A stretch of 64,000 bases of DNA, taken from positions 268,271 to 332,270 of IMG/VR virus record IMGVR_UViG_3300009703_004110; one strand, written 5' to 3'. Below are positions 1-64,000 of the stretch, piece by piece. The translations under genes and the position numbers were made by a program. A model generated the notes under the pieces. The model was not told the origin of the DNA. It worked only from the letters and a program-made list of their open reading frames with translations, and made no database searches. Each line of letters starts with the position of its first letter. Positions within the stretch are counted from its first letter, which is position 1.

Positions 1-83
1 GTTGACCTCTTACGCCAAGAAATGTTACTTCTGGATTCTTAATCTTAATCTCATAGCCCATAGAAGATGGGTTTCTTATTGCC

Positions 84-569
84 TTAAGAATACCTGGGTC
101 GCTCCACACTCTTTTCTTTTTTGCCGTCATCTGACCTCCGCTCTTCTTGATTATACAATCTTCTATAGCGAATAGTCAAAACATTTTTAATATGAGTTCT
201 TACCTTCTCTGATACATCGATCTTATCAATGATATCCCAAAAATCATTCTTGGTCAATCCCATCACGTATCGGCGCGTTTTATTACTTTCCATCTTTTCC
301 AATTCAACCATTAAATTGTTAAATCGGTTTATCAAACGCCCAGCTTTATTTGCTAAATACGGATCATTTATTTCATTTAGAATTCTAGCTAAATTAACTT
401 CTGCTCTTGCATTACCAAAAGTATAGTCCTCAAGACTTACTCTGTCCTGATCTAGGCTTTCTAATTCTTGCAAGCAGTCCTCGCAGGAAATAGCCGATTC
501 TATATCGGTCCATTTCCCACGAACATGAGTTGCTCCGCAGAGTATCCTCCCCTGTATTACATAATGCAT
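84..569 (-). CDS. hypothetical protein, N-terminal Cys/His cluster
   Basis: 161-aa ORF with RBS AAGGAAAGG; H..C...CxxC pattern. Confidence 0.6.
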   Translation of the reverse strand: MHYVIQGRILCGATHVRGKWTDIESAISCEDCLQELESLDQDRVSLEDYTFGNARAEVNLARILNEINDPYLANKAGRLINRFNNLMVELEKMESNKTRRYVMGLTKNDFWDIIDKIDVSEKVRTHIKNVLTIRYRRLYNQEERRSDDGKKEKSVERPRYS

Positions 570-722
570 TAAACCTTTCCTTAGAGCTTAATAGAGCATA
601 CAAACAATCGCCGCATAACTCGCAATCCTTATACTTCCATAAGTCTCTGGTTCTATAGACACAAGGACTGCCGCCTATATTAATCGAGCAAAACATGGGT
701 ATAGGGCTATCAGGATCTTCTG

Positions 723-748
723 ATATATATATATATATATATATATAT
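723..748. repeat. (AT)n dinucleotide microsatellite
   Basis: about 13 tandem AT units at the start of ORF 430-753 (gives YIYIYI). Confidence 0.9.
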
Positions 749-769
749 GCCATATACCGTTATAGCCCT

Positions 770-3454
770 TTACCCATCCAAAGTTGAAAGACAACGCTTG
801 CATGTTCCATCCGAAAGATCAGAGTATCTCCAGCACTTGTCACACTTCTCACCTTGATGCCTGCCTACCTTTACTGAGAACTCATGCGAAGCTCCGCCCC
901 AAACATTGATACCCGAAACAATAAAAGCTTCTGTTAAATCTACATGCTTGGAATAAACAGCTTTTTCGATTTCGCAAGGAGGATCGTTAACCGGAAGGTA
1001 TAGTGTTACATCCGCCTCTAGAGACTTATTAAGAACTCCATTAGCTCGTGCCTTTTCAACTTCTTTATTAACAACTTCTCTCATTTCAAAGATTGCATTC
1101 CACCTTGGCACAAGTGCCGCATCAAGGTGAGTATCTTCAGCCTCAGCCCATCCCGCCTGGAACACAGAGTCCCCAAGAAACATCGAACCAAACGTATCCA
1201 TTTCTGCCCAAACTTCTTCAGATAGATACGAACATACTGGCGCGATCATTCTAACCATATCCTGTAGGTAATAACAAAATACAGTCTGGACAGATCTACG
1301 CGCTACACTATCTGATCTTTCGACATACAACCTGTCTTTTGTGATATCCAGATAGAAGGCAGATAGTTTTTGGCGAATAAAATCCATAAGATCACGGTAT
1401 GCACCATAGAAGTCATATTCGTCATAAGCCTGGTTAAAGCGTACTTTCAACTCTTCCAACTCATGAAGCATATATCTATCAACTTCATGCATATCTTCTA
1501 ATGCAACGGAATCTGTTTCGAAATTGAAATCGGATAAGTTACCAAGAAAGAACCTGAATGTATTACGAAGTCTTCTATAATTTTCATTAACCTGATTTAG
1601 AATTTCATCAGAGATTCTTACGTCAGTTTTGTAATCTACAGATACTGTCCATAATCTAAGTACGTCTTTATTGTACCTGCTAACAACATCGTCTGGAGAG
1701 ACCACATTCCCAAGAGACTTACTCATCTTACGACCCTTACCATCAACAACAAATCCATGAGTTACAACGGCCTTGTATGGAAGCTCACTATCGCTTGCTA
1801 CCGCAGTTAGTAAGGAGGTTTGGAACCAGCCACGATATTGATCGTGACCTTCTAGATATAAGTCTGCATTTGATTTGCCAACTGCTCGGTGTGATACACC
1901 AGAGTCGAACCAAACGTCCATGATATCCGTCTCTTTTTTGAGTGAATCTACAAGTGGGTTACCACGTAGATCATACTCTAAACCAAGGGATAATCTTTCT
2001 CCAAGTAATTCTCTTGGTGACCAAGTAAACCATACCTCTGTGCCATACTCTTCAAATACTTCGAGCAATCGCGCAAAGATTCTTTGATTATAAAGAGGCT
2101 GACCATCGTGATAAAAGACAGGGATTGGTACGCCCCAAGCTCTTTGTCGAGAGATACACCAGTCCGGTCTACCAAGAATCATCCCGATCATCTTATCTCT
2201 GCCATGGGGCGGATAAAATTCAACTTCTTTAAGCGAAGCCAATGCCATCACTTCTAAAGTATCTTCTACCTTAACAAACCACTGATTGGTAACTCGAAAA
2301 ACGATTGGCTTCTTCGTTCTCCAATCATGTGGATATGAGTGAGTAAAGTCTTCTTCATAGAGGACCGCATTTAGAGACGCACGCACGCGCTTGTCTGCCT
2401 TCATATAGAAGTCGCCAGCATATACTCCGGCGAGATCATTATAGTGACCTCTTTCATCTAAGATGCAATCACTTCCTAATCCGTGTTCTTGTCCGATCCA
2501 ATAGTCATCTTCACCGTGTCCGGGAGCGATATGAACCAATCCGGTCCCCATTGAGTCGGTAACATGATGCCCAACTACAACAGGACATAGTTCGTTAGAG
2601 AATGGATGATAGTATTCTAAGCCTTCAAAGTCAGTAAATGGCTTTGTACGATAAGAATCTATTTCAAGCTTATCTACAAACTCTGTATAAAGGGCCCTCG
2701 CCAATACGTAACTTCTTCCATCATCCAATGTAAGCAATACGTATGGAACGTCTTTGCCATAAGCAACCGCTCTATTGGCCGGAAGAGTCCATGGTGTTGT
2801 AGTCCAGATTACCAGCTTAACTCTTGCAGTAGTTTCCAACTCGACATAAACCGCCTTAGCGGTCACGTCCTTATATTCAAGCTCTGCTTCAGCTAATGCC
2901 GTTTCAGAAGATGGCGACCAATAAACAGGACGCTTACCTCTGTAAACATATCCGTTACGAAACATTTCATTAAAAACTCTAAGCTGCTCTCGCTTATATT
3001 CTTCATCTAATGTTTCGTATCTATGATCCCAATCAGCATGGATACCTAAGCTTTGAAACTGACGCTCTTGTTCGTCAACCCACTTACGAGCATACTTCCG
3101 GCAAGCAGCACGGACACTACTTCCGCTACTATCTGTGGCCTCTTCCGATGCCTTTAGTTCGATTGGAAGTCCGTGAGTATCCCACCCAGGAACAAACGGT
3201 GCATTATAACCCTGCATTCTCTTTCGCTTTAAGATTGCGTCCTTAAGAACCTTATTTAAAGCGTGGCCGATATGGATATTTCCATTGGCATATGGAGGGC
3301 CGTCATGTAGGATAAATGACTCCCCGTCTTTGTTTAATGAGAGATCATAAACTTCTTGTTCGCCCCATAACTCTTCGGTATCAGAAAAGCTCTGATCGCT
3401 TGGACGCATCCCAAAGTCTGTCTTAGGAAGATTTAGTTTGTGCTTCTTTGACAT
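770..3454 (-). CDS. ileS: isoleucine--tRNA ligase
   Basis: LHDGPPYANG-HIGH, GWDTHGLPIE, WTTTPWTLP editing motif, KMSKS, C-terminal CxxC..CxxC; 894 aa. Confidence 0.97.
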   Translation of the reverse strand: MSKKHKLNLPKTDFGMRPSDQSFSDTEELWGEQEVYDLSLNKDGESFILHDGPPYANGNIHIGHALNKVLKDAILKRKRMQGYNAPFVPGWDTHGLPIELKASEEATDSSGSSVRAACRKYARKWVDEQERQFQSLGIHADWDHRYETLDEEYKREQLRVFNEMFRNGYVYRGKRPVYWSPSSETALAEAELEYKDVTAKAVYVELETTARVKLVIWTTTPWTLPANRAVAYGKDVPYVLLTLDDGRSYVLARALYTEFVDKLEIDSYRTKPFTDFEGLEYYHPFSNELCPVVVGHHVTDSMGTGLVHIAPGHGEDDYWIGQEHGLGSDCILDERGHYNDLAGVYAGDFYMKADKRVRASLNAVLYEEDFTHSYPHDWRTKKPIVFRVTNQWFVKVEDTLEVMALASLKEVEFYPPHGRDKMIGMILGRPDWCISRQRAWGVPIPVFYHDGQPLYNQRIFARLLEVFEEYGTEVWFTWSPRELLGERLSLGLEYDLRGNPLVDSLKKETDIMDVWFDSGVSHRAVGKSNADLYLEGHDQYRGWFQTSLLTAVASDSELPYKAVVTHGFVVDGKGRKMSKSLGNVVSPDDVVSRYNKDVLRLWTVSVDYKTDVRISDEILNQVNENYRRLRNTFRFFLGNLSDFNFETDSVALEDMHEVDRYMLHELEELKVRFNQAYDEYDFYGAYRDLMDFIRQKLSAFYLDITKDRLYVERSDSVARRSVQTVFCYYLQDMVRMIAPVCSYLSEEVWAEMDTFGSMFLGDSVFQAGWAEAEDTHLDAALVPRWNAIFEMREVVNKEVEKARANGVLNKSLEADVTLYLPVNDPPCEIEKAVYSKHVDLTEAFIVSGINVWGGASHEFSVKVGRHQGEKCDKCWRYSDLSDGTCKRCLSTLDG

Positions 3455-3974
3455 GCTTTCTCTCTTTTACTTTCTTTCGTTTTAATTTTCCGAGAGCCGA
3501 TTTATTAGGAACAGATATCATCTGTTCTTCATCAATCTGGTCACCAAAAGAATAGTCTGCTGGTATAGCATTACACCAACTTACTTCTTTCTCGGCAATG
3601 CGATTCCATCTTTTGACCTTTATTAAGTCGCCATGTTCTGCACCACGTACTTGCTCTATGTTTTCGAAAAGTCTGGTAATTCTATCTGAATTTAATGCAA
3701 ATATAGGATCATTCAAAATTACCACGGAGGCGTTTGTACCCTCTCTGACCATATGCTTTGAGCCGTACCACCCATTATATGTAACAGTGTGAACACAATG
3801 CGAATAGTTCGAGCCGGCACCCTTGGTGATAGAGGTGACAACGCCGACATACATATTTCGCTCGCCCTGCCCCGCCTTGCTATAGGCAATTACCTGTCCT
3901 CTGACAAGCTCATTCCCCATTATATCAAGTACAGGTTTCTCTGAGTTTACTAGTTCATATATTTCATCACTCAT
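3423..3974 (-). CDS. hypothetical protein (N-terminus D-x-x-G-x-E-x-x-x-G like 9175-9522)
   Basis: 183-aa ORF downstream of the promoter motif at 3981-4010. Confidence 0.65.
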   Translation of the reverse strand: MSDEIYELVNSEKPVLDIMGNELVRGQVIAYSKAGQGERNMYVGVVTSITKGAGSNYSHCVHTVTYNGWYGSKHMVREGTNASVVILNDPIFALNSDRITRLFENIEQVRGAEHGDLIKVKRWNRIAEKEVSWCNAIPADYSFGDQIDEEQMISVPNKSALGKLKRKKVKERKHVKEAQTKSS

Positions 3975-3980
3975 TTATAT

Positions 3981-4010
3981 ATTACCCTCAGCTTTTTCTT
4001 TTTATGTCAG
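3981..4010 (-). promoter_or_regulatory. putative phage promoter, class A motif
   Basis: CTGACA-TAAAAAGAAAAAGCTGAG-GGTAAT; the same 30-nt pattern occurs at 4 other intergenic sites. Confidence 0.65.
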
Positions 4011-4025
4011 GTTTATATTCTCAAA

Positions 4026-4207
4026 TGGTAGGGGTTAGAAGACTCGAACTTCTTTGCGCCATAATAGTCCAACTCCAACTTCATGTTGCATATCGATCGC
4101 TTTGCAACTTCCATTCTTGCTGAAAACGAGCCGCCACATCACCCGTTCCTAGGTTGGGTATTGCGCACACTCTTATGGTTCGTTTTACACATATAAACTA
4201 AACCCCT
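4026..4207 (-). ncRNA. tRNA-like RNA with an insert of about 110 nt replacing the anticodon loop
   Basis: acceptor AGGGGTT/AACCCCT+ACCA, D arm GTTT/AAAC, T arm AGAAG-TTCGAGT-CTTCT, CCATAA/TTATGG closing the insert. Confidence 0.7.
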
Positions 4208-4210
4208 CAA

Positions 4211-4285
4211 TGGAGCGGATAACTGGATTCGAACCAGCGACATTTACGTTGGCAACGTAATGCTCTACCACTGAGCTATATCCGC
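4211..4285 (-). tRNA. tRNA-Gly(GCC)
   Basis: cloverleaf, TTACG-TTGCCAA-CGTAA, CCA end. Confidence 0.95.
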
Positions 4286-4571
4286 AAATGGGCCAGTCCT
4301 CATTTCTTTTTAAGTCTGACTCACCGCCTTCTTAAAATACCAGATTAGCAGTATTCTAAGCAATTTGTTCTGGCCGCAACCCAGAACACCGCCTTTAGTA
4401 ATAATTTGTCCACTCCTGATCAAATTGGTGGGACACCGCCTTTTAAATTACAATACATATGTGAGGAAGATGTATCATGCGATTGGTTCATCGACAACGC
4501 TTTTTTAGCTGGCCTTGAACACACCGTCTATAAAAATATTAGCTTATCACATGACACACCTTCCTGTTTTA

Positions 4572-5750
4572 TTACTCTACAATACTGGTAACGTAACCGG
4601 CGCCGACAGTCTTGCCTCCCTCACGAATGGCAAAACGCATCTGCTCTTCCATACCAACAGGCTTCTGTAGACGGAAAGTAATATCCGCACGATCACCTGG
4701 GTTTACGATACCCACCTCTCCTACATCAATAGTACCAGTTACATCAGTAGTTCCGAAGAAAAACTGAGGACTGTAACCAGTTCCGAATGGACGGTGACGG
4801 CCGCCCTCGTCCTTAGTAAGAACAAGAACGTGAGCAGTTGCCTCAATGTGAGGAACAATAGCACCAGGAGCAGTAATTACCTGACCTCTCTGGACGCCAT
4901 CACGCTTCACACCACGAAGTAATAGACCAACGTTCATACCAGCTACTGCTGCATCAACATCCTTGTGGAAAGCCTGAGTACCAGTTACCACAGTGTCTTC
5001 GCCTTCGCTGTCAAGACCAACGATCTCAACCTTATCACCAACCCGTAGGGTTCCTCTTTCTACCTTGCCAGTAACTACGGTTCCACGACCCTTGATGTTA
5101 AATACATCTTCAATAGGCATCATGAAAGGAGAGTCATAGTCACGAGTAGGCTCAGGAATAGCATCCAAAGCTGTTACCAACTCTGTAATACAATTCAAAG
5201 CCTCGGCCTCGGCGTCTCCGGCGAGTGCGGCATTAAGAGCTTGTAGAGCGCTACCAAAGATAAAGGCCACATTGGTGTAACCATTGGACTCCAGTTGCTC
5301 TTCCACTTCCATCTCAACTAACTCAAGTAACTCAGGATCAGCTACGTCACACTTGTTAACGAAAACAACCATGTGCTCAACGCCGACCTGACGAGCCAAT
5401 AGAATGTGCTCAACGGTCTGCTTCTGTGGTCCTTGAGAACCATCGACAAGCAAGATTGCTCCATCCATCTGAGACGCGCCAGTAATCATGTTCTTGATAT
5501 AGTCAGCGTGACCCGGACAGTCAATGTGTGCATAGTGACGAGTGTCACTCTCGTATTCTACGTGAGAGGTATTAATGGTAATACCACGCTCCCTCTCTTC
5601 TTTGGCATTGTCAATCTCATCAAAAGACTTAGCCTTGCTTCCCTGCAATACTGCCTGTACCTGAGTAATAGCAGCAGTTAGAGTAGTCTTACCATGATCA
5701 ACGTGGCCGATGGTTCCTACATTTATATGGCACTTAGATTCTGTACTCAT
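4572..5750 (-). CDS. tuf: elongation factor Tu
   Basis: [25 protein letters not shown]; start reassigned to ATG 5750 (RBS, ATGA overlap with upstream HNH). Confidence 0.97.
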
Positions 5751-6316
5751 TTTATTTTCCCTCTTTCTATTGTTGTATATGAAATAATTTTTTTCATATG
5801 TTGAATCCACTCATCAAATGAATGAGAGCGCTTCATATAGTTGCAAGTTTTGCAACATATTTTAATATTGCTTAATACATACCCAACATCATTATTGGGT
5901 CTGTCAAGCCCTATTGTATCTATTTTTGAACCACAATATTCGCATGGTTTTTGCCACAAAGATTTAAACTCAATAAAAGATATACCAAATTTATATCCAC
6001 GTCTTTCAGCTTCGTTTTTATAAATAGTGTATTTACTGACCGGCGAATATCTGTGCCTATCTTTGCACGGTTTACAGTTGGGGTGATACCCATCCTTTCT
6101 GCTTGCTAATTTGTGATATTCAGCAATCGGTTTTTTAACATTACAATGCCCACAAACTTTTTCTGTTATAGCGGGCTTTGCCTTTGTTTTCATTTCTGAT
6201 TGAATTTTCTTTACGCAGTCCTTACATCTGGCCATCACACCCAATCGGCAAGTCTTGTTTTTATAAAACTCTGAAAGCTCTTTCACCTTACTACACTTAG
6301 TACATGTTTTCGTCAT
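5747..6316 (-). CDS. HNH-type homing endonuclease
   Basis: repeated CxxC..K...EFY modules, CEYCG..GLDRPNN..GY..SN...CCKTCN; AT-rich. Confidence 0.85.
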
Positions 6317-6358
6317 AATATATTCTCCTATAACGATTGTACCAAATAACTTTAGGAA

Positions 6359-6628
6359 CTATTGATTAATTTTAATCCCAAAATCTTGATCATTCTCTGA
6401 GGCTTTTAAGATCTCTATGAATGCATCAATATCTTCTTTACTAGGTGTATAGTCATCGCTACCAATATTTACAACAGTCACAGAAGATAAGTCCATAAGT
6501 GCGGCTAGTAAAATTTTTTCTCTAAGTGGGACACCATTACCATCTGTGTACGGTGAAGCTCTAGACCAGATGCGATCACCTGTCGCATCAAGCCTTCTGC
6601 TGATTTCACATACATTCCGGTCTAACAC
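6359..6628 (-). CDS. hypothetical protein
   Basis: 89-aa ORF in gene-dense orientation. Confidence 0.5.
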   Translation of the reverse strand: MLDRNVCEISRRLDATGDRIWSRASPYTDGNGVPLREKILLAALMDLSSVTVVNIGSDDYTPSKEDIDAFIEILKASENDQDFGIKINQ

Positions 6629-6872
6629 GTCAGAATATATTAGATATAGAATTGTTAGTGACGACTATTCGTGCAGGCATATCATTGACCTGCCCTTCCC
6701 AGATAACTTTCGGATATTCGCTCATTATCTCTCCATATAAATAATCCTAACATAGCTTTTTAAGACTACATCAGGACATTGAATCAAGACCTCTCCATTA
6801 CTAGATAGACAACGCTAACCAACTCAGCGCAAAAGAGTGTAAGTCTATAGTGGGTATTTCTACCGTCTTGAA

Positions 6873-6984
6873 TGAAGTCACCAAAGGGACTCGAACCCTC
6901 GATCTCAAACGGGGGAGGTCCACCCATCGATCGCGCCCAACCAATAGCCCCTTCCTCTCAGGACTAAAGACACCTGCTGATGAC
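6873..6984 (-). ncRNA. tRNA-like RNA with a non-canonical expanded core
   Basis: acceptor GTCATCA/TGGTGAC, T arm GAGGG-TTCGAGT-CCCTT, 3' TTCA; no canonical anticodon arm. Confidence 0.55.
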
Positions 6985-6992
6985 ATAAAAAT

Positions 6993-7119
6993 AGGGTGCG
7001 TTTTGTTGTAACGGTGTCCTACCATTAGACGATCACCCCATAAGATGGTGGGGCGAGTGGGATTCGAACCACACATTACCGGCTTTTCATGCTTAACTTT
7101 GGATTGCTGTTTACACCCT
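6993..7119 (-). ncRNA. circularly permuted tRNA-like RNA (YrlA/Y RNA-like architecture)
   Basis: order is T arm, 3' acceptor strand+ACCA, TCTTA loop, 5' acceptor strand, D arm; ends paired AGGGTGT/GCACCCT. Confidence 0.75.
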
Positions 7120-7121
7120 TA

Positions 7122-7197
7122 TGGCGGACTGTGGGGGTTACGATCCCCGTACTTCAGCGTGACAGGCCGATGTGTTACCAATTACACCACACAGTCC
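7122..7197 (-). tRNA. tRNA-Asp(GTC)
   Basis: TCGGC-CTGTCAC-GCTGA, GCCA end; variant T loop ATCGTAA. Confidence 0.9.
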
Positions 7198-7414
7198 ATA
7201 TTATCTTGCGCCTATTAATTTTTCAATACAGGCTTCTAACTCTTCTTCTTTCATCTTTTTAATGCCATGTTGTGTTCCTTGGGAGTATCTCCCAAGCGAC
7301 GATCCCATTTGCAATGAGCCATATCACAACCATGATAACAAAAGCTATCAGAGCATGGTCCCATCCACTTATCTCGTTCTTCTGAGACTATCTTATATTG
7401 TTCAGATGGGAACT

Positions 7415-7780
7415 TCATATGTTCTCCTTAATTTGAAATAATGCATTTATCCATTCCGGTGTAATACCCCTAGAGAATACTACCCATCCTATGACATTAT
7501 CTTCATCAATTAAAGCTCTCGCTTCTTCCATTGATTTACCAGTTGTTAAAACATCATCAACTATTAAAAAAGGCAACTTTGAATTTTCAGGTATAACATG
7601 AGCCTTTGCTAATGGTGTACCACCAGTTGGTACCCCATATACGCCTCTAAAGTTTTGATACTCGGAAATCATATATGCCAAAGTTTTCCAATCTTCATCA
7701 GTTAGGGCATCACACTCTATCTTCCAGCCAGCTAAACGTCCGGCATATGTAGTAAACTTTTTTCTTTCAAAGAGCGGCAT
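7415..7780 (-). CDS. type I phosphoribosyltransferase-like protein
   Basis: PRPP-binding motif LIVDDVLTTGKS, GVPTGG. Confidence 0.8.
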   Translation of the reverse strand: MPLFERKKFTTYAGRLAGWKIECDALTDEDWKTLAYMISEYQNFRGVYGVPTGGTPLAKAHVIPENSKLPFLIVDDVLTTGKSMEEARALIDEDNVIGWVVFSRGITPEWINALFQIKENI

Positions 7781-8078
7781 TTAGTCTTTCTCTCCAACCA
7801 ACTACAAATTCTTCTCCGTATGTATCACGAATAATAAACTCCAATTTATTGATTGTTCGATCAAGCTTCCAATTATGCTTAGTAGCATTTTTCAGAAAAT
7901 GAATCCAGTCTGGCATCATACCGTGTTCTTTTAGGGACCATACAATTGTTTCGAGATCAATCCCTTTCTCGCTTACAAATCTAAATGCGCCTCTTACAAT
8001 CTTTATACCGTCGTCAGTTTCGCCCACAATTTCAAAATGAGGCTTTGTCTTTTTCTTTCTACCCATGACGACCCCCAA
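7767..8078 (-). CDS. hypothetical protein, weak resemblance to the AlaRS helical motif
   Basis: GAFRFVSEKGIDLE..PDW..F resembles AFKLYDTYGFP..VD..GF. Confidence 0.5.
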   Translation of the reverse strand: MGVVMGRKKKTKPHFEIVGETDDGIKIVRGAFRFVSEKGIDLETIVWSLKEHGMMPDWIHFLKNATKHNWKLDRTINKLEFIIRDTYGEEFVVGWRERLNAAL

Positions 8079-8260
8079 GGATCGTACTTTGGATAGAGGT
8101 TAGGCTGCTTCCCGCTGTGTCATAACTTCTCCCTATCTAAAATTTTAGTCGCCAAAAACTCCCGGGCTTCTGTCGTGGCGGTCGATGCTGGGTCTCTCAC
8201 CCATCCAATTGAATCCCTTAATTTACCCCGGTAATGAGCACCTGCTTTCGCAGACTAAAA

Positions 8261-8335
8261 TGGTAGCCGATGACGGATTCGAACCGCCGACCTTCGCTTT
8301 GTAAAAGCGACACTCTCCCGCTGAGTTAATCGGCC
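8261..8335 (-). tRNA. tRNA-Val(TAC)
   Basis: TCGCT-TTTACAA-AGCGA, ACCA end. Confidence 0.93.
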
Positions 8336-8384
8336 AGATACCATGATTTCTATTTCTACTAATAATACCAAAAGAAAGCAATTT

Positions 8385-9140
8385 TTAATTATCTATTTTT
8401 TCTTGGCCCCAATACCATGTGCTATGCGACTCTGCCTTGAACCGCTCTTTGCTTTTGCTATTTATATGATTAATTCTTTCGTTGTATAGATATTCTAAGT
8501 AACCCTTTGGATCTCTTCGACTATTATAACTTCTACCGGTAGTAGAAACTTTAGTAATGCCGCCTAGAACCATTGGCAAAACATTTTCTGGACAATTATT
8601 TATTGTATAGGTTATTACCTCTACGTTTTTTGATCTTGCAATAATATCCCATGCGCTGCCAGGAAGGTTGCCGGCTGCTAAGTTTCTATGAACCCAATCG
8701 CCATTACTTCCTGATGTAGCGTACGTCTTTATATAATATAGCTTACCCGAATCTGGTAGCAAATCTTTATCTAACGCCCTTATTGCAACACCCTTTCTAA
8801 ACTCGGAAGAAAAGCCAAAGCCTCTCTTCTTTGCCGCAAGGAATAGCTTATCCAAATAAGCCCTACAAACATCGGGATGAGAATCTAGCATTCTTGAGAA
8901 CATATCTAAGAATAGCCGCGAAGCACCATAGTGACCAGTGTCAGCTAGTAAGCCCTTGCGAATTAGAAAGTCTACACCAGGATCTTCTGGAACTTTCCAA
9001 TCATGCTTTAAGCTAATTTCCTTAGGAAAAGAATCAGTTAGTATCTTTGCGTCTTTCATCTCTCTAATGCCGATCATTAAGACCGCATTTATATTATCTA
9101 ACTGATCTTGCGTTAATTCAATAGATATTTTATCAGACAT
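8385..9140 (-). CDS. hypothetical helical protein (possible paralog of 21780-22505)
   Basis: 251 aa; segment INNCPENVLPMVLG resembles IERAPLDKLPFLLG. Confidence 0.65.
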   Translation of the reverse strand: MSDKISIELTQDQLDNINAVLMIGIREMKDAKILTDSFPKEISLKHDWKVPEDPGVDFLIRKGLLADTGHYGASRLFLDMFSRMLDSHPDVCRAYLDKLFLAAKKRGFGFSSEFRKGVAIRALDKDLLPDSGKLYYIKTYATSGSNGDWVHRNLAAGNLPGSAWDIIARSKNVEVITYTINNCPENVLPMVLGGITKVSTTGRSYNSRRDPKGYLEYLYNERINHINSKSKERFKAESHSTWYWGQEKIDN

Positions 9141-9174
9141 TCTTCCTCTTGTTATTCGGCTAATATGCCGAGCC

Positions 9175-9522
9175 TTACAATGCTTTGCATATGAATCCTG
9201 ACGGCATCTTTTCGTTTTTTAATGCAAACTTTAAAATTGCAATTATAGAGGCACGGAAAGAAGCGTGAGAACCTTTTGGTATTTCATCTATTATATAGAG
9301 CTGTTGCTCCGATCGTTTTAAATTATGAGCCCTTCCGCTTTCAAAAATAAAGGTATTATTTATGTAATCGTATTTACCTGTTGCGGTGATGACTCTTAAT
9401 GACTTTGCATTTATTTTGGTAATTATAGCTGGATGATATGAGCAATTAGTTCTGCCCATAGCACCTTCAAGGTATAAGACTATATCACCTACTTGGATTT
9501 CTCTTCCAGTTACATCAGTCAT
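9175..9522 (-). CDS. hypothetical protein
   Basis: 115 aa, MTDVTGREIQVGDIV N-terminus typical of small phage proteins. Confidence 0.65.
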   Translation of the reverse strand: MTDVTGREIQVGDIVLYLEGAMGRTNCSYHPAIITKINAKSLRVITATGKYDYINNTFIFESGRAHNLKRSEQQLYIIDEIPKGSHASFRASIIAILKFALKNEKMPSGFICKAL

Positions 9523-9533
9523 GCTACTTCCTA

Positions 9534-9630
9534 TGGAGGCAGGCTGGGAGTCGAACCACGAGCAGCATAGGGTATGAACCTAGCCAGCCCAATCCCGAAG
9601 GATAACCGGGGCTATTAAGCTTTTCCTGCA
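9534..9630 (-). tRNA. atypical tRNA (CAT anticodon) with an inserted UUCG hairpin in the D region
   Basis: TAGG-TTCATAC-CCTA arm, TTCGACT T loop with a weak stem, GCAGG/CCTGC acceptor, TCCA end. Confidence 0.55.
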
Positions 9631-9667
9631 TGGAAGCGGGTGCCAGAATTGAACTGATTCACCCACT
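9631..9667 (-). ncRNA. tRNA minihelix (acceptor stem plus T arm only)
   Basis: AGTGGGTG-AA-TCAG-TTCAATT-CTGG-CACCCGCT-TCCA. Confidence 0.6.
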
Positions 9668-9671
9668 ATAA

Positions 9672-10283
9672 CTATTTAAAATTATACTTAGCCTTAATCT
9701 CCAAATCAAGAGACGGTATACGAATATGCTGAATCATTCCGTGACTCTTTGCTTCTTCAGGAGTCAGCCACCAATCTGCGTGACCGCGATTGTGAGTCTC
9801 GGTTAGAAAATGCTCTTCATCTTTGCCACAGTTTCTTGCCATTCTTCTGTATACAAGCTGGTTAAGTCTTTCGGTTTCTGCGGCACCAGCTTTTATTTCC
9901 TCAACCTTACCCCATTCCATACTTGAAACATCATGAATTAAGACAGTACTATTGGGTCCGGCAAAACGCATACCATCCTGCCCACAAGTCAAGAGGATAG
10001 CTCCACAACTCATAGCCTTACCTTCAACAATTGTTGCTACAGGCAAAGAGGCTGACTTAATACAATCCATCATAGCAAGCAAAGAATATACTTGGCCGCC
10101 ATATGAGTCAATTACAATTGGGATAACAGGCTGCCCTGTGCCATGAGCCTCTTCCATACTTTCAGTAAATTTCTTAACCGCATCTTCATTAAATTTATTA
10201 ACGCGGATAATTACCGGAGGTATAACCAAATCTTTTGGCTTACGTACAGTTAAAAGAGGGTCAATCTTGCAGGTCGCTCTCAT
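9672..10283 (-). CDS. clpP: ClpP-like serine protease
   Basis: IDSYGG, AMSCGA (catalytic Ser), LIHD, WWLTPEEA. Confidence 0.9.
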   Translation of the reverse strand: MRATCKIDPLLTVRKPKDLVIPPVIIRVNKFNEDAVKKFTESMEEAHGTGQPVIPIVIDSYGGQVYSLLAMMDCIKSASLPVATIVEGKAMSCGAILLTCGQDGMRFAGPNSTVLIHDVSSMEWGKVEEIKAGAAETERLNQLVYRRMARNCGKDEEHFLTETHNRGHADWWLTPEEAKSHGMIQHIRIPSLDLEIKAKYNFK

Positions 10284-11165
10284 CGCTTTCTCCCTTTGTA
10301 TTTTCTGTCAAAGCTTGCTAATTTTTGCAAGTCAATATTGGCAGGAGAATTCCTCATCTTCCCGCCATCAATAAATAAGTCTAATGCCTGATCTCTAGTG
10401 ATAATAGCCGTAGACTTATCATCTTTGCGCGGGCCCCATCCTAAGCGTAGAAGGAAGTTTAGCATAGCACCTGGATCGACTCCAGAGTCCATGTAACTAA
10501 TCATAGATGCAGCACCGTCCCGTTTTACTTAACTTCTTCTTATCTTTAAACAGAAGGCCGGTATGGGCGTATTGCGGGACTTTAATTCCTGACATTGGAA
10601 TAGTGCTCAAAAAATAATAAAGCACAATCTGCTTACCAGTATTCTTCTGGTGGTCAACACCGCGAATAACATAATTTACACCAATATCAAAGTCGATATC
10701 GTCACAGACATTGGCAAAGTTATATGTTGGCGATCCATTAGACTTAATTAAAACCATATTTGAAATATAATCAAAGTCTGATTGTCCAATCTTAATATCT
10801 CCAGCAATATTATCATGCCATGATTTGCAAGGAAAGTTGTCCCAATCCTGGAAATCTAAAACTACTGCTCCATCGTCTAATCGCTTTGCGAAACCGCCAT
10901 CAATCAGACACTCTGCTACGTGCTGATAAAGATCGAATCGGTTACTCTGATAAACGAGCATATCATAGTCAAGACTGAGCCAGTCCATAACTTTTAAAAT
11001 ATCATCAACTTTGCTTTGATCATTTCTTGCAATATCTGTATCATCAATTCTTAAGATGAATTTTCCGTCTGTAGCCCGAGCTGCCAACCAATTAAAGTAA
11101 GCGGTACGAGCCGTCCCCATATGCATATCACCCGTGGGGCTCGGTGCTATTCTTGTATTAAACAT
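10280..11165 (-). pseudogene. gltX: short glutamate--tRNA ligase (GluRS/GluQ-like catalytic domain) split by a 1-nt frameshift
   Basis: RIAPSPTG-HMGT, LRIDDTD, VIRGVDH; removing one A at 10523-10526 restores KLSKRDGA and joins the two ORFs (about 294 aa). Confidence 0.85.
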
Positions 11166-11385
11166 GCCTACACTCATAATGAAAGTCATCCAAAGTCATA
11201 GCCTTATATTCTGTGAACTCCGAATCTTTATTTAATTTATGTGCAGCCAATACAGCGGTATCTTCTTTAAAGGAAGGACCAGCAGTAATGCTCCATAAAC
11301 CAGGGTCATTACTATAAGGATTGCGAGACCAGCTTGCTACAACCCATAGATCGTAAACGCTTACGTCAGCTTCAGGTATTTCCAT
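11158..11385 (-). CDS. hypothetical protein
   Basis: 75-aa ORF with RBS GAGGCGG. Confidence 0.55.
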   Translation of the reverse strand: MEIPEADVSVYDLWVVASWSRNPYSNDPGLWSITAGPSFKEDTAVLAAHKLNKDSEFTEYKAMTLDDFHYECRHV

Positions 11386-11574
11386 TACCGCCTCTCTATC
11401 TGAGTGTTATAGATCTGTTTTTATTTGAATTAATTCCCATCTAGAGGCTCACGTCCTCTTACTCTTGCCTCTCACTGTGATCAAACAGTCCCGGGTGCTT
11501 TACTTCTATTAGATACGTCAGTCGGCATCTAAAGACCTTAAGCCGCTGGTAGCACCGAGGTTCGGTAATCAAAC

Positions 11575-11703
11575 ATGAATAAATATATTACAAAAAAATG
11601 TTTAAATTGTCAAAACGATTTTGACGCATTATTAGAAATACTTTGTCCTACTTGCCATGACGAAGAACACTATCTGAAACAAGACGGCAGATTTAATAGA
11701 TGA
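11575..11703 (+). pseudogene. internally deleted HNH endonuclease remnant (42 aa)
   Basis: MNKYITKKCLNCQNDF fused directly to LEILCPTCHDEEH; ends at the tRNA-Leu 3' end. Confidence 0.65.
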
Positions 11704-11705
11704 TA

Positions 11706-11781
11706 TGGTAGCTCTGGTGGGAGTCGAACCCACACTGTAGCGGTTTTAAGCCGCTTGTCTCTGCCGTTGGACTACAGAGCC
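11706..11781 (-). tRNA. tRNA-Leu(TAA), short variable loop
   Basis: AGCGG-CTTAAAA-CCGCT, ACCA end. Confidence 0.9.
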
Positions 11782-11834
11782 ATAACGTACTTCTTACGTT
11801 ACGAATAGATAAAAATCAAATTTCTACTCTATTC

Positions 11835-11864
11835 ATTACCTTCTTGTTTTTATTTTTAAGTTAA
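11835..11864 (-). promoter_or_regulatory. putative phage promoter, class A motif
   Basis: TTAACT-TAAAAATAAAAACAAGAA-GGTAAT upstream of tRNA-Leu. Confidence 0.55.
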
Positions 11865-11928
11865 GGCGTAACTCATACTGAATTATACGGTAAGCCAAGG
11901 TTTTGCCGCCGAAGCGGCTGCGGAGAAC

Positions 11929-13278
11929 CTAAAGGGTCTTTAGCAGGCTATCAGACTCAGTGGCTTCCGCCACATCATTATCATCAAGCCTTTCAAAATC
12001 CGCATCAGGTACTTCTACATATCCCTGACCGATCATGCTTCTAGAAACTAGATCAATCTCCATTTCTCCGCCGCACCATTCGCAAGCCCTCTCTCCCGAG
12101 ACATAATGGCTGCCGGTACTTTTCTGGCAGACTTCACAGATGGTCGCATAAGCAAGAAGCTGATCATCACCGTTATTATCCATTGGCTCAGGATCAACTA
12201 AGGTAAGTTGTGAGCCACTGGACTTTGTAGTAGTAATTGAAGACTTAGACCACTTCTCTCTATTCTCCTTATTGATTTCTGTTTCAATCTGGCGAAGACT
12301 CTTTCCATCTCCATCCTTAATCAACCAGAAGTCTGGAGTACTAGAGCCAGGATATTCCCTATACTTAGGTAGCACTAACGGCTTATTGTAAGTAATAAGC
12401 TCTTGTCGATCCATCTTAATAGACATATGCCAGCCATCGGCACTCATCTTGGATCTTGGACCAAAGTAGTTTGAGCCGCCATTGTGACCAACTGAGGTCA
12501 TACCAAACTGACGCATAGTAACGGCGCCCTTTAGAGGCTCATCAGCGCACTCAAATCTCCACATTGAAAACATTTTTTCACGCATTTCATCGCGCTTGCT
12601 TTCATCAGGAAACATCTTCTCCAGAGCTTCTTCGTTAGTAGTAGATCCGTCCACTAAGAAAAATGGGTTGCAGCCCAGAGAGGCAATAAACGGATGATAA
12701 TCTTCAAAGCGCCTTGTGTTTCTTGGAACTAGAATCCTGCTAATTCCGAGTCCATAAGGTTCGATTAATTGATGTAATACAGTAAATGTATACTGCTGTT
12801 GCAATCCATCTTTGGTGCACATATCATTTAACTTATACCACTCTCGGTCGTCTCTGTCCAGCTTCATTCCAAGCCAATGCTGCATATAATCATTGGTTGC
12901 ATTATACGCACAACAGGCAACAGTTCTGTTCTTAGTAATTCTATGTGGAATGTCATTAATATCCATAGCGATGGCAGGAATATACCCTTTTCCGTGAGCA
13001 TATTTCCATACCTCATCCTTCGGAGATAACGTAACTTTCCAGTGGTCAAAATTACCACGTTCAAAAATCTCACCCATTTTATATTCGCTGAGAATCTTTA
13101 TCTCTTCGAAATCGGGATCAGTTCTGTCCGTCATAACAATAGCGGCATATCCAGTCTTCTTTGGCGGGACATACTTCTTTGGCCTCGGTGTGTTACGAGA
13201 GGTGTTGCCATAATAGCCACCATACCCTCCATATCCTCCGCCTGAGCTACCTTGTGATCTACCGTTATTCATCTTCAC
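11929..13278 (-). CDS. putative papain-fold cysteine protease with C-terminal zinc ribbon
   Basis: CAYNATNDYMQ resembles the Josephin/C39 catalytic helix (CAxHxLNNLLQ); later VGH; CEVC..CEWC; G/Y-rich N-terminus. Confidence 0.45.
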   Translation of the reverse strand: MKMNNGRSQGSSGGGYGGYGGYYGNTSRNTPRPKKYVPPKKTGYAAIVMTDRTDPDFEEIKILSEYKMGEIFERGNFDHWKVTLSPKDEVWKYAHGKGYIPAIAMDINDIPHRITKNRTVACCAYNATNDYMQHWLGMKLDRDDREWYKLNDMCTKDGLQQQYTFTVLHQLIEPYGLGISRILVPRNTRRFEDYHPFIASLGCNPFFLVDGSTTNEEALEKMFPDESKRDEMREKMFSMWRFECADEPLKGAVTMRQFGMTSVGHNGGSNYFGPRSKMSADGWHMSIKMDRQELITYNKPLVLPKYREYPGSSTPDFWLIKDGDGKSLRQIETEINKENREKWSKSSITTTKSSGSQLTLVDPEPMDNNGDDQLLAYATICEVCQKSTGSHYVSGERACEWCGGEMEIDLVSRSMIGQGYVEVPDADFERLDDNDVAEATESDSLLKTL

Positions 13279-13996
13279 TCCCTACATGAACAGGAAAGAA
13301 ATCATCATGGAGGAACATATCATCCATTTGCAACTGGCAACCATTAATGTCTATATTCCAACATGTCATAGTTCCTTCGTCCTCTGCGCCTTCAAGAATA
13401 TTCCAAGGATCAAGTCCGAAAAAGAATCCAGCAGCCTTTGCAATACCCTGGACCAGCATAACTCCCGCAGTACGGTACTTATACATTTCACACGGAGGCT
13501 CTTTAATATCCTGCTCCTTCAAGGTACGTCCACCAACAACATCCGGTCGGAATGGAAAGGTATCAAAGTTGGGAGAGGCCCAATTGATAATTCCCTGTCC
13601 TTGCCTTGAGATACCTGTATGCATACAAGGTCCAGAAACTCCAGCTAATGCGAAGCCCCAAAGTAACTGACGAGTAGGAATGTTATCTACACAGTCAATA
13701 ATCAGATCAGCGTCACTAAGCAGTTGCTTTGCATTAAAGGCCGTTAGCTTTTCAGTAACTGCCTCAGAAGTAATGCCAGGGTATGAACTGGCATAACGGG
13801 CACAAGTCTCAGCCTTCATAATTCCATCTTCTGCTTCAACGCCATCTACGTTTTGATTGGCCGCGTTTCTTCCTTCCCAGGTATCAAAATCAACGAACCT
13901 AAAGTTAGCTGATACGTCCTGAGAATAAAGAAGCTTCGGAATTTCATCAGCAACATGACTTCCAATGAAGCCACAACCAATTACTACAATATTCAT
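13265..13996 (-). CDS. ThiF/MoeB (E1-like) adenylyltransferase
   Basis: GCGFIG, VDFD..RN..NQ, K, IIDCVDN..R, crossover-loop Cys (PPCE); no CxxC zinc pairs. Confidence 0.9.
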   Translation of the reverse strand: MNIVVIGCGFIGSHVADEIPKLLYSQDVSANFRFVDFDTWEGRNAANQNVDGVEAEDGIMKAETCARYASSYPGITSEAVTEKLTAFNAKQLLSDADLIIDCVDNIPTRQLLWGFALAGVSGPCMHTGISRQGQGIINWASPNFDTFPFRPDVVGGRTLKEQDIKEPPCEMYKYRTAGVMLVQGIAKAAGFFFGLDPWNILEGAEDEGTMTCWNIDINGCQLQMDDMFLHDDFFPVHVGSEDE

Positions 13997-14016
13997 TTAT
14001 TTGCCTTGGTTAAATG

Positions 14017-15597
14017 TTATCGGCCCTGCATGGCGCGCATCTTATTCAGAACTGCTGCCTTGCGGTCCTTCTTCTTTGACTTATTACCAAAGAATACAAT
14101 TGGAGCTTCGGTGATCTGTAGATTGCATCGCTCTGCAAATGGTCCGGCAAGCCAATCCTCTAGTAACCAGTCGCCATTCTTCTGGTCGACTCTTCCTGTA
14201 GCCTTGGTCCACTTTGAAACTCTCTGACACCAAGCGGACTGCTGCATACGCATATTACCATCCTCATCTTCGAACACTACAACGTATCCTCGCTGAGAAC
14301 CTCTTACTCCAACAATGTTAGAGCCGTGATATGAAATAGCAATATTGAAATGAGTCCCCATCTTTCCGACACCGTAGGAATTCTTGTCCTTAACCCAGTC
14401 ATGAATCTGGGCAGAGTCCTTAAATCTAATTCCTACAGCCTCTGTGATCTTAAATCCAGGGAATCCTCGTGCAGCAAGATAGTCGTTAATCTTGCGCTTG
14501 AATACAGGACCAGCCTCTTTGGACAGAAGCTCTCTTGTGTGCGCATTATACGCCTTCTTGTTTTCTACAAGGCGTGCCTGCATTAGAGTGTGTGCTTCTT
14601 CGGCTAATTGATCAGAGCGTACAAAGGCCCCTGTCTCAATATCATAAGCGAGAATATGAAGAACGGCCTCGTAGGATCCAGTGTGATTATCTTTCATAAA
14701 TGACGGCCTACCAACAGCAAACATCGAATGACTATGAGACTCCAAATGGATAAATAGATTTACAGCCAATTGGTCCGAACCCTTGATTGCAGGTAGCACA
14801 AACTTAGTTGCACTTACAAGCTTTCGGTTAGCACCAAGATAATAAATATAATTCTTCTGACTACCCCAATCGCCAGAAGTGACGCTGTACGCTTGAACGA
14901 TAACTGGAATATATCGATTGTGCAAAACAGTATACTTAGCGTACTTATCATCTGCCTTCTCAGGTGCAGCCTCAAGAACTTTCCTGCCCTTCTTTACAGC
15001 CCTCTTTGGTAGCTCAATAAAGTCAAAGTTCTTAATTTCTTTCTGGATAGCCTTAAAGGCCGCAGACTTCTTGATTTCGGCTTCTGTCTCAACACCGTAA
15101 GGCATTACCTTCTTAAACTCAGACTGCATAATTGTAGCAAGTTCCGAATTATCAGTTGTCACATGAGCATTCTCTTGATCGATCTTAGGGCAGCTAAGAA
15201 GCTTGGGCAATCTGTCCATATAGATGCCTTTGCCGATAAACTTCTGACCGGTTCCTCGCATATACTTATAGATTCTTACCAAAGAGAACTTGCCAGCTTC
15301 AGGAAAGAATACGTATCTAAAGTTCTTTGCAGACTTCTTAATCATACTTGGAAGCTCATAAATACCGGGCTCATCAACTACGATACTCATACCCTCTCTA
15401 GAGGCGTCGCCAGGAAGACTTCCAAATGCCGCCGTGATTGGTGCGGGCATATAATAATAGCTATACCCACCTACATCAACATGCTGATAAGCATGAGCGT
15501 AGTGATTTGAATATCCATATCGATTCCTACGTCGACGAACCGAATTAATATCTTCAAGTGAGGTTTGTAAAGACGCAATTACTTCTACCGTGTGCAT
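14017..15597 (-). CDS. hypothetical protein ending -GR
   Basis: 526-aa ORF, RBS AGGAGAG. Confidence 0.75.
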   Translation of the reverse strand: MHTVEVIASLQTSLEDINSVRRRRNRYGYSNHYAHAYQHVDVGGYSYYYMPAPITAAFGSLPGDASREGMSIVVDEPGIYELPSMIKKSAKNFRYVFFPEAGKFSLVRIYKYMRGTGQKFIGKGIYMDRLPKLLSCPKIDQENAHVTTDNSELATIMQSEFKKVMPYGVETEAEIKKSAAFKAIQKEIKNFDFIELPKRAVKKGRKVLEAAPEKADDKYAKYTVLHNRYIPVIVQAYSVTSGDWGSQKNYIYYLGANRKLVSATKFVLPAIKGSDQLAVNLFIHLESHSHSMFAVGRPSFMKDNHTGSYEAVLHILAYDIETGAFVRSDQLAEEAHTLMQARLVENKKAYNAHTRELLSKEAGPVFKRKINDYLAARGFPGFKITEAVGIRFKDSAQIHDWVKDKNSYGVGKMGTHFNIAISYHGSNIVGVRGSQRGYVVVFEDEDGNMRMQQSAWCQRVSKWTKATGRVDQKNGDWLLEDWLAGPFAERCNLQITEAPIVFFGNKSKKKDRKAAVLNKMRAMQGR

Positions 15598-15639
15598 TAT
15601 ATACTCTCCTAAGTCTTAATTTAGTATCATGCAAACATG

Positions 15640-15673
15640 AAACAGCGCAGGCTAACTAAAGTCTGCGCTGTTT
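15640..15673 (-). terminator. strong hairpin (terminator or attenuator)
   Basis: AAACAGCGCAGAC/GCCTGCGCTGTTT stem between the 151-aa and 526-aa genes. Confidence 0.65.
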
Positions 15674-15708
15674 AAACAAAGTCCTGCTAAGTCGTTCTAA
15701 GGATCGGT

Positions 15709-16164
15709 TTATCGGCCCCAGGTACCCACGGCAGTAACGCGCCAGAAACGCTCGTCACCAACTTCCATAGGACCAGCGATGTTGATCGCATCCTGAGAGA
15801 TAACGTAACCGTCACCCTGATCGGTGGTGTTGTAGACGTGACCCTTCGGGCGAGTATCTAGAACCCAACGAACAACAGACTCAGCTAGAGCTTCCGCAGG
15901 AGGAACCTGACCAGAGGCCAGATATTCAGCGGTAGCATCAGCGAAAGCACCCTGCATTCTTAGTGCAGCCTCCGGATCGCTTTCCAGCAACTTAGTAAAA
16001 GCAGCGGTATCAAACTCCGGTGCCGCAACCTTAACGCCACCTTTGACACCAAGATCCGCAACGGAAACCTGCTCATTAAGCTCCACGGTGGAGAGAGAAT
16101 CCCTGCCGCGAAGTGTCAAACGAATAAGAACCTTATCGGTATCAAGTACATGTAATTCAGCCAT
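15709..16164 (-). CDS. candidate ubiquitin-like (beta-grasp) protein ending -TWGR
   Basis: two N-terminal strands followed by SVADL, final strand FWRVTAV then GTWGR; upstream of the E1; fold is inferred. Confidence 0.45.
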   Translation of the reverse strand: MAELHVLDTDKVLIRLTLRGRDSLSTVELNEQVSVADLGVKGGVKVAAPEFDTAAFTKLLESDPEAALRMQGAFADATAEYLASGQVPPAEALAESVVRWVLDTRPKGHVYNTTDQGDGYVISQDAINIAGPMEVGDERFWRVTAVGTWGR

Positions 16165-16196
16165 TTATTCTATCTCCTGATTGTTAATTAGACCGC

Positions 16197-16655
16197 TTAT
16201 CGGCCCTTGTTTCGTCTCATTCTACGAGACTCAAACTCTCTAAGTTTGCGCTCATATCGCGCCTCAAACATACTATTCCATGCCGCAGAAATCCTACTAA
16301 GAAATCCAACCGGCTCTGTCATATCAACGTCAAGATTTTCGGAACGTTCCATCCATCTATCAATTAATTTCTGGTCTGATGCCGACACCTCCTCTTCTAC
16401 CGTATCAGGTAGACTTTCCGAAGCTGTCATCCATCTTTCAATATCTGCCATATCAGACTGAGAAAGACCGGCCATTGGGTCCGTCTTAAGTCCTTCGTAA
16501 TAAGCAAGAGTGTGCTCAGAACCATCGCCTAAAGCATCAGCTCTACTATTCAGTTCCTCACTGTACGAACCACTTGAGTTGGTTACGAACCTGTCGTATC
16601 TACTATATACGCTGTCCATAAGCCCGCGAAAACTGCCGCGTCCTTCCTCTTTCAT
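16197..16655 (-). CDS. hypothetical protein ending -GR
   Basis: 152 aa with internal repeat SDxxxI(E/D)RWM; first gene after the promoter motif. Confidence 0.7.
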   Translation of the reverse strand: MKEEGRGSFRGLMDSVYSRYDRFVTNSSGSYSEELNSRADALGDGSEHTLAYYEGLKTDPMAGLSQSDMADIERWMTASESLPDTVEEEVSASDQKLIDRWMERSENLDVDMTEPVGFLSRISAAWNSMFEARYERKLREFESRRMRRNKGR

Positions 16656-16693
16656 TATTACCTCGCTTTATAATCGGTCGGCCTTTTCAACCT

Positions 16694-16723
16694 ATTACCT
16701 ACCGATTTTTCTTTTTATGACAA
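16694..16723 (-). promoter_or_regulatory. putative phage promoter, class A motif
   Basis: TTGTCA-TAAAAAGAAAAATCGGTA-GGTAAT. Confidence 0.65.
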
Positions 16724-16749
16724 GCAATACTCATGCTAATGAGTCTAGG

Positions 16750-17169
16750 CTATACTCTGTCGATGGTAACTGGTACATTACTTTTCTTGGCGATATTGAT
16801 CGTCATATATGTTCCAGAGTACCTTGTCTTTCCGGTCCAAAAAGCGTGCATCTTATCTACTGATGAAACTATAAGTTCATTTCTAACCCTATAGTCATTC
16901 TTACCCTCAGAGCCTTTTGGGGCGTTTATTCTAACATCGCTGTTCTTGATTGATTCCCAATCAACAGCCTTCCTATTGTATGGTACAACTGCAATAACAT
17001 ACAGTCCGCTCTCTTTAGCTTTCTTGGCGACCAAAGCATCGGCGCCTTCACATGCTCCGTGATATACAATAGCGTTATCCGGCAGAGACCTAATCCATGC
17101 CGTAATGGCATCATCTAATAACGGTGTGACTGTTCTTGTTCCGGTCATACCAAACTTAGGCCGTATCAT
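16750..17169 (-). CDS. SLOG-superfamily protein (YspA/DprA-like)
   Basis: GMTGTR, HGACEGAD, RNELIV, SGTYMTI. Confidence 0.75.
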   Translation of the reverse strand: MIRPKFGMTGTRTVTPLLDDAITAWIRSLPDNAIVYHGACEGADALVAKKAKESGLYVIAVVPYNRKAVDWESIKNSDVRINAPKGSEGKNDYRVRNELIVSSVDKMHAFWTGKTRYSGTYMTINIAKKSNVPVTIDRV

Positions 17170-17531
17170 AATACATCCAAATGATACACAAGCTCTTCCT
17201 GTAGCTTTTTTGGAATATTCGCATGGAATATATCTTCTATCGGAATTTCTTCAAACCCAGGGGTTGACAGAGTATGTCCAGAAAATACAATTCCACTATT
17301 CTTCTTTTCTCTTAAGAGGTGTATTTTATCTGCTATATGATTATGGGCCAGCCACACTGACGTTCCTTTGATTTTGTATAAGCTTAACTTTAGAACCTGG
17401 TTTGGAAGTGCCCTATGTACTCTATGTATTTCCATAGGCTCACCCCAATTGGCATATCCGAAATCTTCTGAAACCTCATCAAACATATGTTTAATTATCT
17501 TTTGTTTTTCAAGGTTATTCAGAAGCTTCAA
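17166..17531 (-). CDS. hypothetical protein, C-terminal LDLF-module family
   Basis: TTG start after GGAG; ends LVYHLDVL. Confidence 0.6.
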   Translation of the reverse strand: MKLLNNLEKQKIIKHMFDEVSEDFGYANWGEPMEIHRVHRALPNQVLKLSLYKIKGTSVWLAHNHIADKIHLLREKKNSGIVFSGHTLSTPGFEEIPIEDIFHANIPKKLQEELVYHLDVL

Positions 17532-17544
17532 TTTATATCTCCAG

Positions 17545-17620
17545 TGGCAACCGCCCAGGGAACCGAATCCCCGCAGCCCCAGGGTTTGGAATCCCAAGTG
17601 TGTCCCAAAGCACAGCGGCT
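17545..17620 (-). tRNA. atypical tRNA (Trp CCA-like; ambiguous loop ATTCCAAA)
   Basis: acceptor AGCCGCT/GGCGGTT+GCCA, reduced D arm, 8-nt T loop. Confidence 0.5.
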
Positions 17621-17627
17621 ATATGCT

Positions 17628-18014
17628 TTATACGAAGAGATCTAAATTAAACAGAAAAGTTTCTTTATCTTTTTCATCAATAATTTGCTCAAGAATATCC
17701 TGAGCATCTAATGATCCTTCCCTTAGCCCGCAGTCCTGCTCAACTATTACGTGATACCACCGAATTCGTCCACCTTCTCGAACCTCTATCCAAATAGAGG
17801 GATCGCTTTTAAGCTCAATAGAGAACTTTGTCAGATGCATATAGAACTCATATACAAGATCGTTTTCTGACATTAATTCATAATCAAGTTCTGTTTTCAC
17901 TTTACTAGTGGAAACTCTGATACTTTTCGGATTGAATAAGCCGGTATCAAAATACCGGCTTATCTTTTTAATCTTGCCACAGGCACTATGAAACTTGGCG
18001 TCCCATAGCATCAT
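17628..18014 (-). CDS. hypothetical protein, C-terminal LDLF-module family
   Basis: ends FLFNLDLFV. Confidence 0.65.
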   Translation of the reverse strand: MMLWDAKFHSACGKIKKISRYFDTGLFNPKSIRVSTSKVKTELDYELMSENDLVYEFYMHLTKFSIELKSDPSIWIEVREGGRIRWYHVIVEQDCGLREGSLDAQDILEQIIDEKDKETFLFNLDLFV

Positions 18015-18520
18015 CGAGGGACGAAAGTTAATGTCATAAAGCGTCCGCTCATTCTTGGCGGCTGGTCTACAACGGCAACGTCTTCCACTAACGCGATAAG
18101 ATCATTGCATCTTTCACGTCCAATATCAATGTGACGCATATCCGCACCCTTAAACTTCATAGCAACCTTAACTTGGTTTCCTTTGCTAATGAAGTTCTTA
18201 ATTTGGTTAGCTCGGACGTTTAAGTCTCCGTCAGCTATCCTCGGACTCATGCGAACTTCTTTCATCTTAACCCTTGTTGAAGATGCCTTTGTTGCCTTTT
18301 GCTTCTTCTTTCGGTCATAGACGTGCTTGCCCCAATCCATAAGCTTGCACACCGGGACTTGTGCATCTGATACTCTTACCAAATCTAAGCTTCTATCTGC
18401 TGCTAATTTAATAGCATCATCACGTAGAAACTCTCCCATCTTTTTTCCGTGCTCATCAATTACGAGCACCCTTCTTGCTTTAATGTTGTAATTGATTTGC
18501 TGAACATTTTTCTTGATCAA
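18011..18520 (-). CDS. infC: translation initiation factor IF-3
   Basis: IN..I....V.VID..G...G, LDLV, PVCKLMDWGK, MKEVRMSPRI..GD; probable TTG start overlapping the upstream TGA. Confidence 0.93.
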   Translation of the reverse strand: MIKKNVQQINYNIKARRVLVIDEHGKKMGEFLRDDAIKLAADRSLDLVRVSDAQVPVCKLMDWGKHVYDRKKKQKATKASSTRVKMKEVRMSPRIADGDLNVRANQIKNFISKGNQVKVAMKFKGADMRHIDIGRERCNDLIALVEDVAVVDQPPRMSGRFMTLTFVPR

Positions 18521-19005
18521 ACTGGATTCTCCCTGAGAATTGTTGAAATTGTTATGGCATACTGAGTGCCATCTTTCATTGGATACATACAATACTTTGG
18601 GCCCATTGAATATCCATTTGTACACTGTTGAACAATGATATCTCCCGGCCTAATTTCTTCTACCGTCTCATCAAATTTATATTGACAAGATTCGAAGTTT
18701 CCCATAACTAATGTTACGGACTCTCCGACAGTATTTCTTGAATCAATATGTGGTATTACATAGTCTCCAACCTCAAGCTTCCTGATTGTTACAGTATTAA
18801 AATTCTGCTCTATTTCTAAGATATCAATTATAGCTGTGACAGCTTTGAAAACAAGTGGGTTAATATCTTCGTTGTCTTCATTATATCTAATAGCAGTATG
18901 TCTACCTTCCCAGCTTACACCAGTATATGTCAGGTCTTCTATTTTGGATATAACGTAATTTTGCTGTCTTGTGTTTAATTTGCTTCTTATAATTCTGTGC
19001 TTCAT
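18517..19005 (-). CDS. 2OG-Fe(II) oxygenase-like protein
   Basis: FNTVTIRK..GD..PHID; distal His not evident. Confidence 0.5.
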   Translation of the reverse strand: MKHRIIRSKLNTRQQNYVISKIEDLTYTGVSWEGRHTAIRYNEDNEDINPLVFKAVTAIIDILEIEQNFNTVTIRKLEVGDYVIPHIDSRNTVGESVTLVMGNFESCQYKFDETVEEIRPGDIIVQQCTNGYSMGPKYCMYPMKDGTQYAITISTILRENPV

Positions 19006-19136
19006 AAAATGTCCATTTGTATAATATTAGATGTTAATTTTGCAGACCGATACATCGTATCCACTATGAATATTATACGTTTTTGAGAACACTTTTCCAA
19101 TCCCACAACAGGATATTACCTTCCCGATTTTCTTTC

Positions 19137-20090
19137 TTACTCGGCCTGCCATTCCCACTTGTAGCGGGTTTGATGGCTGCGGTAGTAACTGTATTCACCA
19201 TAGTGATTATTGTTACCGCGAGCCACCAAGTCTTCAAACGCCTGCTTGTCATCACGGTGGTCTCTGTAAAGCTCCACGAACATCATAACCATATGACATA
19301 GATGATGTTGATTAGCAGGATTCGGCAACCAAGCCTGAGTGTACTGCCCACGATAGTTTTTGCTATAGTGTTTACCATCACCCCTTATACTTACGGGCCG
19401 CCCATGTCTGTAGAAATCTAAAAACTTTTCTACGTTATGCACGCCAAGCAAAAGCTCTAGCTCGCCAGTTTTATGATACGGTACATACTTCATAGCAGAA
19501 GTAGATTCGCCATATAGCTTATGGGTTACTACTTCTTCGTAGACATACCAAGTAACGTACTTCTTGTGACGCTTTAGCATATCGTTTAGTTTACGATGTG
19601 CCCAGGAGTCTTCAAGTATTTCCTGCATTACTTTGCGAATATCGGCGGCGGCAAAAACTTCTCTTGTATCTCTATGGCGGTAACTGTATCTCCAGCTATA
19701 CGGGTTCTTATCGAAACCGTCTATCCACTCTAAATGAGAATAGGCGTGCTCAATAATTACGCCCTTACCTTTAATGACGCCTTTGATGTAGTCCATCTTT
19801 TCGCCATCGGGAATGTCTTTTGCCTTTACTTCTGCCCAATGACAGAAGTGATTGGTCTTATCAGCGCCACGTCTATCTGCAACGATCCAGCTTCTTTCGT
19901 GCTCGCCATCGTCCCAAAAATCAGTGTCGTCGTCCAACCAATCTTCTTCGCTTCTAATTTCACTCAATGCTTGACGTGCGTTTCTACGCAATCGTCTGTT
20001 TAATTTGGCCTTTCCTAAGCGGGCGGATCTGCGCCTACTGGAAGGTAAGATGCTTCTTACCATTTGACGTACTTTTTCGTCGCCGTACAT
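19137..20090 (-). CDS. hypothetical Arg-rich protein
   Basis: ATG after GGAGG; preceded by an 11-bp hairpin GTTCTCTTGGA/TCCAAGAGAAC. Confidence 0.7.
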   Translation of the reverse strand: MYGDEKVRQMVRSILPSSRRRSARLGKAKLNRRLRRNARQALSEIRSEEDWLDDDTDFWDDGEHERSWIVADRRGADKTNHFCHWAEVKAKDIPDGEKMDYIKGVIKGKGVIIEHAYSHLEWIDGFDKNPYSWRYSYRHRDTREVFAAADIRKVMQEILEDSWAHRKLNDMLKRHKKYVTWYVYEEVVTHKLYGESTSAMKYVPYHKTGELELLLGVHNVEKFLDFYRHGRPVSIRGDGKHYSKNYRGQYTQAWLPNPANQHHLCHMVMMFVELYRDHRDDKQAFEDLVARGNNNHYGEYSYYRSHQTRYKWEWQAE

Positions 20091-20220
20091 ACGATCCTCC
20101 AATCGTTCGTTCTCTTGGAGGAATTTCAGATATTATTTTATATCCAAGAGAACTTAATCATAATGCACACTAGTATTTAGTGTGTTAATCTTTGTCGTCT
20201 TAGATAGGTGTAAGCGCATC

Positions 20221-20463
20221 TTACTCTCCGTAAATTAGGATCTCATCGAAATCCTTATGAAACATTACGAGCCTGACTCCATCATACTTAATTACATAAT
20301 GTACGCCAGATTCTTCATCTGGATCAGGATCGATAGAATGTATTGGTAATTTTTCTGGCATTATAGCCAATAGATTGGGTATCTTAGAAGCGGTAAACTC
20401 AAGCATACTTAGCCACACTTTTAATTTAGGGACTAAGTATCCTAAAACTACATCTTCTTTCAT
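20221..20463 (-). CDS. hypothetical protein
   Basis: start trimmed to the ATG downstream of the tRNA, RBS GAGGA. Confidence 0.55.
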   Translation of the reverse strand: MKEDVVLGYLVPKLKVWLSMLEFTASKIPNLLAIMPEKLPIHSIDPDPDEESGVHYVIKYDGVRLVMFHKDFDEILIYGE

Positions 20464-20501
20464 AGATTCCTCTGGTGGCTTTATAGCTGCAATTTTAAAA
20501 A

Positions 20502-20578
20502 TGGTAGCTCCGGTGAGATTCGAACTCACGATACACAGGATATGAACCTGCTGCCTTAGACCTCTTGGCTACGGAGCT
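20502..20578 (-). tRNA. tRNA-Met/Ile2 (CAT)
   Basis: GCAGG-TTCATAT-CCTGT, ACCA end. Confidence 0.9.
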
Positions 20579-20614
20579 ATATATATCCAATAGTACTAAG
20601 GATGCGAAAGGGAA

Positions 20615-20920
20615 TCAACCCCAAGTTGCTGATACAAGATAATGTCCAGGTTCAAGGTGCCCCTTTTTAATCAAGGCCATTATCATCATATTTAAACTTA
20701 CAGTTCCGTCAGAATAGTCCGTCATTTCGGTGACAGCTTCGTCTACCCACTTCTGACGTGATTTAATTATATCACTCGTACAATCGAACAGAGTTTCTCC
20801 GCCGCTATCGTGCCCAGCAATTTCATCTTCATATGGTTCACATGTGAATCCGAAATGCTCCTTGGCTAATGATAGAATATCTTCTATATCCGTCCAATAT
20901 ACTTCTAGTCTCTTTATCAT
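20615..20920 (-). CDS. hypothetical protein
   Basis: 101 aa, overlaps the stop of the RF gene. Confidence 0.6.
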   Translation of the reverse strand: MIKRLEVYWTDIEDILSLAKEHFGFTCEPYEDEIAGHDSGGETLFDCTSDIIKSRQKWVDEAVTEMTDYSDGTVSLNMMIMALIKKGHLEPGHYLVSATWG

Positions 20921-21603
20921 TTGTTTAATTCCCCAAGCTGGCCTCTAGAGTAAGCTTTGTACGTAATAGTTTTATCATTGATGTGATCATAAACTTTGCC
21001 AGCTTGAACTCTAATGGTTCTAATCTTTTCTTCGCCTCTGCCTCCAGAACCAACTTGTTGCTTACGCTTACTTCTTCTGTTCAAATAAGCCTCTCTGTCA
21101 GCTATGGCTTGTAACTTTGCAGAAATAACGCTGAGTGCATTTTCTTTATTCTGCTTTTGACTACGTTCAGATTCGCATCGCACAATAATCCCTGTTGGCT
21201 TATGCTTAATCTGAACAGCAGAGTCAGTCACATTTCTATGTTGTCCGCCAGCACCAGAACCTCGGGCAGTCTTTATTTCAAGCTCATCCTTTCTAAAGGA
21301 TAATTGTTCAGCCTTTTGAGATTCTGGCAGCACGGCGACAGTAATCGTAGAGGTGTGCACCCTTCCTTTACGTTCAGTAGGCGGGACCCTTTGCCACCTT
21401 ATAATTCCCGATTCTTTCTGAAATAACTTACCGGCATTTTTTCCGATAACTTTAAATATAATAATTCCATCCCTACATGTAATCAAATCTATATCTAACT
21501 TATTTCTTTTTGCATACTTACAATAAATTTTGAATTGAATCTTCACTAGATCTTTTGAATCTGATCCGCCTTCGCCCGCTCTTATTTCTATAATTAATGT
21601 CAT
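20917..21603 (-). CDS. RF1-like peptide chain release factor lacking the N-terminal domain
   Basis: EIRAGEGG, RVPPTERKGRVHTS (PxT motif), GAGGQHRN, ERSQ..N. Confidence 0.9.
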   Translation of the reverse strand: MTLIIEIRAGEGGSDSKDLVKIQFKIYCKYAKRNKLDIDLITCRDGIIIFKVIGKNAGKLFQKESGIIRWQRVPPTERKGRVHTSTITVAVLPESQKAEQLSFRKDELEIKTARGSGAGGQHRNVTDSAVQIKHKPTGIIVRCESERSQKQNKENALSVISAKLQAIADREAYLNRRSKRKQQVGSGGRGEEKIRTIRVQAGKVYDHINDKTITYKAYSRGQLGELNK

Positions 21604-21662
21604 AATAATTCCTATGTAGTTGAAAATCTATTTTTATTTCTACAATATATAAAGGAGTTATT

Positions 21663-21800
21663 ATGAAACTAACTGAACGCCAAACTAAAATTATCAATGG
21701 ATTGATGCTTGGCGATGGAAATATCACTAAGCGTGGAAATGGGAATGGAAGACTTAGAATAAATCGTAGTTTCTCAACTTTATTTACTTATACTATATAG
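21663..21800 (+). pseudogene. truncated LAGLIDADG endonuclease remnant (45 aa)
   Basis: RBS AAAGGAG, MKLTERQTKIINGLMLGDGNI, then runs into the convergent gene. Confidence 0.65.
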
Positions 21801-22505
21801 CTTCTTCTCAAGCAAGGCCAAAAGTTTCTTATTCTTTGTCCCAAGTAAGAAAGGTAATTTATCCAGCGGAGCCCTTTCTATCAACATTTTTTGAACAACT
21901 ATAGCTCTTGACTTCCAAAATATCTCTAACTTATCCAATTCCTCATCTGCAATTAATGCCTCCATTACTTGGACCTTTTCTTTGCCAGAAAAATACCCTC
22001 TAAGAAACAGCTTAATTACATCTTCATCTTTGTGAAGATCGTTTTCTATGACCCAACCAATTAAGCCAAATCTACAATTGGTGTTGAGATTGCCTCTATT
22101 AGTTTTAAACTCCTTTGAAGTAACCAGGCCTAGTAAGTCTTTTATTGATTCGTGCTTTAAAGCAATATCGAATATTTCATCGAATACTTTTACTCTCTCT
22201 CCTTTTCCGTACCAGTCATATCTACCTTTTGCTTCCGTTCGATGCTTTCCCCATCCATAACCACCTTGATAATAATGTCGCTGGTTATCAATGTCAAGAG
22301 ATAGAATAAGAAGTCTTTCGGTAGCTCTATCAATATTGAATACGCCATCAGGAGCTAGGAACTCCTCAAGGCCGTCCACTGTTGGTATGGAGTAGCAACG
22401 CAACAAATGACCCAAGTCTTCCGGAAGCCACCCTTGACCATGATTATAATTTATTCGTCGTGCTAACTGGATGATGTGCTCTTCTGATAGAGTAAATTCT
22501 GTCAT
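21780..22505 (-). CDS. hypothetical helical protein
   Basis: 241 aa; see 8385-9140. Confidence 0.65.
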   Translation of the reverse strand: MTEFTLSEEHIIQLARRINYNHGQGWLPEDLGHLLRCYSIPTVDGLEEFLAPDGVFNIDRATERLLILSLDIDNQRHYYQGGYGWGKHRTEAKGRYDWYGKGERVKVFDEIFDIALKHESIKDLLGLVTSKEFKTNRGNLNTNCRFGLIGWVIENDLHKDEDVIKLFLRGYFSGKEKVQVMEALIADEELDKLEIFWKSRAIVVQKMLIERAPLDKLPFLLGTKNKKLLALLEKKLYSISK

Positions 22506-22816
22506 ACTATATAATGATCCGTTACAAAGTTCTCAAGACCTTGAGAGCCTGCGTGTCGCCCAACCTCTACTCCGTCCCTAAAGGCAATGATAGTTGGAAT
22601 ACTACGTATCCCTGCTTCTTTTGCAGTCTTTCTTGACACGCCAGTATCTGCCTTCAAGAAAGTTGCCTCTTCATATACTTCAGATAGCTCTTCATATTGT
22701 GGCGCTAATGCTTTGCACGGCCCACACCATTCGGCCCAAAAGTCTACAAATACTAGACCTTTTGATTTCGTTACTTTTACTTCAAAGGTTTTATCCGTTA
22801 CTGCTTCTACTGACAT
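22502..22816 (-). CDS. trxA: thioredoxin
   Basis: VDFWAEWCGPCK, IRSIPT. Confidence 0.95.
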   Translation of the reverse strand: MSVEAVTDKTFEVKVTKSKGLVFVDFWAEWCGPCKALAPQYEELSEVYEEATFLKADTGVSRKTAKEAGIRSIPTIIAFRDGVEVGRHAGSQGLENFVTDHYIV

Positions 22817-22827
22817 TAATTTCCCTC

Positions 22828-23424
22828 TTATTGCTTGACGTTTTTATTTTGCCTGCAAAAAGTTGATGTTTGGCTATGGCAATTCGGACAAAGCAATCTT
22901 AAGTTACTTATTTCATTATTGTTTGGTATTCCATCTATATGGTCTAATTGCAATACTAATTTTTTATTCTGCCATTTGCTAATATTACACACTGAGCAGT
23001 TATATTTTAAAAGACCTGCCGTTAAAAGCCTTTTCTTCAAAGAGTCGCGACTTTTGTATGGGCTATCTTTGACCAAAATTTCACTTAAATTATACTTATA
23101 TGTTATACGATTCTTTTGCCAACTACCAAAATGCGATATATCGATATTTAGCTCGCTAATATAGCGATCTATTGTTTGAAAATTTCCAGACGCATTAGGG
23201 CTTAGTCCCAATTTTTTAATTACATCAGTTTTAGTTACAGATGCTTTCACTGCTTCGATTAAGTCATCATCAGTCCATGTTCTTTGCGCCCCACGCTTAT
23301 CTCCGCTCATTCCGTATTTTTTCAAATAAAATCTAACCGTAGAGTATCCCGCCCCCATTTTTTCGGCAATTTCTTTTATAGTCTTACATTCTTTCCTATA
23401 TTTCATCAAAGCTTGCTTGTCCAT
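22828..23424 (-). CDS. HNH homing endonuclease with N-terminal HTH
   Basis: LQLDHIDG..NNN..SNLRLLCPNCHSQT; start trimmed to ATG 23424. Confidence 0.9.
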   Translation of the reverse strand: MDKQALMKYRKECKTIKEIAEKMGAGYSTVRFYLKKYGMSGDKRGAQRTWTDDDLIEAVKASVTKTDVIKKLGLSPNASGNFQTIDRYISELNIDISHFGSWQKNRITYKYNLSEILVKDSPYKSRDSLKKRLLTAGLLKYNCSVCNISKWQNKKLVLQLDHIDGIPNNNEISNLRLLCPNCHSQTSTFCRQNKNVKQ

Positions 23425-23469
23425 ATTAGCTCTCCCTATATTAGCTAATATATTAATAGACGGGATATA

Positions 23470-23545
23470 TGGTGGACTGAGACGGAATCGAACCGCCGAC
23501 GCGAGGATCTTCAATCCTCCGCTCTACCGACTGAGCTATCAATCC
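23470..23545 (-). tRNA. tRNA-Phe(GAA)
   Basis: GAGGA-TTGAAGA-TCCTC, ACCA end. Confidence 0.95.
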
Positions 23546-23575
23546 ATACAAATTGTATTATTAACGGAGATTGAT

Positions 23576-24115
23576 ATGATTAGAGACTTTGAATTTATCG
23601 GCCTTGAGTTTGGCTGCGGAAATACTCCAGCTAAGCCAGAATATTACGGAGTTGATATCAGAGGCTTTGAAAGTGTTAAGTATGTATGTAACGCCTGGGA
23701 TATAACAGACCACGTTGAGCCTGAATCAATAGACGATATATATAGCAAACATTTTCTCGAGCATCTAACTTTTTATGATGCTAACCGAACTCTCGAAAGT
23801 TGGTATAAGATTTTAAAAAAGAAAGGTACTCTTCATGTTATTGTTCCTGACTTAATATATCATATAAATCAATTTTTAGATCCAAATAGAACCAGACGAA
23901 TGAAAGTCAAGAAAGGAATCTGGACCGTCGAAGATATGGCTGGATTTGGATTTTGGGGATTTCAAAGACAAGCTGAACTTGGAGAGACTTGGGATATACA
24001 CAAGTCTGGTTATGACTTTGACCTTCTAAAAAGAAAGCTTATAGAGCATGGGTTTCATAAAGTCACGCGACTTGAAGCCGGAAGGGAACACCTCTCTGTT
24101 ATCGCATATAAATAA
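23576..24115 (+). CDS. class I SAM-dependent methyltransferase
   Basis: LEFGCG, HFLEH, IVPD; RBS GGAG; inverted between two tRNAs. Confidence 0.8.
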   Translation: MIRDFEFIGLEFGCGNTPAKPEYYGVDIRGFESVKYVCNAWDITDHVEPESIDDIYSKHFLEHLTFYDANRTLESWYKILKKKGTLHVIVPDLIYHINQFLDPNRTRRMKVKKGIWTVEDMAGFGFWGFQRQAELGETWDIHKSGYDFDLLKRKLIEHGFHKVTRLEAGREHLSVIAYK

Positions 24116-24193
24116 TGGTCCGAGCGGCAGGAGTTGAACCTGCAATAAGCCTGCTTCCAAAGCAGGTAACCGCGCCACATGGATCGCGCCCGG
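24116..24193 (-). tRNA. tRNA-Pro(TGG), atypical D arm
   Basis: CCTGC-TTTGGAA-GCAGG, ACCA end. Confidence 0.85.
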
Positions 24194-24450
24194 ATATGGG
24201 TGCGAAGTCGTCCTATTTCACTTTTGTCTTAAGGCAGGGGAAAGTGTTCCTTTCCCGAGAGGGCGACTCCTCACCTAATAAATCGCTCGCTGCTCGGGAA
24301 AGGTGCAAACTTAGCACTATGCGCCACATACTCTGCCTCGTATTTGATTCCGTTATTTATGATGTAATGCAACATAGTTGTTCTCCATTGAGGCATAAGC
24401 CTGCTTTCACTTTCTATCTTACGCCCTCGAATTAAGAGGGTCAAGGGAAA

Positions 24451-24915
24451 TTATGATAATTTTTTAATCAGTCTATCTACTAGGTCTTTCTGTCCCACAA
24501 TTAATCTGAACTTAGCTACCTCTGCTGATACAAATTCACCACGATCAATTTCTGGCACTTGAATCATTGTACCAGAGCCACGCGGCCATTCTATTGTAGT
24601 TAAATTAGAAACGATGATTGGGTCATCTGGTGCTAAGTATCTAGCTCCCCACGCAAACACGTCTTTACGACTTTGTCTGGCTACACCAAGATTTATCAGA
24701 TTGTCGTAATTTAAATCACTAATGCCCGTCTCTTCAAGAAGCTCTCTCTTGGCCGCCTCTAATTGATCCTCACCAGCCTCAATCTTTCCTTTCGGAATTG
24801 ACCAGCGGTCTTTGTCGGGGCCTCTACCGTATGGTCCGCCAACATGACAGACTAAGAATTCTAAATTGTCATCCCTAAAACGATACAGAAGAATTCCGGC
24901 GCTTTTAGCTCTCAT
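24451..24915 (-). CDS. NUDIX hydrolase
   Basis: KGKIEAGEDQLEAAKRELLEETG; H.GGP, EWP..SG, PEIDR. Confidence 0.9.
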   Translation of the reverse strand: MRAKSAGILLYRFRDDNLEFLVCHVGGPYGRGPDKDRWSIPKGKIEAGEDQLEAAKRELLEETGISDLNYDNLINLGVARQSRKDVFAWGARYLAPDDPIIVSNLTTIEWPRGSGTMIQVPEIDRGEFVSAEVAKFRLIVGQKDLVDRLIKKLS

Positions 24916-25381
24916 TGAATTTCTCCATATTGAATAAGATTGTATCTACTAAGGCAGAGTTCTTGGTATTATTTAGAACCTCATCTGGTTCTATTTCATA
25001 ACATATATAATACAACTTATCAGAATGGAGAATAAAGTTAGGACTCTGAGCAAGAATACTGTCCAAAGCTTTAGAAACTTCTGCGGCTTTTTTCTCAGCC
25101 TTCTCTCTTCTTCCAATTGCCTTATGATGATTCTTCTTTTTTCTTTTACCATTTAGGTTGCGAACATTACGTAAAGCTTTCTCATGAGCTTTGCGTACTT
25201 CAGTTATTTTATGAGTATATCTATCTGCCCATTCACGATATGCTTCATGATTTCTGAAGATGCGCTTTTCAATTCTAACCCAATTAATCTCAAATAACTT
25301 ATGCCAGTAATAAGATTTCGTGTTGGCGATAATTATTCCGTGTTCATTAAAAAACTCGCATCCCTGCACGAACGATGGCAT
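24905..25381 (-). CDS. hypothetical protein, C-terminal LDLF-module family
   Basis: ends ILFNMEKFNES. Confidence 0.6.
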   Translation of the reverse strand: MPSFVQGCEFFNEHGIIIANTKSYYWHKLFEINWVRIEKRIFRNHEAYREWADRYTHKITEVRKAHEKALRNVRNLNGKRKKKNHHKAIGRREKAEKKAAEVSKALDSILAQSPNFILHSDKLYYICYEIEPDEVLNNTKNSALVDTILFNMEKFNES

Positions 25382-25453
25382 CCATAAGCTAGTCTTACCC
25401 CCTTATGAGGCTCTCCAGGTAGCTTTAAATGCTTTTCATGCCAACCGTTGTCC

Positions 25454-25939
25454 TTAAGAAGCTGAGTGAATTCCTGAATTGATATCATTTTTAACTCGCG
25501 TTAGAACTTCACCAAGCCAATTCTTTCCCTGCCAGGTGCTACGGCTTTGTGCTCGCTTATCATCCTTAGCTAATCCAATTCCCCAAATTTTATCATAAGG
25601 GCTGGCTTCAACCAAAATTTTATCACCTGTTGCCAATAGAATCTCTTTAAGCTTTTCATCCTGTGTAAATTTCGCCATGCTAGCACGATAAACAATATCT
25701 TTAGCAGCGCTCTGCCACTTGCCCACATTAAAGTTTTTAACTTTGCGGCCAAGGGCCTTTTGTTCTCTTGGACTATTTGTCTTCATAATCTTACGAAGAG
25801 ATTTAGCGTCCTTGAACATTCTGGCCTTCTCTGCCATCATATATTGTTCTGCGCAATTATACTTAACACCGTTAATTACAAAAGAAGATGGATGCCATTG
25901 ACTAAACGGTCCGCTCCAAAAGAATTCAAATTCTTCCAT
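25454..25939 (-). CDS. NADAR (YbiA-like) family protein
   Basis: FSQW, AEQYMMAEKA, LGR.V.NF, EASPYDKIWGIG, G.N.LG. Confidence 0.93.
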   Translation of the reverse strand: MEEFEFFWSGPFSQWHPSSFVINGVKYNCAEQYMMAEKARMFKDAKSLRKIMKTNSPREQKALGRKVKNFNVGKWQSAAKDIVYRASMAKFTQDEKLKEILLATGDKILVEASPYDKIWGIGLAKDDKRAQSRSTWQGKNWLGEVLTRVKNDINSGIHSAS

Positions 25940-25948
25940 TTTAAATCC

Positions 25949-26353
25949 CTATATAAATTTGTCAAGATTGTAAACTATTGATTCCCCAGCCCTCTTTGGT
26001 ATTACCCCGAGAACATCTTCAATTGGAACCTCTACAATAAAGTCGTTGCCCTTATCGAAAGACATTTGGACAAAGACTCTTTTCTTTTCTTGTCTATTAG
26101 GATCTCTTTCTATTATATACAAAAAGTCTGTGCCACGTATATAATAAGCTTCTGTTCCGTTTAGAAATCCAATCAGTGGCATAAAACAATTAATATCTTC
26201 TGCTAATGGGTATTCTTTTTTAATTCGCTCTTTAACACGCGGATTGGCATAGGATAGGTAAAGATCATAATATGCCAGAGTTCTAATTAGAATGGTTATA
26301 AAACGTCTAATCGTTCGCTTTTGTAATTTATACATTAGCTCGTTTTTGTTCAT
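25949..26353 (-). CDS. hypothetical protein, C-terminal LDLF-module family
   Basis: ends IVYNLDKFI; start placed at the ATG with an RBS. Confidence 0.6.
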   Translation of the reverse strand: MNKNELMYKLQKRTIRRFITILIRTLAYYDLYLSYANPRVKERIKKEYPLAEDINCFMPLIGFLNGTEAYYIRGTDFLYIIERDPNRQEKKRVFVQMSFDKGNDFIVEVPIEDVLGVIPKRAGESIVYNLDKFI

Positions 26354-26450
26354 TCTTTTAGTGGCCCTCTTATTGTGGGTTCTTATCACCTGAATCAGAA
26401 TCCATAAGATATTATATACATTAACTTTCATACTATCTCATAGGAGCTTA

Positions 26451-26525
26451 TGGATGGGGTATTAGGACTCGAACCTAAAGTAGCAGGTCCAGAGCCCACT
26501 GTGTTGCCAATTACACCATACCCCA
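26451..26525 (-). tRNA. tRNA-Gln(CTG)
   Basis: T1-A72, GTGGG-CTCTGGA-CCTGC. Confidence 0.92.
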
Positions 26526-26559
26526 ATAGCATCTTTACTTATTACTGATTTGTTATAGT

Positions 26560-26874
26560 TTAAACAAACAGGTCAAAGTGAAAGATCACTTGTGATTTTA
26601 TATTTGGTGGAAGCATTTCGAAGAATTGCTCAATAGGAATTTCTACCCTGTCGCTATAAGCTTGTCCAAAATAATATCTTACTAAAGGACTCCCATCAGA
26701 ATTTATTCCGCATATTTCAATTAGTAAGTGTGTTCCATTGACTTTATAAAAGCCGCGATATATCTGAGAAAGAAAGGGCAAATGATGGGCTTCTTCGGCC
26801 CCATCAACTACGCCATATCTATTCGGTATATTCCTATAGCTCACCTTGCTATAAGCCTCTCTAAGTATTCCCAC
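26560..26874 (-). CDS. hypothetical protein, C-terminal LDLF-module family
   Basis: ends VIFHFDLFV. Confidence 0.6.
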   Translation of the reverse strand: MGILREAYSKVSYRNIPNRYGVVDGAEEAHHLPFLSQIYRGFYKVNGTHLLIEICGINSDGSPLVRYYFGQAYSDRVEIPIEQFFEMLPPNIKSQVIFHFDLFV

Positions 26875-27389
26875 ATTTCTGCGGGAGCATTAGTTGAGCC
26901 TTGCAGCTTTGCCTTAAAGGCAGACCATTCCTTACGATACATGCCAAGGAGATTCTTTTTCTTAGTATGACAATGCTCTATGTTGGCAATTCGATCTGCT
27001 AACTTTAGAATGATTGCATCTTTAATCTCTATAATCTTGCCATGACTTTTGGCATGACGCTCCCTACGGTTCTTACCAGGCTCATTAGAGACGGCATAAA
27101 CAAGTAATGCCACGTCATCACCGAAGACTTCCGCAACCTCTTCTCTAGTCACATGAGTATCCTCAATAACATCATGAAGAATTGCGGCAAGAATCAGCCT
27201 TCTTGATCTGGCACGTTCATAGTCGTCTTCTAACCAGGGGCCAAATCCATAACGAACCAGCACTTGAGACACTTGTACAAGATGCATAACATAAGGCACA
27301 TTGCCATACATTTGATCGCCATGAGCATCAACAGCAAACTCAATTGCTTTTTGGTATTCACTATCAAACTCTTTAATACCAAACAACAT
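26841..27389 (-). CDS. HD-domain (p)ppGpp hydrolase-like protein (Mesh1/SpoT type)
   Basis: AH..Q, PY..H, AAILHDVIEDT, KLADR..N. Confidence 0.88.
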   Translation of the reverse strand: MLFGIKEFDSEYQKAIEFAVDAHGDQMYGNVPYVMHLVQVSQVLVRYGFGPWLEDDYERARSRRLILAAILHDVIEDTHVTREEVAEVFGDDVALLVYAVSNEPGKNRRERHAKSHGKIIEIKDAIILKLADRIANIEHCHTKKKNLLGMYRKEWSAFKAKLQGSTNAPAEMWEYLERLIAR

Positions 27390-27410
27390 AATACACCTCG
27401 ACTATATTCT

Positions 27411-27440
27411 ATTACCTGTCAGCTTTTCTTTCTAAGTTAG
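27411..27440 (-). promoter_or_regulatory. putative phage promoter, class A motif
   Basis: CTAACT-TAGAAAGAAAAGCTGACA-GGTAAT. Confidence 0.55.
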
Positions 27441-28906
27441 CCGCTAGTTCTCATGGTTGGAAATAAGATTACATCCCGGATAGAGGTTCGATTTGTTAAA
27501 ATCATAACCAGCCGGTCAATACCGATACCTTCGCCAGCCGTTGGTGGCATACCGAAAGTTAAAGCTCTAACGTAATCTTCATCAAAATACATTGCCTCAT
27601 CATCGCCGGCATTCTTCCTCACTACCTGAGCAGCAAAGCGATCAGCTTGATCCATCGGATCATTAAGTTCGGAAAAGGCATTTGCAATTTCCATACCAGC
27701 AACAAATAACTCAAACCTATCGGTCACCCGTGGGTCGTCATCATTACGTCTAGCAAGCGGGCTGATCTCTGTTGGATAGTGAGTTACAAACGTTGGATTA
27801 ATCAACTGATCTTCAATGTATGTATCAAAGATTAATGTAAACATTTCTCCAATAGAGTCTGGTAGCTCACTCTCATAAGCTGGATTAGCTGACTGCCAAA
27901 ATTCGTGCAAGTTTTGAATCGAATAAGGATCGCCCTCAACACCAACCTTTGTTAGCAACTCATCAAACCTGGCTTCGCCCCATTGGCCGAAGTCAATTTC
28001 AGTATCACCATACGGTCTAACTAAATTACTATAGCCAAACAAATCTCCAACCAACTCAGTAATCATATTCTGAGTCATCTTCATTAGATCACGATAAGTA
28101 GAGTGAGCCGCATAGAATTCAACAGTAGTGAATTCAGGATTGTGCTTGGTGGAAATCCCCTCATTTCTGAAATTCTTTCCAATCTCATATACACGATCTA
28201 GCCCGCCAACAATTAATCTCTTAAGATAAAGCTCTGGAGCAATTCTCATAAAGAGATCCATATCTAAAGCATTATGGTGCGTTACGAATGGCTTAGCTGA
28301 CGCTCCGCCAGGAATCGGCTGTAAGGTCGGGGTCTCTACCTCTAAAAAACCTCGATCTTCTAAGTGCCGACGTACTCCGCTAACAATCTTAGATCTTGTA
28401 ATAAAGACTTGCCTACTGTCATCATTGACTGCCATGTCTAAGTAACGCATTCGAGAACGTGTCTCTTGGTTAGTTAGACCGACATGCCTATCTGGCATAC
28501 CCGCAATATTCTTGGAATACAAATGAATCTCTGCTACATTTACAGTCAACTCACCCATGCGCGTGCGCATCATGGTTCCAGCGAACCAGACCCAATCACC
28601 AATATCCATCGCCTTCCATTCGGCAAACTGTTCTGCACCAACAGTCTTCTTTGATACCATAATCTGAATGGCAGCATCTTGACCATTTACGCGGCCAAAC
28701 CCAAGCTTACCAAGCTCATTCTTAAATCGCAATCTTCCAGCGGATGATACGGTCATATCATTCATGGCCGCAATAGAGTGCTCACTATAAGCAGTAACAA
28801 TGCTCTCAACGCTGGTGTCAAATGGTATATCATTCGGATATGGCTCGATTCCTTCTGCCCTGAGGCGTAGCGCCTTGTCTCTCATTTCTTCATTAAACTG
28901 AAACAT
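27437..28906 (-). CDS. lysS: lysine--tRNA ligase (class II)
   Basis: OB fold, FLEVETP, RIAPELYLKRL, FRNEG..HNPEFT, GMPPTAGEGIGIDRL. Confidence 0.97.
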   Translation of the reverse strand: MFQFNEEMRDKALRLRAEGIEPYPNDIPFDTSVESIVTAYSEHSIAAMNDMTVSSAGRLRFKNELGKLGFGRVNGQDAAIQIMVSKKTVGAEQFAEWKAMDIGDWVWFAGTMMRTRMGELTVNVAEIHLYSKNIAGMPDRHVGLTNQETRSRMRYLDMAVNDDSRQVFITRSKIVSGVRRHLEDRGFLEVETPTLQPIPGGASAKPFVTHHNALDMDLFMRIAPELYLKRLIVGGLDRVYEIGKNFRNEGISTKHNPEFTTVEFYAAHSTYRDLMKMTQNMITELVGDLFGYSNLVRPYGDTEIDFGQWGEARFDELLTKVGVEGDPYSIQNLHEFWQSANPAYESELPDSIGEMFTLIFDTYIEDQLINPTFVTHYPTEISPLARRNDDDPRVTDRFELFVAGMEIANAFSELNDPMDQADRFAAQVVRKNAGDDEAMYFDEDYVRALTFGMPPTAGEGIGIDRLVMILTNRTSIRDVILFPTMRTSG

Positions 28907-29249
28907 CTGAGGCTCCGGCGTTTAAAATATCTTCTACTTCAACCATCATTCTGCCATAAGCATCATATGTGCCAGGCAACATCATCATGGTTTCGGCGGT
29001 AAAAAGATTATCTGCTGCACTTTCGTGAACACCGGACAGGTGATCCAAAGCTTCCTCTGTATCCATTCCGGTAATTGATTCAAGTAATTGTTCGTGAGCC
29101 TCTGCATATAAAGATCTGTATTCAGACGGATCTTCCGCAGAGTCATCAACAACCTTCTGTAATGTTTGTCTAAACCTATCAAGCTTTTCTTCCGCAGTAT
29201 TTCCGCGAACACGCCCTGGTCTAAAAAATTCTAATGGGTTATCCTGCAT
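28893..29249 (-). CDS. hypothetical protein
   Basis: 118 aa, overlaps both neighbours. Confidence 0.6.
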   Translation of the reverse strand: MQDNPLEFFRPGRVRGNTAEEKLDRFRQTLQKVVDDSAEDPSEYRSLYAEAHEQLLESITGMDTEEALDHLSGVHESAADNLFTAETMMMLPGTYDAYGRMMVEVEDILNAGASDVSV

Positions 29250-29808
29250 TTGCTCTCTCCATAAGCCTTTTGCTAATCTTCTTCAACTTCTTATTAAAAC
29301 GACTTCGTTTAAGACTGCTAGCGTGCTTAAGGAGAGTGATTCCATCTAAATGGTCAATCTCATGTTGGATAATAACTGCAACAAACCCTGTGAAAATTTC
29401 TTCTACAAAGTCGCCGGTCACTGTTTGATATCTGACAGATACTTCATCTGGCCTTGATACTTTGACGGCCATTGAGGGCAAGGATAAGCATCCTTCTTCT
29501 GACGTGATCTCTGTTTCTGATGCTTCAAGAATTACTGGATTGACGAGCTTTAATGCTCCTGAGGCATATCCTCCACCATAAGCTGATGCCGGAGAATAGT
29601 CTCCAACATGCCCTGTATCAATCACAATTAATCTGCGACTATCACCAACTTGTGGCGCAGCTAATCCCACACCATTGTTGCCGTACATAGTTATCAGCAT
29701 TTCAGACATATATGCGTCCAGATCATCTCCGAACTCATCTTCGGTTACATCACGAGCAACCTGATTCAAAATTGTACTGCCTGGAAATCCAGGAATTAAA
29801 ATTCTCAT
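29239..29808 (-). CDS. def: peptide deformylase
   Basis: GVGLAAPQVG, EGCLS, QHEIDHLDG. Confidence 0.97.
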   Translation of the reverse strand: MRILIPGFPGSTILNQVARDVTEDEFGDDLDAYMSEMLITMYGNNGVGLAAPQVGDSRRLIVIDTGHVGDYSPASAYGGGYASGALKLVNPVILEASETEITSEEGCLSLPSMAVKVSRPDEVSVRYQTVTGDFVEEIFTGFVAVIIQHEIDHLDGITLLKHASSLKRSRFNKKLKKISKRLMERANAG

Positions 29809-29837
29809 AATTACTTTCCTTTATCCAATTTCTTTTA

Positions 29838-29924
29838 TGGCGGAGAGTACAGGATTCGAACCTGTGAGGCTGTTACGCCGACGAGTTAGCAACCCGTTCC
29901 CTTAAACCGCTCGGGCAACTCTCC
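29838..29924 (-). tRNA. tRNA-Ser(GCT)
   Basis: ACGGG-TTGCTAA-CTCGT, long variable arm, GCCA end. Confidence 0.93.
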
Positions 29925-29929
29925 ATACT

Positions 29930-30265
29930 TTATTCTATATATTCAAATATGATATATTCACGAGACCATTCAGGAAAAGCTCTGCGTATCAGTTCTTTGA
30001 CTTTAAATTCTTTATTAGATTGCTGCTTATAGCTTTTAAACTTCTTACGCAATTTAACAGGAATAGTTAATCGCAATTGCTGGCCGCCACCTTCTGGGCA
30101 GACATAATATTCTAATCTAATGCGTTGACCAAATCGACTATAGCCGTTCATTACTTCGTGAGCAATTGATTCAATACGAGGCAGATAGTCTAAAACAATG
30201 TCGTGCGCTTTACTAGCTGTCATCAGATACCTGCTTCTCAGCAATATCTTCCGGCATACTTTCAA
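29930..30265 (-). CDS. hypothetical protein
   Basis: ORF in operon orientation; true start may be MTASK. Confidence 0.5.
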   Translation of the reverse strand: MKVCRKILLRSRYLMTASKAHDIVLDYLPRIESIAHEVMNGYSRFGQRIRLEYYVCPEGGGQQLRLTIPVKLRKKFKSYKQQSNKEFKVKELIRRAFPEWSREYIIFEYIE

Positions 30266-30428
30266 GTCGCTTTAGCTCTAGCAGCCTATCATGCAGATAC
30301 TTTAGTCCGGTAAGTCTCTCCATGTGAAGCAGGTAAGGCACATTTTGCGAGACAACTAGTTGCTCTAAATCGCCCAACACAAGTTCCGCTTTTTCAAATT
30401 CTGTTTCAGCACTCATAATATTCTCCAA
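30213..30428 (-). CDS. hypothetical protein
   Basis: 71-aa ORF, TAG TAA double stop. Confidence 0.5.
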   Translation of the reverse strand: MENIMSAETEFEKAELVLGDLEQLVVSQNVPYLLHMERLTGLKYLHDRLLELKRLESMPEDIAEKQVSDDS

Positions 30429-30542
30429 ATAGGTGCGGCAAAGATTAGGGATCCAAACCCCTTGAAAACAACCTAATCTTTGCCTACCTCTTTGAATAGT
30501 ACCATGCAGAGTAACTTCGTTCAGAAAAATATTCTGTCTTTC

Positions 30543-32213
30543 TTACTCGTATGCATTCATGCTGCCACTTTCAATCTTGGCTGCTTCGACTTCCAACTTC
30601 TCTCGCATCAGTGGGCTTAGAATATCACACTTAGCAGGACGCTTTGCCCAATCAGCATTAAGACGCTCACGCATTTGATCGAAGTCTTCGAAGACATAAT
30701 CAACAGGTCCACAGTCCCAGATGACCTCAAGCAAGTCTGTCTCCATACGATAATCTTCCCAGCTTGTTCCTGTTGCAGGATATACCTTCAACTCAGAACC
30801 AACGGAATTAACGATGGTAAGTCCGGGCAGGCTCATCTTGCTAAGGTCACGACTCGGCTTCTTCATAACATCACGAACCGTTCCGTCCGCATACTCGATA
30901 CGACAAAGCTTGGTTGCACACTTTAGTGTGTCACGGTTCTGCTTCTGTAGCAAACCACCGCCCATACCAAAGGCGACATTCTGAGCACTATAACCAGCAT
31001 TCAAAACGGCACGGAGAATAGCGGCAAGGATGCGAGCATCAATACCGTCTCCCTGGATTACAGCCGCTCCGTTAAGAACCTTGTAACCCTTGCTGTTAAC
31101 TGTCACACCGAATGCTGCCTCGCAAGCTTCCAGTCCATCTAGAACACATCTAACAGGATCGCCAGAGTCAGGACGTACTACGAATAGAATTCCCTGCTTC
31201 TGCGCCAGTGGTGCAATCTGAGGAAGAATCGTCCAAAGGAACGATGCTCGATCAGGATTATTATAGTTATAAGAATCAGCAACACAGCTAAGGATTGCTC
31301 CCTCAGGAGTGATTCCAATAAGATGCTCAACTGCGGCCATTTCCTTAGGCCAAGCTGTCATCACACTGTGCTCAGATGCAAGTACCGATTCACCAACCGG
31401 ACGACCTTCGTTCCACTTAGTTGCAAGCCAACCAGCAGTCATGGTATCAGTACCTTCAAAACTTAGAAGGTGACCGGCACCAGTAGTCATCGCAGTTTCT
31501 GCGCTCGATACTCCACGCGAACCAAAATCATGCAAACGGCTGGGAAGCAAGAAGTCAAGCTCTGCTTCAACAGACTCATCAAATGCGGCACGAATCAGAC
31601 GCCAAACATGACGGCTCTTAGTAGCAGTAACGGACGGGCTCCACAGACGCATCAACGCAGTCTCAAGCCAAGTCACCAGATACACAAACTCATCGTCTGT
31701 TAGATTATCTGTGCTTGCCGTAATTGTAAAGCAAGGAACATTCGGATAAACCACTGTTCCATCACGTAGCGCCTTAATCTTGATGGGAATATATCCACCA
31801 TTATCTACGACCTTCTGCCATAGATGCTTGGGCCAACTCATCGGAGTCTTTGCGACACCATGAGTCTTTAGATAGGTCTCTGCTTCATCTACTTCAAACT
31901 GCTCAATTCGATGAGAGATAACAGTTTCAAATAGGTAGCGCATACCAAAGAAAACGATTCGCTCGTCCTCTGCTGTGAGTGGGCCACGGAATGTAAAGTA
32001 CGCAGTCATTGACTTTGCGTCAGGATACATCTGCCAGTGTCCAGTCTTATAAGTATCCGTGTCCAGTAGGAACGGGATACGTCGAGGGTCGCTTTTTAGA
32101 ATGTCAATCTTAAGCTGTTCCATCAGATCCGCTAAGGCATCTGATCCTGCTGCGCCGTGTATCTGTAAGATATTACATTCTGCTTCTCTAATAATATCAT
32201 TTATATTTCTCAT
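30543..32213 (-). CDS. nadV: nicotinamide phosphoribosyltransferase
   Basis: TDTYK.GH, LHDFGSRG, ASEHSV, VADSYN, RPDSGDP, IQGDG, FGMGGGLLQ. Confidence 0.95.
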   Translation of the reverse strand: MRNINDIIREAECNILQIHGAAGSDALADLMEQLKIDILKSDPRRIPFLLDTDTYKTGHWQMYPDAKSMTAYFTFRGPLTAEDERIVFFGMRYLFETVISHRIEQFEVDEAETYLKTHGVAKTPMSWPKHLWQKVVDNGGYIPIKIKALRDGTVVYPNVPCFTITASTDNLTDDEFVYLVTWLETALMRLWSPSVTATKSRHVWRLIRAAFDESVEAELDFLLPSRLHDFGSRGVSSAETAMTTGAGHLLSFEGTDTMTAGWLATKWNEGRPVGESVLASEHSVMTAWPKEMAAVEHLIGITPEGAILSCVADSYNYNNPDRASFLWTILPQIAPLAQKQGILFVVRPDSGDPVRCVLDGLEACEAAFGVTVNSKGYKVLNGAAVIQGDGIDARILAAILRAVLNAGYSAQNVAFGMGGGLLQKQNRDTLKCATKLCRIEYADGTVRDVMKKPSRDLSKMSLPGLTIVNSVGSELKVYPATGTSWEDYRMETDLLEVIWDCGPVDYVFEDFDQMRERLNADWAKRPAKCDILSPLMREKLEVEAAKIESGSMNAYE

Positions 32214-32243
32214 GAGTCTATTCTCCTATTTGTTTTGCGGGAT

Positions 32244-32453
32244 CTATTCCCTAATTATGATGATGGTTCTCTTTCCATCTTTAATGCCCCTTCCCTTAAC
32301 AGGCTTGGCATTTGTTGGGTTATCATAGTAACCGCCTCTTCCATCGTCTATCCACTCGCCTCTATTACAGTTGCAAGTCAATACAGGTCCGTCTCCGCAT
32401 CTACCATCATAGAGTGCTCCGGCACCACATACACTACACTTATAGTCTCTCAT
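32244..32453 (-). CDS. small Cys-rich protein
   Basis: CxxC..C..CxC, RBS AAGGAG. Confidence 0.55.
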   Translation of the reverse strand: MRDYKCSVCGAGALYDGRCGDGPVLTCNCNRGEWIDDGRGGYYDNPTNAKPVKGRGIKDGKRTIIIIRE

Positions 32454-32477
32454 ACTCCTTTTCCTTCGGGTCTATTC

Positions 32478-33611
32478 CTAGTATGCCATGCTTTCGATAA
32501 TATCAAGGTGATCCTCAAACAAAAGGTGTGGCATATCATTAATGACTTCGCTTAGAGCGAACCATTGTACTCTGGTTACTTCCCTCTCAAATCCACGCTC
32601 GGGCTTAAGTTGGGGAATCTTAAACCATGAAGGAACATCCCATCGAAACGCATGTGTGAGCACACGCCCACGCTGGCTTCTCTTTGGGTGATCGAAACGG
32701 TCTTCCTTAGTCAACCATTCGTCACGTACCTTCATTCGTGTCTCTTCCTGTAGCTCGCGCTTTGCGCCAGCAACAGCCGTCTCATCCGCCTCAAGGAATC
32801 CTCCTGGCAGAGCCCACAGTCCCTTGCCGGGATGTGAGCGACGACGAACAAGTAGAATGTTACCCTGATGGATAACTACATTATCTGTCGTCATAAACTG
32901 TAGCTTATGACCAGCGGGGCTAATTTGCCTAATCCTTTCTCCGGACTCATCAATGATCCAGAGATACTGATCTTTTGGCAACCCTTCTAATGGGTCATAC
33001 TTGCTTCGATACTTTAGAATATGCTTATGTCCAGCGGCCATGTTCTTGCCGTGCTCTGTGCCTATCCATTGGGACAGGAGCTCTGAAGTAGATGAGGCAA
33101 CAAGGCTCATCCAGTCATTGGACTCGTTCATATAAAGTCCGTGCATAATTTCTGCATATCGGCTTTCAATATCTTCAATAACCTCTACCTCAGAATTCCA
33201 TCGAGGGAAGCTATTTAAATAGTCAGTTTCTTCATGCCTTCTATCTACACCATACAAAGTGATATTGCAATCACTTAGTCGGTGATCTGGCCCATAGGCT
33301 GACTTAATTCCTTCTGAGACAGCCTCTTGAACCTTAGTAAGAAAACGTGTCTTATTATACCAGTAATCACGAGCCCTTCTGTATTCGACCTTGTGATAAT
33401 CTAAACCGTAATCTGCAAGGGCCTCATCAATCATGTTTGATCGTTCTGCCGCTACAAAGGGGTCTCTGGAGTCACGGGCTGTATCAGATGAGCCAAGGAT
33501 AACTACTACAATGTTATTATCACTAATGGCCGGGCTGAATAGCCGCTCAATTTGTTCTAGGGTCACAGGCTGAAATCGCCCAATGATTACGCCTACATTT
33601 GGATTCTGCAT
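32478..33611 (-). CDS. nadM: bifunctional NMN adenylyltransferase / Nudix hydrolase (NadM-Nudix)
   Basis: IIGRFQP, LGS..R.PF...ER; Nudix box PGG....E....AKRELQEET; FEDH; the HxGH motif is degenerate (TLEQ). Confidence 0.88.
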   Translation of the reverse strand: MQNPNVGVIIGRFQPVTLEQIERLFSPAISDNNIVVVILGSSDTARDSRDPFVAAERSNMIDEALADYGLDYHKVEYRRARDYWYNKTRFLTKVQEAVSEGIKSAYGPDHRLSDCNITLYGVDRRHEETDYLNSFPRWNSEVEVIEDIESRYAEIMHGLYMNESNDWMSLVASSTSELLSQWIGTEHGKNMAAGHKHILKYRSKYDPLEGLPKDQYLWIIDESGERIRQISPAGHKLQFMTTDNVVIHQGNILLVRRRSHPGKGLWALPGGFLEADETAVAGAKRELQEETRMKVRDEWLTKEDRFDHPKRSQRGRVLTHAFRWDVPSWFKIPQLKPERGFEREVTRVQWFALSEVINDMPHLLFEDHLDIIESMAY

Positions 33612-33637
33612 AAGAGTCTATCTCCTAATTATATTAT

Positions 33638-33910
33638 TTACCACTTAACTACGACGTCGTCTCCCGAGTCGTTATCTCTCTGATCTGACTAAGTACTTCT
33701 GCTGACAGTAAAGCCGTTCTCTTCAAGGGCCGCTTTGATGCCCAAATAAACACGGCCTCTATAGCTGTAGTCTATTTTCATTAGCGACACGCTTACACTT
33801 GTTCTGCCGCTTGCGGCCGCCCGCCTAATCTTTTCGTAAATAGACTCGGGATCTAGCTGCTGTGTTGCCGCATATTTATCGTTTAATTCTTTTGCCTCAC
33901 TGGCTTTCAT
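33638..33910 (-). CDS. small phage protein with in-frame TAG at 33689-33691 (probable readthrough)
   Basis: ...GFTVSRST*SDQRDNDSGDDVVVKW-TAA; the extension fills the gap exactly up to the nadM RBS. Confidence 0.6.
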
Positions 33911-33947
33911 TTTATTCTCTCTTCGGCGTCTGTCGCCTATTTTTATC

Positions 33948-34256
33948 TTACTTTTTTGCGGAAAGAATATCTAAATAAAATAATATCTCCAAGTCATCGT
34001 CGCCAAGACCTGACATGAATTCTTCCCCATCGATTGTAGTCGCACAGCCTGTGTGATTAATTTTAACAAAAGTGACTTTGCCGTGATCTGATACAAAACC
34101 AACCTTATCAGAATCCATAATAACAACATTCATACGCCTTGGCGACGTAACTCTAACTTTTCGACTATTGATTAACGAAATATAAACGAGCATGGCCCGG
34201 CTCTTTTTCTTAGCACAATATTCTATAAAAGAAAGCTTCCGCCCAATCTTTATCAT
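33948..34256 (-). CDS. hypothetical protein, C-terminal LDLF-module family
   Basis: ends ILFYLDILSAKK. Confidence 0.6.
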   Translation of the reverse strand: MIKIGRKLSFIEYCAKKKSRAMLVYISLINSRKVRVTSPRRMNVVIMDSDKVGFVSDHGKVTFVKINHTGCATTIDGEEFMSGLGDDDLEILFYLDILSAKK

Positions 34257-34714
34257 AGCAAAGGAAGGTGGCCGGTAATCCTATCAACATCTTCAACAAA
34301 ACCTGGGCCAATTGCAACGGCTGTCTTTGTCGGAACACCATCAAACTCAGTGAATCCAGCGTCGGTGATTAAAGAGCACGGAAGATTAGCGGCCTTAGCC
34401 GCCTCATATAACTCCACTAACTCTTCTTCACTATCAACACTAACACAGATCTTAGCAAACCTTCCGGCAATCCAAGCACAGACACCCTGTAGCTTTCTGA
34501 TATAACTCTTAAGCCCCCTTGGACCGAAATGTAAATCTACTACCCCGTAAATCCCGCCTTCTTCCCAAAGACCTATATCACCACTACCCCAATCAATTAG
34601 ATCTAATAGTACAGCGCAAGAAGCATGAGCGCCTTGCGACACCATCTTACCTTTCCTCATATTAAGATCTTTTCTTATTATGATTACCTGCTTTGCTTTA
34701 TAATTTTTGGTCAT
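34253..34714 (-). CDS. pth2: peptidyl-tRNA hydrolase, Pth2 family
   Basis: KQVIIIRKDLNMRKGK..SQGAHA, ITDAGFTE, T.VAIGP, ITGHLPLL. Confidence 0.93.
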   Translation of the reverse strand: MTKNYKAKQVIIIRKDLNMRKGKMVSQGAHASCAVLLDLIDWGSGDIGLWEEGGIYGVVDLHFGPRGLKSYIRKLQGVCAWIAGRFAKICVSVDSEEELVELYEAAKAANLPCSLITDAGFTEFDGVPTKTAVAIGPGFVEDVDRITGHLPLL

Positions 34715-35289
34715 ATATTCCTCGGTGGCTTTACGGCCTCAACATTTAAACTAACCAAAGTTCCTTTGTGCCATATTTCATCTGGCAGCTCATTACCATC
34801 CTCATCATGCCTTGGAACATAATCCCTGCTCCAGTCTCTTACATTAGCATGTGAAGTTGTAAATGGATCATATCGTTTGATATTGACAAATCCCATTTCA
34901 GACAAATCTTTTTGAAGCTGGTTGAAATCCCATCCCCAACAGTGATAGTCGTAAGGATTTCTTTGGCCACCGAACATGGTGCCTCTTATCTCAGATAGAT
35001 CACCAGTCTCATTGTAGTGACGAATCAGCCCTTCAAAATCAGGAACCGAAATCCTTAGCATTCCGCCCGGTGCTAACAAATCAAGTAAGGTTGATAGAAC
35101 ATCTTTGTACTCGTGTCGTGAGAAGTGTTCTAAAACATGGCAAGCATAGATGTAATCAACACTGTTCTTTTCAAACTTTGTATGCAAATCTTTTATATCA
35201 CATATCAAATCAGTAGCGTCAGTTTCATAAATATCTATGTTTACAAAGCCTTCTATCTTTTTTGGTCCGCATCCTAAATGTAATTTCAT
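34711..35289 (-). CDS. class I SAM-dependent methyltransferase
   Basis: KLHLGCG, NID, HVLEH, L.PGG.LRISVPD. Confidence 0.85.
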   Translation of the reverse strand: MKLHLGCGPKKIEGFVNIDIYETDATDLICDIKDLHTKFEKNSVDYIYACHVLEHFSRHEYKDVLSTLLDLLAPGGMLRISVPDFEGLIRHYNETGDLSEIRGTMFGGQRNPYDYHCWGWDFNQLQKDLSEMGFVNIKRYDPFTTSHANVRDWSRDYVPRHDEDGNELPDEIWHKGTLVSLNVEAVKPPRNI

Positions 35290-35305
35290 TTTCCCTTCAA
35301 TTTTA

Positions 35306-35381
35306 TGGCACGCTGTAAGGGATTCGAACCCTTGACGCGGAGGTCTAGAATCTCCCGCTCTGACCGCTGAGCTAACAGCGC
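35306..35381 (-). tRNA. amber suppressor tRNA (anticodon CTA)
   Basis: canonical 76-nt numbering gives GGAGA-TTCTAGA-CCTCC; A31-C39 mismatch, G73, CCA end. Confidence 0.85.
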
Positions 35382-35460
35382 AAAATGAAATAGAAAGCTT
35401 AGGCCGAAGCCTTTGTGTCCTCTCTATTTCATTACCCTTTGAATTTTGTTTTTAGCTTGC

Positions 35461-35835
35461 TTACTGAAGGCTTGCCGCATACAGCGCTGTCTTGGCTGAG
35501 TAGTTGCTGTTTGAAAGTGCCCAACTTCTCATCCAATCCCAATCACCCATCACATAGGCAGAGAATTGAGTTTCAGAAAGGTCAATCTCTGTGTCTACAG
35601 ACATTTCCTGCATTCGGATAATTCTATCGAAGGTTTTGACATGTGATTGCAGTTCTGCTAAGCTAAATTGCATATTAACTTTTTCGCCATTCTCTAGTTG
35701 GCGCAGCTTCTTCATTAAAATTCTCTTGGACTCTCGACGATAGCCCTCCATCACCTCTTCATACATTTCGATGTGCTCTTCTCGGTTAGTTCTTAGCGCC
35801 TCAAGAACATCTTTTCTTAATACTGTTACATTCAT
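35461..35835 (-). CDS. hypothetical protein
   Basis: 124-aa helical ORF. Confidence 0.65.
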   Translation of the reverse strand: MNVTVLRKDVLEALRTNREEHIEMYEEVMEGYRRESKRILMKKLRQLENGEKVNMQFSLAELQSHVKTFDRIIRMQEMSVDTEIDLSETQFSAYVMGDWDWMRSWALSNSNYSAKTALYAASLQ

Positions 35836-35862
35836 TTCGTCACGGCTTCCCCTTATATTTCC

Positions 35863-36156
35863 TCACTTTGCATATACCTCGTTCAGAGGCCAGAATCCAT
35901 ATCCTGTACGGATCCCTTTGATTAATCTTCTTAAGATTGCAGCTTCCTCATTAGAAACTACACGAGACCAAAAGTGTCTTAAGAAATCTTCTCTATCTTC
36001 ATAGTCAAGATATTGGTTTGAACCAAATCCATAATGAAGTGGCTGATTAGATGGAATTTTGCTTTGTGCGTTATTCCACTCTTCTTCCTCCATTAATGCT
36101 ACTCCGCCAAGATTAAACTCATCAGCCCAATTATCATTAAAGTAAATTAACAACAA
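35863..36156 (-). CDS. hypothetical protein
   Basis: NWADEF and FGSNQ motifs; RBS AGGAG. Confidence 0.6.
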   Translation of the reverse strand: MLLIYFNDNWADEFNLGGVALMEEEEWNNAQSKIPSNQPLHYGFGSNQYLDYEDREDFLRHFWSRVVSNEEAAILRRLIKGIRTGYGFWPLNEVYAK

Positions 36157-36157
36157 T

Positions 36158-36385
36158 TCAATCTCCTTTGTTATTCAAAAATGAAATGAACACTCCAGAA
36201 CGTTCATCCCACCATGTAAATTCAACATAAATACTTGAAATAACATTTGCTGCACTACTTTTTTCAGTTACTCTCAGCCAAACTCCACCGGGCAAATTCA
36301 TGGCTGATGTAACAATGTCACCACTACCATAGCCACCATAAGATTTATCTACTCTTAACCACTTGCCCATTATGGGGTCGCTCAT
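36158..36385 (-). CDS. hypothetical protein
   Basis: 75 aa, tightly packed. Confidence 0.55.
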   Translation of the reverse strand: MSDPIMGKWLRVDKSYGGYGSGDIVTSAMNLPGGVWLRVTEKSSAANVISSIYVEFTWWDERSGVFISFLNNKGD

Positions 36386-36388
36386 AAT

Positions 36389-37327
36389 TTAACCATTAAA
36401 AAGATGTTTACAAATAGCTCGACCTCTGCGATCGATCTGCTTCCACTTAATCTTAAAACTATCAGATTCTCTTCCGCCAAATATCTTGGCATTACTATGA
36501 ACCTCAGATAAGCCTGCAAGTAACAAAGTAATTGCAACGATCTTATTTCTACAGAACTCTTCAGCTTCTGATGCTTTGATAGTATGAATCTCCATATCTC
36601 TCAGAATAAGCTCTCCAATAATTGGGTCGCCATTAATTTTATTCCAAGTCTGATATGATATCTTTGCGTGATCAGGAAAATGAACACGGCCTTCTTCATC
36701 CATTTCTTTACAGTAAGGCTTGCCACAATCATGCATGGTAGCGTACTGCTGAATGATATCCGATGATAACAAACTATTTTTGATATCCTCTCTGTACCCT
36801 TCAAACCAAGAAGGCAGTTTCCAGTCTAGTCGCAACTCTTGTCCGTCCAGATAATGAAGCAAATCTTCATAATGCTTCCAGACGGATAGTCCGTGCTCGT
36901 AAATTGTTTGCCCTTTGGTCTGCTCTATATGCTTCATATCTCGTACCACTTTTTGGTACGGCGTCTCTGGCTGACTAAATTCTTTTAGTGCCAGCGGAAG
37001 CGAGCCACAGAATCTTCGACCTTTATCTCCAGGCTCAATTGCAAGTGCAGTAATCTGATTGTTAATGTCGGGCTCTCGAAAAACAGAAAATCTAATCTTC
37101 TTCTTTTCGGCTCGTGCAATCAGCTTGATTAGCTCGTCTTCATCCTTCGCAGATAGAATTGCGATATGATTAGAAGACTGATACCATTCCGATTCGATCT
37201 CAGAATGCTCTGAAATGAATTCACGAAATGCGTGAAGTGCCTGTGCAATTTGTGTGCCAGGATCTAAATCCTTGCGAGTAATAATATATAGCTTGTCAGT
37301 TGGACAGAGGCCCTAAGTGTGTTCCAT
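36389..37327 (-). CDS. Pth2-like/HD-domain fusion protein with in-frame TAG at codon 5
   Basis: RBS AGGAGAGGG, ATG GAA CAC ACT TAG then open frame KLYIITRKDL..G.Q.AQ..HA..FREPD..ITALA..LPLAL continuing into the HD domain (HG..V, MHDCGKP, HF.DHA); 312 codons. Confidence 0.8.
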
Positions 37328-37336
37328 TTCCCTCTC

Positions 37337-37744
37337 CTATAAGGTCTGTTGTATGCTATCCATATCTTCTATCTCTATTTCATCAAAGCCAAAGTCGGCT
37401 TGAAATGTGCGGACGCTAGTGCTATCTGTTTCATCAGAATGAATTGAGTGCCAATACTGCCCATCATATTCTGCGTTATTTACAAGATGCACATGATGCA
37501 CATGATAGACTCTTCCATTAATTTCTTTACTTAACCAAGTAGATAAAAGACGCTTATTCTTTCCCGATTCTCCAGCTTCGCCAGTAATATACCAGCCATG
37601 CCCAAATAATGAATCGGTGTTTCCAATGCCCCACTCATCAGAAGTTAAGTTATTATAAAGATGATTCATTCTATCTCTGTAGAAATCCCATTCTCCAATC
37701 CATAGAACATTATAACCAACATCTGAATAAGTATTCCTGCCCAT
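37337..37744 (-). CDS. hypothetical protein
   Basis: 135 aa, RBS GGGAG. Confidence 0.6.
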   Translation of the reverse strand: MGRNTYSDVGYNVLWIGEWDFYRDRMNHLYNNLTSDEWGIGNTDSLFGHGWYITGEAGESGKNKRLLSTWLSKEINGRVYHVHHVHLVNNAEYDGQYWHSIHSDETDSTSVRTFQADFGFDEIEIEDMDSIQQTL

Positions 37745-37796
37745 CTTAATTCTCCCATGTGATATGCAGGCCGGTAGGCGGCAAAATCTTTATAGT

Positions 37797-38027
37797 CTAT
37801 TCACTCTCGTCAGCTTTCTCTTTCACTAATTTAATATAAGCAGTATAAGCAACTTGACTATATGCCATGTTAATTGAGGCGGACATTACTACCAGTGATA
37901 TACCAAAGATTGCTTCTTCATCTGTGCCATGCATCATATCATAAATGATATAAGCAAATTCCTCTGGTGTGTTTTGTTCAATTAATTTCTTACAAAACCG
38001 GGCTGGGTCGATTGACTCTAATAACAT
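37797..38027 (-). CDS. hypothetical protein
   Basis: 76 aa, RBS GAGG. Confidence 0.5.
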   Translation of the reverse strand: MLLESIDPARFCKKLIEQNTPEEFAYIIYDMMHGTDEEAIFGISLVVMSASINMAYSQVAYTAYIKLVKEKADESE

Positions 38028-38043
38028 GGTTTCCTCGTAATTA

Positions 38044-38120
38044 TGGAGGCGACGGCAGGATTCGAACCTGCGAATAGACGAGTTGCAGTCGCCTCCCTTA
38101 AGCCTCTTGGGTACGTCGCC
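38044..38120 (-). tRNA. tRNA-Cys(GCA)
   Basis: GGCGA-CTGCAAC-TCGTC, U73. Confidence 0.95.
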
Positions 38121-38150
38121 ATTATGGGGAGATTTCTCTCCCCAATTAGA

Positions 38151-38513
38151 TCAGTTCAAAAGTTCCTTCACACGTTCCAACGTCCAGTCCTTCCTTTCGG
38201 AATAACCTACGTGAGACTTAATGATGCTCAAAACCTCTTCCGCGTCAGGCGCCTCCTTGCAACTTGCTTCAATCTTACGATAAGCCATACCCCTAATGAG
38301 GCCATTGGCTACGTTAAGACTGCGAGCATAAGATGCCCGGTCAACACGAAGTGATGCTGCCGCATACGTAGTGTTGCCCCAATGCTTAGTCTCCTGAGAG
38401 TCTATCATCTTCTGCGCTGTTTGAAATAAAGTTCTGGCTCTTGCCTTCACCATACGGCGATGGTAAGCGGTTGACTTAAGTTCTGCTCTAAGTAGTTCAC
38501 GATACATATTCAT
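38151..38513 (-). CDS. hypothetical basic helical protein
   Basis: 120 aa; R...(V)A.GL.RG..Y..IE motif; follows the amber/RGPP leader. Confidence 0.7.
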   Translation of the reverse strand: MNMYRELLRAELKSTAYHRRMVKARARTLFQTAQKMIDSQETKHWGNTTYAAASLRVDRASYARSLNVANGLIRGMAYRKIEASCKEAPDAEEVLSIIKSHVGYSERKDWTLERVKELLN

Positions 38514-38529
38514 TTTGTTTTATCCTTTT

Positions 38530-38649
38530 TTAGTTTTTTTGAATTGCTGCCATCACAGCCGACTTTGTGTGGCACGATTTAAACGCTGTTATATCAACTC
38601 CAAAACTAAAAGGTGGACCTCTTGCATAAGTCTAACAATATTCTCGCAT
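38530..38649 (-). promoter_or_regulatory. leader peptide MREYC*TYARGPP... (amber stop followed by an arrest-like motif)
   Basis: RBS GGAG, TAG at 38632-38634, RGPP 4 codons later, hairpin at about 38548-38574, TAA abutting the next RBS. Confidence 0.65.
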
Positions 38650-38714
38650 AACTATCTCCATATTAACAATATACCGAAGTGTACATTGTCGTTCAAAAAA
38701 ATTTAATTAGTTTC

Positions 38715-39482
38715 TTACAGAAACCTACTAACGTACTCTCTATCTTCTTTAAAGAGAGGAATCTCCCAGTCGATAGTCCATCTATTACGTTTGGCTATCA
38801 CAGTTTCTTTAGCCCCATGCTTCATAAAAGTCACAGGTTCTTCAAAGCTTTTACGAGTTACAGTAAATCCTTTTTGAAAATGACTTGGGACGTCTTCCCA
38901 CGGAGTACCATTATTTCTCAACATTTCTTTCATCTGCAAAACAGTTCTACCATTACATTCTTTATGAGAAAAATAATGCCTTGCATACATTGAAACAGAA
39001 TTGCGCAAAGCGTCTTGCTGTCTCCATACAAAAGCATTAACAACTTCATGCTCAGGAAGATTCCAGAACCTAGAATCAAATTTTGGTCTAGAGTCTGCAA
39101 GGCTTGGATCGCTCATAACTAATGCTGCATAAAACTCAACTGCTACAGCAGAAGCAATAACGCTATTCATCTTTCTGGTTTTATAACCAAAATAAGGCTG
39201 AGTCTGCTCTGATTCAGTATCAGTTATTAGAAAGGATATTTCATCAGACTGGACGTAAGCCATCTTACAACCTTGGATTTCTTGGCACCCAACAATGGCA
39301 CCTACAGCCATAGCCAAAACAAATTTTTCATTCCAAGGAGAATTAGCTTCTTTCTTTAGACTCTTAGTAAATTTACTAAAATTCTTTCCATCTACTCGGC
39401 CAATAACAGGAACGCCACTAACTAGCTTAAAGTTAGTTTGCTTCTCGTAACCCTTCATCCTATTTTCTAATGTATCAAACAT
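38715..39482 (-). CDS. thg1: tRNA(His) guanylyltransferase Thg1 / Thg1-like protein
   Basis: RMKGYE, RVDGKNFSKFT, YVQSDEIS, FDSR, WRQQDA.RNS. Confidence 0.93.
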   Translation of the reverse strand: MFDTLENRMKGYEKQTNFKLVSGVPVIGRVDGKNFSKFTKSLKKEANSPWNEKFVLAMAVGAIVGCQEIQGCKMAYVQSDEISFLITDTESEQTQPYFGYKTRKMNSVIASAVAVEFYAALVMSDPSLADSRPKFDSRFWNLPEHEVVNAFVWRQQDALRNSVSMYARHYFSHKECNGRTVLQMKEMLRNNGTPWEDVPSHFQKGFTVTRKSFEEPVTFMKHGAKETVIAKRNRWTIDWEIPLFKEDREYVSRFL

Positions 39483-39912
39483 CGGGAGCCTCTCCGCTCT
39501 TAGTTATCTGCTCAGCTGCCGCAATACCCGCCAGCTTATCAACCACTTCGTTATATTCATTTCCAGCATGACCCTTAACCCATTTAATATCAAGGTTTGG
39601 ACAGTTTTCTAATTTTTCTCTTATTGTTTTAACACGCTCGGTATTCTTCCTAGCAATCCAGTTCTTAGTAAAAAGTCCCACACAGTAACTTGAGTCGGTA
39701 TATATAACGGCCTCTTCCCAATTCCTGCCTTCTCTTATTAGATAATCTATGGCATACTCTATTCCGCTCATTTCAGCAACATTATTTGTCTCGACTCCAA
39801 TGTGGCCGGCACAATAGTGTATTACCTTATCATCTTCTAAAACTATAACGCCATATCCTGCTGGACCTGGATTGGTTGGCTTGCATGAGCCATCCGTATA
39901 TATTGAGATCAT
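39475..39912 (-). CDS. rnhA: ribonuclease HI
   Basis: IYTDGSC..NPGP.G, TNN.AE, TDS.Y, WVKGH.G...NE.VD. Confidence 0.95.
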   Translation of the reverse strand: MISIYTDGSCKPTNPGPAGYGVIVLEDDKVIHYCAGHIGVETNNVAEMSGIEYAIDYLIREGRNWEEAVIYTDSSYCVGLFTKNWIARKNTERVKTIREKLENCPNLDIKWVKGHAGNEYNEVVDKLAGIAAAEQITKSGEAPDV

Positions 39913-39932
39913 CTGTTATTAGACTCCTTAGG

Positions 39933-40544
39933 TTATGCTAGCTCCTCGTAAAGAGCCTCGTCATTTCTGCATCTTTTACGTAGTTCAGTATACCAAGCTT
40001 GATTCTTAACTTTGAACATTAAGACGCCAGGCTTCTTTGGATGCTTGGCTTTGCATACTACGCCTTCGAATGTCATCCCCGGTAACGTACCGTTTCTAAC
40101 TTGCTCTAAGAACGTGGCATTCGGCTTACCTCTATAGAGCATAGGTGCTATATCTAAATGTCCAAACAGCTTTAAGAATTCTTTGGGCGGAACCATTCCG
40201 CTCTTAAATAGATTGGCATCAAACAAGACTATTTGATGCTCTTCGGTATTGTCGTGCCATCCAAAAGATGAACTCTCTCCAAAGAATTCAAAGAACAATA
40301 CGACTTTATCGAGCCGTTGTTTTCTCATGATCTTGGAAACATCATCTTCGTACTTATTTCGGATAAGACCTATGGCTTCACCAAAGGTTTCGTCGTCTGC
40401 ACCAAGCATTCTCTTGCGAGTGCCAAACTTATAGAAGCCACGCTTCTTTGACCATTCGGCTCTGATGTTGGAACCATCTAATTTGTCAAAGGCATAAACA
40501 TCAAGATTAGATATCTCGCCTGTTATTGATGGATACTGTTTCAT
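39933..40544 (-). CDS. RNA ligase-like nucleotidyltransferase (Rnl2-type core)
   Basis: KLDGSN, EFFG, FD, EGVV, KVK. Confidence 0.75.
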   Translation of the reverse strand: MKQYPSITGEISNLDVYAFDKLDGSNIRAEWSKKRGFYKFGTRKRMLGADDETFGEAIGLIRNKYEDDVSKIMRKQRLDKVVLFFEFFGESSSFGWHDNTEEHQIVLFDANLFKSGMVPPKEFLKLFGHLDIAPMLYRGKPNATFLEQVRNGTLPGMTFEGVVCKAKHPKKPGVLMFKVKNQAWYTELRKRCRNDEALYEELA

Positions 40545-40545
40545 T

Positions 40546-40836
40546 TTATTTCCAGATGATTACCCTGTTCTCTCTTGAGTCTATAACATAAGAAAAATAA
40601 ACCGCGCCCTCTTTGGCAGGGTCTATTTTTTCATATACTTCTATAGCCGGACCAGTACTGTAATCAATAAAGTTTACTCTTTTAAGGTTGACAATACCTG
40701 CCTCATAAAACATATCACTATAATCGTATGCCTCTACCGGAACCAGCAAGAAGCCGTTCATAATTGTTCCAGCAACCTCTTGGTAGGCGCGCTCCTCGTT
40801 ATCTTCATCTACATATTTTCTTGTATTCATATGCAA
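40546..40836 (-). CDS. hypothetical protein
   Basis: 96 aa, RBS GAGG. Confidence 0.55.
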   Translation of the reverse strand: MHMNTRKYVDEDNEERAYQEVAGTIMNGFLLVPVEAYDYSDMFYEAGIVNLKRVNFIDYSTGPAIEVYEKIDPAKEGAVYFSYVIDSRENRVIIWK

Positions 40837-40851
40837 CCTCAGCTTATTTTA

Positions 40852-40928
40852 TGGTAGCCCCATCAGGAGTCGAACCTGAAACCTTTCGCCTATCAAGCGA
40901 CTGCTCTAGCCAATTGAGCTATGGAGCC
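40852..40928 (-). tRNA. tRNA-Ile(GAT)
   Basis: TCGC-TTGATAG-GCGA, ACCA end. Confidence 0.9.
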
Positions 40929-41008
40929 ACATTCATAATAAGTGGTCGTGTGGTTGCCCGCAGTCCCACACGACCTTACCCTAGGTCGTAACTTTACTTA
41001 TTATGAAA

Positions 41009-41086
41009 TGGTAGGGGTAGTTGGATTTGAACCAACGGCCTTTCGCTTATCAGGCGGCTGCTCCAACCAAACTGAGCTATACCCCT
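41009..41086 (-). tRNA. tRNA-Ile(GAT), second divergent copy
   Basis: CGC-CTGATAA-GCG, AGGGGTA/TACCCCT+ACCA. Confidence 0.88.
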
Positions 41087-41500
41087 AAATACTTTATTGC
41101 TTCACGCAATCTATCAACATCATCTTCAAACATTCCAAGTCCAGTATTACAGTTGCTACAAAGCAGACCTCTTACTTTTCTAGTAGAATGGCAATGATCA
41201 ACGTATGGTGTTCCTTTAAAAGTTACTTTACAAATCCCACAAGAATTATTCTGAGCAGCTCTCATATCTTTAAAGTCTTCTAATGTAATACCATATTTAT
41301 ACTTCAACTGATATGACTTCTCAGTTGAATATTTATTTTCCTTCTTACTTTTTTGACGAGAAAGATTATAACACTGTGTCGTACAATATTTAGCCTTCCC
41401 TCGTCTAACCTTAATAGCTAAAGCAATGAAGTCTTGATTGCAACCCTGGCAAACTCTCTTAACCTTTTTTCCCGCCTCTACCTTTCGTATTATCTATCAT
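41077..41500 (-). pseudogene. endonuclease VII-type HNH endonuclease, frameshifted near the 5' end
   Basis: YGIT...Q...CGIC..VDHCH...VRGLLC..CN..LG; ATG 41500 is 1 nt out of frame across GGGAAAAAAG; the stop overlaps the tRNA 5' end. Confidence 0.75.
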
Positions 41501-41661
41501 AGTATCCCCTCTATGTATATAGTAATAGATTTTGGACTAGTGCGACAAACCGTATTCGCCTACTCTCCAAATAGAAACCATGTAACCATTGTAATAAAAA
41601 ATGCAGTGACTGGATCAATTCCCATACACATAAATAAAAAGAAAAAGAAGAAAAATGACAC

Positions 41662-42846
41662 CTATACCTCACTTACAATATTCATTCCAAGAAAAGTCAT
41701 GCCTAGTGCCAAGTCATCTAACATTGGCTGAAACAAAGCTTGTCCCTCTGGATTATTCTGAATTTTAACATCCATATAAAGTCCGTTAATTTTCTTTGCT
41801 AACTTAACCAGAGCCGTTAGTAAAGTCTTTGGATTAAGATCACTTTGTGATTTAATCAAAGCATAGATAAGCTCCGGAGACTTTAGCGCACCAGACTCTG
41901 GCTTTAGCCCGGCACTCTGTAAGCGTGCCAAAGTATAGCTCAAGTATAGGCCAGAAGATTGTTTCAGAGATTTAATCTGGTCCAAATCTAATTTCTTAGT
42001 ACTCTTTGGTGAGCTATTCAAAATGAAGCCAACTAATACATTATACGCCAAATCAGGGTTTGGAAACTCGTCAATCAGTAGATCATAAACCTCTTGGGCC
42101 ATGACGGTGTTGCCCTCCCTGCTTGACATCTTCTTCCCTTTAGCGATTACTAGTCCAAGCGGAACATGCGTAATTTCGCCCTCGGGAAATAGCTGTGCCA
42201 ACTTCTTAAAGTGCGGGCCTTGCTCCGAACCCGTTAGATATAACTTACTCTCACCATTCCAGGCTTGAGCTAGAGCGACGTCTTGCCAAAAATAGCTAGT
42301 ACTTCCATCGCTTTTAATTCCAACAACATACTCGTCGTCAGCTATAAAGCCTTTAGTACCTTCATACTTACCATTTCCGCTTACTAAAAGAGAATCGTCA
42401 TTCAATATCATATCTGATGCAAAGAAGACTGCACCATTAATATAGTAGTCAGACCACTTAAGCCATTCTTCTAGTTTGCTTAGGGCGTCTTCTTTGGAAA
42501 CATCACCATCTAATGTGTCCCCAAGGATGGCCACAAAGTCAAGGCCAATCCCCATGTTTTCAAATGCTTTGGCAATGACAAGGTTTGATAGGTGACCAAT
42601 ATGAAGGTGCTTATTTAGATTCGGACTAAACCCATCAACTATCGAATAAGCCTTAGGCTCTACAAACAGATCGTGTAGACTTATACTCTCTGGAATATTA
42701 ATGTTAGTAAACCTTCCAGACTTAACCAAAGTTAAGCTATGATAGTCTGCCCACTTACTGATCTCTTCTGATGGTTTGCCAAATACACATAAAGCAAAGT
42801 CCATCATCGGCGGCGTTGTAGCTACCTTTCCAATATCGATTTTCAT
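41662..42846 (-). CDS. argS: shortened arginine--tRNA ligase
   Basis: SPNLNKHLHIGH, KSDGSTSY..D, Q..HF, KMSSR.G, G.YL.Y..AR; 394 aa. Confidence 0.88.
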   Translation of the reverse strand: MKIDIGKVATTPPMMDFALCVFGKPSEEISKWADYHSLTLVKSGRFTNINIPESISLHDLFVEPKAYSIVDGFSPNLNKHLHIGHLSNLVIAKAFENMGIGLDFVAILGDTLDGDVSKEDALSKLEEWLKWSDYYINGAVFFASDMILNDDSLLVSGNGKYEGTKGFIADDEYVVGIKSDGSTSYFWQDVALAQAWNGESKLYLTGSEQGPHFKKLAQLFPEGEITHVPLGLVIAKGKKMSSREGNTVMAQEVYDLLIDEFPNPDLAYNVLVGFILNSSPKSTKKLDLDQIKSLKQSSGLYLSYTLARLQSAGLKPESGALKSPELIYALIKSQSDLNPKTLLTALVKLAKKINGLYMDVKIQNNPEGQALFQPMLDDLALGMTFLGMNIVSEV

Positions 42847-42868
42847 AACGACACCTTTGACATTTTAA

Positions 42869-42956
42869 TGGAGGAGGATAGAGGAATCGAACCCCGTGGC
42901 TTTTATACACACCCCAAGGGTTCAAGCCTTGTTTATCTCCGAGTGAGGTATCCTCC
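42869..42956 (-). tRNA. tRNA-Ser(TGA), atypical D arm and U73
   Basis: CAAGG-CTTGAAC-CCTTG, long variable arm. Confidence 0.8.
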
Positions 42957-42965
42957 GATTTTATC

Positions 42966-43910
42966 TTACCTGCGTCCGGGATCAAATCCTGGGACCAGCC
43001 TTAATGAGTTAGCAATCTCTGTTAGATTATCTGGATCAACTTCTATTCCGTAAAAGCCATAATGAGTACCAAACTTTCCAATAGCTAGCTTAACTCCCGC
43101 TTCCGTCTTTGTTCCCCACCATCCGTCAATATCTCCGACGGGGATTCCCATTCTATTGCAATGAGACTGGACAGCTCTAACTCTATCACGCCTCTTAAAG
43201 TTTACGTCAAGTAACTCAGGCATTTCACAGTGCGCCTTCATTTCAATATACTTTCTAATGTATTCCCAATTAAATGCAGGACCCGGATCAGACTTTCTGT
43301 GAGGTGTAACATGTTCGTGGCCAATTACATTCTCTGGAAGAATCTTATATTCCTTCATCCATTGCCATACCTGCCATGATACTGCTTCCATCTGAGGGTC
43401 CGGATATTTAGCCCAATACTTGTCATCCCAATTACCCCTATGATCGGTAAACTTTGCGCACTCTTGTCTGGTAGCAACTCTGACTTTGCGGCTCCTGTAA
43501 GATTCGTCTCGATACCATTCGTCTGGACCCTGAAATACTTCTGGATCAGACTTTGATCTGTTACGATAAACACCGTGCGGAGAGGGTCCGTCCATCTTTC
43601 CATCGGCCCAGCCAAAGTTTACAACTTCTATTCCGAAGCTATGATGGTTCATATTGGAGCGGCCACCCCATTGACCATAACCAGCGTGCCATCCTCTATC
43701 TCCATCCTTTAGATATCGATACAGTGTTCCGTCTCTTTCAATACAAAAGTGAACAGACAAGCCTCTCTTATTCAAAACCTTATAAGTCTGTTTGGCGGTA
43801 AAACCAGCAGTATAGTGCAGGACAATTACCCACGGTGTACGACTCCATCCTTTAGAATAGCCCTTTGTAAGTGGTTGCTCAATAATATTCATAAGACCCT
43901 CCGAATACAT
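42966..43910 (-). CDS. N-acetylmuramoyl-L-alanine amidase with peptidoglycan-binding domain (endolysin-like)
   Basis: IVLHYTAG, SVHF, WHAG, GIEVVN, GHE..RK.DPG, DG.WG.KT. Confidence 0.9.
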   Translation of the reverse strand: MYSEGLMNIIEQPLTKGYSKGWSRTPWVIVLHYTAGFTAKQTYKVLNKRGLSVHFCIERDGTLYRYLKDGDRGWHAGYGQWGGRSNMNHHSFGIEVVNFGWADGKMDGPSPHGVYRNRSKSDPEVFQGPDEWYRDESYRSRKVRVATRQECAKFTDHRGNWDDKYWAKYPDPQMEAVSWQVWQWMKEYKILPENVIGHEHVTPHRKSDPGPAFNWEYIRKYIEMKAHCEMPELLDVNFKRRDRVRAVQSHCNRMGIPVGDIDGWWGTKTEAGVKLAIGKFGTHYGFYGIEVDPDNLTEIANSLRLVPGFDPGRR

Positions 43911-43933
43911 TATACTATTAGTATTCGGAACTA

Positions 43934-44275
43934 TTAGTCTATATCATCCCAAGACTTACCTTTCTCAAAAAACCATTTTTGCCTTACTCTTATAAAATCA
44001 AACGGACGCTCTATCGTCACGCCCATATCAAGCAATCTAAGATCTGCTACAAACTGCGCAGCTTCTGGAGTATAATACTCAACCTCATCGGCAATCCACT
44101 TGAAATCTGAAAAATCATAGTAATTATATTTCCAAGTTTCTTTTATCAAATTGTCCGTTTCATAAACCTCAACTACAGTATGTGATCTAGGTATACCATT
44201 CAAAGTTGCCTTTCTTATGATAATGGGATAAGCATCAGCAAAGTCTTTATCTTTAATTTCCCATGCAGTTATCAT
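43934..44275 (-). CDS. hypothetical protein
   Basis: 113 aa. Confidence 0.55.
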   Translation of the reverse strand: MITAWEIKDKDFADAYPIIIRKATLNGIPRSHTVVEVYETDNLIKETWKYNYYDFSDFKWIADEVEYYTPEAAQFVADLRLLDMGVTIERPFDFIRVRQKWFFEKGKSWDDID

Positions 44276-45009
44276 TAGTTTCTTCTATTAAGAATCTTTT
44301 CGACTAACCGCCGAGTAAAATTGTGACCAGCAAAGTATCCAAGCTTGAGAGTCTGCTCACCAAAAACTACGCGCACAACAGTCTCGCCATCATGGACGCG
44401 ACCATCAGTTACAACTCTTACAGGTCTATATTTGGTATCTTCCGCGCGAATGATGACTTCTGTGGTGCCCGGCAAAACAACAGATCTAAAGTTAGGGTGG
44501 TGTGCGTTGTTAGGCGTAACAACCATATTCTTATTCAGCGGGTGAATAACTGGACCTCCCGCAGAAAAATTATAACCTGTTGAACCAAGCGGTGTTGCTA
44601 CAATAACTCCGTCAGCTACCATCTTTTGAACCAATGACGCACCATCAACTGCAACAGAAATTCTAGCAGTTTGTCCCGATGCTCTTTCGATATAAACGTC
44701 GTTAATTGCGAAGTCAGTCTTGCCGCTTCCAAATTGCGCTTCAAGTGTATGAAACCCTTGAACAGTCCATTCCTGATAACGAATCCCATCCTTAATATCT
44801 GTAGATTCATTCATAAGGAAGCCAAGATGGCCGCCGTTAATAGGTATATAGGTTTTATCAAGCCCATGCTTGCTTGCCGATCCCAAGAGATATCCGTCTC
44901 CTCCAACGACAACAATAATATCTTTGCTTTCGATCAATTCTTCATCAGCCCAATTAAATACAGCTTTTGCCATACTCTTTGCATTAGGACTTTTTCCAAC
45001 TACAATCAT
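44275..45009 (-). CDS. nadK: NAD kinase
   Basis: GGDG, G.LGFL, ND, DG....TP.GSTGYN.SAGG; start trimmed to 45009. Confidence 0.92.
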   Translation of the reverse strand: MIVVGKSPNAKSMAKAVFNWADEELIESKDIIVVVGGDGYLLGSASKHGLDKTYIPINGGHLGFLMNESTDIKDGIRYQEWTVQGFHTLEAQFGSGKTDFAINDVYIERASGQTARISVAVDGASLVQKMVADGVIVATPLGSTGYNFSAGGPVIHPLNKNMVVTPNNAHHPNFRSVVLPGTTEVIIRAEDTKYRPVRVVTDGRVHDGETVVRVVFGEQTLKLGYFAGHNFTRRLVEKILNRRN

Positions 45010-45034
45010 CTTCTCTCCCGTCTCTCGGGTTGTA

Positions 45035-45167
45035 TGGTCGTGTCGCAGAGGATTCGAACCTACATTGACCCGGCGATTAAACCCGGGAATGTCCAAGTGA
45101 TAGAGGGCACGCAGAGAGACTTGCTAATCGCAGCAAGATCATTTACCATTTTCACTACACGTCACGA
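45035..45167 (-). ncRNA. tRNA-like RNA with an expanded multi-hairpin core
   Basis: TCGTG/CACGA+CCA, AGG-TTCGAAT-CCT, D-loop-like AATGGTAAA, hairpins CTTGCT/AGCAAG and CCCGG/CCGGG. Confidence 0.6.
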
Positions 45168-45171
45168 TATA

Positions 45172-45200
45172 TGGTAGGAAGTCTGAGATTCGAACTTCCA
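45172..45200 (-). pseudogene. 3' tRNA fragment
   Basis: GTTCGAATC...GACTTCCTACCA; the 5' part is replaced by the HNH upstream region. Confidence 0.55.
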
Positions 45201-45241
45201 GTTTTCTATTACTATTCTACCTATAAATATAGGAGATCGTT

Positions 45242-45883
45242 ATGAAAATTTTAAATTGTAATAAATGTAATAAAGAATTTGAAAGGCGCACAGGAGAATA
45301 TAACCAAGCTATTAGGCGTGGTTATAGGCGTTTTTATTGCTCTAATGAATGTCGAAAGACTCACTGTAAAAAGATTACTAAGATAAATATATCTTGTACA
45401 AATTGTGATACTATATTCCAAAGGCGTCCGCGAGACATTGAAAAGTCTAACACAGGGCGCTTCTTTTGTTCACGAAGTTGCGCAGCTACTTACAATAACA
45501 AACTTAATCCAAAAAGAATAGCGCGACACAGAATTTGCCCAGAGTGTCTTAATAAATTTAAAGGGCAAAATAAATATTGTAGCGCCGAATGCATACCTAA
45601 AAAATCAAAAGAAGAATATAAAAGCGACCATAGAAATAATGTTTCTAACTTAAGAAAGAGAATGAAAGAAAAGGCTATATCTCTTATGGGCGGTGAGTGC
45701 CAGATTTGCAAATACAACAAGTGTTCTCGCGCCTTGCATTTTCACCATATAAATCCGGAAGAAAAAGACTTTAATATATCTCTTGCATCAAGCTGGGAAA
45801 AGGCGAAGTCTGAACTTGATAAGTGTGTTTTATTGTGCGCGAACTGTCATGCCGAAGTTCACGATGGACTTATTGATATATAA
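45242..45883 (+). CDS. HNH homing endonuclease
   Basis: CxxC..F..CS..C repeats, GGECQIC..ALHFHH..P..K, LLCANCHAEVH. Confidence 0.9.
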   Translation: MKILNCNKCNKEFERRTGEYNQAIRRGYRRFYCSNECRKTHCKKITKINISCTNCDTIFQRRPRDIEKSNTGRFFCSRSCAATYNNKLNPKRIARHRICPECLNKFKGQNKYCSAECIPKKSKEEYKSDHRNNVSNLRKRMKEKAISLMGGECQICKYNKCSRALHFHHINPEEKDFNISLASSWEKAKSELDKCVLLCANCHAEVHDGLIDI

Positions 45884-45888
45884 TATAA

Positions 45889-45964
45889 TGGTAGAGTACC
45901 TTGGATTCGAACCAAGAACGCCGACGTCACAGGACGGAATGATAACCAATTTCAACAATACTCC
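45889..45964 (-). tRNA. tRNA-His(GTG) with A73 and no encoded G-1
   Basis: CCGTC-CTGTGAC-GTCGG; GGAGTAT/GTACTCT-A-CCA; base -1 is T. Confidence 0.85.
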
Positions 45965-45967
45965 AAA

Positions 45968-46231
45968 TTATTGTATAAATAAATCTAAATTAAATAATAG
46001 AAAATCTTTAGCACAATTATTTATAATATCTTCATCTAATAGCCTCTCTAGGTTCATTTTAGTAGTATGACCCGTTAAAGTAAAAATTTCTCCCGGGAAT
46101 TGGCTATCTAATGTAAATGAAAACTTTGGCGATAGTTGGAAAATTACAACTAATATATGATCACGATCTTTAAAAATATAAATATTTTCATCTAGTGATG
46201 ATATAATACACAAAAATTTTTCAAAAGTCAT
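45968..46231 (-). CDS. hypothetical protein, C-terminal LDLF-module family
   Basis: ends LLFNLDLFIQ. Confidence 0.55.
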   Translation of the reverse strand: MTFEKFLCIISSLDENIYIFKDRDHILVVIFQLSPKFSFTLDSQFPGEIFTLTGHTTKMNLERLLDEDIINNCAKDFLLFNLDLFIQ

Positions 46232-46236
46232 ATTGT

Positions 46237-46683
46237 CTATACAAACAAATCCATGTTAAACATTATAAAGTCTTTGATAGACTCTGGACCAGAAATCATA
46301 ATCTCTTCTGTGGTTAATATTTGTGAAGTATCAACTATAGATTTATTGACACCAACTAGATAGGGCCATTCATCTGAATCTTGCCTTGCTCTTTCTAGTT
46401 CACGAAGCTGCTGATATTCCGGTACGTTGCCAAGCCTGTCAAAATTATACTTAATCCAAATGGGATTATCCTCCTTAAAGTGTCCAACTAAAACAAGATT
46501 TGTATGATTTACACCAAGGTAAAAATTGTGCGGCAGATTATGTCTATGCTTTCCATAAATCTTTATCCAGTCGAGCCCACTTGAGTAAGTTCTTCTATGA
46601 CTTATAGTCGATGGAATTAAGTTTGTAAACATACCGCTGTCTTTAGCAGTATGATACAACTCACTTATTCTATCTGGATTCAT
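46237..46683 (-). CDS. hypothetical protein, C-terminal LDLF-module family
   Basis: ends IMFNMDLFV; ATGA overlap with the upstream gene. Confidence 0.6.
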   Translation of the reverse strand: MNPDRISELYHTAKDSGMFTNLIPSTISHRRTYSSGLDWIKIYGKHRHNLPHNFYLGVNHTNLVLVGHFKEDNPIWIKYNFDRLGNVPEYQQLRELERARQDSDEWPYLVGVNKSIVDTSQILTTEEIMISGPESIKDFIMFNMDLFV

Positions 46684-47273
46684 TTCTTCCTTGCAATCAT
46701 TAGCCTTTCTAGACCTAAGGCCCATCCTGCGCCACCATCATAAGGGCCGCCCCCAAGGATCTGCTTCTTGGTTTTAACAGAAGAAATCTCAAAGGTCTTT
46801 CCTGAGTCATCATATAGATTCAAACCCCTCTTCGCTCCATCTTCTAGAGACCAAGCGTTAGAAGGCAGAACCTTTCTGAATAGCTTAATGGCATCACGCC
46901 TCGTATCTCTACGAGCGTCAAGCGCATTATCCATCAGAAGTTCTACTCCAATCTGTGTGAACTCTCTTAGTCGTTCTGCATCAGTAGTCGACTCATTTCT
47001 AAAGCATCGAGCAACATAGTAAACTTTGCTCGCTCCAAGCTTTTGAGCGCCCATTCCTCTGACATAGTTGGTGACCTCTGGAGTCAACACAACACCATTA
47101 CCTAAGTCAAACATTCTGTTCTCAGTTCCCTCTGTACAGGAAGCGAAAACTTCTTCTTTGGCCAGGATTGGGATTTCAATATAACGGTAACCCCATGCTT
47201 CCAGCCAGGCTGAAATCTCAGCGATGAAGTAACCTCCGGTCAAGACTCTCATTAGCAGAGTAGGCCCTGACAC
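46680..47273 (-). CDS. minimal HisRS-like class II synthetase catalytic core
   Basis: GY..IEIP, L.PEVT, CFRNE..RLREFTQIGVE, GGG.YD, GWALGLERL then stop; 197 aa. Confidence 0.8.
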   Translation of the reverse strand: MSGPTLLMRVLTGGYFIAEISAWLEAWGYRYIEIPILAKEEVFASCTEGTENRMFDLGNGVVLTPEVTNYVRGMGAQKLGASKVYYVARCFRNESTTDAERLREFTQIGVELLMDNALDARRDTRRDAIKLFRKVLPSNAWSLEDGAKRGLNLYDDSGKTFEISSVKTKKQILGGGPYDGGAGWALGLERLMIARKK

Positions 47274-47290
47274 CTTGCGGCGTAATTAAC

Positions 47291-47938
47291 TTAGACATTT
47301 TTCTTTCCCTCTGTTGTTTTAGCCATTTTGGCCTCGACTATCATTTGAATTAATTCAATCTGACCTTTCAGAGCGTGCTTAATATTCTCATAAGCCAACT
47401 CTTGGTCTGGAAAACGATTCCTTGCCGCTTTAAGCATCGGCAAGATATGCTGCTTGCATTCTTCCATATAAGCCACCTGCTTCTCGCAAGAGAAGACTCC
47501 TGGCATCGTTTGGAAGTTGTGTACTCTGTCGCATCCCTTTACTATAGATGCAATTGGATTGGACGCCATATCTTTGTAATACTGTGTTTGATCCTTCTTG
47601 TCACCGCGATACTTCTTCGTCAAAAGCAAGACACCATCTGCAACTTGCTCACCAAACATAACACGAATAGTTTCAATTGGTACTTCATAGTCTTCAACTA
47701 CATCATGCAAGAGGCAAACAATGAATGTCGCCTCTTCATCACGCAAACCAGTCAAGGTTCGTGCATAATGCGTAATTGATATCTGGTGATGAAACTCAGG
47801 AGTTACCTTATCTTTTCTCAGTCCGTTGTGATATTCCGATGCAAACTCAAGCGCCTCAACAGCCTTGAAGTATCCCTTTCCCAAAAGAAAGGCTCTAATT
47901 CGTTCGCGATGAATGATGAACTTAGAAACAGATGTCAC
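47291..47938 (-). CDS. HD-domain (p)ppGpp hydrolase-like protein
   Basis: H.G.RKD..TP..H, LLHDVVED, K..DRVHN; GTG start after GGAGG. Confidence 0.85.
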   Translation of the reverse strand: MTSVSKFIIHRERIRAFLLGKGYFKAVEALEFASEYHNGLRKDKVTPEFHHQISITHYARTLTGLRDEEATFIVCLLHDVVEDYEVPIETIRVMFGEQVADGVLLLTKKYRGDKKDQTQYYKDMASNPIASIVKGCDRVHNFQTMPGVFSCEKQVAYMEECKQHILPMLKAARNRFPDQELAYENIKHALKGQIELIQMIVEAKMAKTTEGKKNV

Positions 47939-47964
47939 GACGCCTCCGTTAGTTATTTTAAATA

Positions 47965-48047
47965 TGGAGCGGGTGACGAGAATCGAACTCGCCATGTTTA
48001 AAACGCCTGCTTGGAAGGCAGGTTCCCCACCTTGGGGACTCACCCGC
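47965..48047 (-). tRNA. tRNA-Gly(TCC) with an enlarged variable region
   Basis: CCTGC-CTTCCAA-GCAGG, U73, 13-nt variable region. Confidence 0.85.
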
Positions 48048-48083
48048 ATATTATTCTTTATACTACTGACGCAGTATTTTAAC

Positions 48084-48524
48084 TCATTTTTTATTTTCGC
48101 CTAATGCGTAGATTGCCTCCATCGCATCTTCGTCCTTGGTTGCCTCAAACAAATCTTCCATTGAAGAAAACTTGACACCATGAAGATAGTATTCCTGAGA
48201 ATACCTATCTTCAACAGCAGGTCCATCAATTCTGTGAAGGCGGTCTTCTTCATCAAGATGAACAGCCACTCTCTGTCCATATTTTTCTTGGAAAGAAATC
48301 TTACTATCAGATTCCTCTGCAAAGTATAAGCCGTCAGTATTAATTGCGACCAACATACGATCTGAAAAGCAACGGACTAACGCCATTAGTCCGTCTGTAG
48401 TTTCTTGCAATAAAATAATTCTTCCGAAAGTAGGTTCTGACCGCGCAGCTATTCCGGGCTCCGCTCTCTTATTCTTATGGAACCAGACAGCTTTGTTCAG
48501 CAAATTTTCAACGCCATATATCAT
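48084..48524 (-). CDS. hypothetical protein with an LHRxDGPA motif
   Basis: LHRIDGPAV; paralog of 48521-48943. Confidence 0.65.
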   Translation of the reverse strand: MIYGVENLLNKAVWFHKNKRAEPGIAARSEPTFGRIILLQETTDGLMALVRCFSDRMLVAINTDGLYFAEESDSKISFQEKYGQRVAVHLDEEDRLHRIDGPAVEDRYSQEYYLHGVKFSSMEDLFEATKDEDAMEAIYALGENKK

Positions 48525-48943
48525 TTGACACCCAATTCGTAAATTGCATCCATTTCTTCGCCAGCTTCTTTTGCGGCATCAAACACAGCTTCTGCCGATC
48601 TGCATTGAACTCCTCGATAAAAATACTTATTTCCACCGTAATGCTTATGAGATATAAAGGCCGGCCCACCGAGTCTATGATAACGATCATTAGAATCTAT
48701 ATAAGCTTCAATCAACGGATTTTCACTATTCGTTAAGTGTCCATTATTTTCGCAACCTATATAAATTTTGCCTGCTATCGTATATGAATCAAGTTCACCA
48801 TTGTCAAATGACTGAACAATAATATTGGCCGGTCCCGCTAAACTATTTACACTTAGAATTCTTCCATATTTTGGAACAGTTCTAGTCTTATCATTAGGAT
48901 CTTTACCGTAGAAGAAAACGACTCTTCCTACTAAGACATTCAT
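48521..48943 (-). CDS. hypothetical protein with an HRxGGPA motif
   Basis: YHRLGGPAF; shared FGRI/YGRI and AIYxLG. Confidence 0.65.
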   Translation of the reverse strand: MNVLVGRVVFFYGKDPNDKTRTVPKYGRILSVNSLAGPANIIVQSFDNGELDSYTIAGKIYIGCENNGHLTNSENPLIEAYIDSNDRYHRLGGPAFISHKHYGGNKYFYRGVQCRSAEAVFDAAKEAGEEMDAIYELGVK

Positions 48944-49389
48944 GCCGTTACCTGCAAGATATCAAGATAGAACAAAATACTTTCCTTGTCTTTATTACCA
49001 AAAGCGATATCAATCACATGGTATCGGTCTGTCAGTCGAATGGAGTATTGATCGCCCTTTAGAAATAACATTAGAGTTGCCAAATATTACTCGGCTGCCG
49101 TCTCTACTCGGTCTTAATATAACATTAGAAGTTCCAACCCAAAAATCAAGGGACTTTTGCAAATGATTGTCAAAGAGTCAATCTCTACAAGCCTCTCCGC
49201 AAATCTGATATAATCACCCGGGCTATAGCTATTTACTGAACCACTAATCACTTCGGCATGTGTTCCACCAATCTGTGGGTGAATCTTACACTTACCTCTA
49301 CTGCACGGGTTCTTTGGCTTGCTATAGAAAAACTTTCGTAATATACTTCCTATAAGATCCATCGACCTTCCGTGCGGCTATATGTTAAA

Positions 49390-49466
49390 TGGCTGGGGTA
49401 GTAGGGTTCGAACCTACAAACCTTCCGGTTCAAAGCCGGATGCTCCACCAGTTGAGCTATACCCCA
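49390..49466 (-). tRNA. tRNA-Gln(TTG)
   Basis: T1-A72, TCCGG-CTTTGAA-CCGGA, GCCA end. Confidence 0.93.
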
Positions 49467-49748
49467 TTAAGTTAGAAGATCCATTTCATAAATTAAGAAG
49501 CTTCTAATAGAATCAGGAATTGTATCCCAGATATCTGCCGCCCGCCCCTGGCATATTAAGCGACCTGCCATATCTCTAATTCCCAATCTAATCTGACTTG
49601 TAGTTGCCAGTATACGAATATGATAGTTGTCAAATATAAACTCTGATCTATTCTCAGATTCATAATGCAATTCACAATGCTCTTCCAGTCGTACAGTTAA
49701 TATTTCTTTCTTGACTTTGGACTCTACTGCTTCTGACCAAGTATCCAT
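49467..49748 (-). CDS. hypothetical protein, C-terminal LDLF-module family
   Basis: ends LIYEMDLLT. Confidence 0.55.
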   Translation of the reverse strand: MDTWSEAVESKVKKEILTVRLEEHCELHYESENRSEFIFDNYHIRILATTSQIRLGIRDMAGRLICQGRAADIWDTIPDSIRSFLIYEMDLLT

Positions 49749-49769
49749 TATTAACTCGCAACATAAGAA

Positions 49770-49845
49770 TGGTGAGGCTGGTGAGATTCGAACTCACACT
49801 GGATGGCTTCTAAGACCATTTTCTCTACCGTTGGAATACAGCCCC
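49770..49845 (-). tRNA. tRNA-Leu(TAG), short variable loop
   Basis: ATGGT-CTTAGAA-GCCAT, ACCA end. Confidence 0.9.
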
Positions 49846-49878
49846 AAATGTTGAATAGATGTAGTTACCTATTCAAAC

Positions 49879-49908
49879 ATTACTACTGAACTTTTCTTTT
49901 TAACTCAA
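49879..49908 (-). promoter_or_regulatory. putative phage promoter, class A motif
   Basis: TTGAGT-TAAAAAGAAAAGTTCAGT-AGTAAT upstream of tRNA-Leu. Confidence 0.6.
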
Positions 49909-49921
49909 GTTTTAATTTAAC

Positions 49922-50125
49922 TTACTGAGTTGCTAAGAAGGCTTCGCGTGCTCCGTGTCTTTCTCCTGTCTTTTCATCAACAGATATTTGGCGCCTTGCT
50001 TCAATGTATCTTTCACGCATTTCTTTAACTAGAGGGTTGTCGATTCCGTGCCTTTCATACAGATCTTTAAACATTTTTGCTAGCACTAAACTCTTTTGAT
50101 GATAGAAGGTGTCTTTGTTTTCCAT
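49922..50125 (-). CDS. hypothetical protein
   Basis: 67 aa, RBS GAGGA. Confidence 0.5.
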   Translation of the reverse strand: MENKDTFYHQKSLVLAKMFKDLYERHGIDNPLVKEMRERYIEARRQISVDEKTGERHGAREAFLATQ

Positions 50126-50179
50126 TTATCTTCCTCTCTTACGCTCATCTTATTTGCCACCCTACCACCCTTTTGTTGT

Positions 50180-51181
50180 TTAGCCTTTCCAACCTGGAGG
50201 TGCTTTTGACGCCACCTTGTTTCCAGGGAATGGATTAGGCTTATTGACAGGCTTAGAGATAACGCCCCACTTTACCAGTTTAGCTCGTGTTGCATATCTA
50301 AAGCTTGTCAAACGATTTGGCTCAGAAGATTCTCTGGTGAATGATACCGAAGTAACTTTCATTGAGGTTTCCTTGCCATAGCCTGTTCCTATGTTTGTTT
50401 CGGGAGTAGCTTCAGAAGAAACATGATTAACATTTACAGTGCCTTTAGTTATTCTTCGACTAGAACTTCTGGTCGTAGTAGATGAGCTAAAGGTTCCGCC
50501 CATTGACTGCGATCCTGATCCGTAAACTATGTTTCCGCCAAGATTGTCATAAAAATTGTCCATAGGCCAAGAAGCATCCTTCAGCCAGTACTTGTAATCC
50601 TGTTTCTCGTTAAAGACCGCTACTCCAATTACGCCAACATTATCGGTGCCCTTACCCATCTTTGCTGAGTAGGACTCACCAGTCTTTGTAAACTCAAATG
50701 AAGCAACATCATCACTTGTTCTGCGCCATCCCTTAATATCTATTATACCGTATCCGCCGAGAATATACCCGCGCTTTTCGAAGGAGGCTTCCTCTCCGTC
50801 CATCACCGAAAGCCCGTCAACCGAGACTACAATTTCTTTTCTTTGATAGTCATTATTACGAACTCGGATTATATACTCTCCACTCTCTGGTGCCTCAAAG
50901 TACACCATTCCATCATGTGCGTGCTTGGTCATATTGCTACCAGCACTGATAATTTCTACTTCAACCATTTTCTTCTCCGTATTGATCTCTGGCTTTATTT
51001 GGTAGCCTAAAGATATCATATGATTTTTGATAACGGTATCCATAACACGAGATGTTTTTTCTTCGGTATAATACTTTTTAAGGGCCTCTACTGCCTCCAT
51101 CGCCGGTGGCGTTAATGTCACAGTTAGAAGTTTATTTTTTCTTTCACTTGCCACAGGCGCTCCCTCCATTGAGTATAACAC
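50180..51181 (-). CDS. hypothetical protein with putative N-terminal ribbon-helix-helix and a beta-rich domain
   Basis: LTVTLTP..helix..helix; VSVDGLSVMDG, GWR, NVGVIGVAVF; true start may be GTG 51154. Confidence 0.65.
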   Translation of the reverse strand: MLYSMEGAPVASERKNKLLTVTLTPPAMEAVEALKKYYTEEKTSRVMDTVIKNHMISLGYQIKPEINTEKKMVEVEIISAGSNMTKHAHDGMVYFEAPESGEYIIRVRNNDYQRKEIVVSVDGLSVMDGEEASFEKRGYILGGYGIIDIKGWRRTSDDVASFEFTKTGESYSAKMGKGTDNVGVIGVAVFNEKQDYKYWLKDASWPMDNFYDNLGGNIVYGSGSQSMGGTFSSSTTTRSSSRRITKGTVNVNHVSSEATPETNIGTGYGKETSMKVTSVSFTRESSEPNRLTSFRYATRAKLVKWGVISKPVNKPNPFPGNKVASKAPPGWKG

Positions 51182-51228
51182 AGTTATCTATATCAATGTT
51201 ATACTCAAAAGTATAACCATGATCAAAA

Positions 51229-51432
51229 CTAATCTGAAATTATTTTAAATCTATCACCATCGCTAGGGAGCATGGCCAAAGCGGAACCGTTATCCCACTT
51301 GACATAAACCTGCATACCCATATCAAAAGGCATCATTGCATGACCTGTAATTATTCCGGTATCACCTGGCTTTAAATTTGTATAAGGATCTTTAGTGTAA
51401 ACCAACTTGATACGAGTACCTTCTTTATACAT
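51229..51432 (-). CDS. DUF4314-like small protein
   Basis: GTRIKL...DPY..L.PG..G, V.WDNGS.L. Confidence 0.75.
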   Translation of the reverse strand: MYKEGTRIKLVYTKDPYTNLKPGDTGIITGHAMMPFDMGMQVYVKWDNGSALAMLPSDGDRFKIISD

Positions 51433-53501
51433 CAGCCTCTCCTGTTTGCTATAATATCTTCTGCAACGCTACGCGGAACCTCTGCGTAATGAGATAGCTC
51501 CATAGTATGAGTACCACGGCCGCTAGTCTTAGAACGAAGCTCTGTGGTGTAACTAAAGGTTTCTGCTAGCGGGACCATAGCTGTAATGATTGATGTTCCA
51601 CCCTTATCCTCCATGCCCTGGATTTCTCCACGACGAGCATTAAGGGTTCCAATTACTGTACCAAGATAATCCTTTGGAACAATAACTTCAATCGCCATAA
51701 TCGGCTCAAGAAGAACAGGCTTGGCGTTTCGCATGGCCTCCTTAAAAGCCATAGCTCCGGCTTGAGAATACGTTCGCTCATTAGCATCAACACTATGAGT
51801 TGAGCCATCAATTAGCCTGACCAAAACATCAACTACTGGATAATCAGCAAGGACTCCAGAAGTAAATGCCTCTTCGATTCCCCTAAAGACTGGCTGGATA
51901 TATTCCTTGGGAATGGCACCACCAACAACTTTATTAATAAGCTCATGACCGCTACCTGCTTCACGAGGTTCAATCTCGATCACAGCATGACCATAAGAGC
52001 CCTTTCCACCGGTATGCCTCCAGAGCTTCTTATCAGCACTAGCAGCCGCACGAATAGTCTCTCGATAAGAAACCTGTGGGCGTCCAACACTAATCCCGAC
52101 ACCAAAATCGTCACGAAGTCGGGTAGTTAAAACTTCAAGGTGAAGCTCTCCCATGCCAGCCATAATAGTCTGTCCGGTCTCTCGATCAGTCCAAACTTTA
52201 AATGTTGGATCTTCATTGGTAAGCTTGGACAAAGCAAGTCCGAGCTTATCTTGATCAGAGTTCTTATTTGGTTCAACAGAAACTTGAATCACTGGCTCAG
52301 GAAAAGACATAGACTCAAGTAGAATTGGATTACCACGAAGAGATAAGGTGTCTCCTGTAGTAGCGTCCTTAAGACCTACAAGAGCGACAATATCTCCAGA
52401 ACGCATTTCAGTTCTATCTGCTCGTTCCTTTGCGTGCATTTCAAGAATACGAGAGATTCGCACCTTGCGACCCTTGGTGGCATTATAAGCATTACTGCCG
52501 GATGCCATAACTCCAGAGTAAACTCTCGCATAAGCAAGGGAACCAAAGAACTTATCCGTTACAATCTTAAAGACAAGTGCACTAAATGCCTCATCATCAT
52601 TCAGCTGCAAAACGATCTCTTCTTCTGAATCATCAATAGCTTTAATTTCGCCAATATCAGCAGGAGAAGGAAGGTATCGTACAATTGCATCAAGCAAAGG
52701 CTGAACGCCCTTATTCTTATATGCAGAGCCACATAGTACAAGTGTCGCTTCATTACTCAGAGTAATTTCACGAAGTCCTGCAACAAGATTCTCAACTGAA
52801 ATACTATCTGTTTCTGACCACTCCTTAAAGTAATCATCATTAAGCATAGCAACCGCTTCAAGAATCTCACAGTGCATATCATATGCGTCATCGTACATAT
52901 CAGAAGGAATATCCGAGTCGACCATTTCTAGCCCCATCTTGTCCTTCCAAGTAATTGCCTTCATTTCCACTAGATCAATTACTCCCTTGAAATCAGGGCC
53001 AGAACTAATCGGTAACTGTAGCGGTAAGACTGTAGCTCCAAGGCGTTCAATCATTGAGTCTACTGCACTTTGGAAGTCTGCACCAATCGCGTCCATCTTG
53101 TTGATGAAAGCAATTCGTGGAACGCCATAACGCTCTGCCTGACGCCATACGGTCTCTGACTGAGACTCGACACCACCCTTCGCACAAAAGACTGCCACAG
53201 AGCCATCTAGGACCCTTAGGGAGCGTTCTACTTCCACAGAGAAGTCAATGTGTCCCGGAGTATCAATGATGTTGATAGTGTGACTATCCCATTCGACAGT
53301 TGTAGCGGCAGAACTAATGGTAATGCCACGAGCCTGTTCCTGCTTTCCATCATCCATTGTAGTGTTACCATCATGGACCTCACCCATCATATGGTTCTTC
53401 CCGGTATAGAAAAGAATCCTTTCTGTGGTTGTAGTCTTGCCCGCATCAATGTGGGCCATGATCCCAATATTACGGGTGTGACTAATTCGTTCGGTACTCA
53501 T
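51432..53501 (-). CDS. fusA: elongation factor G
   Basis: [37 protein letters not shown]; 689 aa. Confidence 0.97.
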
Positions 53502-53568
53502 GATTTATTCTCCGTAAACTTATCCATATTGTGGATAATTAAAATCTGCAAGCTCTTCGGCATTTCAT

Positions 53569-53808
53569 CTAGACATTCTTCAATTTTTTTGCATGAAATA
53601 TAGTTCTATTTGGAAAGTCTGCCTCATAGAGTGAAAATAAAAGACCTTTTGCCTTTCCTCTGAAGCGCAATAAATATAAGTTATCTATAGAGTGATCAAA
53701 CCACCATCCTTCTTGATCAATAAATGGAAATCCATGTGTGTCAAAAAATACAGATATAAGTTTACTAGTTTCATGTGACTCATGTAGTAACTTCCATTTA
53801 CTTATCAT
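53569..53808 (-). CDS. hypothetical protein
   Basis: 79 aa, RBS GAGG. Confidence 0.45.
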   Translation of the reverse strand: MISKWKLLHESHETSKLISVFFDTHGFPFIDQEGWWFDHSIDNLYLLRFRGKAKGLLFSLYEADFPNRTIFHAKKLKNV

Positions 53809-53903
53809 AAGAACCTCAAGCTATTTTGGACTGACCACTAATTAAAGTAATCAGCCCATACATATTACAATAAAACTACGAACCGCCTTCCAAAAAAGTA
53901 TTT

Positions 53904-55085
53904 CTACTTATACGTCAGAGCATAAATGCTCTTTACAACTTCTTCAATCTTATCCATATCAGGTTCCTTTGGAACTACTGATTTTCCACTTCTCTCAATC
54001 TCATGAAGTTCATTCTTCTCGCGCTCGGCCCATTCAATTAACTTAGAATAAGACCAGTCGCCATTCCGAATTTCCTTCAACTCTTCTCTATCAGGTCTAT
54101 AAACCTGAACCACGCCTTGGGTCAGAACCTCTTTCCCCATACGGAGCAATCGAACCAAGTGCATGGCATGTTTGCAATCATAACCATACCTTGCTTCAAG
54201 TTCTGCCCGAGCAGGGTTTCGATTCTTCTTCCAGGACTGAAACGACTTCCATCGCTTCTTAGCAGCATCATACTGCTTTTCCTTTCTAAGTTCTGTCATG
54301 AAGTCATCACTAAAACCTAACCTAGAACCCATTGTATAGATTGCGGTGTCTCTAACTTCTATCCACTCGTCGGCGTCGATATCGTAGATGATACTAGCAT
54401 CTTCTGCTAGAAGCAAAAGCATGTTCGCTACGCCTTCCCAAAATGCCTCTTGATATTGATTGTCCGCATCTAATAGCCAGGGCGCAAGCTCCTGAATGTT
54501 TAGCTCAGCATAACGTAAAGCTGCGCCCATCTGATCGTGATGAATTCTCTTTGCAGGTGGCAGCCCAAAGTCTGCTCTGTCTGGTGGCGCTACCGGAGGG
54601 TTATCTAACCATCCCTTATGGGTTCGAATTCTTTTCAACTGAGACATGGCATAGCCACCGAACTTATATGCTGCACGACCAGATAGAAACAAGTCACGAC
54701 TATCTCGCAATAGTCCGCCAGCTTCTGTCATGTGGACGATGTGACGCTCATCAACATACAGTCCTTCAATGATATTAGGGTTGCAAGACGATGCCAGATT
54801 TACAAACTTATTAAAGCCGTAGATAACGCCCTCTTCATCTGCCTCTGGTAGTCCTGCTACCTCACTAACTCTTCCGCTCTTCTCTTCGCTCTTCCACATT
54901 ACTTGTTCGAATTTACGAAATGGAGATAGAATCTCAATCATAGGTGTAACTAAAACACCTTTAAAATCGGTATCAGAAGTAGGAGTATCAGTACCGTAAG
55001 ACTTAGAACCAGCTAATGTCAACAAGATAGTTGCATCTCTGATATCAAATCTTTGATTCTGAAATTCTGGCCAATTAAAATCCAT
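53904..55085 (-). CDS. Pol-beta-superfamily nucleotidyltransferase (RlaP/YcgL-like)
   Basis: GSKSYGT..SDTDFKG, NPN..E, GYD.KHAMHLVRLL, L..IR.G. Confidence 0.85.
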   Translation of the reverse strand: MDFNWPEFQNQRFDIRDATILLTLAGSKSYGTDTPTSDTDFKGVLVTPMIEILSPFRKFEQVMWKSEEKSGRVSEVAGLPEADEEGVIYGFNKFVNLASSCNPNIIEGLYVDERHIVHMTEAGGLLRDSRDLFLSGRAAYKFGGYAMSQLKRIRTHKGWLDNPPVAPPDRADFGLPPAKRIHHDQMGAALRYAELNIQELAPWLLDADNQYQEAFWEGVANMLLLLAEDASIIYDIDADEWIEVRDTAIYTMGSRLGFSDDFMTELRKEKQYDAAKKRWKSFQSWKKNRNPARAELEARYGYDCKHAMHLVRLLRMGKEVLTQGVVQVYRPDREELKEIRNGDWSYSKLIEWAEREKNELHEIERSGKSVVPKEPDMDKIEEVVKSIYALTYK

Positions 55086-55401
55086 CTATAACTCGCGCCT
55101 CAAAAGTCGTAAAAACCGCGTACCCACGCGCGTCTATACAAATTAAAAATTGATACATTGGAAATCTTTTGGAATCCGGAAACCAGCTTTTAATTACCTT
55201 ATAGATTCCAATATCTCTATTATCAGTAAGTTCAGTTGGCGTAATACACCCTATCTGAAAACCAAGGGTTTGTAGATCAACAATATCAGGAACCCCCTTC
55301 TCAGATGGCTCGCACAATACGGTCATTCCTGGCATATATTCGTTTGCCCACACCCATGTCATACTCTGTTGTATACGTATTCCCGGCCTAAACCTTGTCA
55401 T
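55075..55401 (-). CDS. hypothetical protein
   Basis: 108 aa, overlaps both neighbours. Confidence 0.55.
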   Translation of the reverse strand: MTRFRPGIRIQQSMTWVWANEYMPGMTVLCEPSEKGVPDIVDLQTLGFQIGCITPTELTDNRDIGIYKVIKSWFPDSKRFPMYQFLICIDARGYAVFTTFEARVIDGF

Positions 55402-56087
55402 TTCTTGTTAGGCCAACACTCAACACAGTGGCCGCCAAGATAAGTTATGGGCCACTTACTGCGATCCATTCCATCATTATGCATAGCACGCTCACCATAT
55501 AGCCGATTACATTCGGCGCATACACCATGAGTACGCAATTTGATCTTTAGGCCGTCATCTTGAACATAGAATAGTTCATCACCAGAGATAGAACATACCT
55601 GGATTTCACCATCAGTGTCTCGTCGAGCATCCTTTAGCCCTTCGATATTCCATTCCTTAGATCCATGAAGCATGTGACGAATCTTTGCACGAGGCTCAGT
55701 AGATACAGTTTTGGTTGCAATCACTTCAGGCTCCACGGCTGTAATTTCTTCTGCTTCTTCATGCTTATTTTCAATTTCAGAACGAGCATCATCTAACTCG
55801 GTCCATTCGCCACTTGGCGTTCCCTTAATACCAATGAGATCATGCACCCACAGTTGGTCTGCATACTCTACCACATGATGCTCAGGAAGACTCGGCTCCA
55901 ATGCTAAGATTTTAATCTTACCATTATCAAACCTAGTCATTACTTCATCATGCGGAAGAGTCCCCTTGTAAACAGCCTCAACAATAAGACGTTCCTTATT
56001 GTGAAGCTCTTGTAGCGGAGGAGTTAGGAAGAGAGTCATTAAAAACTCTTGACCAATATCATAATCAACCGTGGGCACACTACTCAT
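55398..56087 (-). CDS. hypothetical protein with C-terminal Cys motifs
   Basis: start trimmed to MSSVP; CxxC pairs. Confidence 0.6.
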   Translation of the reverse strand: MSSVPTVDYDIGQEFLMTLFLTPPLQELHNKERLIVEAVYKGTLPHDEVMTRFDNGKIKILALEPSLPEHHVVEYADQLWVHDLIGIKGTPSGEWTELDDARSEIENKHEEAEEITAVEPEVIATKTVSTEPRAKIRHMLHGSKEWNIEGLKDARRDTDGEIQVCSISGDELFYVQDDGLKIKLRTHGVCAECNRLYGERAMHNDGMDRSKWPITYLGGHCVECWPNKK

Positions 56088-57270
56088 TGGGAACTCCCTT
56101 GTCATCACCGTCAATATAATCAAAGGACTGAAGCCTTGCAGCCTCAATACCATTCACAGGAATCTTCAGCACTCGGGCTGCAATAAGATCCTTAATAGAA
56201 TCTAAGCCACCATCGAGATACTTAAAGCCAACAGACATGAGCTTCCTGTTAGAGCCGGATAGCTCCTTCAACACACGAGCCTGACCCTTACGAGTCGGTA
56301 GCTCAGCGACCTGACGCTCTTCCATCTCTTCAAGAAACTTAGTTACTTCGCTAACTACATCCTGCTTATCTTCCAAGAACTGTGTCATGAAAGGTTCGGC
56401 AAAGCTTGCAGACTCCCAATCCAAACCTCTTGCAAAGAAGAAGTCTCGCAACTCTCCGACTGAATTCAAGTCAGCAAACCATGCGATCTTACGAACGCGG
56501 TCTTCCGATAGATGAAACTTTAGTCGATGAATACGCAGGTATTCGTCTGCCTTGATCTTAATTAGCATAGCACCGTTACCACACCATGCTACAATACCTT
56601 CACTACCAATCCACGGAGCAATCTCGGCACGAAGCGCATTGATATCCATAGGTAGATCGTGGAATTGAACAGGGCGAGTCCCCGTAGTTTCTGCGACCTT
56701 TTCAATCAGGTGAGCAAAGCCAAAGAACTTCGGCAAAGTCTCATCATGATAAAGGTTCATATAACCAAGGAAAGTTAGCGCAGGTTCCCTGTACTCAAGG
56801 ACGATACGGTTGTTCGGAGAAGTATACTCAAAGAGCAGAGACTTGTCTCGGAACAAAGAAGCGTCTAGCAATGCCGGATACTTTTCGCGTACCAATTCCA
56901 TGACCGGGAAGCCAAAGCCATCAGCCAAAACATGCGAACCACGGGTACGAAAGTTAACGTGACCATCAATAACAGAACGAATGATCAGAGAGCCGTCCAT
57001 CTTTTCGGCAAAGCGTACTTCACCATTGTCAAGATAACCTTCAAACATCTTATCATGCTCTGGATTCTCGAAGAGATTGAAGAATTTTGGTAAAGATGCG
57101 CTTACGATATTTCCATTGGTATCAAGAAGTAAACTTCTTAAGTGTAACTCATCTAACGCCCACTTATGTTTAGATTTCTTCGGTACAATAAGAAAATAAA
57201 CTTTTCCATTCCAACTTCTCTCTGAAATCTTAAAGTCTTTTCTATTAATTTCTTCAATATTAATGTGCAT
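56080..57270 (-). CDS. T4 Rnl1-like RNA ligase
   Basis: R.L, KFFN, EKMDGSL, FEY.SP.N.IV..Y, EGIV, KIK..Y. Confidence 0.88.
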   Translation of the reverse strand: MHINIEEINRKDFKISERSWNGKVYFLIVPKKSKHKWALDELHLRSLLLDTNGNIVSASLPKFFNLFENPEHDKMFEGYLDNGEVRFAEKMDGSLIIRSVIDGHVNFRTRGSHVLADGFGFPVMELVREKYPALLDASLFRDKSLLFEYTSPNNRIVLEYREPALTFLGYMNLYHDETLPKFFGFAHLIEKVAETTGTRPVQFHDLPMDINALRAEIAPWIGSEGIVAWCGNGAMLIKIKADEYLRIHRLKFHLSEDRVRKIAWFADLNSVGELRDFFFARGLDWESASFAEPFMTQFLEDKQDVVSEVTKFLEEMEERQVAELPTRKGQARVLKELSGSNRKLMSVGFKYLDGGLDSIKDLIAARVLKIPVNGIEAARLQSFDYIDGDDKGVPNE

Positions 57271-57290
57271 AGTAAATCCAGGAGGATTAA

Positions 57291-58082
57291 ATGAGGAGAG
57301 ACAACCGTAAATATACCGTAAATGATAATTTTCTTAAGGAGGTTGGCCCAGAGCAGGCTTATTTTATTGGCCTTATGGCCGCAGACGGCTCTATTGCCAA
57401 ATCACCAAAGGCAAAGCAAAATAAATTTAGATATTTAAAATTGAGCCAGTCTGGTTATAATGGTTTAAAAACTATAAAGTATATAACTAATTTATTAGAG
57501 TCAGATTGCAAAATCTATTCTGATCCAAAAATTAGTTCACACTCATTTCAAATAACTTCAATCTCAATTGTATCTGAGTTAATTAAAATTGGTGTAACTC
57601 CAAATAAAACACTAACACTTGGTTGGCCAAAAATAAGTCCATTGCTTTCAAATCATTTTATGAGAGGGTATATAGATGGTGATGGTTCAGTTGGAATTTA
57701 TAAACGCGGTGGTGGCACTTACCTTTCGCTTAGCTATGTTGGAACAGAAGAGTTTGTTAAATCCTCGATCCTATTTCTTCCTGTAAATAAGTATCACCTT
57801 AGAAAAGTTAAACGATGCAAAAATCTATATCAGATATATTTTAACGGACAAGCCGCAGAGATAATGTGCAAATGGCTATGGATTGATTCAAAATATAAAA
57901 GCTATAAGTATGATATATATAATAATTGGATGACCAATTATCATCCACCATATAGAAAATATACTAAGCTTAAACATCAAGCAAAAAAACTTTTTGATAG
58001 CGGTATGACACCTGTTAAAATTTCGAAAGAAATTAACATAGCTTTTCAAACTGTATATAAGTGGCGAAAAGAATGGATCTAG
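57291..58082 (+). CDS. LAGLIDADG homing endonuclease with C-terminal HTH
   Basis: YFIGLMAADGS and FMRGYIDGDGS; AT-rich, opposite strand. Confidence 0.9.
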   Translation: MRRDNRKYTVNDNFLKEVGPEQAYFIGLMAADGSIAKSPKAKQNKFRYLKLSQSGYNGLKTIKYITNLLESDCKIYSDPKISSHSFQITSISIVSELIKIGVTPNKTLTLGWPKISPLLSNHFMRGYIDGDGSVGIYKRGGGTYLSLSYVGTEEFVKSSILFLPVNKYHLRKVKRCKNLYQIYFNGQAAEIMCKWLWIDSKYKSYKYDIYNNWMTNYHPPYRKYTKLKHQAKKLFDSGMTPVKISKEINIAFQTVYKWRKEWI

Positions 58083-58092
58083 CCTTTATATA

Positions 58093-58287
58093 TTAAAAGC
58101 CTTTTCGCAAACTACTTAAATCACTAAGAGTTGCTATCTTAATATTAGCAATTAAAACAGAATATGAATCTTGCATATTTTGCTCTCCCTCAATATAAAT
58201 TATACAACGGTCTAAAGTTTGAGAGTGATATCCAAAGTCATAAATCGCATTTTTATAGACTACCTTCTGCCCACGCTTAAGTCGCAT
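58093..58287 (-). CDS. hypothetical protein
   Basis: 64 aa. Confidence 0.5.
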   Translation of the reverse strand: MRLKRGQKVVYKNAIYDFGYHSQTLDRCIIYIEGEQNMQDSYSVLIANIKIATLSDLSSLRKGF

Positions 58288-58570
58288 TATCTTGCTCCAA
58301 TTTATCTTTTTTTTGTTTGGGCTTAGTCTCTTTCTCTGAGCTTACCCAAACCTTGTATCCAATTACAAATGTAGCTACTGAGATTATAACACAGTAAATG
58401 AGGGACATTTTCCCGACAAAGTAGGCTAAGGCAAAAATCCAAAATGGCATTACATATGGTGAGCTTATTAGCTTCATCAATTGAACGATGCCATAAGCGA
58501 ATCGCTCTACTATAGGGTGCCGATACCATTCATCGTGAAAATTACTCATGCTGGTGTCTCCGCAGTACAT
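58277..58570 (-). CDS. small membrane protein
   Basis: two hydrophobic segments. Confidence 0.55.
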   Translation of the reverse strand: MYCGDTSMSNFHDEWYRHPIVERFAYGIVQLMKLISSPYVMPFWIFALAYFVGKMSLIYCVIISVATFVIGYKVWVSSEKETKPKQKKDKLEQDNAT

Positions 58571-59838
58571 GGTGTATCAGATGAATCATCCTTAGGGCTT
58601 TTATCATTTGATTCTTCTTCACCGTTCTTTGGTGATGTATATAGAATACTTTTGATTTCCTGCTCCCAATTACCAAATCCATGCACCACTAATCTTCTCG
58701 CAACCTCGCCAAGATATGCACCAGATAATTGATCTGTTAGTTTTATGATTTCATCCCAATGCGGTATGACTTCTTCAGTATTCTTACCTAGATAATATCT
58801 AAGAATCAAATTCCTTTCTTCTTCATTTGGAAGATGAAAGGTTAAAACCTCATCAACTCTTCCCGGTCTCATTCCGGGGAAGTGCCAGTCACCAATTTTG
58901 GGTTCTTTATCAGGATCATCAGCGGAGCTTGTCATTACTGTTGCAATAACCAAGCACTCCGGATCTCTTAGCGCTTCCAGTAAAGAAAGGAACCCTTCCG
59001 TCTTTTCTGTATTACTTAAAGACAGATCATCTAAAAGCAGCACTGTTGGTTTAAACAAATGAACCATAGCGATTAACTGTTCGAAGCTACAATTACCCAA
59101 AACAGAAGAGGCTATCTTTAATGTCTTTGCATTATGACCTGCACTATACGAGGCCACATGCTTTGCAAAGACACTCTTCCCAACTCCCGTTGGTCCTCTT
59201 AGCAGAACAGTCCTAGGCTCTCGTCCATAACGTGCAAGCCTCTTAGCAAAAGATTCTGGATTGTGAACCATTCCAAGAAACGGTCCCGGCTCTTGCCCTG
59301 GGTTAACACCAAACTTATTACTACCGCGATAAGAATAGTGATCATTCTCTTTTGCACTAAGCATTAAGCTTGAGTCTTTTTCCCAAACAATCTCTTGCAG
59401 GATTCCAACAATATCTTCAAACTTTCCGTTCTCTAAATATGGCCCACCAGAATATTTATCTCCAGAGAAAATAGCTCCAATGTTAATATTTCCGCTGGTA
59501 AATACGTAAGCCTGATCAGTTAGGCTAGCTGCGACTAGTTGCCTTTCCAGATTGCTGCTCATTAATAATTCGCATACAAAACCATCAATTGCTGTATCAA
59601 TAGATTGGTAACCTCTGTTACCAAAATATGACCAAGGAGAATCTGACGGATAAAAGATATTAACTATTTCGCTTGTTGCTATTGCGCTGCCTAATAGTTT
59701 TGATATTGGTCCGCCTTCTCTAGTTGCATCGGACATCTCAACTACCTTTCCAGCAGCTTTAAACCACCTCTGCTTTCCTTTTATAAACCTGACTATTCGT
59801 GGCATCCTTTTACAGATCATGACCTGTTGTCCTGCCAC
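58546..59838 (-). CDS. AAA+ ATPase
   Basis: GPTGVGKS, LLLDD, RPGRVD. Confidence 0.85.
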   Translation of the reverse strand: MAGQQVMICKRMPRIVRFIKGKQRWFKAAGKVVEMSDATREGGPISKLLGSAIATSEIVNIFYPSDSPWSYFGNRGYQSIDTAIDGFVCELLMSSNLERQLVAASLTDQAYVFTSGNINIGAIFSGDKYSGGPYLENGKFEDIVGILQEIVWEKDSSLMLSAKENDHYSYRGSNKFGVNPGQEPGPFLGMVHNPESFAKRLARYGREPRTVLLRGPTGVGKSVFAKHVASYSAGHNAKTLKIASSVLGNCSFEQLIAMVHLFKPTVLLLDDLSLSNTEKTEGFLSLLEALRDPECLVIATVMTSSADDPDKEPKIGDWHFPGMRPGRVDEVLTFHLPNEEERNLILRYYLGKNTEEVIPHWDEIIKLTDQLSGAYLGEVARRLVVHGFGNWEQEIKSILYTSPKNGEEESNDKSPKDDSSDTPCTAETPA

Positions 59839-60332
59839 CTGTTAATCATGCGCCTAATTGCTTCAACCGGAACACCATGAGTGTTGCGCTTAGCAGCAAC
59901 CTGGGGCTTTGGGTGAGGAAGGGTAACATGAGCGACAATGTATCCCTGCTGCTCAGCCTCGCGAGCATACTTACCCCATTCCTTTCGCTGCGTATTGGTG
60001 TTGTCACAAATAACAATCGGGATCTCGTCCATCAAAGACTGACGAAATGCCTTGTAGTTTGCATTGTGAAAGATACCAAGCTGCTTAGGGTTAAACTTGT
60101 AAACTCCGTCCTTCATGAAGTATTCATCAGTAGAATGAATCGCGGCACAAATCTCTTGGACCTCTCCATCATATACATAGCCGAAGTACTGAACAGACTT
60201 TTCAGTCCAAAATACCCCATGATAACTCTGCATAGAGTTCTCTGACGCCATCCAGTTAGACTGAGCAATAGCACGCGCAGCACTGGACTTGCCAGAACCA
60301 GGGACTCCACCCATGATAAAACAAAGCTTCAT
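59817..60332 (-). CDS. P-loop polynucleotide-kinase-like protein (AAA_33)
   Basis: GVPGSGKS, STDEYF, DNTN, RNTHGVP. Confidence 0.85.
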   Translation of the reverse strand: MKLCFIMGGVPGSGKSSAARAIAQSNWMASENSMQSYHGVFWTEKSVQYFGYVYDGEVQEICAAIHSTDEYFMKDGVYKFNPKQLGIFHNANYKAFRQSLMDEIPIVICDNTNTQRKEWGKYAREAEQQGYIVAHVTLPHPKPQVAAKRNTHGVPVEAIRRMINRWQDNRS

Positions 60333-60436
60333 AGCTTACCCTCCTTTCTTCCAATTCATTACCTGCACCATTTTCATTTTAAGCCAACGAAGACAAGGTT
60401 TTGCCGCCAAGGGCTTTGGCCCCTGGATCTATTCAT

Positions 60437-61099
60437 TTATCCAATTGTGATCACCGCCGGGTTGACCGTGCCAGTCTCACTTTCAACTCCATACTTTTTG
60501 TTATGCCATTGACGCAAAGTATCGCCATGCTCCCAAACCTGAGATAGAGTGTGAACAGCCGCACCATACATGAAGCCGGTAATTCCCTCATTATCTGCCA
60601 AGCTAGAGGTCCTCTTTGCAGAACTTTCAATTGACTCTCCACGACTCAACGCTGATTCCATTAGTCTTGCCCAACGCTCTGCATATGTAACTACCGCTCC
60701 ACCATAGGGATCGGTATTCTTATTCTTAAAGTCATCCCATGCATCAGAATCTTTTAGAGTCATATTGTCAGGAGCGGTAGCTAGAAGATCCTCAAGAGCG
60801 TTCTTTCGCTCGCTCTCCTTTCTTTCCGCTTCTTTCATCCTCTCTCGATATTCATCAGAAGCAAGATACTCTTCTCGACGTCTATCACTTTCTTCCCAAT
60901 AAACCTTAGCCAACTCAGGTCCCGCCTTAGAACCGTCCGCAATCAGCTCAATACCATTAAAGGAAAGAGCCTGGGTCTCGCCTGTTTCTTTAGCATAAGC
61001 AACCAAGTCATCGGCCGCGCCAGAGATGGTCGAACCGGGAGTCGCCTCTAGCTCTCCATCATAAATCCAAAGATTATCTGAAATATTTTCGTAACTCAT
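60437..61099 (-). CDS. hypothetical protein
   Basis: 220 aa; DPYG, AERWA.LME, GITGFM, W.HG motifs; RBS GAGGTG. Confidence 0.7.
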   Translation of the reverse strand: MSYENISDNLWIYDGELEATPGSTISGAADDLVAYAKETGETQALSFNGIELIADGSKAGPELAKVYWEESDRRREEYLASDEYRERMKEAERKESERKNALEDLLATAPDNMTLKDSDAWDDFKNKNTDPYGGAVVTYAERWARLMESALSRGESIESSAKRTSSLADNEGITGFMYGAAVHTLSQVWEHGDTLRQWHNKKYGVESETGTVNPAVITIG

Positions 61100-61264
61100 C
61101 TTTCACCTCTTAATGTAATTTTTATCAAAGAAGGAGCGCAGCTAATGTAACCCAAGTACCTGCTGAAGCAGCAAAGACCCACGTTGCCAAAAGGTTCCAG
61201 TCGTTCTTTAGTCCGACATATCCAATGCCAAGACCAACAGTGCTTGCAAGTAAAACATAAGGAA

Positions 61265-61708
61265 TCATATGTCCGCTCCGTTGTTAATTAGCACTACCTT
61301 GAGTGCTTTGTTATAATCTTTGTAAGTTGAAGTGTCTGCACAGATTGAGTCGTAGTCAACCCATCTAACATATCCTTCGCCTTCTTTCTTTCCTTCCTTA
61401 ACCCAATCGGCATTAATATTACCGTAGTAAAGATAGGTAGAACAGAGGTTGCCATCACAATCTCGCATCCTAAAGATTTCTTCAATAGGTCTTTTGCCTA
61501 AACGAAAGCCGGTCTCTTCAAAAGTTTCCCGAGTAATTGCCTCACGCGGAGTTTCACCAGGATCAATCTTGCCACCAGGAAGGTTTATATCATTGTCATC
61601 ATGCTTACGAGCTACTGACAGGATCCTTCCGTCTTCTGAAAAGATTACGATTGTTACAGCAAAAAGATCATCTTCCATTTCAAGTCCCATGTTCTTCACA
61701 AAAATCAT
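61265..61708 (-). CDS. NUDIX hydrolase
   Basis: PGGKIDPGETPREAITRETFEETG. Confidence 0.9.
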   Translation of the reverse strand: MIFVKNMGLEMEDDLFAVTIVIFSEDGRILSVARKHDDNDINLPGGKIDPGETPREAITRETFEETGFRLGKRPIEEIFRMRDCDGNLCSTYLYYGNINADWVKEGKKEGEGYVRWVDYDSICADTSTYKDYNKALKVVLINNGADI

Positions 61709-61716
61709 TTTGTTGC

Positions 61717-62202
61717 CTACCGTAATAATTTTTCAACATCATCAAACAAAAGGCTTCGCTCTCTATCTGTTAATGCTCTTAATTTTTCAGCAGGCTTTAT
61801 CGGCATGTCTCTGCCCCAAGGCTTACCGGATACCATGATTGTGATACAGGTTTCAAGTGGCGCGACATAGTGCCATAAGTTTTTGTCCATCATTTCATAA
61901 CAGCCTTCGTTCATAATTACTCTTGACATATTCTCTGGAGCGTCAATAGTTTCGCTATAACCGAATGCAGTTTGATACCCGCCGAATACCATAAAGGCAG
62001 CAGGCCAAGGGTGAGGATGAATCAATGCGTCACTTGGTTCGCATTTATGAAGTCTATGAATAGAAATTCTTACGTCTTCATAATCCATATAAAGTCTTTC
62101 AACTAATGGAGGATGATAATCTACATAAAGAGACTTCCAGTTTTCTCGGTCCGAAAGCAGAGCCGGAAGTTTTTCTTTTATATCTATTAGTTTCTTAATC
62201 AT
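61717..62202 (-). CDS. cupin-like protein
   Basis: HPHPW...G.Y...WHYV. Confidence 0.55.
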   Translation of the reverse strand: MIKKLIDIKEKLPALLSDRENWKSLYVDYHPPLVERLYMDYEDVRISIHRLHKCEPSDALIHPHPWPAAFMVFGGYQTAFGYSETIDAPENMSRVIMNEGCYEMMDKNLWHYVAPLETCITIMVSGKPWGRDMPIKPAEKLRALTDRERSLLFDDVEKLLR

Positions 62203-62675
62203 CTTGACTTTCCTTCTTTATATCTTTGTCTGCGAAGGAAGCGCCCATTACCTTTATTTTTAATTCCAAAAGTTGGCGTTTGGGCATGACAATTAGGACA
62301 GAGAAGTCTTACATTATTTAAACTACTATCTTCCGAGTTTCCATCTATATGATCTATTTGAATTGGAATAGGATTACCCATCCATTCTGATAAATCACAT
62401 GATGAGCATACATGACCAATTGTTTTTAAAAGATATTTTTTTGCTGTATGTGCAGTAAACTTTCCAGACTTAATTTTCATATCAAATTGATAATCCATCT
62501 GGCACCTATTAGAGCAGTACTTTCCTCTTGCTATTTTAATATCACATTGTATACAAAAATAATCTTTTCCATGACGCCTATTTCCCCTGTTGTTAAATTT
62601 TGCAGAACAACTTTGAGAGCAAAACTTTTTTGTTCGTGGGCCACGCTCTTGTCCGCACTCTTTACAAGTATTCAT
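62199..62675 (-). CDS. HNH homing endonuclease
   Basis: IQIDHIDGN..NVRLLCPNCHAQT. Confidence 0.9.
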   Translation of the reverse strand: MNTCKECGQERGPRTKKFCSQSCSAKFNNRGNRRHGKDYFCIQCDIKIARGKYCSNRCQMDYQFDMKIKSGKFTAHTAKKYLLKTIGHVCSSCDLSEWMGNPIPIQIDHIDGNSEDSSLNNVRLLCPNCHAQTPTFGIKNKGNGRFLRRQRYKEGKSR

Positions 62676-62744
62676 TTCGAACTCCTTACTGCTTTATAAT
62701 TTAAAAGTAATAGATAGTTCGAAATGTTATATGGTTACATCAGC

Positions 62745-63047
62745 TTATACTACAGTAGCATCTTCTGAGATTAACTTTCTATATTCAATAATCCATTCTT
62801 CAAGCTTATCAGCAAATTTGCCCATAGGCATATTCGGAAATCTTGGAGAGATCATCTGAGGTCCGGGAAATACTTTTTCACGAGATAGACGCGGAGCTTC
62901 CGGCATATCTAATCCAACGGCCTGAATTGTCATCGCTGTCCATATAATAGCAACTAGTTCACCATTATTTGTTGCGTACGCTTCTGGACACTTAATAACG
63001 CCGTCGAGAATCAGGTCTGCGATATCATCGTTCATATTACTCTCCAT
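62745..63047 (-). CDS. hypothetical protein
   Basis: 100 aa. Confidence 0.55.
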   Translation of the reverse strand: MESNMNDDIADLILDGVIKCPEAYATNNGELVAIIWTAMTIQAVGLDMPEAPRLSREKVFPGPQMISPRFPNMPMGKFADKLEEWIIEYRKLISEDATVV

Positions 63048-63105
63048 ATTTAATGGGGCCCTGTATAATATTCGGACCTTTTTGTGTATAGCGCAGTATA
63101 ATTAA

Positions 63106-63181
63106 TGGAGCACCATAACGGAATCAAACCGTTATCCCCAGAGTACAAAACTGGAATAATAAATCATTATACTAATGGTGC
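63106..63181 (-). tRNA. tRNA-Thr(TGT)
   Basis: GCACCAT/ATGGTGC+TCCA, CCAG(T)-TTTGTAC-(T)CTGG; variant D and T loops. Confidence 0.8.
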
Positions 63182-63211
63182 AAATTGATTTAATTAATGC
63201 AAAGGAAAAAT

Positions 63212-64000
63212 ATGAAATATACTAACAAAAACTTTAAAGACTGGCTTACACAATTCGGCTCAAGAGAGGACGTATTATTAGAGTGTGATTATTGTGATAA
63301 TACATTTACAAGAAATAAACATTCGATTATCCGATCCATTAACAAAGGTTATACGCACTCTTTTTGCTCCTCTCAGTGTAAAAGCCTATATAATGGTATT
63401 TCTATAAAGAAAAATTGTAAAACTTGTGATAAGGAATTTACCAGAAATACTAAATTAAATGGAACATTTTGCTCTCAAAGTTGCGCCGCCTCATTTAATA
63501 ACCTTGGAACTTGTAAAAATCCAAACGGTATTGGCCTAGATAAAGCCAGGAAATCACGTATTAAAAACTTAAAAGGATCTATAGGTAACAAAAAATATAA
63601 GCCTAAAAGGCAGTATCGTCCTCGACTAAGAACGAATAAATGTATAAATTGTGAAAACTCTGCATCAAAGAATGCCAAATATTGCTCTACTAGATGCCAG
63701 ATGGATTATCAATTAGAAGCCAGAATTGCCTCTGGAGAGTTTTCGGCTAGAACTGCAAAGCGATATCTTTTAAAACACAGCGGTCATATATGTTCTATGT
63801 GTGATTTATCTGAATGGAATAACCGGCCAATTCCTATAGAAATAGATCATATAAATGGAAACTCATCTGATAATTCTTTATCGAATTTAAGGCTTCTCTG
63901 CCCAAACTGTCACGCTCAAACAGTTACTTATAAATCAAGAAATAAGGGCAATGGCAGATATTACAGAAGGCAGAGATATAAAAATGGAAAATCTTATTAG
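63212..64000 (+). CDS. HNH homing endonuclease
   Basis: CxxC..FCS..C repeats, IEIDHINGN..NLRLLCPNCHAQT; close paralog of 62199-62675. Confidence 0.9.
   Translation: MKYTNKNFKDWLTQFGSREDVLLECDYCDNTFTRNKHSIIRSINKGYTHSFCSSQCKSLYNGISIKKNCKTCDKEFTRNTKLNGTFCSQSCAASFNNLGTCKNPNGIGLDKARKSRIKNLKGSIGNKKYKPKRQYRPRLRTNKCINCENSASKNAKYCSTRCQMDYQLEARIASGEFSARTAKRYLLKHSGHICSMCDLSEWNNRPIPIEIDHINGNSSDNSLSNLRLLCPNCHAQTVTYKSRNKGNGRYYRRQRYKNGKSY

What the first reader, a model, noticed from the sequence alone, without database searches (positions are those of the whole stretch)
45035..45167. Second expanded-core tRNA-like RNA
Seen: CCA end, TTCGAAT T loop, a D-loop-like AATGGTAAA and two extra hairpins, with no canonical anticodon arm. 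With the elements at 4026, 6873, 6993, 9534 and 9631 this makes at least six tRNA mimics that keep elbow or acceptor features but alter the core. This looks more like a repertoire than random decay (inference).
Basis: partly seen in the sequence, partly recalled or inferred. Interest (0 to 1): 0.6.

Follow-up and report, generated by a model that had tools for sequence, protein, structure and literature searches.

The report
Conserved tRNA-like RNA in jumbo phage
A 132-base RNA gene in the tRNA cluster of a 332-kb marine phage keeps the top half of a tRNA but has a rebuilt lower half whose two long arms can pair at their tips; related phages conserve it, so it is a working non-coding RNA and not a decayed tRNA, but its function is unknown.

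Summary
The element is real. It lies on the minus strand at 45166-45035, in the tRNA cluster of a 332-kb phage record. It has a 7-bp acceptor stem, a GGUUCGAAUCC T arm and an encoded ACCA end. ARAGORN and Rfam do not call it a tRNA. Three other distinct marine jumbo-phage contigs carry a homologue at the same place, after tRNA-His and upstream of an NAD-kinase gene. Their neighbouring protein is only 58-66% identical. Across the four sequences, seven helices are kept: 132 of 139 pair cells are paired and 18 of 35 pairs show compensatory double changes. The tips of the two extra hairpins are complementary in all four sequences, with a C-G to U-A swap in one. The supposed D loop, AAUGGUAAA, is in fact one strand of a conserved helix. 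There is no 7-nt anticodon loop and the genome uses the standard code. I read it as a non-decoding, tRNA-derived stable RNA matured like a tRNA. Its closest analogue in layout and context is T4 RNAC, but no sequence homology is detectable. The "repertoire" claim is only partly supported: the adjacent piece is a tRNA-His scar beside an HNH endonuclease gene, the element has no paralogue, and the other elements could not be tested.

The parts
45160..45166 (-). 5' strand of the acceptor stem (7 nt); the U at 45167 could add a U-1:A73 pair
   Evidence: Pairs with 45039-45045. All seven positions vary among the four homologues while pairing is kept (26 of 28 cells paired).
45152..45156 (-). 5' strand of the D-stem equivalent (AGUGA)
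   Evidence: Pairs with 45096-45100. Relatives have GGCGG/UCGUC, AACGG/UCGCU and GACAG/AUGUC.
45144..45147 (-).
   Evidence: Pairs with 45106-45109 (UGCC). Relatives have GUCG/CGAC, GUCA/UGAC and GGCG/CGUU.
45138..45143 (-). Conserved unpaired block AAUGAU (internal loop, 5' side)
   Evidence: AUGAU is invariant in the four sequences. It has no assigned partner.
45120..45137 (-). Hairpin 1: 6-bp stem with a 6-nt loop GCGAUU (loop at 45126-45131)
   Evidence: The stem covaries: CUUGCU/AGCAAG, CUUGUU/AACAAG, CCUAUU/GAUAGG. The loop is complementary to the loop of hairpin 2.
45110..45119 (-). Conserved pyrimidine block UCUCUCUGCG (internal loop, 3' side)
   Evidence: U(C/U)UCUCU is nearly invariant. 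It has no assigned partner.
45106..45109 (-). 3' strand of inner helix H
   Evidence: An alternative pairing of this region with 45097-45100 was found by RNAalifold on the unbiased alignment.
45096..45100 (-). 3' strand of the D-stem equivalent (UCACU)
   Evidence: it is part of the minimum-free-energy fold.
45092..45095 (-). Invariant junction UGGA
   Evidence: Invariant in the four sequences.
45063..45091 (-). Hairpin 2, in the place of the anticodon arm: 4 bp, a UC bulge, 5 bp and a 9-nt loop GUUUAAUCG (loop at 45074-45082)
   Evidence: The upper stem covaries: CCCGG/CCGGG, CCCUG/CAGGG, CCUG/CAGG. The lower CAUU/AAUG is invariant. The loop is 9 nt, not 7, and only UUAAUC is conserved.
45048..45062 (-). 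T arm: 3-4 bp stem plus the canonical loop UUCGAAU
   Evidence: Pair 50:64 is a mismatch in 3 of 4 sequences.
45035..45045 (-). 3' strand of the acceptor stem (45039-45045), discriminator A and CCA (45035-45038)
   Evidence: CCA is encoded here and in L004 but not in L008 or L002.
45171..45225 (-). Not part of the RNA family: a remnant (T arm, 3' acceptor, CCA) of the ancestral tRNA-His, 4 nt upstream of the element
   Evidence: Its last ~30 nt align with the 3' end of tRNA-His in L002, L004, L008 and L010, and the rest is unrelated.
45242..45883 (+). HNH homing-endonuclease gene on the opposite strand, between the remnant and a different, complete tRNA-His (45889-45964, minus strand)
   Evidence: PHROG HNH endonuclease at 8.8e-25; Pfam HNH below its threshold; ARAGORN.
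44275..45009 (-). Downstream NAD-kinase gene, the conserved neighbour used to find relatives
   Evidence: Pfam NAD_kinase_C at 2.4e-19; homologues.

Best explanation
The element is the gene of a tRNA-derived, non-decoding stable RNA of about 132 nt.

Shown: it keeps a tRNA-like upper half, meaning a 7-bp acceptor helix, a canonical T loop and a 3' A-CCA. The lower half is rebuilt. The D arm is replaced by a stack of three helices, about 62 nt long, that ends in hairpin 1. The anticodon arm is replaced by a 9-bp bulged stem with a 9-nt loop that abuts the T arm with no variable loop. All helices are maintained by compensatory substitutions in four phage lineages. The tip of hairpin 1, (C/U)GAUU, is complementary to the loop of hairpin 2, AAUC(G/A).

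Inferred: it is transcribed with the tRNA cluster, originally right behind tRNA-His. It is probably cut out by RNase P at the 5' end. Where CCA is not encoded, it is probably finished by 3' trimming and CCA addition. The loop-loop pairing then closes the lower half, so the anticodon-like loop is not free for codon reading.

Most likely role (speculative): it acts as a tRNA-shaped ligand. It would present a tRNA elbow and acceptor end to a protein that recognises tRNA by shape, such as a host tRNA-targeting nuclease or sensor, or a processing, modifying or charging enzyme, without entering translation. In layout and genomic setting it is the counterpart of T4 RNAC (species 1 RNA), whose function is also unknown.
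For: Conservation. Homologues were found by nhmmer and blastn at the same locus in L004 (83% identity), L008/L009 and L002/L003, where the flanking NAD kinase is only 58-66% identical. The covariance model scores them at 112-146 bits.

Structure. In the hand alignment, 132 of 139 pair cells are paired and 18 of 35 pairs show double compensatory changes. The alifold energy is far below 300 column shuffles (z -9.3, none reached it). RNAalifold on the unbiased MAFFT alignment independently recovers hairpin 1, hairpin 2 and the T arm, with 10 compensatory pairs. The window's own minimum-free-energy fold is this cloverleaf-like fold.

Loop-loop pairing. There are 5 Watson-Crick pairs in all four sequences, with C-G replaced by U-A in L002. 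The contiguous complementarity runs 8-11 nt.

Not a decoder. ARAGORN and Rfam make no call. The loop has 9 nt and its second position varies between G and U. The standard code fits the genome, with ORFs of 450 nt or more covering 88% of it.

tRNA-type maturation is plausible. In L002 the element starts 6 nt after tRNA-His, and in the window 4 nt after the tRNA-His remnant. No terminator-like site lies nearby. The genome encodes a PolyA_pol/CCA-adding-family enzyme.

T4 analogue. RNAC (139 nt) lies in the T4 tRNA cluster, just after rnaD, which directly follows tRNA-Arg, with the SegB homing endonuclease gene in the same cluster. Its consensus fold has a terminal helix, a long arm, a 10-bp hairpin next to a canonical T arm, and invariant complementary tips UUGACG and CGUCAA. 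Its role is unknown (PMC3014915).
Against: Only four distinct sequences exist, so no formal covariation statistic such as R-scape is possible, and my structural alignment was fitted by hand to the model.

Transcription, ends and CCA status are therefore inferred.

Single-sequence folds are not more stable than shuffles.

An alternative local hairpin that uses the 3' D strand also shows compensatory changes. The tip complementarity extends into the stems. The RNA may therefore switch conformations, or the loops may pair between molecules instead.

The element is absent at this locus in other relatives (L010, L011, L005-7, L014), so it is dispensable.

Nothing links it to any defence system or binding protein.

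The covariance models find no homology with T4 RNAC.
Confidence: 0.6

Rival explanations
1. It is a working but highly unusual tRNA. It would be charged and used in translation, for example reading with UAA (Leu), or with UUA as an ochre suppressor, from the 9-nt loop.
For: It has an acceptor stem, a T loop, A73 and CCA. In the loop, U-U-A-A is conserved, and a 7-nt loop closed by a purine-purine pair would give U33 with anticodon UAA. The genome's tRNA set lacks Asn, Trp, Arg and Lys(UUU) and carries a suppressor-type tRNA(CUA).
Against: The anticodon loop is not a 7-nt loop, the position that would be 37 is U, and there is no D loop with G18/G19 and no variable loop. The loop is complementary to hairpin 1 in all four sequences. 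The acceptor sequence is not conserved, so there is no fixed acceptor identity set. A normal tRNA-Leu(UAA) already exists at 11706-11781. The standard code fits the genome. None of the missing anticodons is conserved in the loop.
Confidence: 0.08
2. It is a decaying tRNA pseudogene or recombination debris, like its neighbour at 45171-45225.
For: Debris of tRNA genes does occur here next to a homing-endonuclease gene. Single-sequence folding energy is unremarkable. The element is missing in some relatives.
Against: It is 75-83% identical across phages whose neighbouring protein is 58-66% identical. 18 pairs show compensatory double changes and only 7 of 139 cells are unpaired. Single-stranded blocks are invariant.
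Confidence: 0.03
3. It is a cis-acting processing or regulatory module of the transcript. It would be a tRNA-like 'punctuation' signal that makes RNase P and 3' nucleases separate tRNA-His from the downstream mRNA, or a leader that controls the NAD-kinase gene, possibly by switching between two folds.
For: It is always on the coding strand, between tRNA-His and the next gene, 15-25 nt before the NAD-kinase start in the window and L008. No terminator lies between them. Alternative pairings exist. The window's pyrimidine block UCUCUCU is complementary to the purine-rich ribosome-binding region GAGAGA upstream of the start.
Against: In L002 another ORF (75 aa) lies between the element and the NAD-kinase gene. 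The purine-rich ribosome-binding region is not seen downstream in L004. A plain minihelix would be enough for RNase P, so the elaborate conserved core is not explained. The encoded CCA end argues for a released RNA.
Confidence: 0.12
4. The two complementary loops pair between molecules, as in phi29 pRNA, or with another RNA. The RNA would then work as a dimer, an oligomer or an antisense partner.
For: The loop complementarity is conserved with one compensatory swap. Sequence alone cannot tell pairing within one molecule from pairing between molecules.
Against: No other pRNA feature is present. The two loops sit on arms of one molecule that are long enough to meet. No target with the same motif was looked for beyond the element itself.
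Confidence: 0.07

Closest known systems
Bacteriophage T4 RNAC (species 1 RNA) and RNAD, small stable RNAs of the T4 tRNA cluster
   Same: Both are encoded in a phage tRNA cluster close behind a tRNA, with a homing-endonuclease gene in the cluster (PMC2330249). Sizes are similar, 139 and 132 nt. The layout is shared: a terminal helix, a long arm in place of the D arm, a hairpin of about 10 bp directly 5' of a canonical GGUUCGAAUCC T arm, and complementary tips of the long arm and the hairpin. In T4 the RNAs are made from the tRNA precursor transcript (PMC2330249). The function of RNAC is unknown (PMC3014915, PMC9697503).
   Different: No sequence homology is detectable. The model of this family scores RNAC at 18.6 bits, the level of ordinary tRNAs, and the RNAC model does not find the element at all. 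In RNAC both complementary tips are invariant, so there is no covariation for the contact. The RNAC terminal helix is interrupted and no CCA is encoded. The hosts and phage groups differ: Tevenvirinae against uncultured marine jumbo phages.
Canonical tRNA (Rfam RF00005)
   Same: Both have a 7-bp acceptor stem, the T loop UUCGAAU, the discriminator with CCA, a four-way junction and a location in a tRNA cluster. Canonical tRNAs match the family model weakly over its whole length (12-24 bits), consistent with descent from a tRNA.
   Different: There is no D loop with G18/G19, no 5-bp/7-nt anticodon arm and no variable loop. About 60 nt are extra. ARAGORN and Rfam do not call it.
Bacterial Y-RNA-like YrlA, tRNA-like module
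   Same: Both are non-coding RNAs that mimic the tRNA acceptor, T arm and D region, and YrlA also occurs in some phages (PMC4201824).
   Different: In YrlA the 5' and 3' ends form the Ro-binding stem, not a CCA acceptor (from my knowledge of the family). There is no Rfam YrlA match here. I did not look for a Ro/Rsr gene in this genome.
tmRNA tRNA-like domain
   Same: Both combine an acceptor and T arm with a non-canonical D region, and a long helix stands in the anticodon position.
   Different: ARAGORN and Rfam make no tmRNA call. There is no conserved G3:U70. The AUG-started frame inside the element is 21, 11 and 5 codons long in three homologues and runs on into the next gene in L004, so there is no conserved tag (my reading of the sequences). 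At 132 nt it is about half the size of the smallest usual tmRNAs.
phi29 pRNA
   Same: Both have two hairpin loops with conserved mutual complementarity.
   Different: pRNA has no acceptor, T arm or CCA, its loops pair between molecules on the portal, and it belongs to small podoviruses (from my knowledge; not tested here).

Membership tests
Canonical tRNA | 7-bp acceptor stem with discriminator and CCA | tested here: met
   45166-45160 pairs with 45045-45039 (one A.A mismatch), followed by A and CCA. Pairing is kept in all four homologues.
Canonical tRNA | T arm: 5-bp stem and 7-nt loop UUCRANY | tested here: inconclusive
   The loop UUCGAAU is invariant. The stem has 3 G-C/A-U pairs and then a mismatch at 50:64 in 3 of 4 sequences.
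Canonical tRNA | D arm: 3-4 bp stem and a loop with G18/G19 | tested here: not met
   A 5-bp stem encloses about 52 nt with two further helices. The GG of AAUGGUAAA is not conserved and lies in a helix.
Canonical tRNA | Anticodon arm: 5-bp stem, 7-nt loop with U33 and purine 37 | tested here: not met
   The stem is 4+5 bp with a bulge and the loop is 9 nt, R-K-U-U-A-A-U-C-R. There is no variable loop.
Canonical tRNA | Recognised by tRNA models | tested here: not met
   ARAGORN with and without introns. Rfam at the gathering score and at E<=10.
T4 RNAC (species 1 RNA) family | Sequence and structure homology to rnaC of Tevenvirinae | tested here: not met
   The covariance model R2, built from five rnaC homologues, finds only ordinary tRNAs in the window and the relatives. 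R1 scores rnaC at 18.6 bits, in the tRNA range.
T4 RNAC (species 1 RNA) family | Context and layout: a stable-RNA gene of about 130-140 nt in a phage tRNA cluster, with a terminal helix, a long arm, a hairpin next to a T arm and complementary tips | tested here: met
   for T4. for this element.
tmRNA | G3:U70, a tag reading frame with a conserved stop, pseudoknots | tested here: not met
   ARAGORN -m and Rfam find nothing. The acceptor pairs vary. The internal frame is not conserved (sequences).
YrlA / Y RNA | Ro-binding terminal stem and a tRNA-like module; a Ro (Rsr) gene nearby | tested here: not met
   No Rfam match at E<=10. No TROVE/Ro-family hit among the nine neighbouring genes scanned. 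The ends form a CCA acceptor.
tRNA gene remnant / pseudogene | No constraint on structure; a truncated or unpaired acceptor | tested here: not met
   Compensatory changes are seen in all helices and the acceptor is complete. By contrast, the neighbour at 45171-45225 does meet this definition.

The most novel reading that the evidence does not exclude
Phages of unrelated groups, T4-like phages and these marine jumbo phages, each carry a 'locked tRNA' in their tRNA clusters. This is an RNA that keeps the tRNA elbow and acceptor end, while a long arm folds back to pair with the anticodon-like loop. If this shared architecture reflects a shared job, it would give the 50-year-old orphan RNAC a testable function. 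One candidate job is a decoy or inhibitor for host enzymes that sense or cut tRNAs. Another is a shape-specific cofactor of a phage enzyme.
Probability: 0.2. Interest if true: 0.8.

Novelty: new variant of a known kind. Interest (0 to 1): 0.55.

Why it matters
Phage tRNA clusters have long been known to hold a few stable RNAs that are not tRNAs, and the role of the T4 examples is still unknown. This element adds an independent family, absent from Rfam, with a clear architecture supported by covariation. That architecture is a tRNA upper half joined to a lower half that closes on itself. The same design principle can be seen in T4 RNAC.

This gives a concrete structural hypothesis that can be tested by loop mutations and probing, and a second system in which to look for the binding partner. 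The work also shows that tRNA-like pieces in such clusters are a mixture. Some are conserved RNAs and some are scars of homing-endonuclease traffic, so each has to be judged by comparison and not by looks.

Tried and rejected
- **Intron-containing tRNA.** ARAGORN with introns of 0-300 nt found nothing. Removing the D-domain insertion would not restore a D loop or an anticodon arm.
- **Known RNA family.** Rfam gave no match at the gathering score or at E<=10. The other tRNA-like elements at 3900-9900 also gave nothing.
- **Alternative genetic code or suppressor role.** The standard code gives 88% coverage by long ORFs, and TAG ends 35 of 197 long ORFs.
- **Small ORF or tmRNA-like tag.** The AUG at 45142-45140 opens 21 codons here but 11 and 5 codons in L008 and L002, and it is fused to the next gene in L004. 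The 296-aa gene call there (P0006) is probably a miscall.
- **K-turn, C/D-box, hammerhead or hairpin-ribozyme cores.** By eye, the conserved blocks do not fit these consensus sequences.
- **Paralogues in the genome.** nhmmer with --max and the covariance model R1 found only the element itself plus T arms of tRNAs.
- **More relatives.**
  - IMG/VR scans by peptide patterns, by an alignment and by two DNA patterns found none.
  - The metagenome pattern scan returned only the same phage (L013) and an unrelated tRNA.
  - The species-genome scan gave one chance match.
  - Four protein look-ups had no DNA available.
  - The records behind the loci are not held for whole-record search.
- **The count of structure pairs.** It was not used because MAFFT and the model-guided alignment misplace the acceptor and D strands by one column. 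The counts were made in a script on an alignment cut by segment lengths from the stored sequences.
- It was redone by reference.

Full report
**Where the window lies.** The window is the last 64 kb of a 332,270-bp IMG/VR virus record, estimated to be 99% complete. It is a jumbo phage. ARAGORN finds 25 tRNA genes in the genome, 20 of them in the window, and nearly all are on the minus strand and scattered among genes. The genes around the finding encode an amidase, an NAD kinase (44275-45009, minus), an HNH endonuclease (45242-45883, plus), a short HisRS-like class II synthetase fragment, an HD_4 hydrolase and an ArgRS-like protein. The standard genetic code fits the genome: ORFs of 450 nt or more cover 88% of it, and all three stop codons end long ORFs.

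**Checking the observation.**
- Read on the minus strand, the element runs from 45166 to 45035.
- It has a 7-bp acceptor stem with one A.A mismatch, a perfect GGUUCGAAUCC T-arm core, the discriminator A and an encoded CCA.
- It also has two hairpins that a tRNA does not have.
- ARAGORN does not call it, with or without the intron option. Rfam has no match, even at E<=10.
- Its minimum-free-energy fold is cloverleaf-like but is no more stable than shuffled sequence (z -0.6). The sequence alone therefore cannot show that it is more than chance.

**Relatives.** The downstream NAD kinase has homologues on large marine contigs, and I fetched their loci. The gene order (HD_4, HisRS-like gene, small ORFs, tRNA-His, NAD kinase, amidase) is shared.
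- A homologue of the element lies on the same strand, between tRNA-His and the NAD-kinase gene, in L004, in L008 (identical in L009) and in L002 (identical in L003).
- L013, from a 391-kb JGI contig, is identical to the window.
- The element is 75-83% identical across these phages, while the kinase is 58-66% identical.
- It is missing at this locus in L010, L011, L005-7 and L014.
- It is single-copy in the genome.
- No further members were found in IMG/VR, in the JGI metagenome collection or in 185,579 species genomes with the patterns used.

**Structure.** I cut the four sequences into homologous segments and counted pairs. Seven helices are kept:
- the acceptor stem;
- a 5-bp stem in the D-stem position;
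- an inner 4-bp helix;
- hairpin 1 (6 bp);
- a lower 4-bp stem and an upper 5-bp stem of hairpin 2, separated by a UC bulge;
- the T stem.

Of 139 pair cells, 132 are standard pairs, and 18 of the 35 pairs show changes on both sides that keep the pair. RNAalifold on this alignment returns the same helices, at an energy that none of 300 column shuffles reached (z -9.3). That alignment was fitted by hand, which favours the model. On the purely sequence-based MAFFT alignment, RNAalifold still recovers hairpin 1, hairpin 2 and the T arm, with 10 compensatory pairs.

Its GGUA pairs with UGCC at 45109-45106, and the relatives have GUCG/CGAC, GUCA/UGAC and GGCG/CGUU at the same place.

**A contact between the two hairpin tips.** The loop of hairpin 1 reads (C/U)GAUU and the loop of hairpin 2 reads AAUC(G/A).
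- The two are complementary over 5 Watson-Crick pairs in all four sequences. L002 has changed the C-G pair to U-A.
- Contiguous complementarity, with G-U allowed, runs 8, 11, 8 and 8 nt. That reaches into the stems, and in L004 the minimum-free-energy fold forms it as a duplex.
- Shuffles of the two hairpins reach these lengths in 4-7% of trials for three sequences and in 0.1% for L004. The case rests on the four occurrences in the same register together with the compensatory swap.

I read this as a kissing contact that closes the lower half of the molecule. Pairing between molecules, or a switch between hairpins and a long duplex, cannot be excluded. A second ambiguity is that the 3' strand of the D-like stem can also pair locally with the region of the inner helix, again with compensatory changes.

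**What it is not.**
- It is not a decaying pseudogene, given the conservation described above.
- It is very unlikely to be a decoding tRNA:
  - the loop in the anticodon position has 9 nt and its second position varies;
  - no reading gives U33, a conserved anticodon and a purine at 37 together;
  - there is no variable loop;
  - the acceptor sequence is free to vary;
  - the genome needs no recoding.
- It is not a tmRNA. ARAGORN and Rfam make no call, there is no conserved G3:U70, and the frame opened by the AUG at 45142-45140 differs in length in every homologue.
- It matches no Rfam family.

**How it probably works.**
- Shown: a conserved four-way-junction RNA with a tRNA upper half and a rebuilt, self-complementary lower half.
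- Inferred:
  - It is transcribed with the tRNA cluster. In L002 it starts 6 nt after tRNA-His, and in the window 4 nt after the remnant of the old tRNA-His.
  - A sigma-70-like site lies at 45255-45226, and no terminator-like site follows.
  - RNase P probably releases its 5' end. Where CCA is not encoded (L008, L002), a CCA-adding enzyme probably completes it.
  - The phage encodes a PolyA_pol-family nucleotidyltransferase and two RNA ligases, and no RtcB.
- Speculative: with its anticodon-like loop occupied, it would serve as a tRNA-shaped ligand, that is, a decoy, competitor or cofactor for a protein that reads the tRNA elbow and acceptor end. I found no evidence that points to a particular partner.

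**Comparison with what is known.** The nearest known case is T4 RNAC (species 1 RNA).
- In T4 the 139-nt rnaC and the 119-nt rnaD lie just downstream of tRNA-Arg, and the SegB homing-endonuclease gene sits in the same cluster.
- They come from the same primary transcript as the tRNAs (PMC2330249).
- Their roles are unknown (PMC3014915, PMC9697503).
- I aligned rnaC from T4 and four diverged Tevenvirinae. The consensus fold has a terminal helix, a long arm, and a 10-bp hairpin one base before a canonical T arm, and 18 of 47 pairs are compensatory.
- The tip of the long arm (UUGACG) and the loop of the hairpin (CGUCAA) are complementary. Both are invariant while the stems change.

The layout and the tip-to-tip complementarity therefore recur. 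Homology is not detectable: the two covariance models do not find each other's family above the level of ordinary tRNAs. I file the element as a new family that works like, but is not a member of, the RNAC kind.

**The "repertoire" idea.** The T-arm piece at 45171-45225 matches the last ~30 nt of the tRNA-His that the relatives carry at this spot. Everything 5' of its T arm has been replaced by the HNH gene on the opposite strand and by a different, complete tRNA-His. This is what a homing endonuclease that cuts at the T-arm motif of tRNA genes would leave behind, as shown for T4 SegB (PMC2330249).

Other tRNA-like pieces sit in intergenic gaps beside tRNAs:
- a 182-nt element with a perfect acceptor stem and T arm (4026-4207);
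- a 112-nt element (6873-6984);
- a pair of half-molecules in permuted order (6995-7121), which ARAGORN accepts as a tRNA once they are joined in silico;
- a minihelix and another odd element (9534-9668).

None has an Rfam match, and none is related to the element studied here. I could not fetch the corresponding regions of the relatives, so it stays open whether they are functional. The window therefore holds at least one conserved tRNA-like RNA and at least one scar, and the rest are undecided.

**Limits.** There are only four distinct sequences. No partner protein is known. 

Noticed in passing
window 45171-45225 (-), 45242-45883 (+), 45889-45964 (-): A remnant of the ancestral tRNA-His (T arm, 3' acceptor, CCA) lies next to an HNH endonuclease gene on the opposite strand and a different, complete tRNA-His. 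It looks like a scar of endonuclease-linked gene replacement with its breakpoint just 5' of the T arm, as known for T4 SegB (PMC2330249).
   Followed up: yes
window 35306-35381 (-): A tRNA with anticodon CUA (amber-suppressor type; ARAGORN labels it Pyl) sits in a genome where TAG ends 35 of 197 long ORFs and the standard code fits. The 7-nt 5' acceptor sequence recurs about 100 nt upstream (35481-35487), which may be another fragment.
   Followed up: partly
window 4026-4207 (-): A 182-nt tRNA-like element lies directly after tRNA-Gly. It has a perfect 7-bp acceptor stem, a 5-bp T arm, ACCA and a 4-bp D-like stem, with about 110 nt of extra core. ARAGORN and Rfam find nothing.
   Followed up: partly
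window 6995-7121 (-): A T arm, 3' acceptor strand and CCA (7041-7121) lie upstream of a 5' acceptor strand, D arm and anticodon-like hairpin (6995-7040), and the acceptor strands match. ARAGORN calls a tRNA when the two are joined in silico in the usual order (69 junction choices). This is either a circularly permuted tRNA gene or debris of tandem copies. An AUCCAAA motif (anticodon CCA, Trp) lies at about 7095, and the genome lacks a canonical tRNA-Trp.
   Followed up: partly
window 6873-6984 (-) and 9534-9668 (-): There is a 112-nt element with a 7-bp acceptor stem and a T arm that ends UUCA. There is also a minihelix of about 38 nt (acceptor and T arm only, UCCA) at 9631-9668, followed by another odd tRNA-like element at 9534-9630. 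The T-loop regions at 7060 and 9547 fit an 8-nt loop better than a 7-nt loop.
   Followed up: no
window 49373-49449 (+): ARAGORN's only plus-strand call, tRNA-Arg(TCG), overlaps tRNA-Gln(TTG) on the minus strand (49390-49466). Rfam supports only the minus-strand gene, so the plus-strand call is a mirror artefact. The genome thus has no canonical tRNA for Arg, Asn or Trp.
   Followed up: partly
G000 179355-179723; 256105-256554; window 40005-40499: The phage encodes a PolyA_pol-family (CCA-adding-type) nucleotidyltransferase and two PF09414 RNA ligases. Together with several truncated aminoacyl-tRNA-synthetase-like genes and an HD_4 hydrolase in the window, this amounts to a tRNA maturation and repair toolkit.
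   Followed up: partly
L016 1909-2047 (T4 rnaC) and L018-L021: In T4 RNAC and its relatives, the tip of the long arm (UUGACG) and the loop of the hairpin next to the T arm (CGUCAA) are complementary. Both are invariant while the stems covary. In Enterobacter phage PG7 the 3' 95 nt are annotated as a tRNA-Met.
   Followed up: partly
L004 6001-6891: The 296-aa NAD-kinase gene call (P0006) starts at the AUG inside the RNA element. The extra ~40 residues at the N terminus are probably an annotation artefact.
   Followed up: no
L014 11204-11300: A more distant relative carries a tRNA-like gene of about 95 nt (7-bp acceptor, T arm, UCCA, loop CUUGAAA) that ARAGORN misses. It is not a member of the family studied here (17.7 bits with R1).
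   Followed up: no

Follow-up and report, generated by a model that had tools for sequence, protein, structure and literature searches.

Can a synthetase that retains little more than its catalytic core still serve a particular tRNA, and is its short length a property of the family or a local accident? This question was raised by a 64,000-nucleotide stretch of a huge-phage genome of roughly 390–420 kb (hereafter the window), in which an earlier note described a 197-aa HisRS-like ORF stopping right after motif 3, a GluRS-like gene of about 294 aa without an anticodon domain, a 394-aa ArgRS with a reduced N terminus, and full-length IleRS and LysRS. The note proposed that such anticodon-blind enzymes could charge atypical tRNAs, a minihelix or a suppressor tRNA, or act like GluQ, HisZ or EpmA on noncanonical targets. 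We found that the observation holds, with corrections of detail for the GluRS-like and ArgRS-like genes, whereas the interpretation is only partly supported. The features that we examined were as follows:

46680..47273 (−), mini-HisRS, a class II catalytic core with motifs 1–3 and the HisRS histidine-binding motifs, without insertion domain or anticodon-binding domain; likely start at the ATG at 47252 (190 aa)
45889..45964 (−), tRNA-His(GUG) of the type without G-1 (T at −1, G1-U72 pair, A73, encoded CCA, 9-nt D loop; type defined in PMC3064791), 718 nt downstream of the mini-HisRS and its presumed substrate
46237..46683 (−), small ORF (about 148 aa from the ATG at 46683) whose start overlaps the mini-HisRS stop (ATGA); not conserved next to minis of other clades
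47291..48049 (−), HD_4 (RelA/SpoT-type hydrolase) gene directly upstream of the mini-HisRS, a neighbor conserved within the window clade only
10497..11189 (−), GluRS-like catalytic domain, piece 1 (HIGH region to KLSK), ending at a +1 frameshift in an A4 run
10280..10504 (−), GluRS-like catalytic domain, piece 2, continuing after KLSK in another frame
41662..42846 (−), compact ArgRS-like protein (394 aa)
770..3454 (−), full-length IleRS (comparator)
27437..28906 (−), full-length LysRS with its OB anticodon-binding domain (comparator)
38715..39482 (−), Thg1-like protein (tRNA-His guanylyltransferase family, N-terminal domain only)

Short length is a trait of the mini-HisRS family

To determine whether the HisRS-like ORF is a truncated copy, we examined its boundaries and its relatives. 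The ORF is 197 aa from a GTG, but relatives and gene callers start at the ATG at 47252, giving 190 aa. Pfam tRNA-synt_His matches at 8.6e-11 over residues 19–121, and motif 1 (invariant P35), motif 2 (FRNE, residues 91–94), and motif 3 (GLER, R190) are present. The stop is a TGA 7 codons after R190, and a second in-frame stop, TAA, follows 4 codons later. We found 206 close relatives of 141–226 aa and about 60 further mini clusters that outrank full-length HisRS, and 69 environmental, phage, and genome loci (63 groups at 90% identity) carry complete minis that end 0–8 aa after the family profile. These minis end with TAA (28), TAG (21), and TGA (20), which, together with the second stop in the window ORF, rejects stop-codon read-through or recoding as the cause of the short ORF. 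A megablast of 8 kb against 50,697 phage genomes returned no match.

In a tree of 50 minis and 41 full-length HisRS, the two groups are split by one branch (SH-aLRT 99). Alignment with Escherichia coli HisRS shows clean deletions of the insertion region (between roughly residues 165 and 250), which has no counterpart in any mini, of about 12 residues before motif 3, and of everything after about residue 325. These clean, family-wide internal deletions reject a gene split by a homing endonuclease. No anticodon-binding domain was found among all ORFs of 150 aa or more, nor among 55 further ORFs of the window. We likewise found no conserved partner gene: the ORF after the mini often overlaps its stop, but 47 such ORFs fall into no shared family. 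No informative domain fusions were found, and the extra length in longer members is an intein (in one member), a RhuM fragment, or N-terminal extensions.

The other synthetases of the window

The GluRS-like gene was correctly described in substance, but it is not one ORF here: a 230-aa ORF and a 74-aa ORF are separated by a +1 frameshift in an A4 run just after KLSK, and the same frameshift is in a second public contig. Joined, the pieces give about 296 aa, and intact relatives are 277–365 aa, nearly all 280–310. Only the catalytic domain is present (positions 1–318 of 470 of the bacterial GluRS profile; piece 2 matches positions 253–315), and no anticodon-binding domain follows because ClpP starts at 10283. 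Although GluQRS (YadB) is likewise a GluRS catalytic domain of about 290–300 aa without an anticodon-binding domain, piece 1 scores 126 bits and intact relatives 144–160 bits on GluQRS models (TIGR03838, NF004314, NF004315) whose cut-offs are 250–277, compared to 198 and 268–283 bits, respectively, on bacterial GluRS. The gene is a truncated GluRS and not a GluQRS ortholog.

The ArgRS-like protein is 394 aa, and the 120 best of its 533 relatives are all 376–412 aa. It lacks one insertion and most of the N-terminal tRNA D-loop-binding domain (only about 50 residues precede the core), and it scores 64.9 bits on TIGR00456 against a cut-off of 261.65. However, conserved HxGH and KMSSREG motifs are present, ArgRS structures are the top fold hits (E = 1e-16), and a C-terminal helical domain aligns to the anticodon-binding end of ArgRS. 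A single-sequence search of the PDB returned nothing, but a profile search aligned the protein to Plasmodium falciparum ArgRS residues 115–592. IleRS (894 aa; TIGR00392, 809 bits; Anticodon_1 present) and LysRS (489 aa; 618 bits against a cut-off of 468; OB domain present) are full length. EpmA/PoxA is a LysRS-derived core without the OB domain; because the LysRS-family gene of the window is full length and the mini is HisRS-derived, the EpmA reading fails.

The note had named full-length homologs as the outcome that would refute its observation; we looked for them, and for all three short proteins the homologs share the short lengths. Anticodon-blind is correct for the HisRS-like and GluRS-like proteins but not for the ArgRS-like protein.

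Active site, tRNA-His neighbors, and the motif-2 loop

We next asked which parts of the HisRS active site remain. Equivalents of E. coli E83, T85, R113, E115, R121, F125, Q127, E131, R259 (the Arg of RGLDYY), Y264, Y288, and R311 are invariant among 39 close relatives, and R123 is kept in at least 90% of them; the histidine-binding motifs PExT, RGLxxY, and GGxY are retained (in the window protein E66, T68, Q107, E111, R149, Y154, and G175-G176-x-Y178, all invariant among the same 39 relatives). All of these residues stay invariant or at least 90% conserved among 31 distant minis, except E115, R123, and Y264, where most variation is E/D or not quantified. R121 and E115 correspond to the Thermus thermophilus residues that read C74 and A76 (PMC4357726). 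The AlphaFold2 model (pLDDT 86.8) is a class II core on an antiparallel sheet, for which HisRS is the top hit (Foldseek E = 4e-12; VIA Z = 18 over HisRS residues 14–318). Structure comparison alone cannot separate HisRS from HisZ or PylRS cores, since all score Z of about 17–18, and the window protein fails the curated cut-offs of both hisS (TIGR00442, 58.8 against 286.75 bits) and hisZ (TIGR00443, 61.1 against 271.65 bits).

The gene sits next to tRNA-His more often than chance allows: the nearest tRNA to a mini is tRNA-His in 12 of 41 loci that have a tRNA within 1.5 kb, against a 6.9% background (P = 1.3e-5), although about 40% of mini loci with tRNAs in reach show no tRNA-His within 10 kb. 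The motif-2 loop covaries with the acceptor end of the neighboring tRNA-His. About 20 loci with the canonical loop (E-R/K/N-P/T-Q..GRYR) lie near a tRNA-His with encoded G-1 and G1-C72, usually with C73, whereas all 8 nonredundant loci with the window-clade loop (one residue longer, E-S/T-T-T..ERLR, and Pro at the R287 position) lie near a tRNA-His with U72, 7 of them with A73-CCA. The same loop/tRNA covariation is known for cellular HisRS (PMC3937112, PMC3064791). The window clade is one lineage on a long branch, so the covariation counts as one evolutionary event, or at most two, and could reflect shared ancestry. Phosso (Sinorhizobium host) and a Pararhizobium tRNA array combine a canonical-loop mini with a G-1:C73 tRNA-His, and both hosts belong to the clade whose own tRNA-His lacks G-1. 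In three complete huge-phage genomes the mini is the only HisRS-like gene.

A putative HisRS that reads only the acceptor end

Our favored explanation, which we consider somewhat more likely than not, is that the ORF encodes a naturally minimized, anticodon-blind but cognate HisRS. The analysis itself establishes that the protein belongs to a large, single-branch family of 180–230-aa proteins, found in huge phages and in some alphaproteobacterial tRNA arrays, that keeps the residues binding ATP, histidine, and the CCA end of the tRNA (with the exceptions among distant minis given above). What we infer, from sequence, predicted structure, and gene context alone, is that it forms histidyl-adenylate and transfers histidine to tRNA-His, recognizing only the acceptor end (positions −1, 72, and 73), mainly through its motif-2 loop, and ignoring the anticodon. 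In this view, the loop in the window clade has been remodeled together with a switch of the phage tRNA-His to the alphaproteobacterial type (U72, A73, no G-1), and the pair would give the phage its own histidine-charging capacity. In relatives such as Phosso, the phage tRNA-His is of a type the host enzyme charges poorly, so there the pair would be self-contained. The evidence points to the co-encoded tRNA-His and not to the suppressor tRNA or other atypical tRNAs. Designed HisRS fragments of 119–145 aa still activate histidine (PMC3060492), and insertion-domain contact mutants keep most of their activity. However, cellular HisRS of the no-G-1 type depends heavily on the anticodon (91–1000-fold, PMC3064791), which this protein cannot read.

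Other readings are less likely. The core could make histidyl-adenylate but pass histidine to a protein, a carrier-protein arm, or a small molecule, as other stand-alone synthetase cores do (EpmA, AsnA, amino acid:carrier-protein ligases; reviewed in PMC9437257). All modules that grip the tRNA body are gone, many mini loci have no tRNA-His nearby, and bacterial copies exist outside obvious phage contexts, for example in Azospirillum (locus L137); we nonetheless consider this reading unlikely given the covariation, the enrichment of tRNA-His neighbors, the conserved C74- and A76-contacting residues, and the absence of a shared family among the 47 downstream ORFs. About as doubtful is a noncatalytic histidine- or tRNA-binding role, either as a HisZ-like regulator of histidine biosynthesis or as a sensor or decoy for uncharged tRNA working with the adjacent SpoT-type HD hydrolase to control the host stringent response. 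The window protein scores about the same on hisZ and hisS, some databases name relatives HisZ, HisZ structures are tied with HisRS in fold comparison, and the HD_4 neighbor is conserved in the window clade. On the other hand, the protein keeps E115, R121, and R123, which the HisZ in PDB 3od1 has lost, together with R259 and the motif-3 arginine; more typical minis score higher on hisS than on hisZ (134 versus 86 bits); no hisG was found among the window ORFs scanned; and the HD_4 neighbor is absent in Phosso, LR745206, and locus L012. The HisZ reading, like the GluQRS and EpmA readings, fails the tests applied here.

We regard as still less likely that the mini works only as a heterodimer with the host full-length HisRS, borrowing its anticodon-binding domain or poisoning or retargeting the host enzyme. 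Motif 1 with its invariant proline is kept and class II synthetases are obligate dimers, and a homodimer prediction gave no verdict, which is no evidence either way. There is no direct evidence for such pairing, the family occurs in phages of very different hosts with one conserved interface region while host HisRS types differ, and the covariation is with the phage tRNA and not with any host protein. That the three short genes are functionless, decaying remnants of captured host synthetases is very unlikely: the GluRS-like copy is frameshifted, but hundreds of relatives have conserved lengths and invariant catalytic residues in all three families, and the minis form one old, diverse branch. 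Decay is already contradicted for HisRS and ArgRS.

Compared to bacterial HisRS (E. coli hisS, PDB 1KMM/1HTT; T. thermophilus 4RDX), the mini shares the class II core fold, motifs 1–3, and histidine-binding motifs but has about 45% of the length and a shortened loop before motif 3. HisZ is also a HisRS-derived core without an anticodon-binding domain, but HisZ proteins are roughly 300–400 aa, keep the insertion domain, and have no adenylation activity (PMC9437257), and the mini sits among tRNA and translation genes rather than with hisG. Designed HisRS urzymes (Li et al. 2011, PMC3060492) and the natural GlyRS urzyme-like fragments (PMC11602164) are likewise minimal class II active-site cores without the insertion and anticodon-binding domains. 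The urzymes are laboratory excerpts with low activity, whereas the minis are a natural, strongly conserved family, somewhat larger because they keep the RGLxxY and GGxY segments and motif 3. PylSc and the PylRS catalytic domain are stand-alone class II cores of similar size class that do not read the anticodon and are among the top fold matches, but they belong to a different family with a different amino-acid pocket, and the sequence match is confined to motifs 1–2. The reduced GluRS and compact ArgRS are parallel cases of size-reduced phage synthetases. Literature searches for a prior description of truncated phage HisRS, or for phage Phosso, found nothing.

A broader possibility, which we rate slightly less likely than not, is that the minis are natural urzyme-like synthetases of 190–220 aa that, with a co-encoded tRNA-His charged through its acceptor end alone, form portable, host-independent histidine-charging pairs; such pairs would move among huge phages and bacterial tRNA arrays and retune their motif-2 loop when the acceptor identity of the tRNA changes. 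Automatic annotation currently names these genes either histidyl-tRNA synthetase or HisZ, and neither label fits. If active, the pairs would offer very small synthetase/tRNA combinations, in two acceptor-end types, for engineering orthogonal translation. The protein would be the smallest natural HisRS known to us and would show what a class II synthetase can lose (insertion domain and anticodon reader) and still be kept by selection, which bears on models of early synthetase evolution that so far rest mostly on designed fragments. It would also explain how huge phages can carry tRNA-His genes of a type their host enzyme charges poorly.

Genomic setting and length of the HisRS-like ORF

The window is a translation-gene island of a huge phage, with nearly all genes on the minus strand. 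Its translation genes include IleRS, EF-Tu, ClpP, IF3, a release factor, LysRS, peptide deformylase, PTH2, and EF-G, and it additionally carries NAD-salvage genes, RNA-repair genes, and three short synthetase-like genes. ARAGORN made 20 tRNA calls, one of which, a plus-strand tRNA-Arg, is probably a mirror-image false call because Rfam supports only the minus-strand tRNA at that site. Among 55 ORFs of the window, one matches Tad4 (Thoeris inhibitor, E=3e-33) and others match thioredoxin, RNase H, endonuclease VII, RNA ligase, and AAA_33. The window's own proteins are recorded on contigs of 391 and 420 kb and a 99%-identical IMG/VR contig is 332 kb, while no phage in a collection of 50,697 genomes is close at the DNA level. 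The features discussed in this and the following section are:

46680..47273, minus strand: the HisRS-like ORF (mini-HisRS)
47291..48049 and 26841..27389, minus strand: two HD_4 (RelA/SpoT-type hydrolase) genes
45968..46231, 46237..46725, and 49467..49748, all minus strand: three small ORFs with a shared C-terminal peptide
49373..49449, plus strand: tRNA-Arg(tcg) called by ARAGORN, over 49390..49466, minus strand: tRNA-Gln(ttg)
35306..35381 (minus strand), 34253..35289, and 20917..21603: a tRNA with a CUA anticodon (amber suppressor, called "Pyl" by ARAGORN) next to PTH2 and a methyltransferase, and a 228-aa release-factor-like gene that matches only the last part of the PCRF domain plus the RF-1 domain

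The HisRS-like ORF is 197 aa from a GTG, but relatives begin at the position of the ATG at 47252, which gives 190 aa. It matches Pfam tRNA-synt_His only over residues 19-121 and ends with TGA 7 codons after the motif-3 arginine, with a second in-frame stop 4 codons later. The earlier note had described this ORF as a miniature synthetase stopping right after motif 3, and that observation holds. Its other statements on the window's synthetase genes also hold with one correction, namely that the GluRS-like gene is not a single ORF here.

To determine whether the short length is local or a family trait, we searched for relatives in several collections and found that it is a family trait. A tblastn search found counterparts of 196-211 aa in Sinorhizobium phage Phosso (469 kb) and in two uncultured phages of 635-642 kb. 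A search of 5.8 billion proteins gave 206 relatives of 141-226 aa, several of them on contigs of 290-420 kb. A profile search of 1.84 billion cluster representatives ranked about 60 clusters of 190-225-aa single-stretch matches (E=1e-28 to 1e-13) ahead of the first full-length HisRS (400-430 aa, two stretches, E about 1e-12). Finally, a metagenome scan together with viral and genome loci and the window gave 69 loci (63 groups at 90% identity) with complete minis, whose ORFs stop 0-8 aa after the family profile ends, whereas full-length HisRS loci in the same scan show two profile stretches and tails of 50-100 or more residues. All three stop codons are used, so recoding is not the cause of the short length. 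In a maximum-likelihood tree, 50 minis and 41 full-length HisRS fall on opposite sides of one branch (SH-aLRT 99), and the window clade sits on a long branch inside the group that holds Phosso.

Minis also occur in isolate alphaproteobacterial assemblies (Thalassospira xianhensis, Pararhizobium sp. BT-229, and Azospirillum lipoferum), two of which carry the gene inside arrays of His/Pro/Leu/Tyr tRNAs; the Thalassospira contig (423 kb) has a topoisomerase-like gene nearby and may itself be a huge phage or plasmid. One metagenomic family member, P0148 (564 aa), is interrupted by an intein with a LAGLIDADG homing-endonuclease domain. No conserved partner follows the gene, and no free anticodon-binding domain is encoded in the window. 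In the window clade only, an HD_4 (SpoT-type) hydrolase gene precedes the mini and NAD kinase follows; the gene at 47291..48049 is a conserved upstream neighbor in three related contigs (L004, L006, and L008). The three small ORFs end in the same C-terminal peptide, F-[LI]-x-[FY]-[NE]-[ML]-D-L-[FL], and the DNA under it is also similar. Two of them stop right at the 5' end of a tRNA gene (tRNA-His, tRNA-Gln), and the motif recalls the sliding-clamp-binding pentapeptide.

Anatomy of the mini-HisRS

An alignment with E. coli HisRS shows three clean losses: the insertion domain, between roughly residues 165 and 250; about 12 residues between the GGxY motif and motif 3; and everything after about residue 325, which is the anticodon-binding domain. 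What remains keeps the whole active site. In window numbering, with the E. coli equivalent after the slash, the retained residues are E66/E83, T68/T85, R92/R113, E94/E115, R101/R121, R103/R123, F105/F125, Q107/Q127, E111/E131, R149/R259, Y154/Y264, Y178/Y288, and R190/R311. These are invariant in 39 close relatives, or at least 90% conserved in the case of R103, and most stay conserved in 31 distant ones. In the T. thermophilus HisRS-tRNA structure, the equivalents of R121 and E115 read C74 and A76, and mutants of the insertion-domain contacts keep most activity (PMC4357726). The AF2 model is confident (pLDDT 86.8, pTM 0.83) and is a class II core. Foldseek places E. coli HisRS first (E=4e-12), and VIA-align gives Z=18.0 (rmsd 3.5, 184 residues aligned) to T. 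thermophilus HisRS residues 14-318, although HisZ and PylRS cores are tied within one Z unit and the fold alone therefore does not choose among them. A homodimer prediction yielded no call in either direction.

We next considered whether the protein could instead be HisZ. The window protein scores alike on the two NCBIfam models (59 bits on hisS and 61 bits on hisZ), far below both cut-offs, whereas a less derived mini (P0126) scores 134 bits on hisS against 86 on hisZ. The solved HisZ of B. halodurans (3od1) has lost E115, R121, and R123 in the aligned segment, while the minis keep them. In addition, HisZ has no adenylation activity (PMC9437257) and keeps the insertion domain. We therefore do not file the protein under HisZ.

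The GluRS-like and ArgRS-like genes

The two other short synthetase-like genes of the window are reduced in different ways. The GluRS-like gene is in two pieces:

10497..11189: GluRS-like piece 1
10280..10504: GluRS-like piece 2
10497..10530, minus strand: +1 frameshift in an A4 run, just after KLSK (144..175 in the second public contig, L095)

Piece 1 ends in KLSKTGRCCIYD followed by a stop, and in another frame the sequence reads on as RDGAAS into piece 2. One A too many in an A4 run separates the two frames. The same run is in the IMG/VR contig, so it is unlikely to be a random assembly slip, and because both pieces still look conserved, the split reflects either a recent inactivation or ribosomal +1 slippage. 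At least 120 relatives are intact, at 277-365 aa and nearly all 280-310, many of them on contigs of 290-420 kb. They score 268-283 bits on bacterial GluRS over profile positions 1-318 of 470, but only 144-160 bits on GluQRS models. This is a catalytic-domain-only GluRS, not a GluQRS orthologue.

For the ArgRS-like gene, the 120 best of 533 relatives are 376-412 aa, on contigs up to 727 kb. Conserved HxGH and KMSSREG motifs are present, and the profile aligns to P. falciparum ArgRS residues 115-180, 259-407, and 441-592. The AF2 model (pLDDT 90.7) hits ArgRS structures first (E=1e-16). It is a compacted ArgRS that has lost most of the N-terminal domain and one insertion but keeps the anticodon-binding-type helical domain. 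The earlier note had inferred that these short synthetases are anticodon-blind and might charge atypical tRNAs or act like GluQ, HisZ, or EpmA, and this interpretation is only partly supported, since the ArgRS-like protein is not anticodon-blind and neither the HisZ nor the GluQRS assignment is retained.

The neighboring tRNA-His and the proposed role of the mini-HisRS

Two further features of the window are:

45889..45964: tRNA-His(GUG), 718 nt downstream of the mini-HisRS
38715..39482, minus strand: a Thg1-like gene (only the N-terminal domain was detected)

The tRNA-His gene has T at -1, a G1-U72 pair, A73, an encoded CCA, and a 9-nt D loop. That is the tRNA-His type that lacks G-1, known from Rhizobiales, Rhodobacteraceae, Caulobacterales, Hyphomonadaceae, and most SAR11, in which the identity elements are the anticodon, U72, and A73, and the motif-2 loop of the cellular HisRS has co-changed (PMC3064791; PMC3937112). 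The Thg1-like gene occurs in a phage whose tRNA-His has A73 and no encoded G-1, and its product might add G-1 or repair tRNA 5' ends. Across 63 nonredundant mini loci, 41 have a tRNA within 1.5 kb, and the nearest tRNA is tRNA-His in 12 of these, against 6.9% of all tRNAs in the loci (binomial P=1.3e-5).

The motif-2 loop of the mini also tracks the acceptor end of the neighboring tRNA-His. About 20 nonredundant loci have the canonical loop (E-R/K/N-P/T-Q-x-G-R-Y/W-R) and lie near a tRNA-His with an encoded G-1 and G1-C72, mostly with C73. All 8 nonredundant loci of the window clade have a loop one residue longer, of the form E-S/T-T-T-x-x-E-R-L-R, with Pro at the position of E. coli R287, and lie near a tRNA-His with U72, 7 of them with A73-CCA. 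The loop positions that changed (R116, P117, and Q118) are the ones tied to G-1:C73 recognition in cellular HisRS (PMC4357726; PMC3937112). The caveat to this comparison is serious, however, because the window clade is one lineage and the pattern represents one evolutionary switch, or at most two, rather than many. Of note, one metagenomic contig (L023, 4718..4870) carries both tRNA-His types side by side (G-1:C73, and U72/A73 without G-1) next to a canonical-loop mini-HisRS.

Automatic annotation already calls these genes "histidyl-tRNA synthetase" or "HisZ," and the huge-phage survey notes phage synthetases in general (PMC7162821). A 2022 review of synthetase paralogues lists only HisZ for HisRS (PMC9437257), and our literature searches, which reached few subscription-journal papers, found no description of this reduced family. 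The nearest concepts are the designed HisRS urzymes, which activate histidine without the insertion and anticodon domains (PMC3060492), and natural GlyRS urzyme-like fragments (PMC11602164). The family-wide length, the three losses, and the conservation of the active site follow directly from the sequence comparisons, whereas charging of the cognate tRNA-His through its acceptor end alone is inferred from neighborhood and covariation, and we consider this reading only somewhat more likely than not.

A further inference concerns orthogonality with the host. Phosso infects Sinorhizobium, a member of the clade whose own tRNA-His lacks G-1, yet its tRNA-His has G-1, C72, and C73 and sits two genes from a canonical-loop mini. 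Similarly, a Pararhizobium isolate genome carries a canonical-loop mini beside a 15-tRNA array that includes a G-1:C73 tRNA-His. In Phosso, LR745206, and LR756502, the mini is the only HisRS-like gene. For the Caulobacter enzyme, U72C costs 91-fold, and E. coli tRNA-His is a substrate only after transplanting identity elements (PMC3064791). We infer that such tRNAs would therefore be poorly charged by the host and would need their own enzyme.
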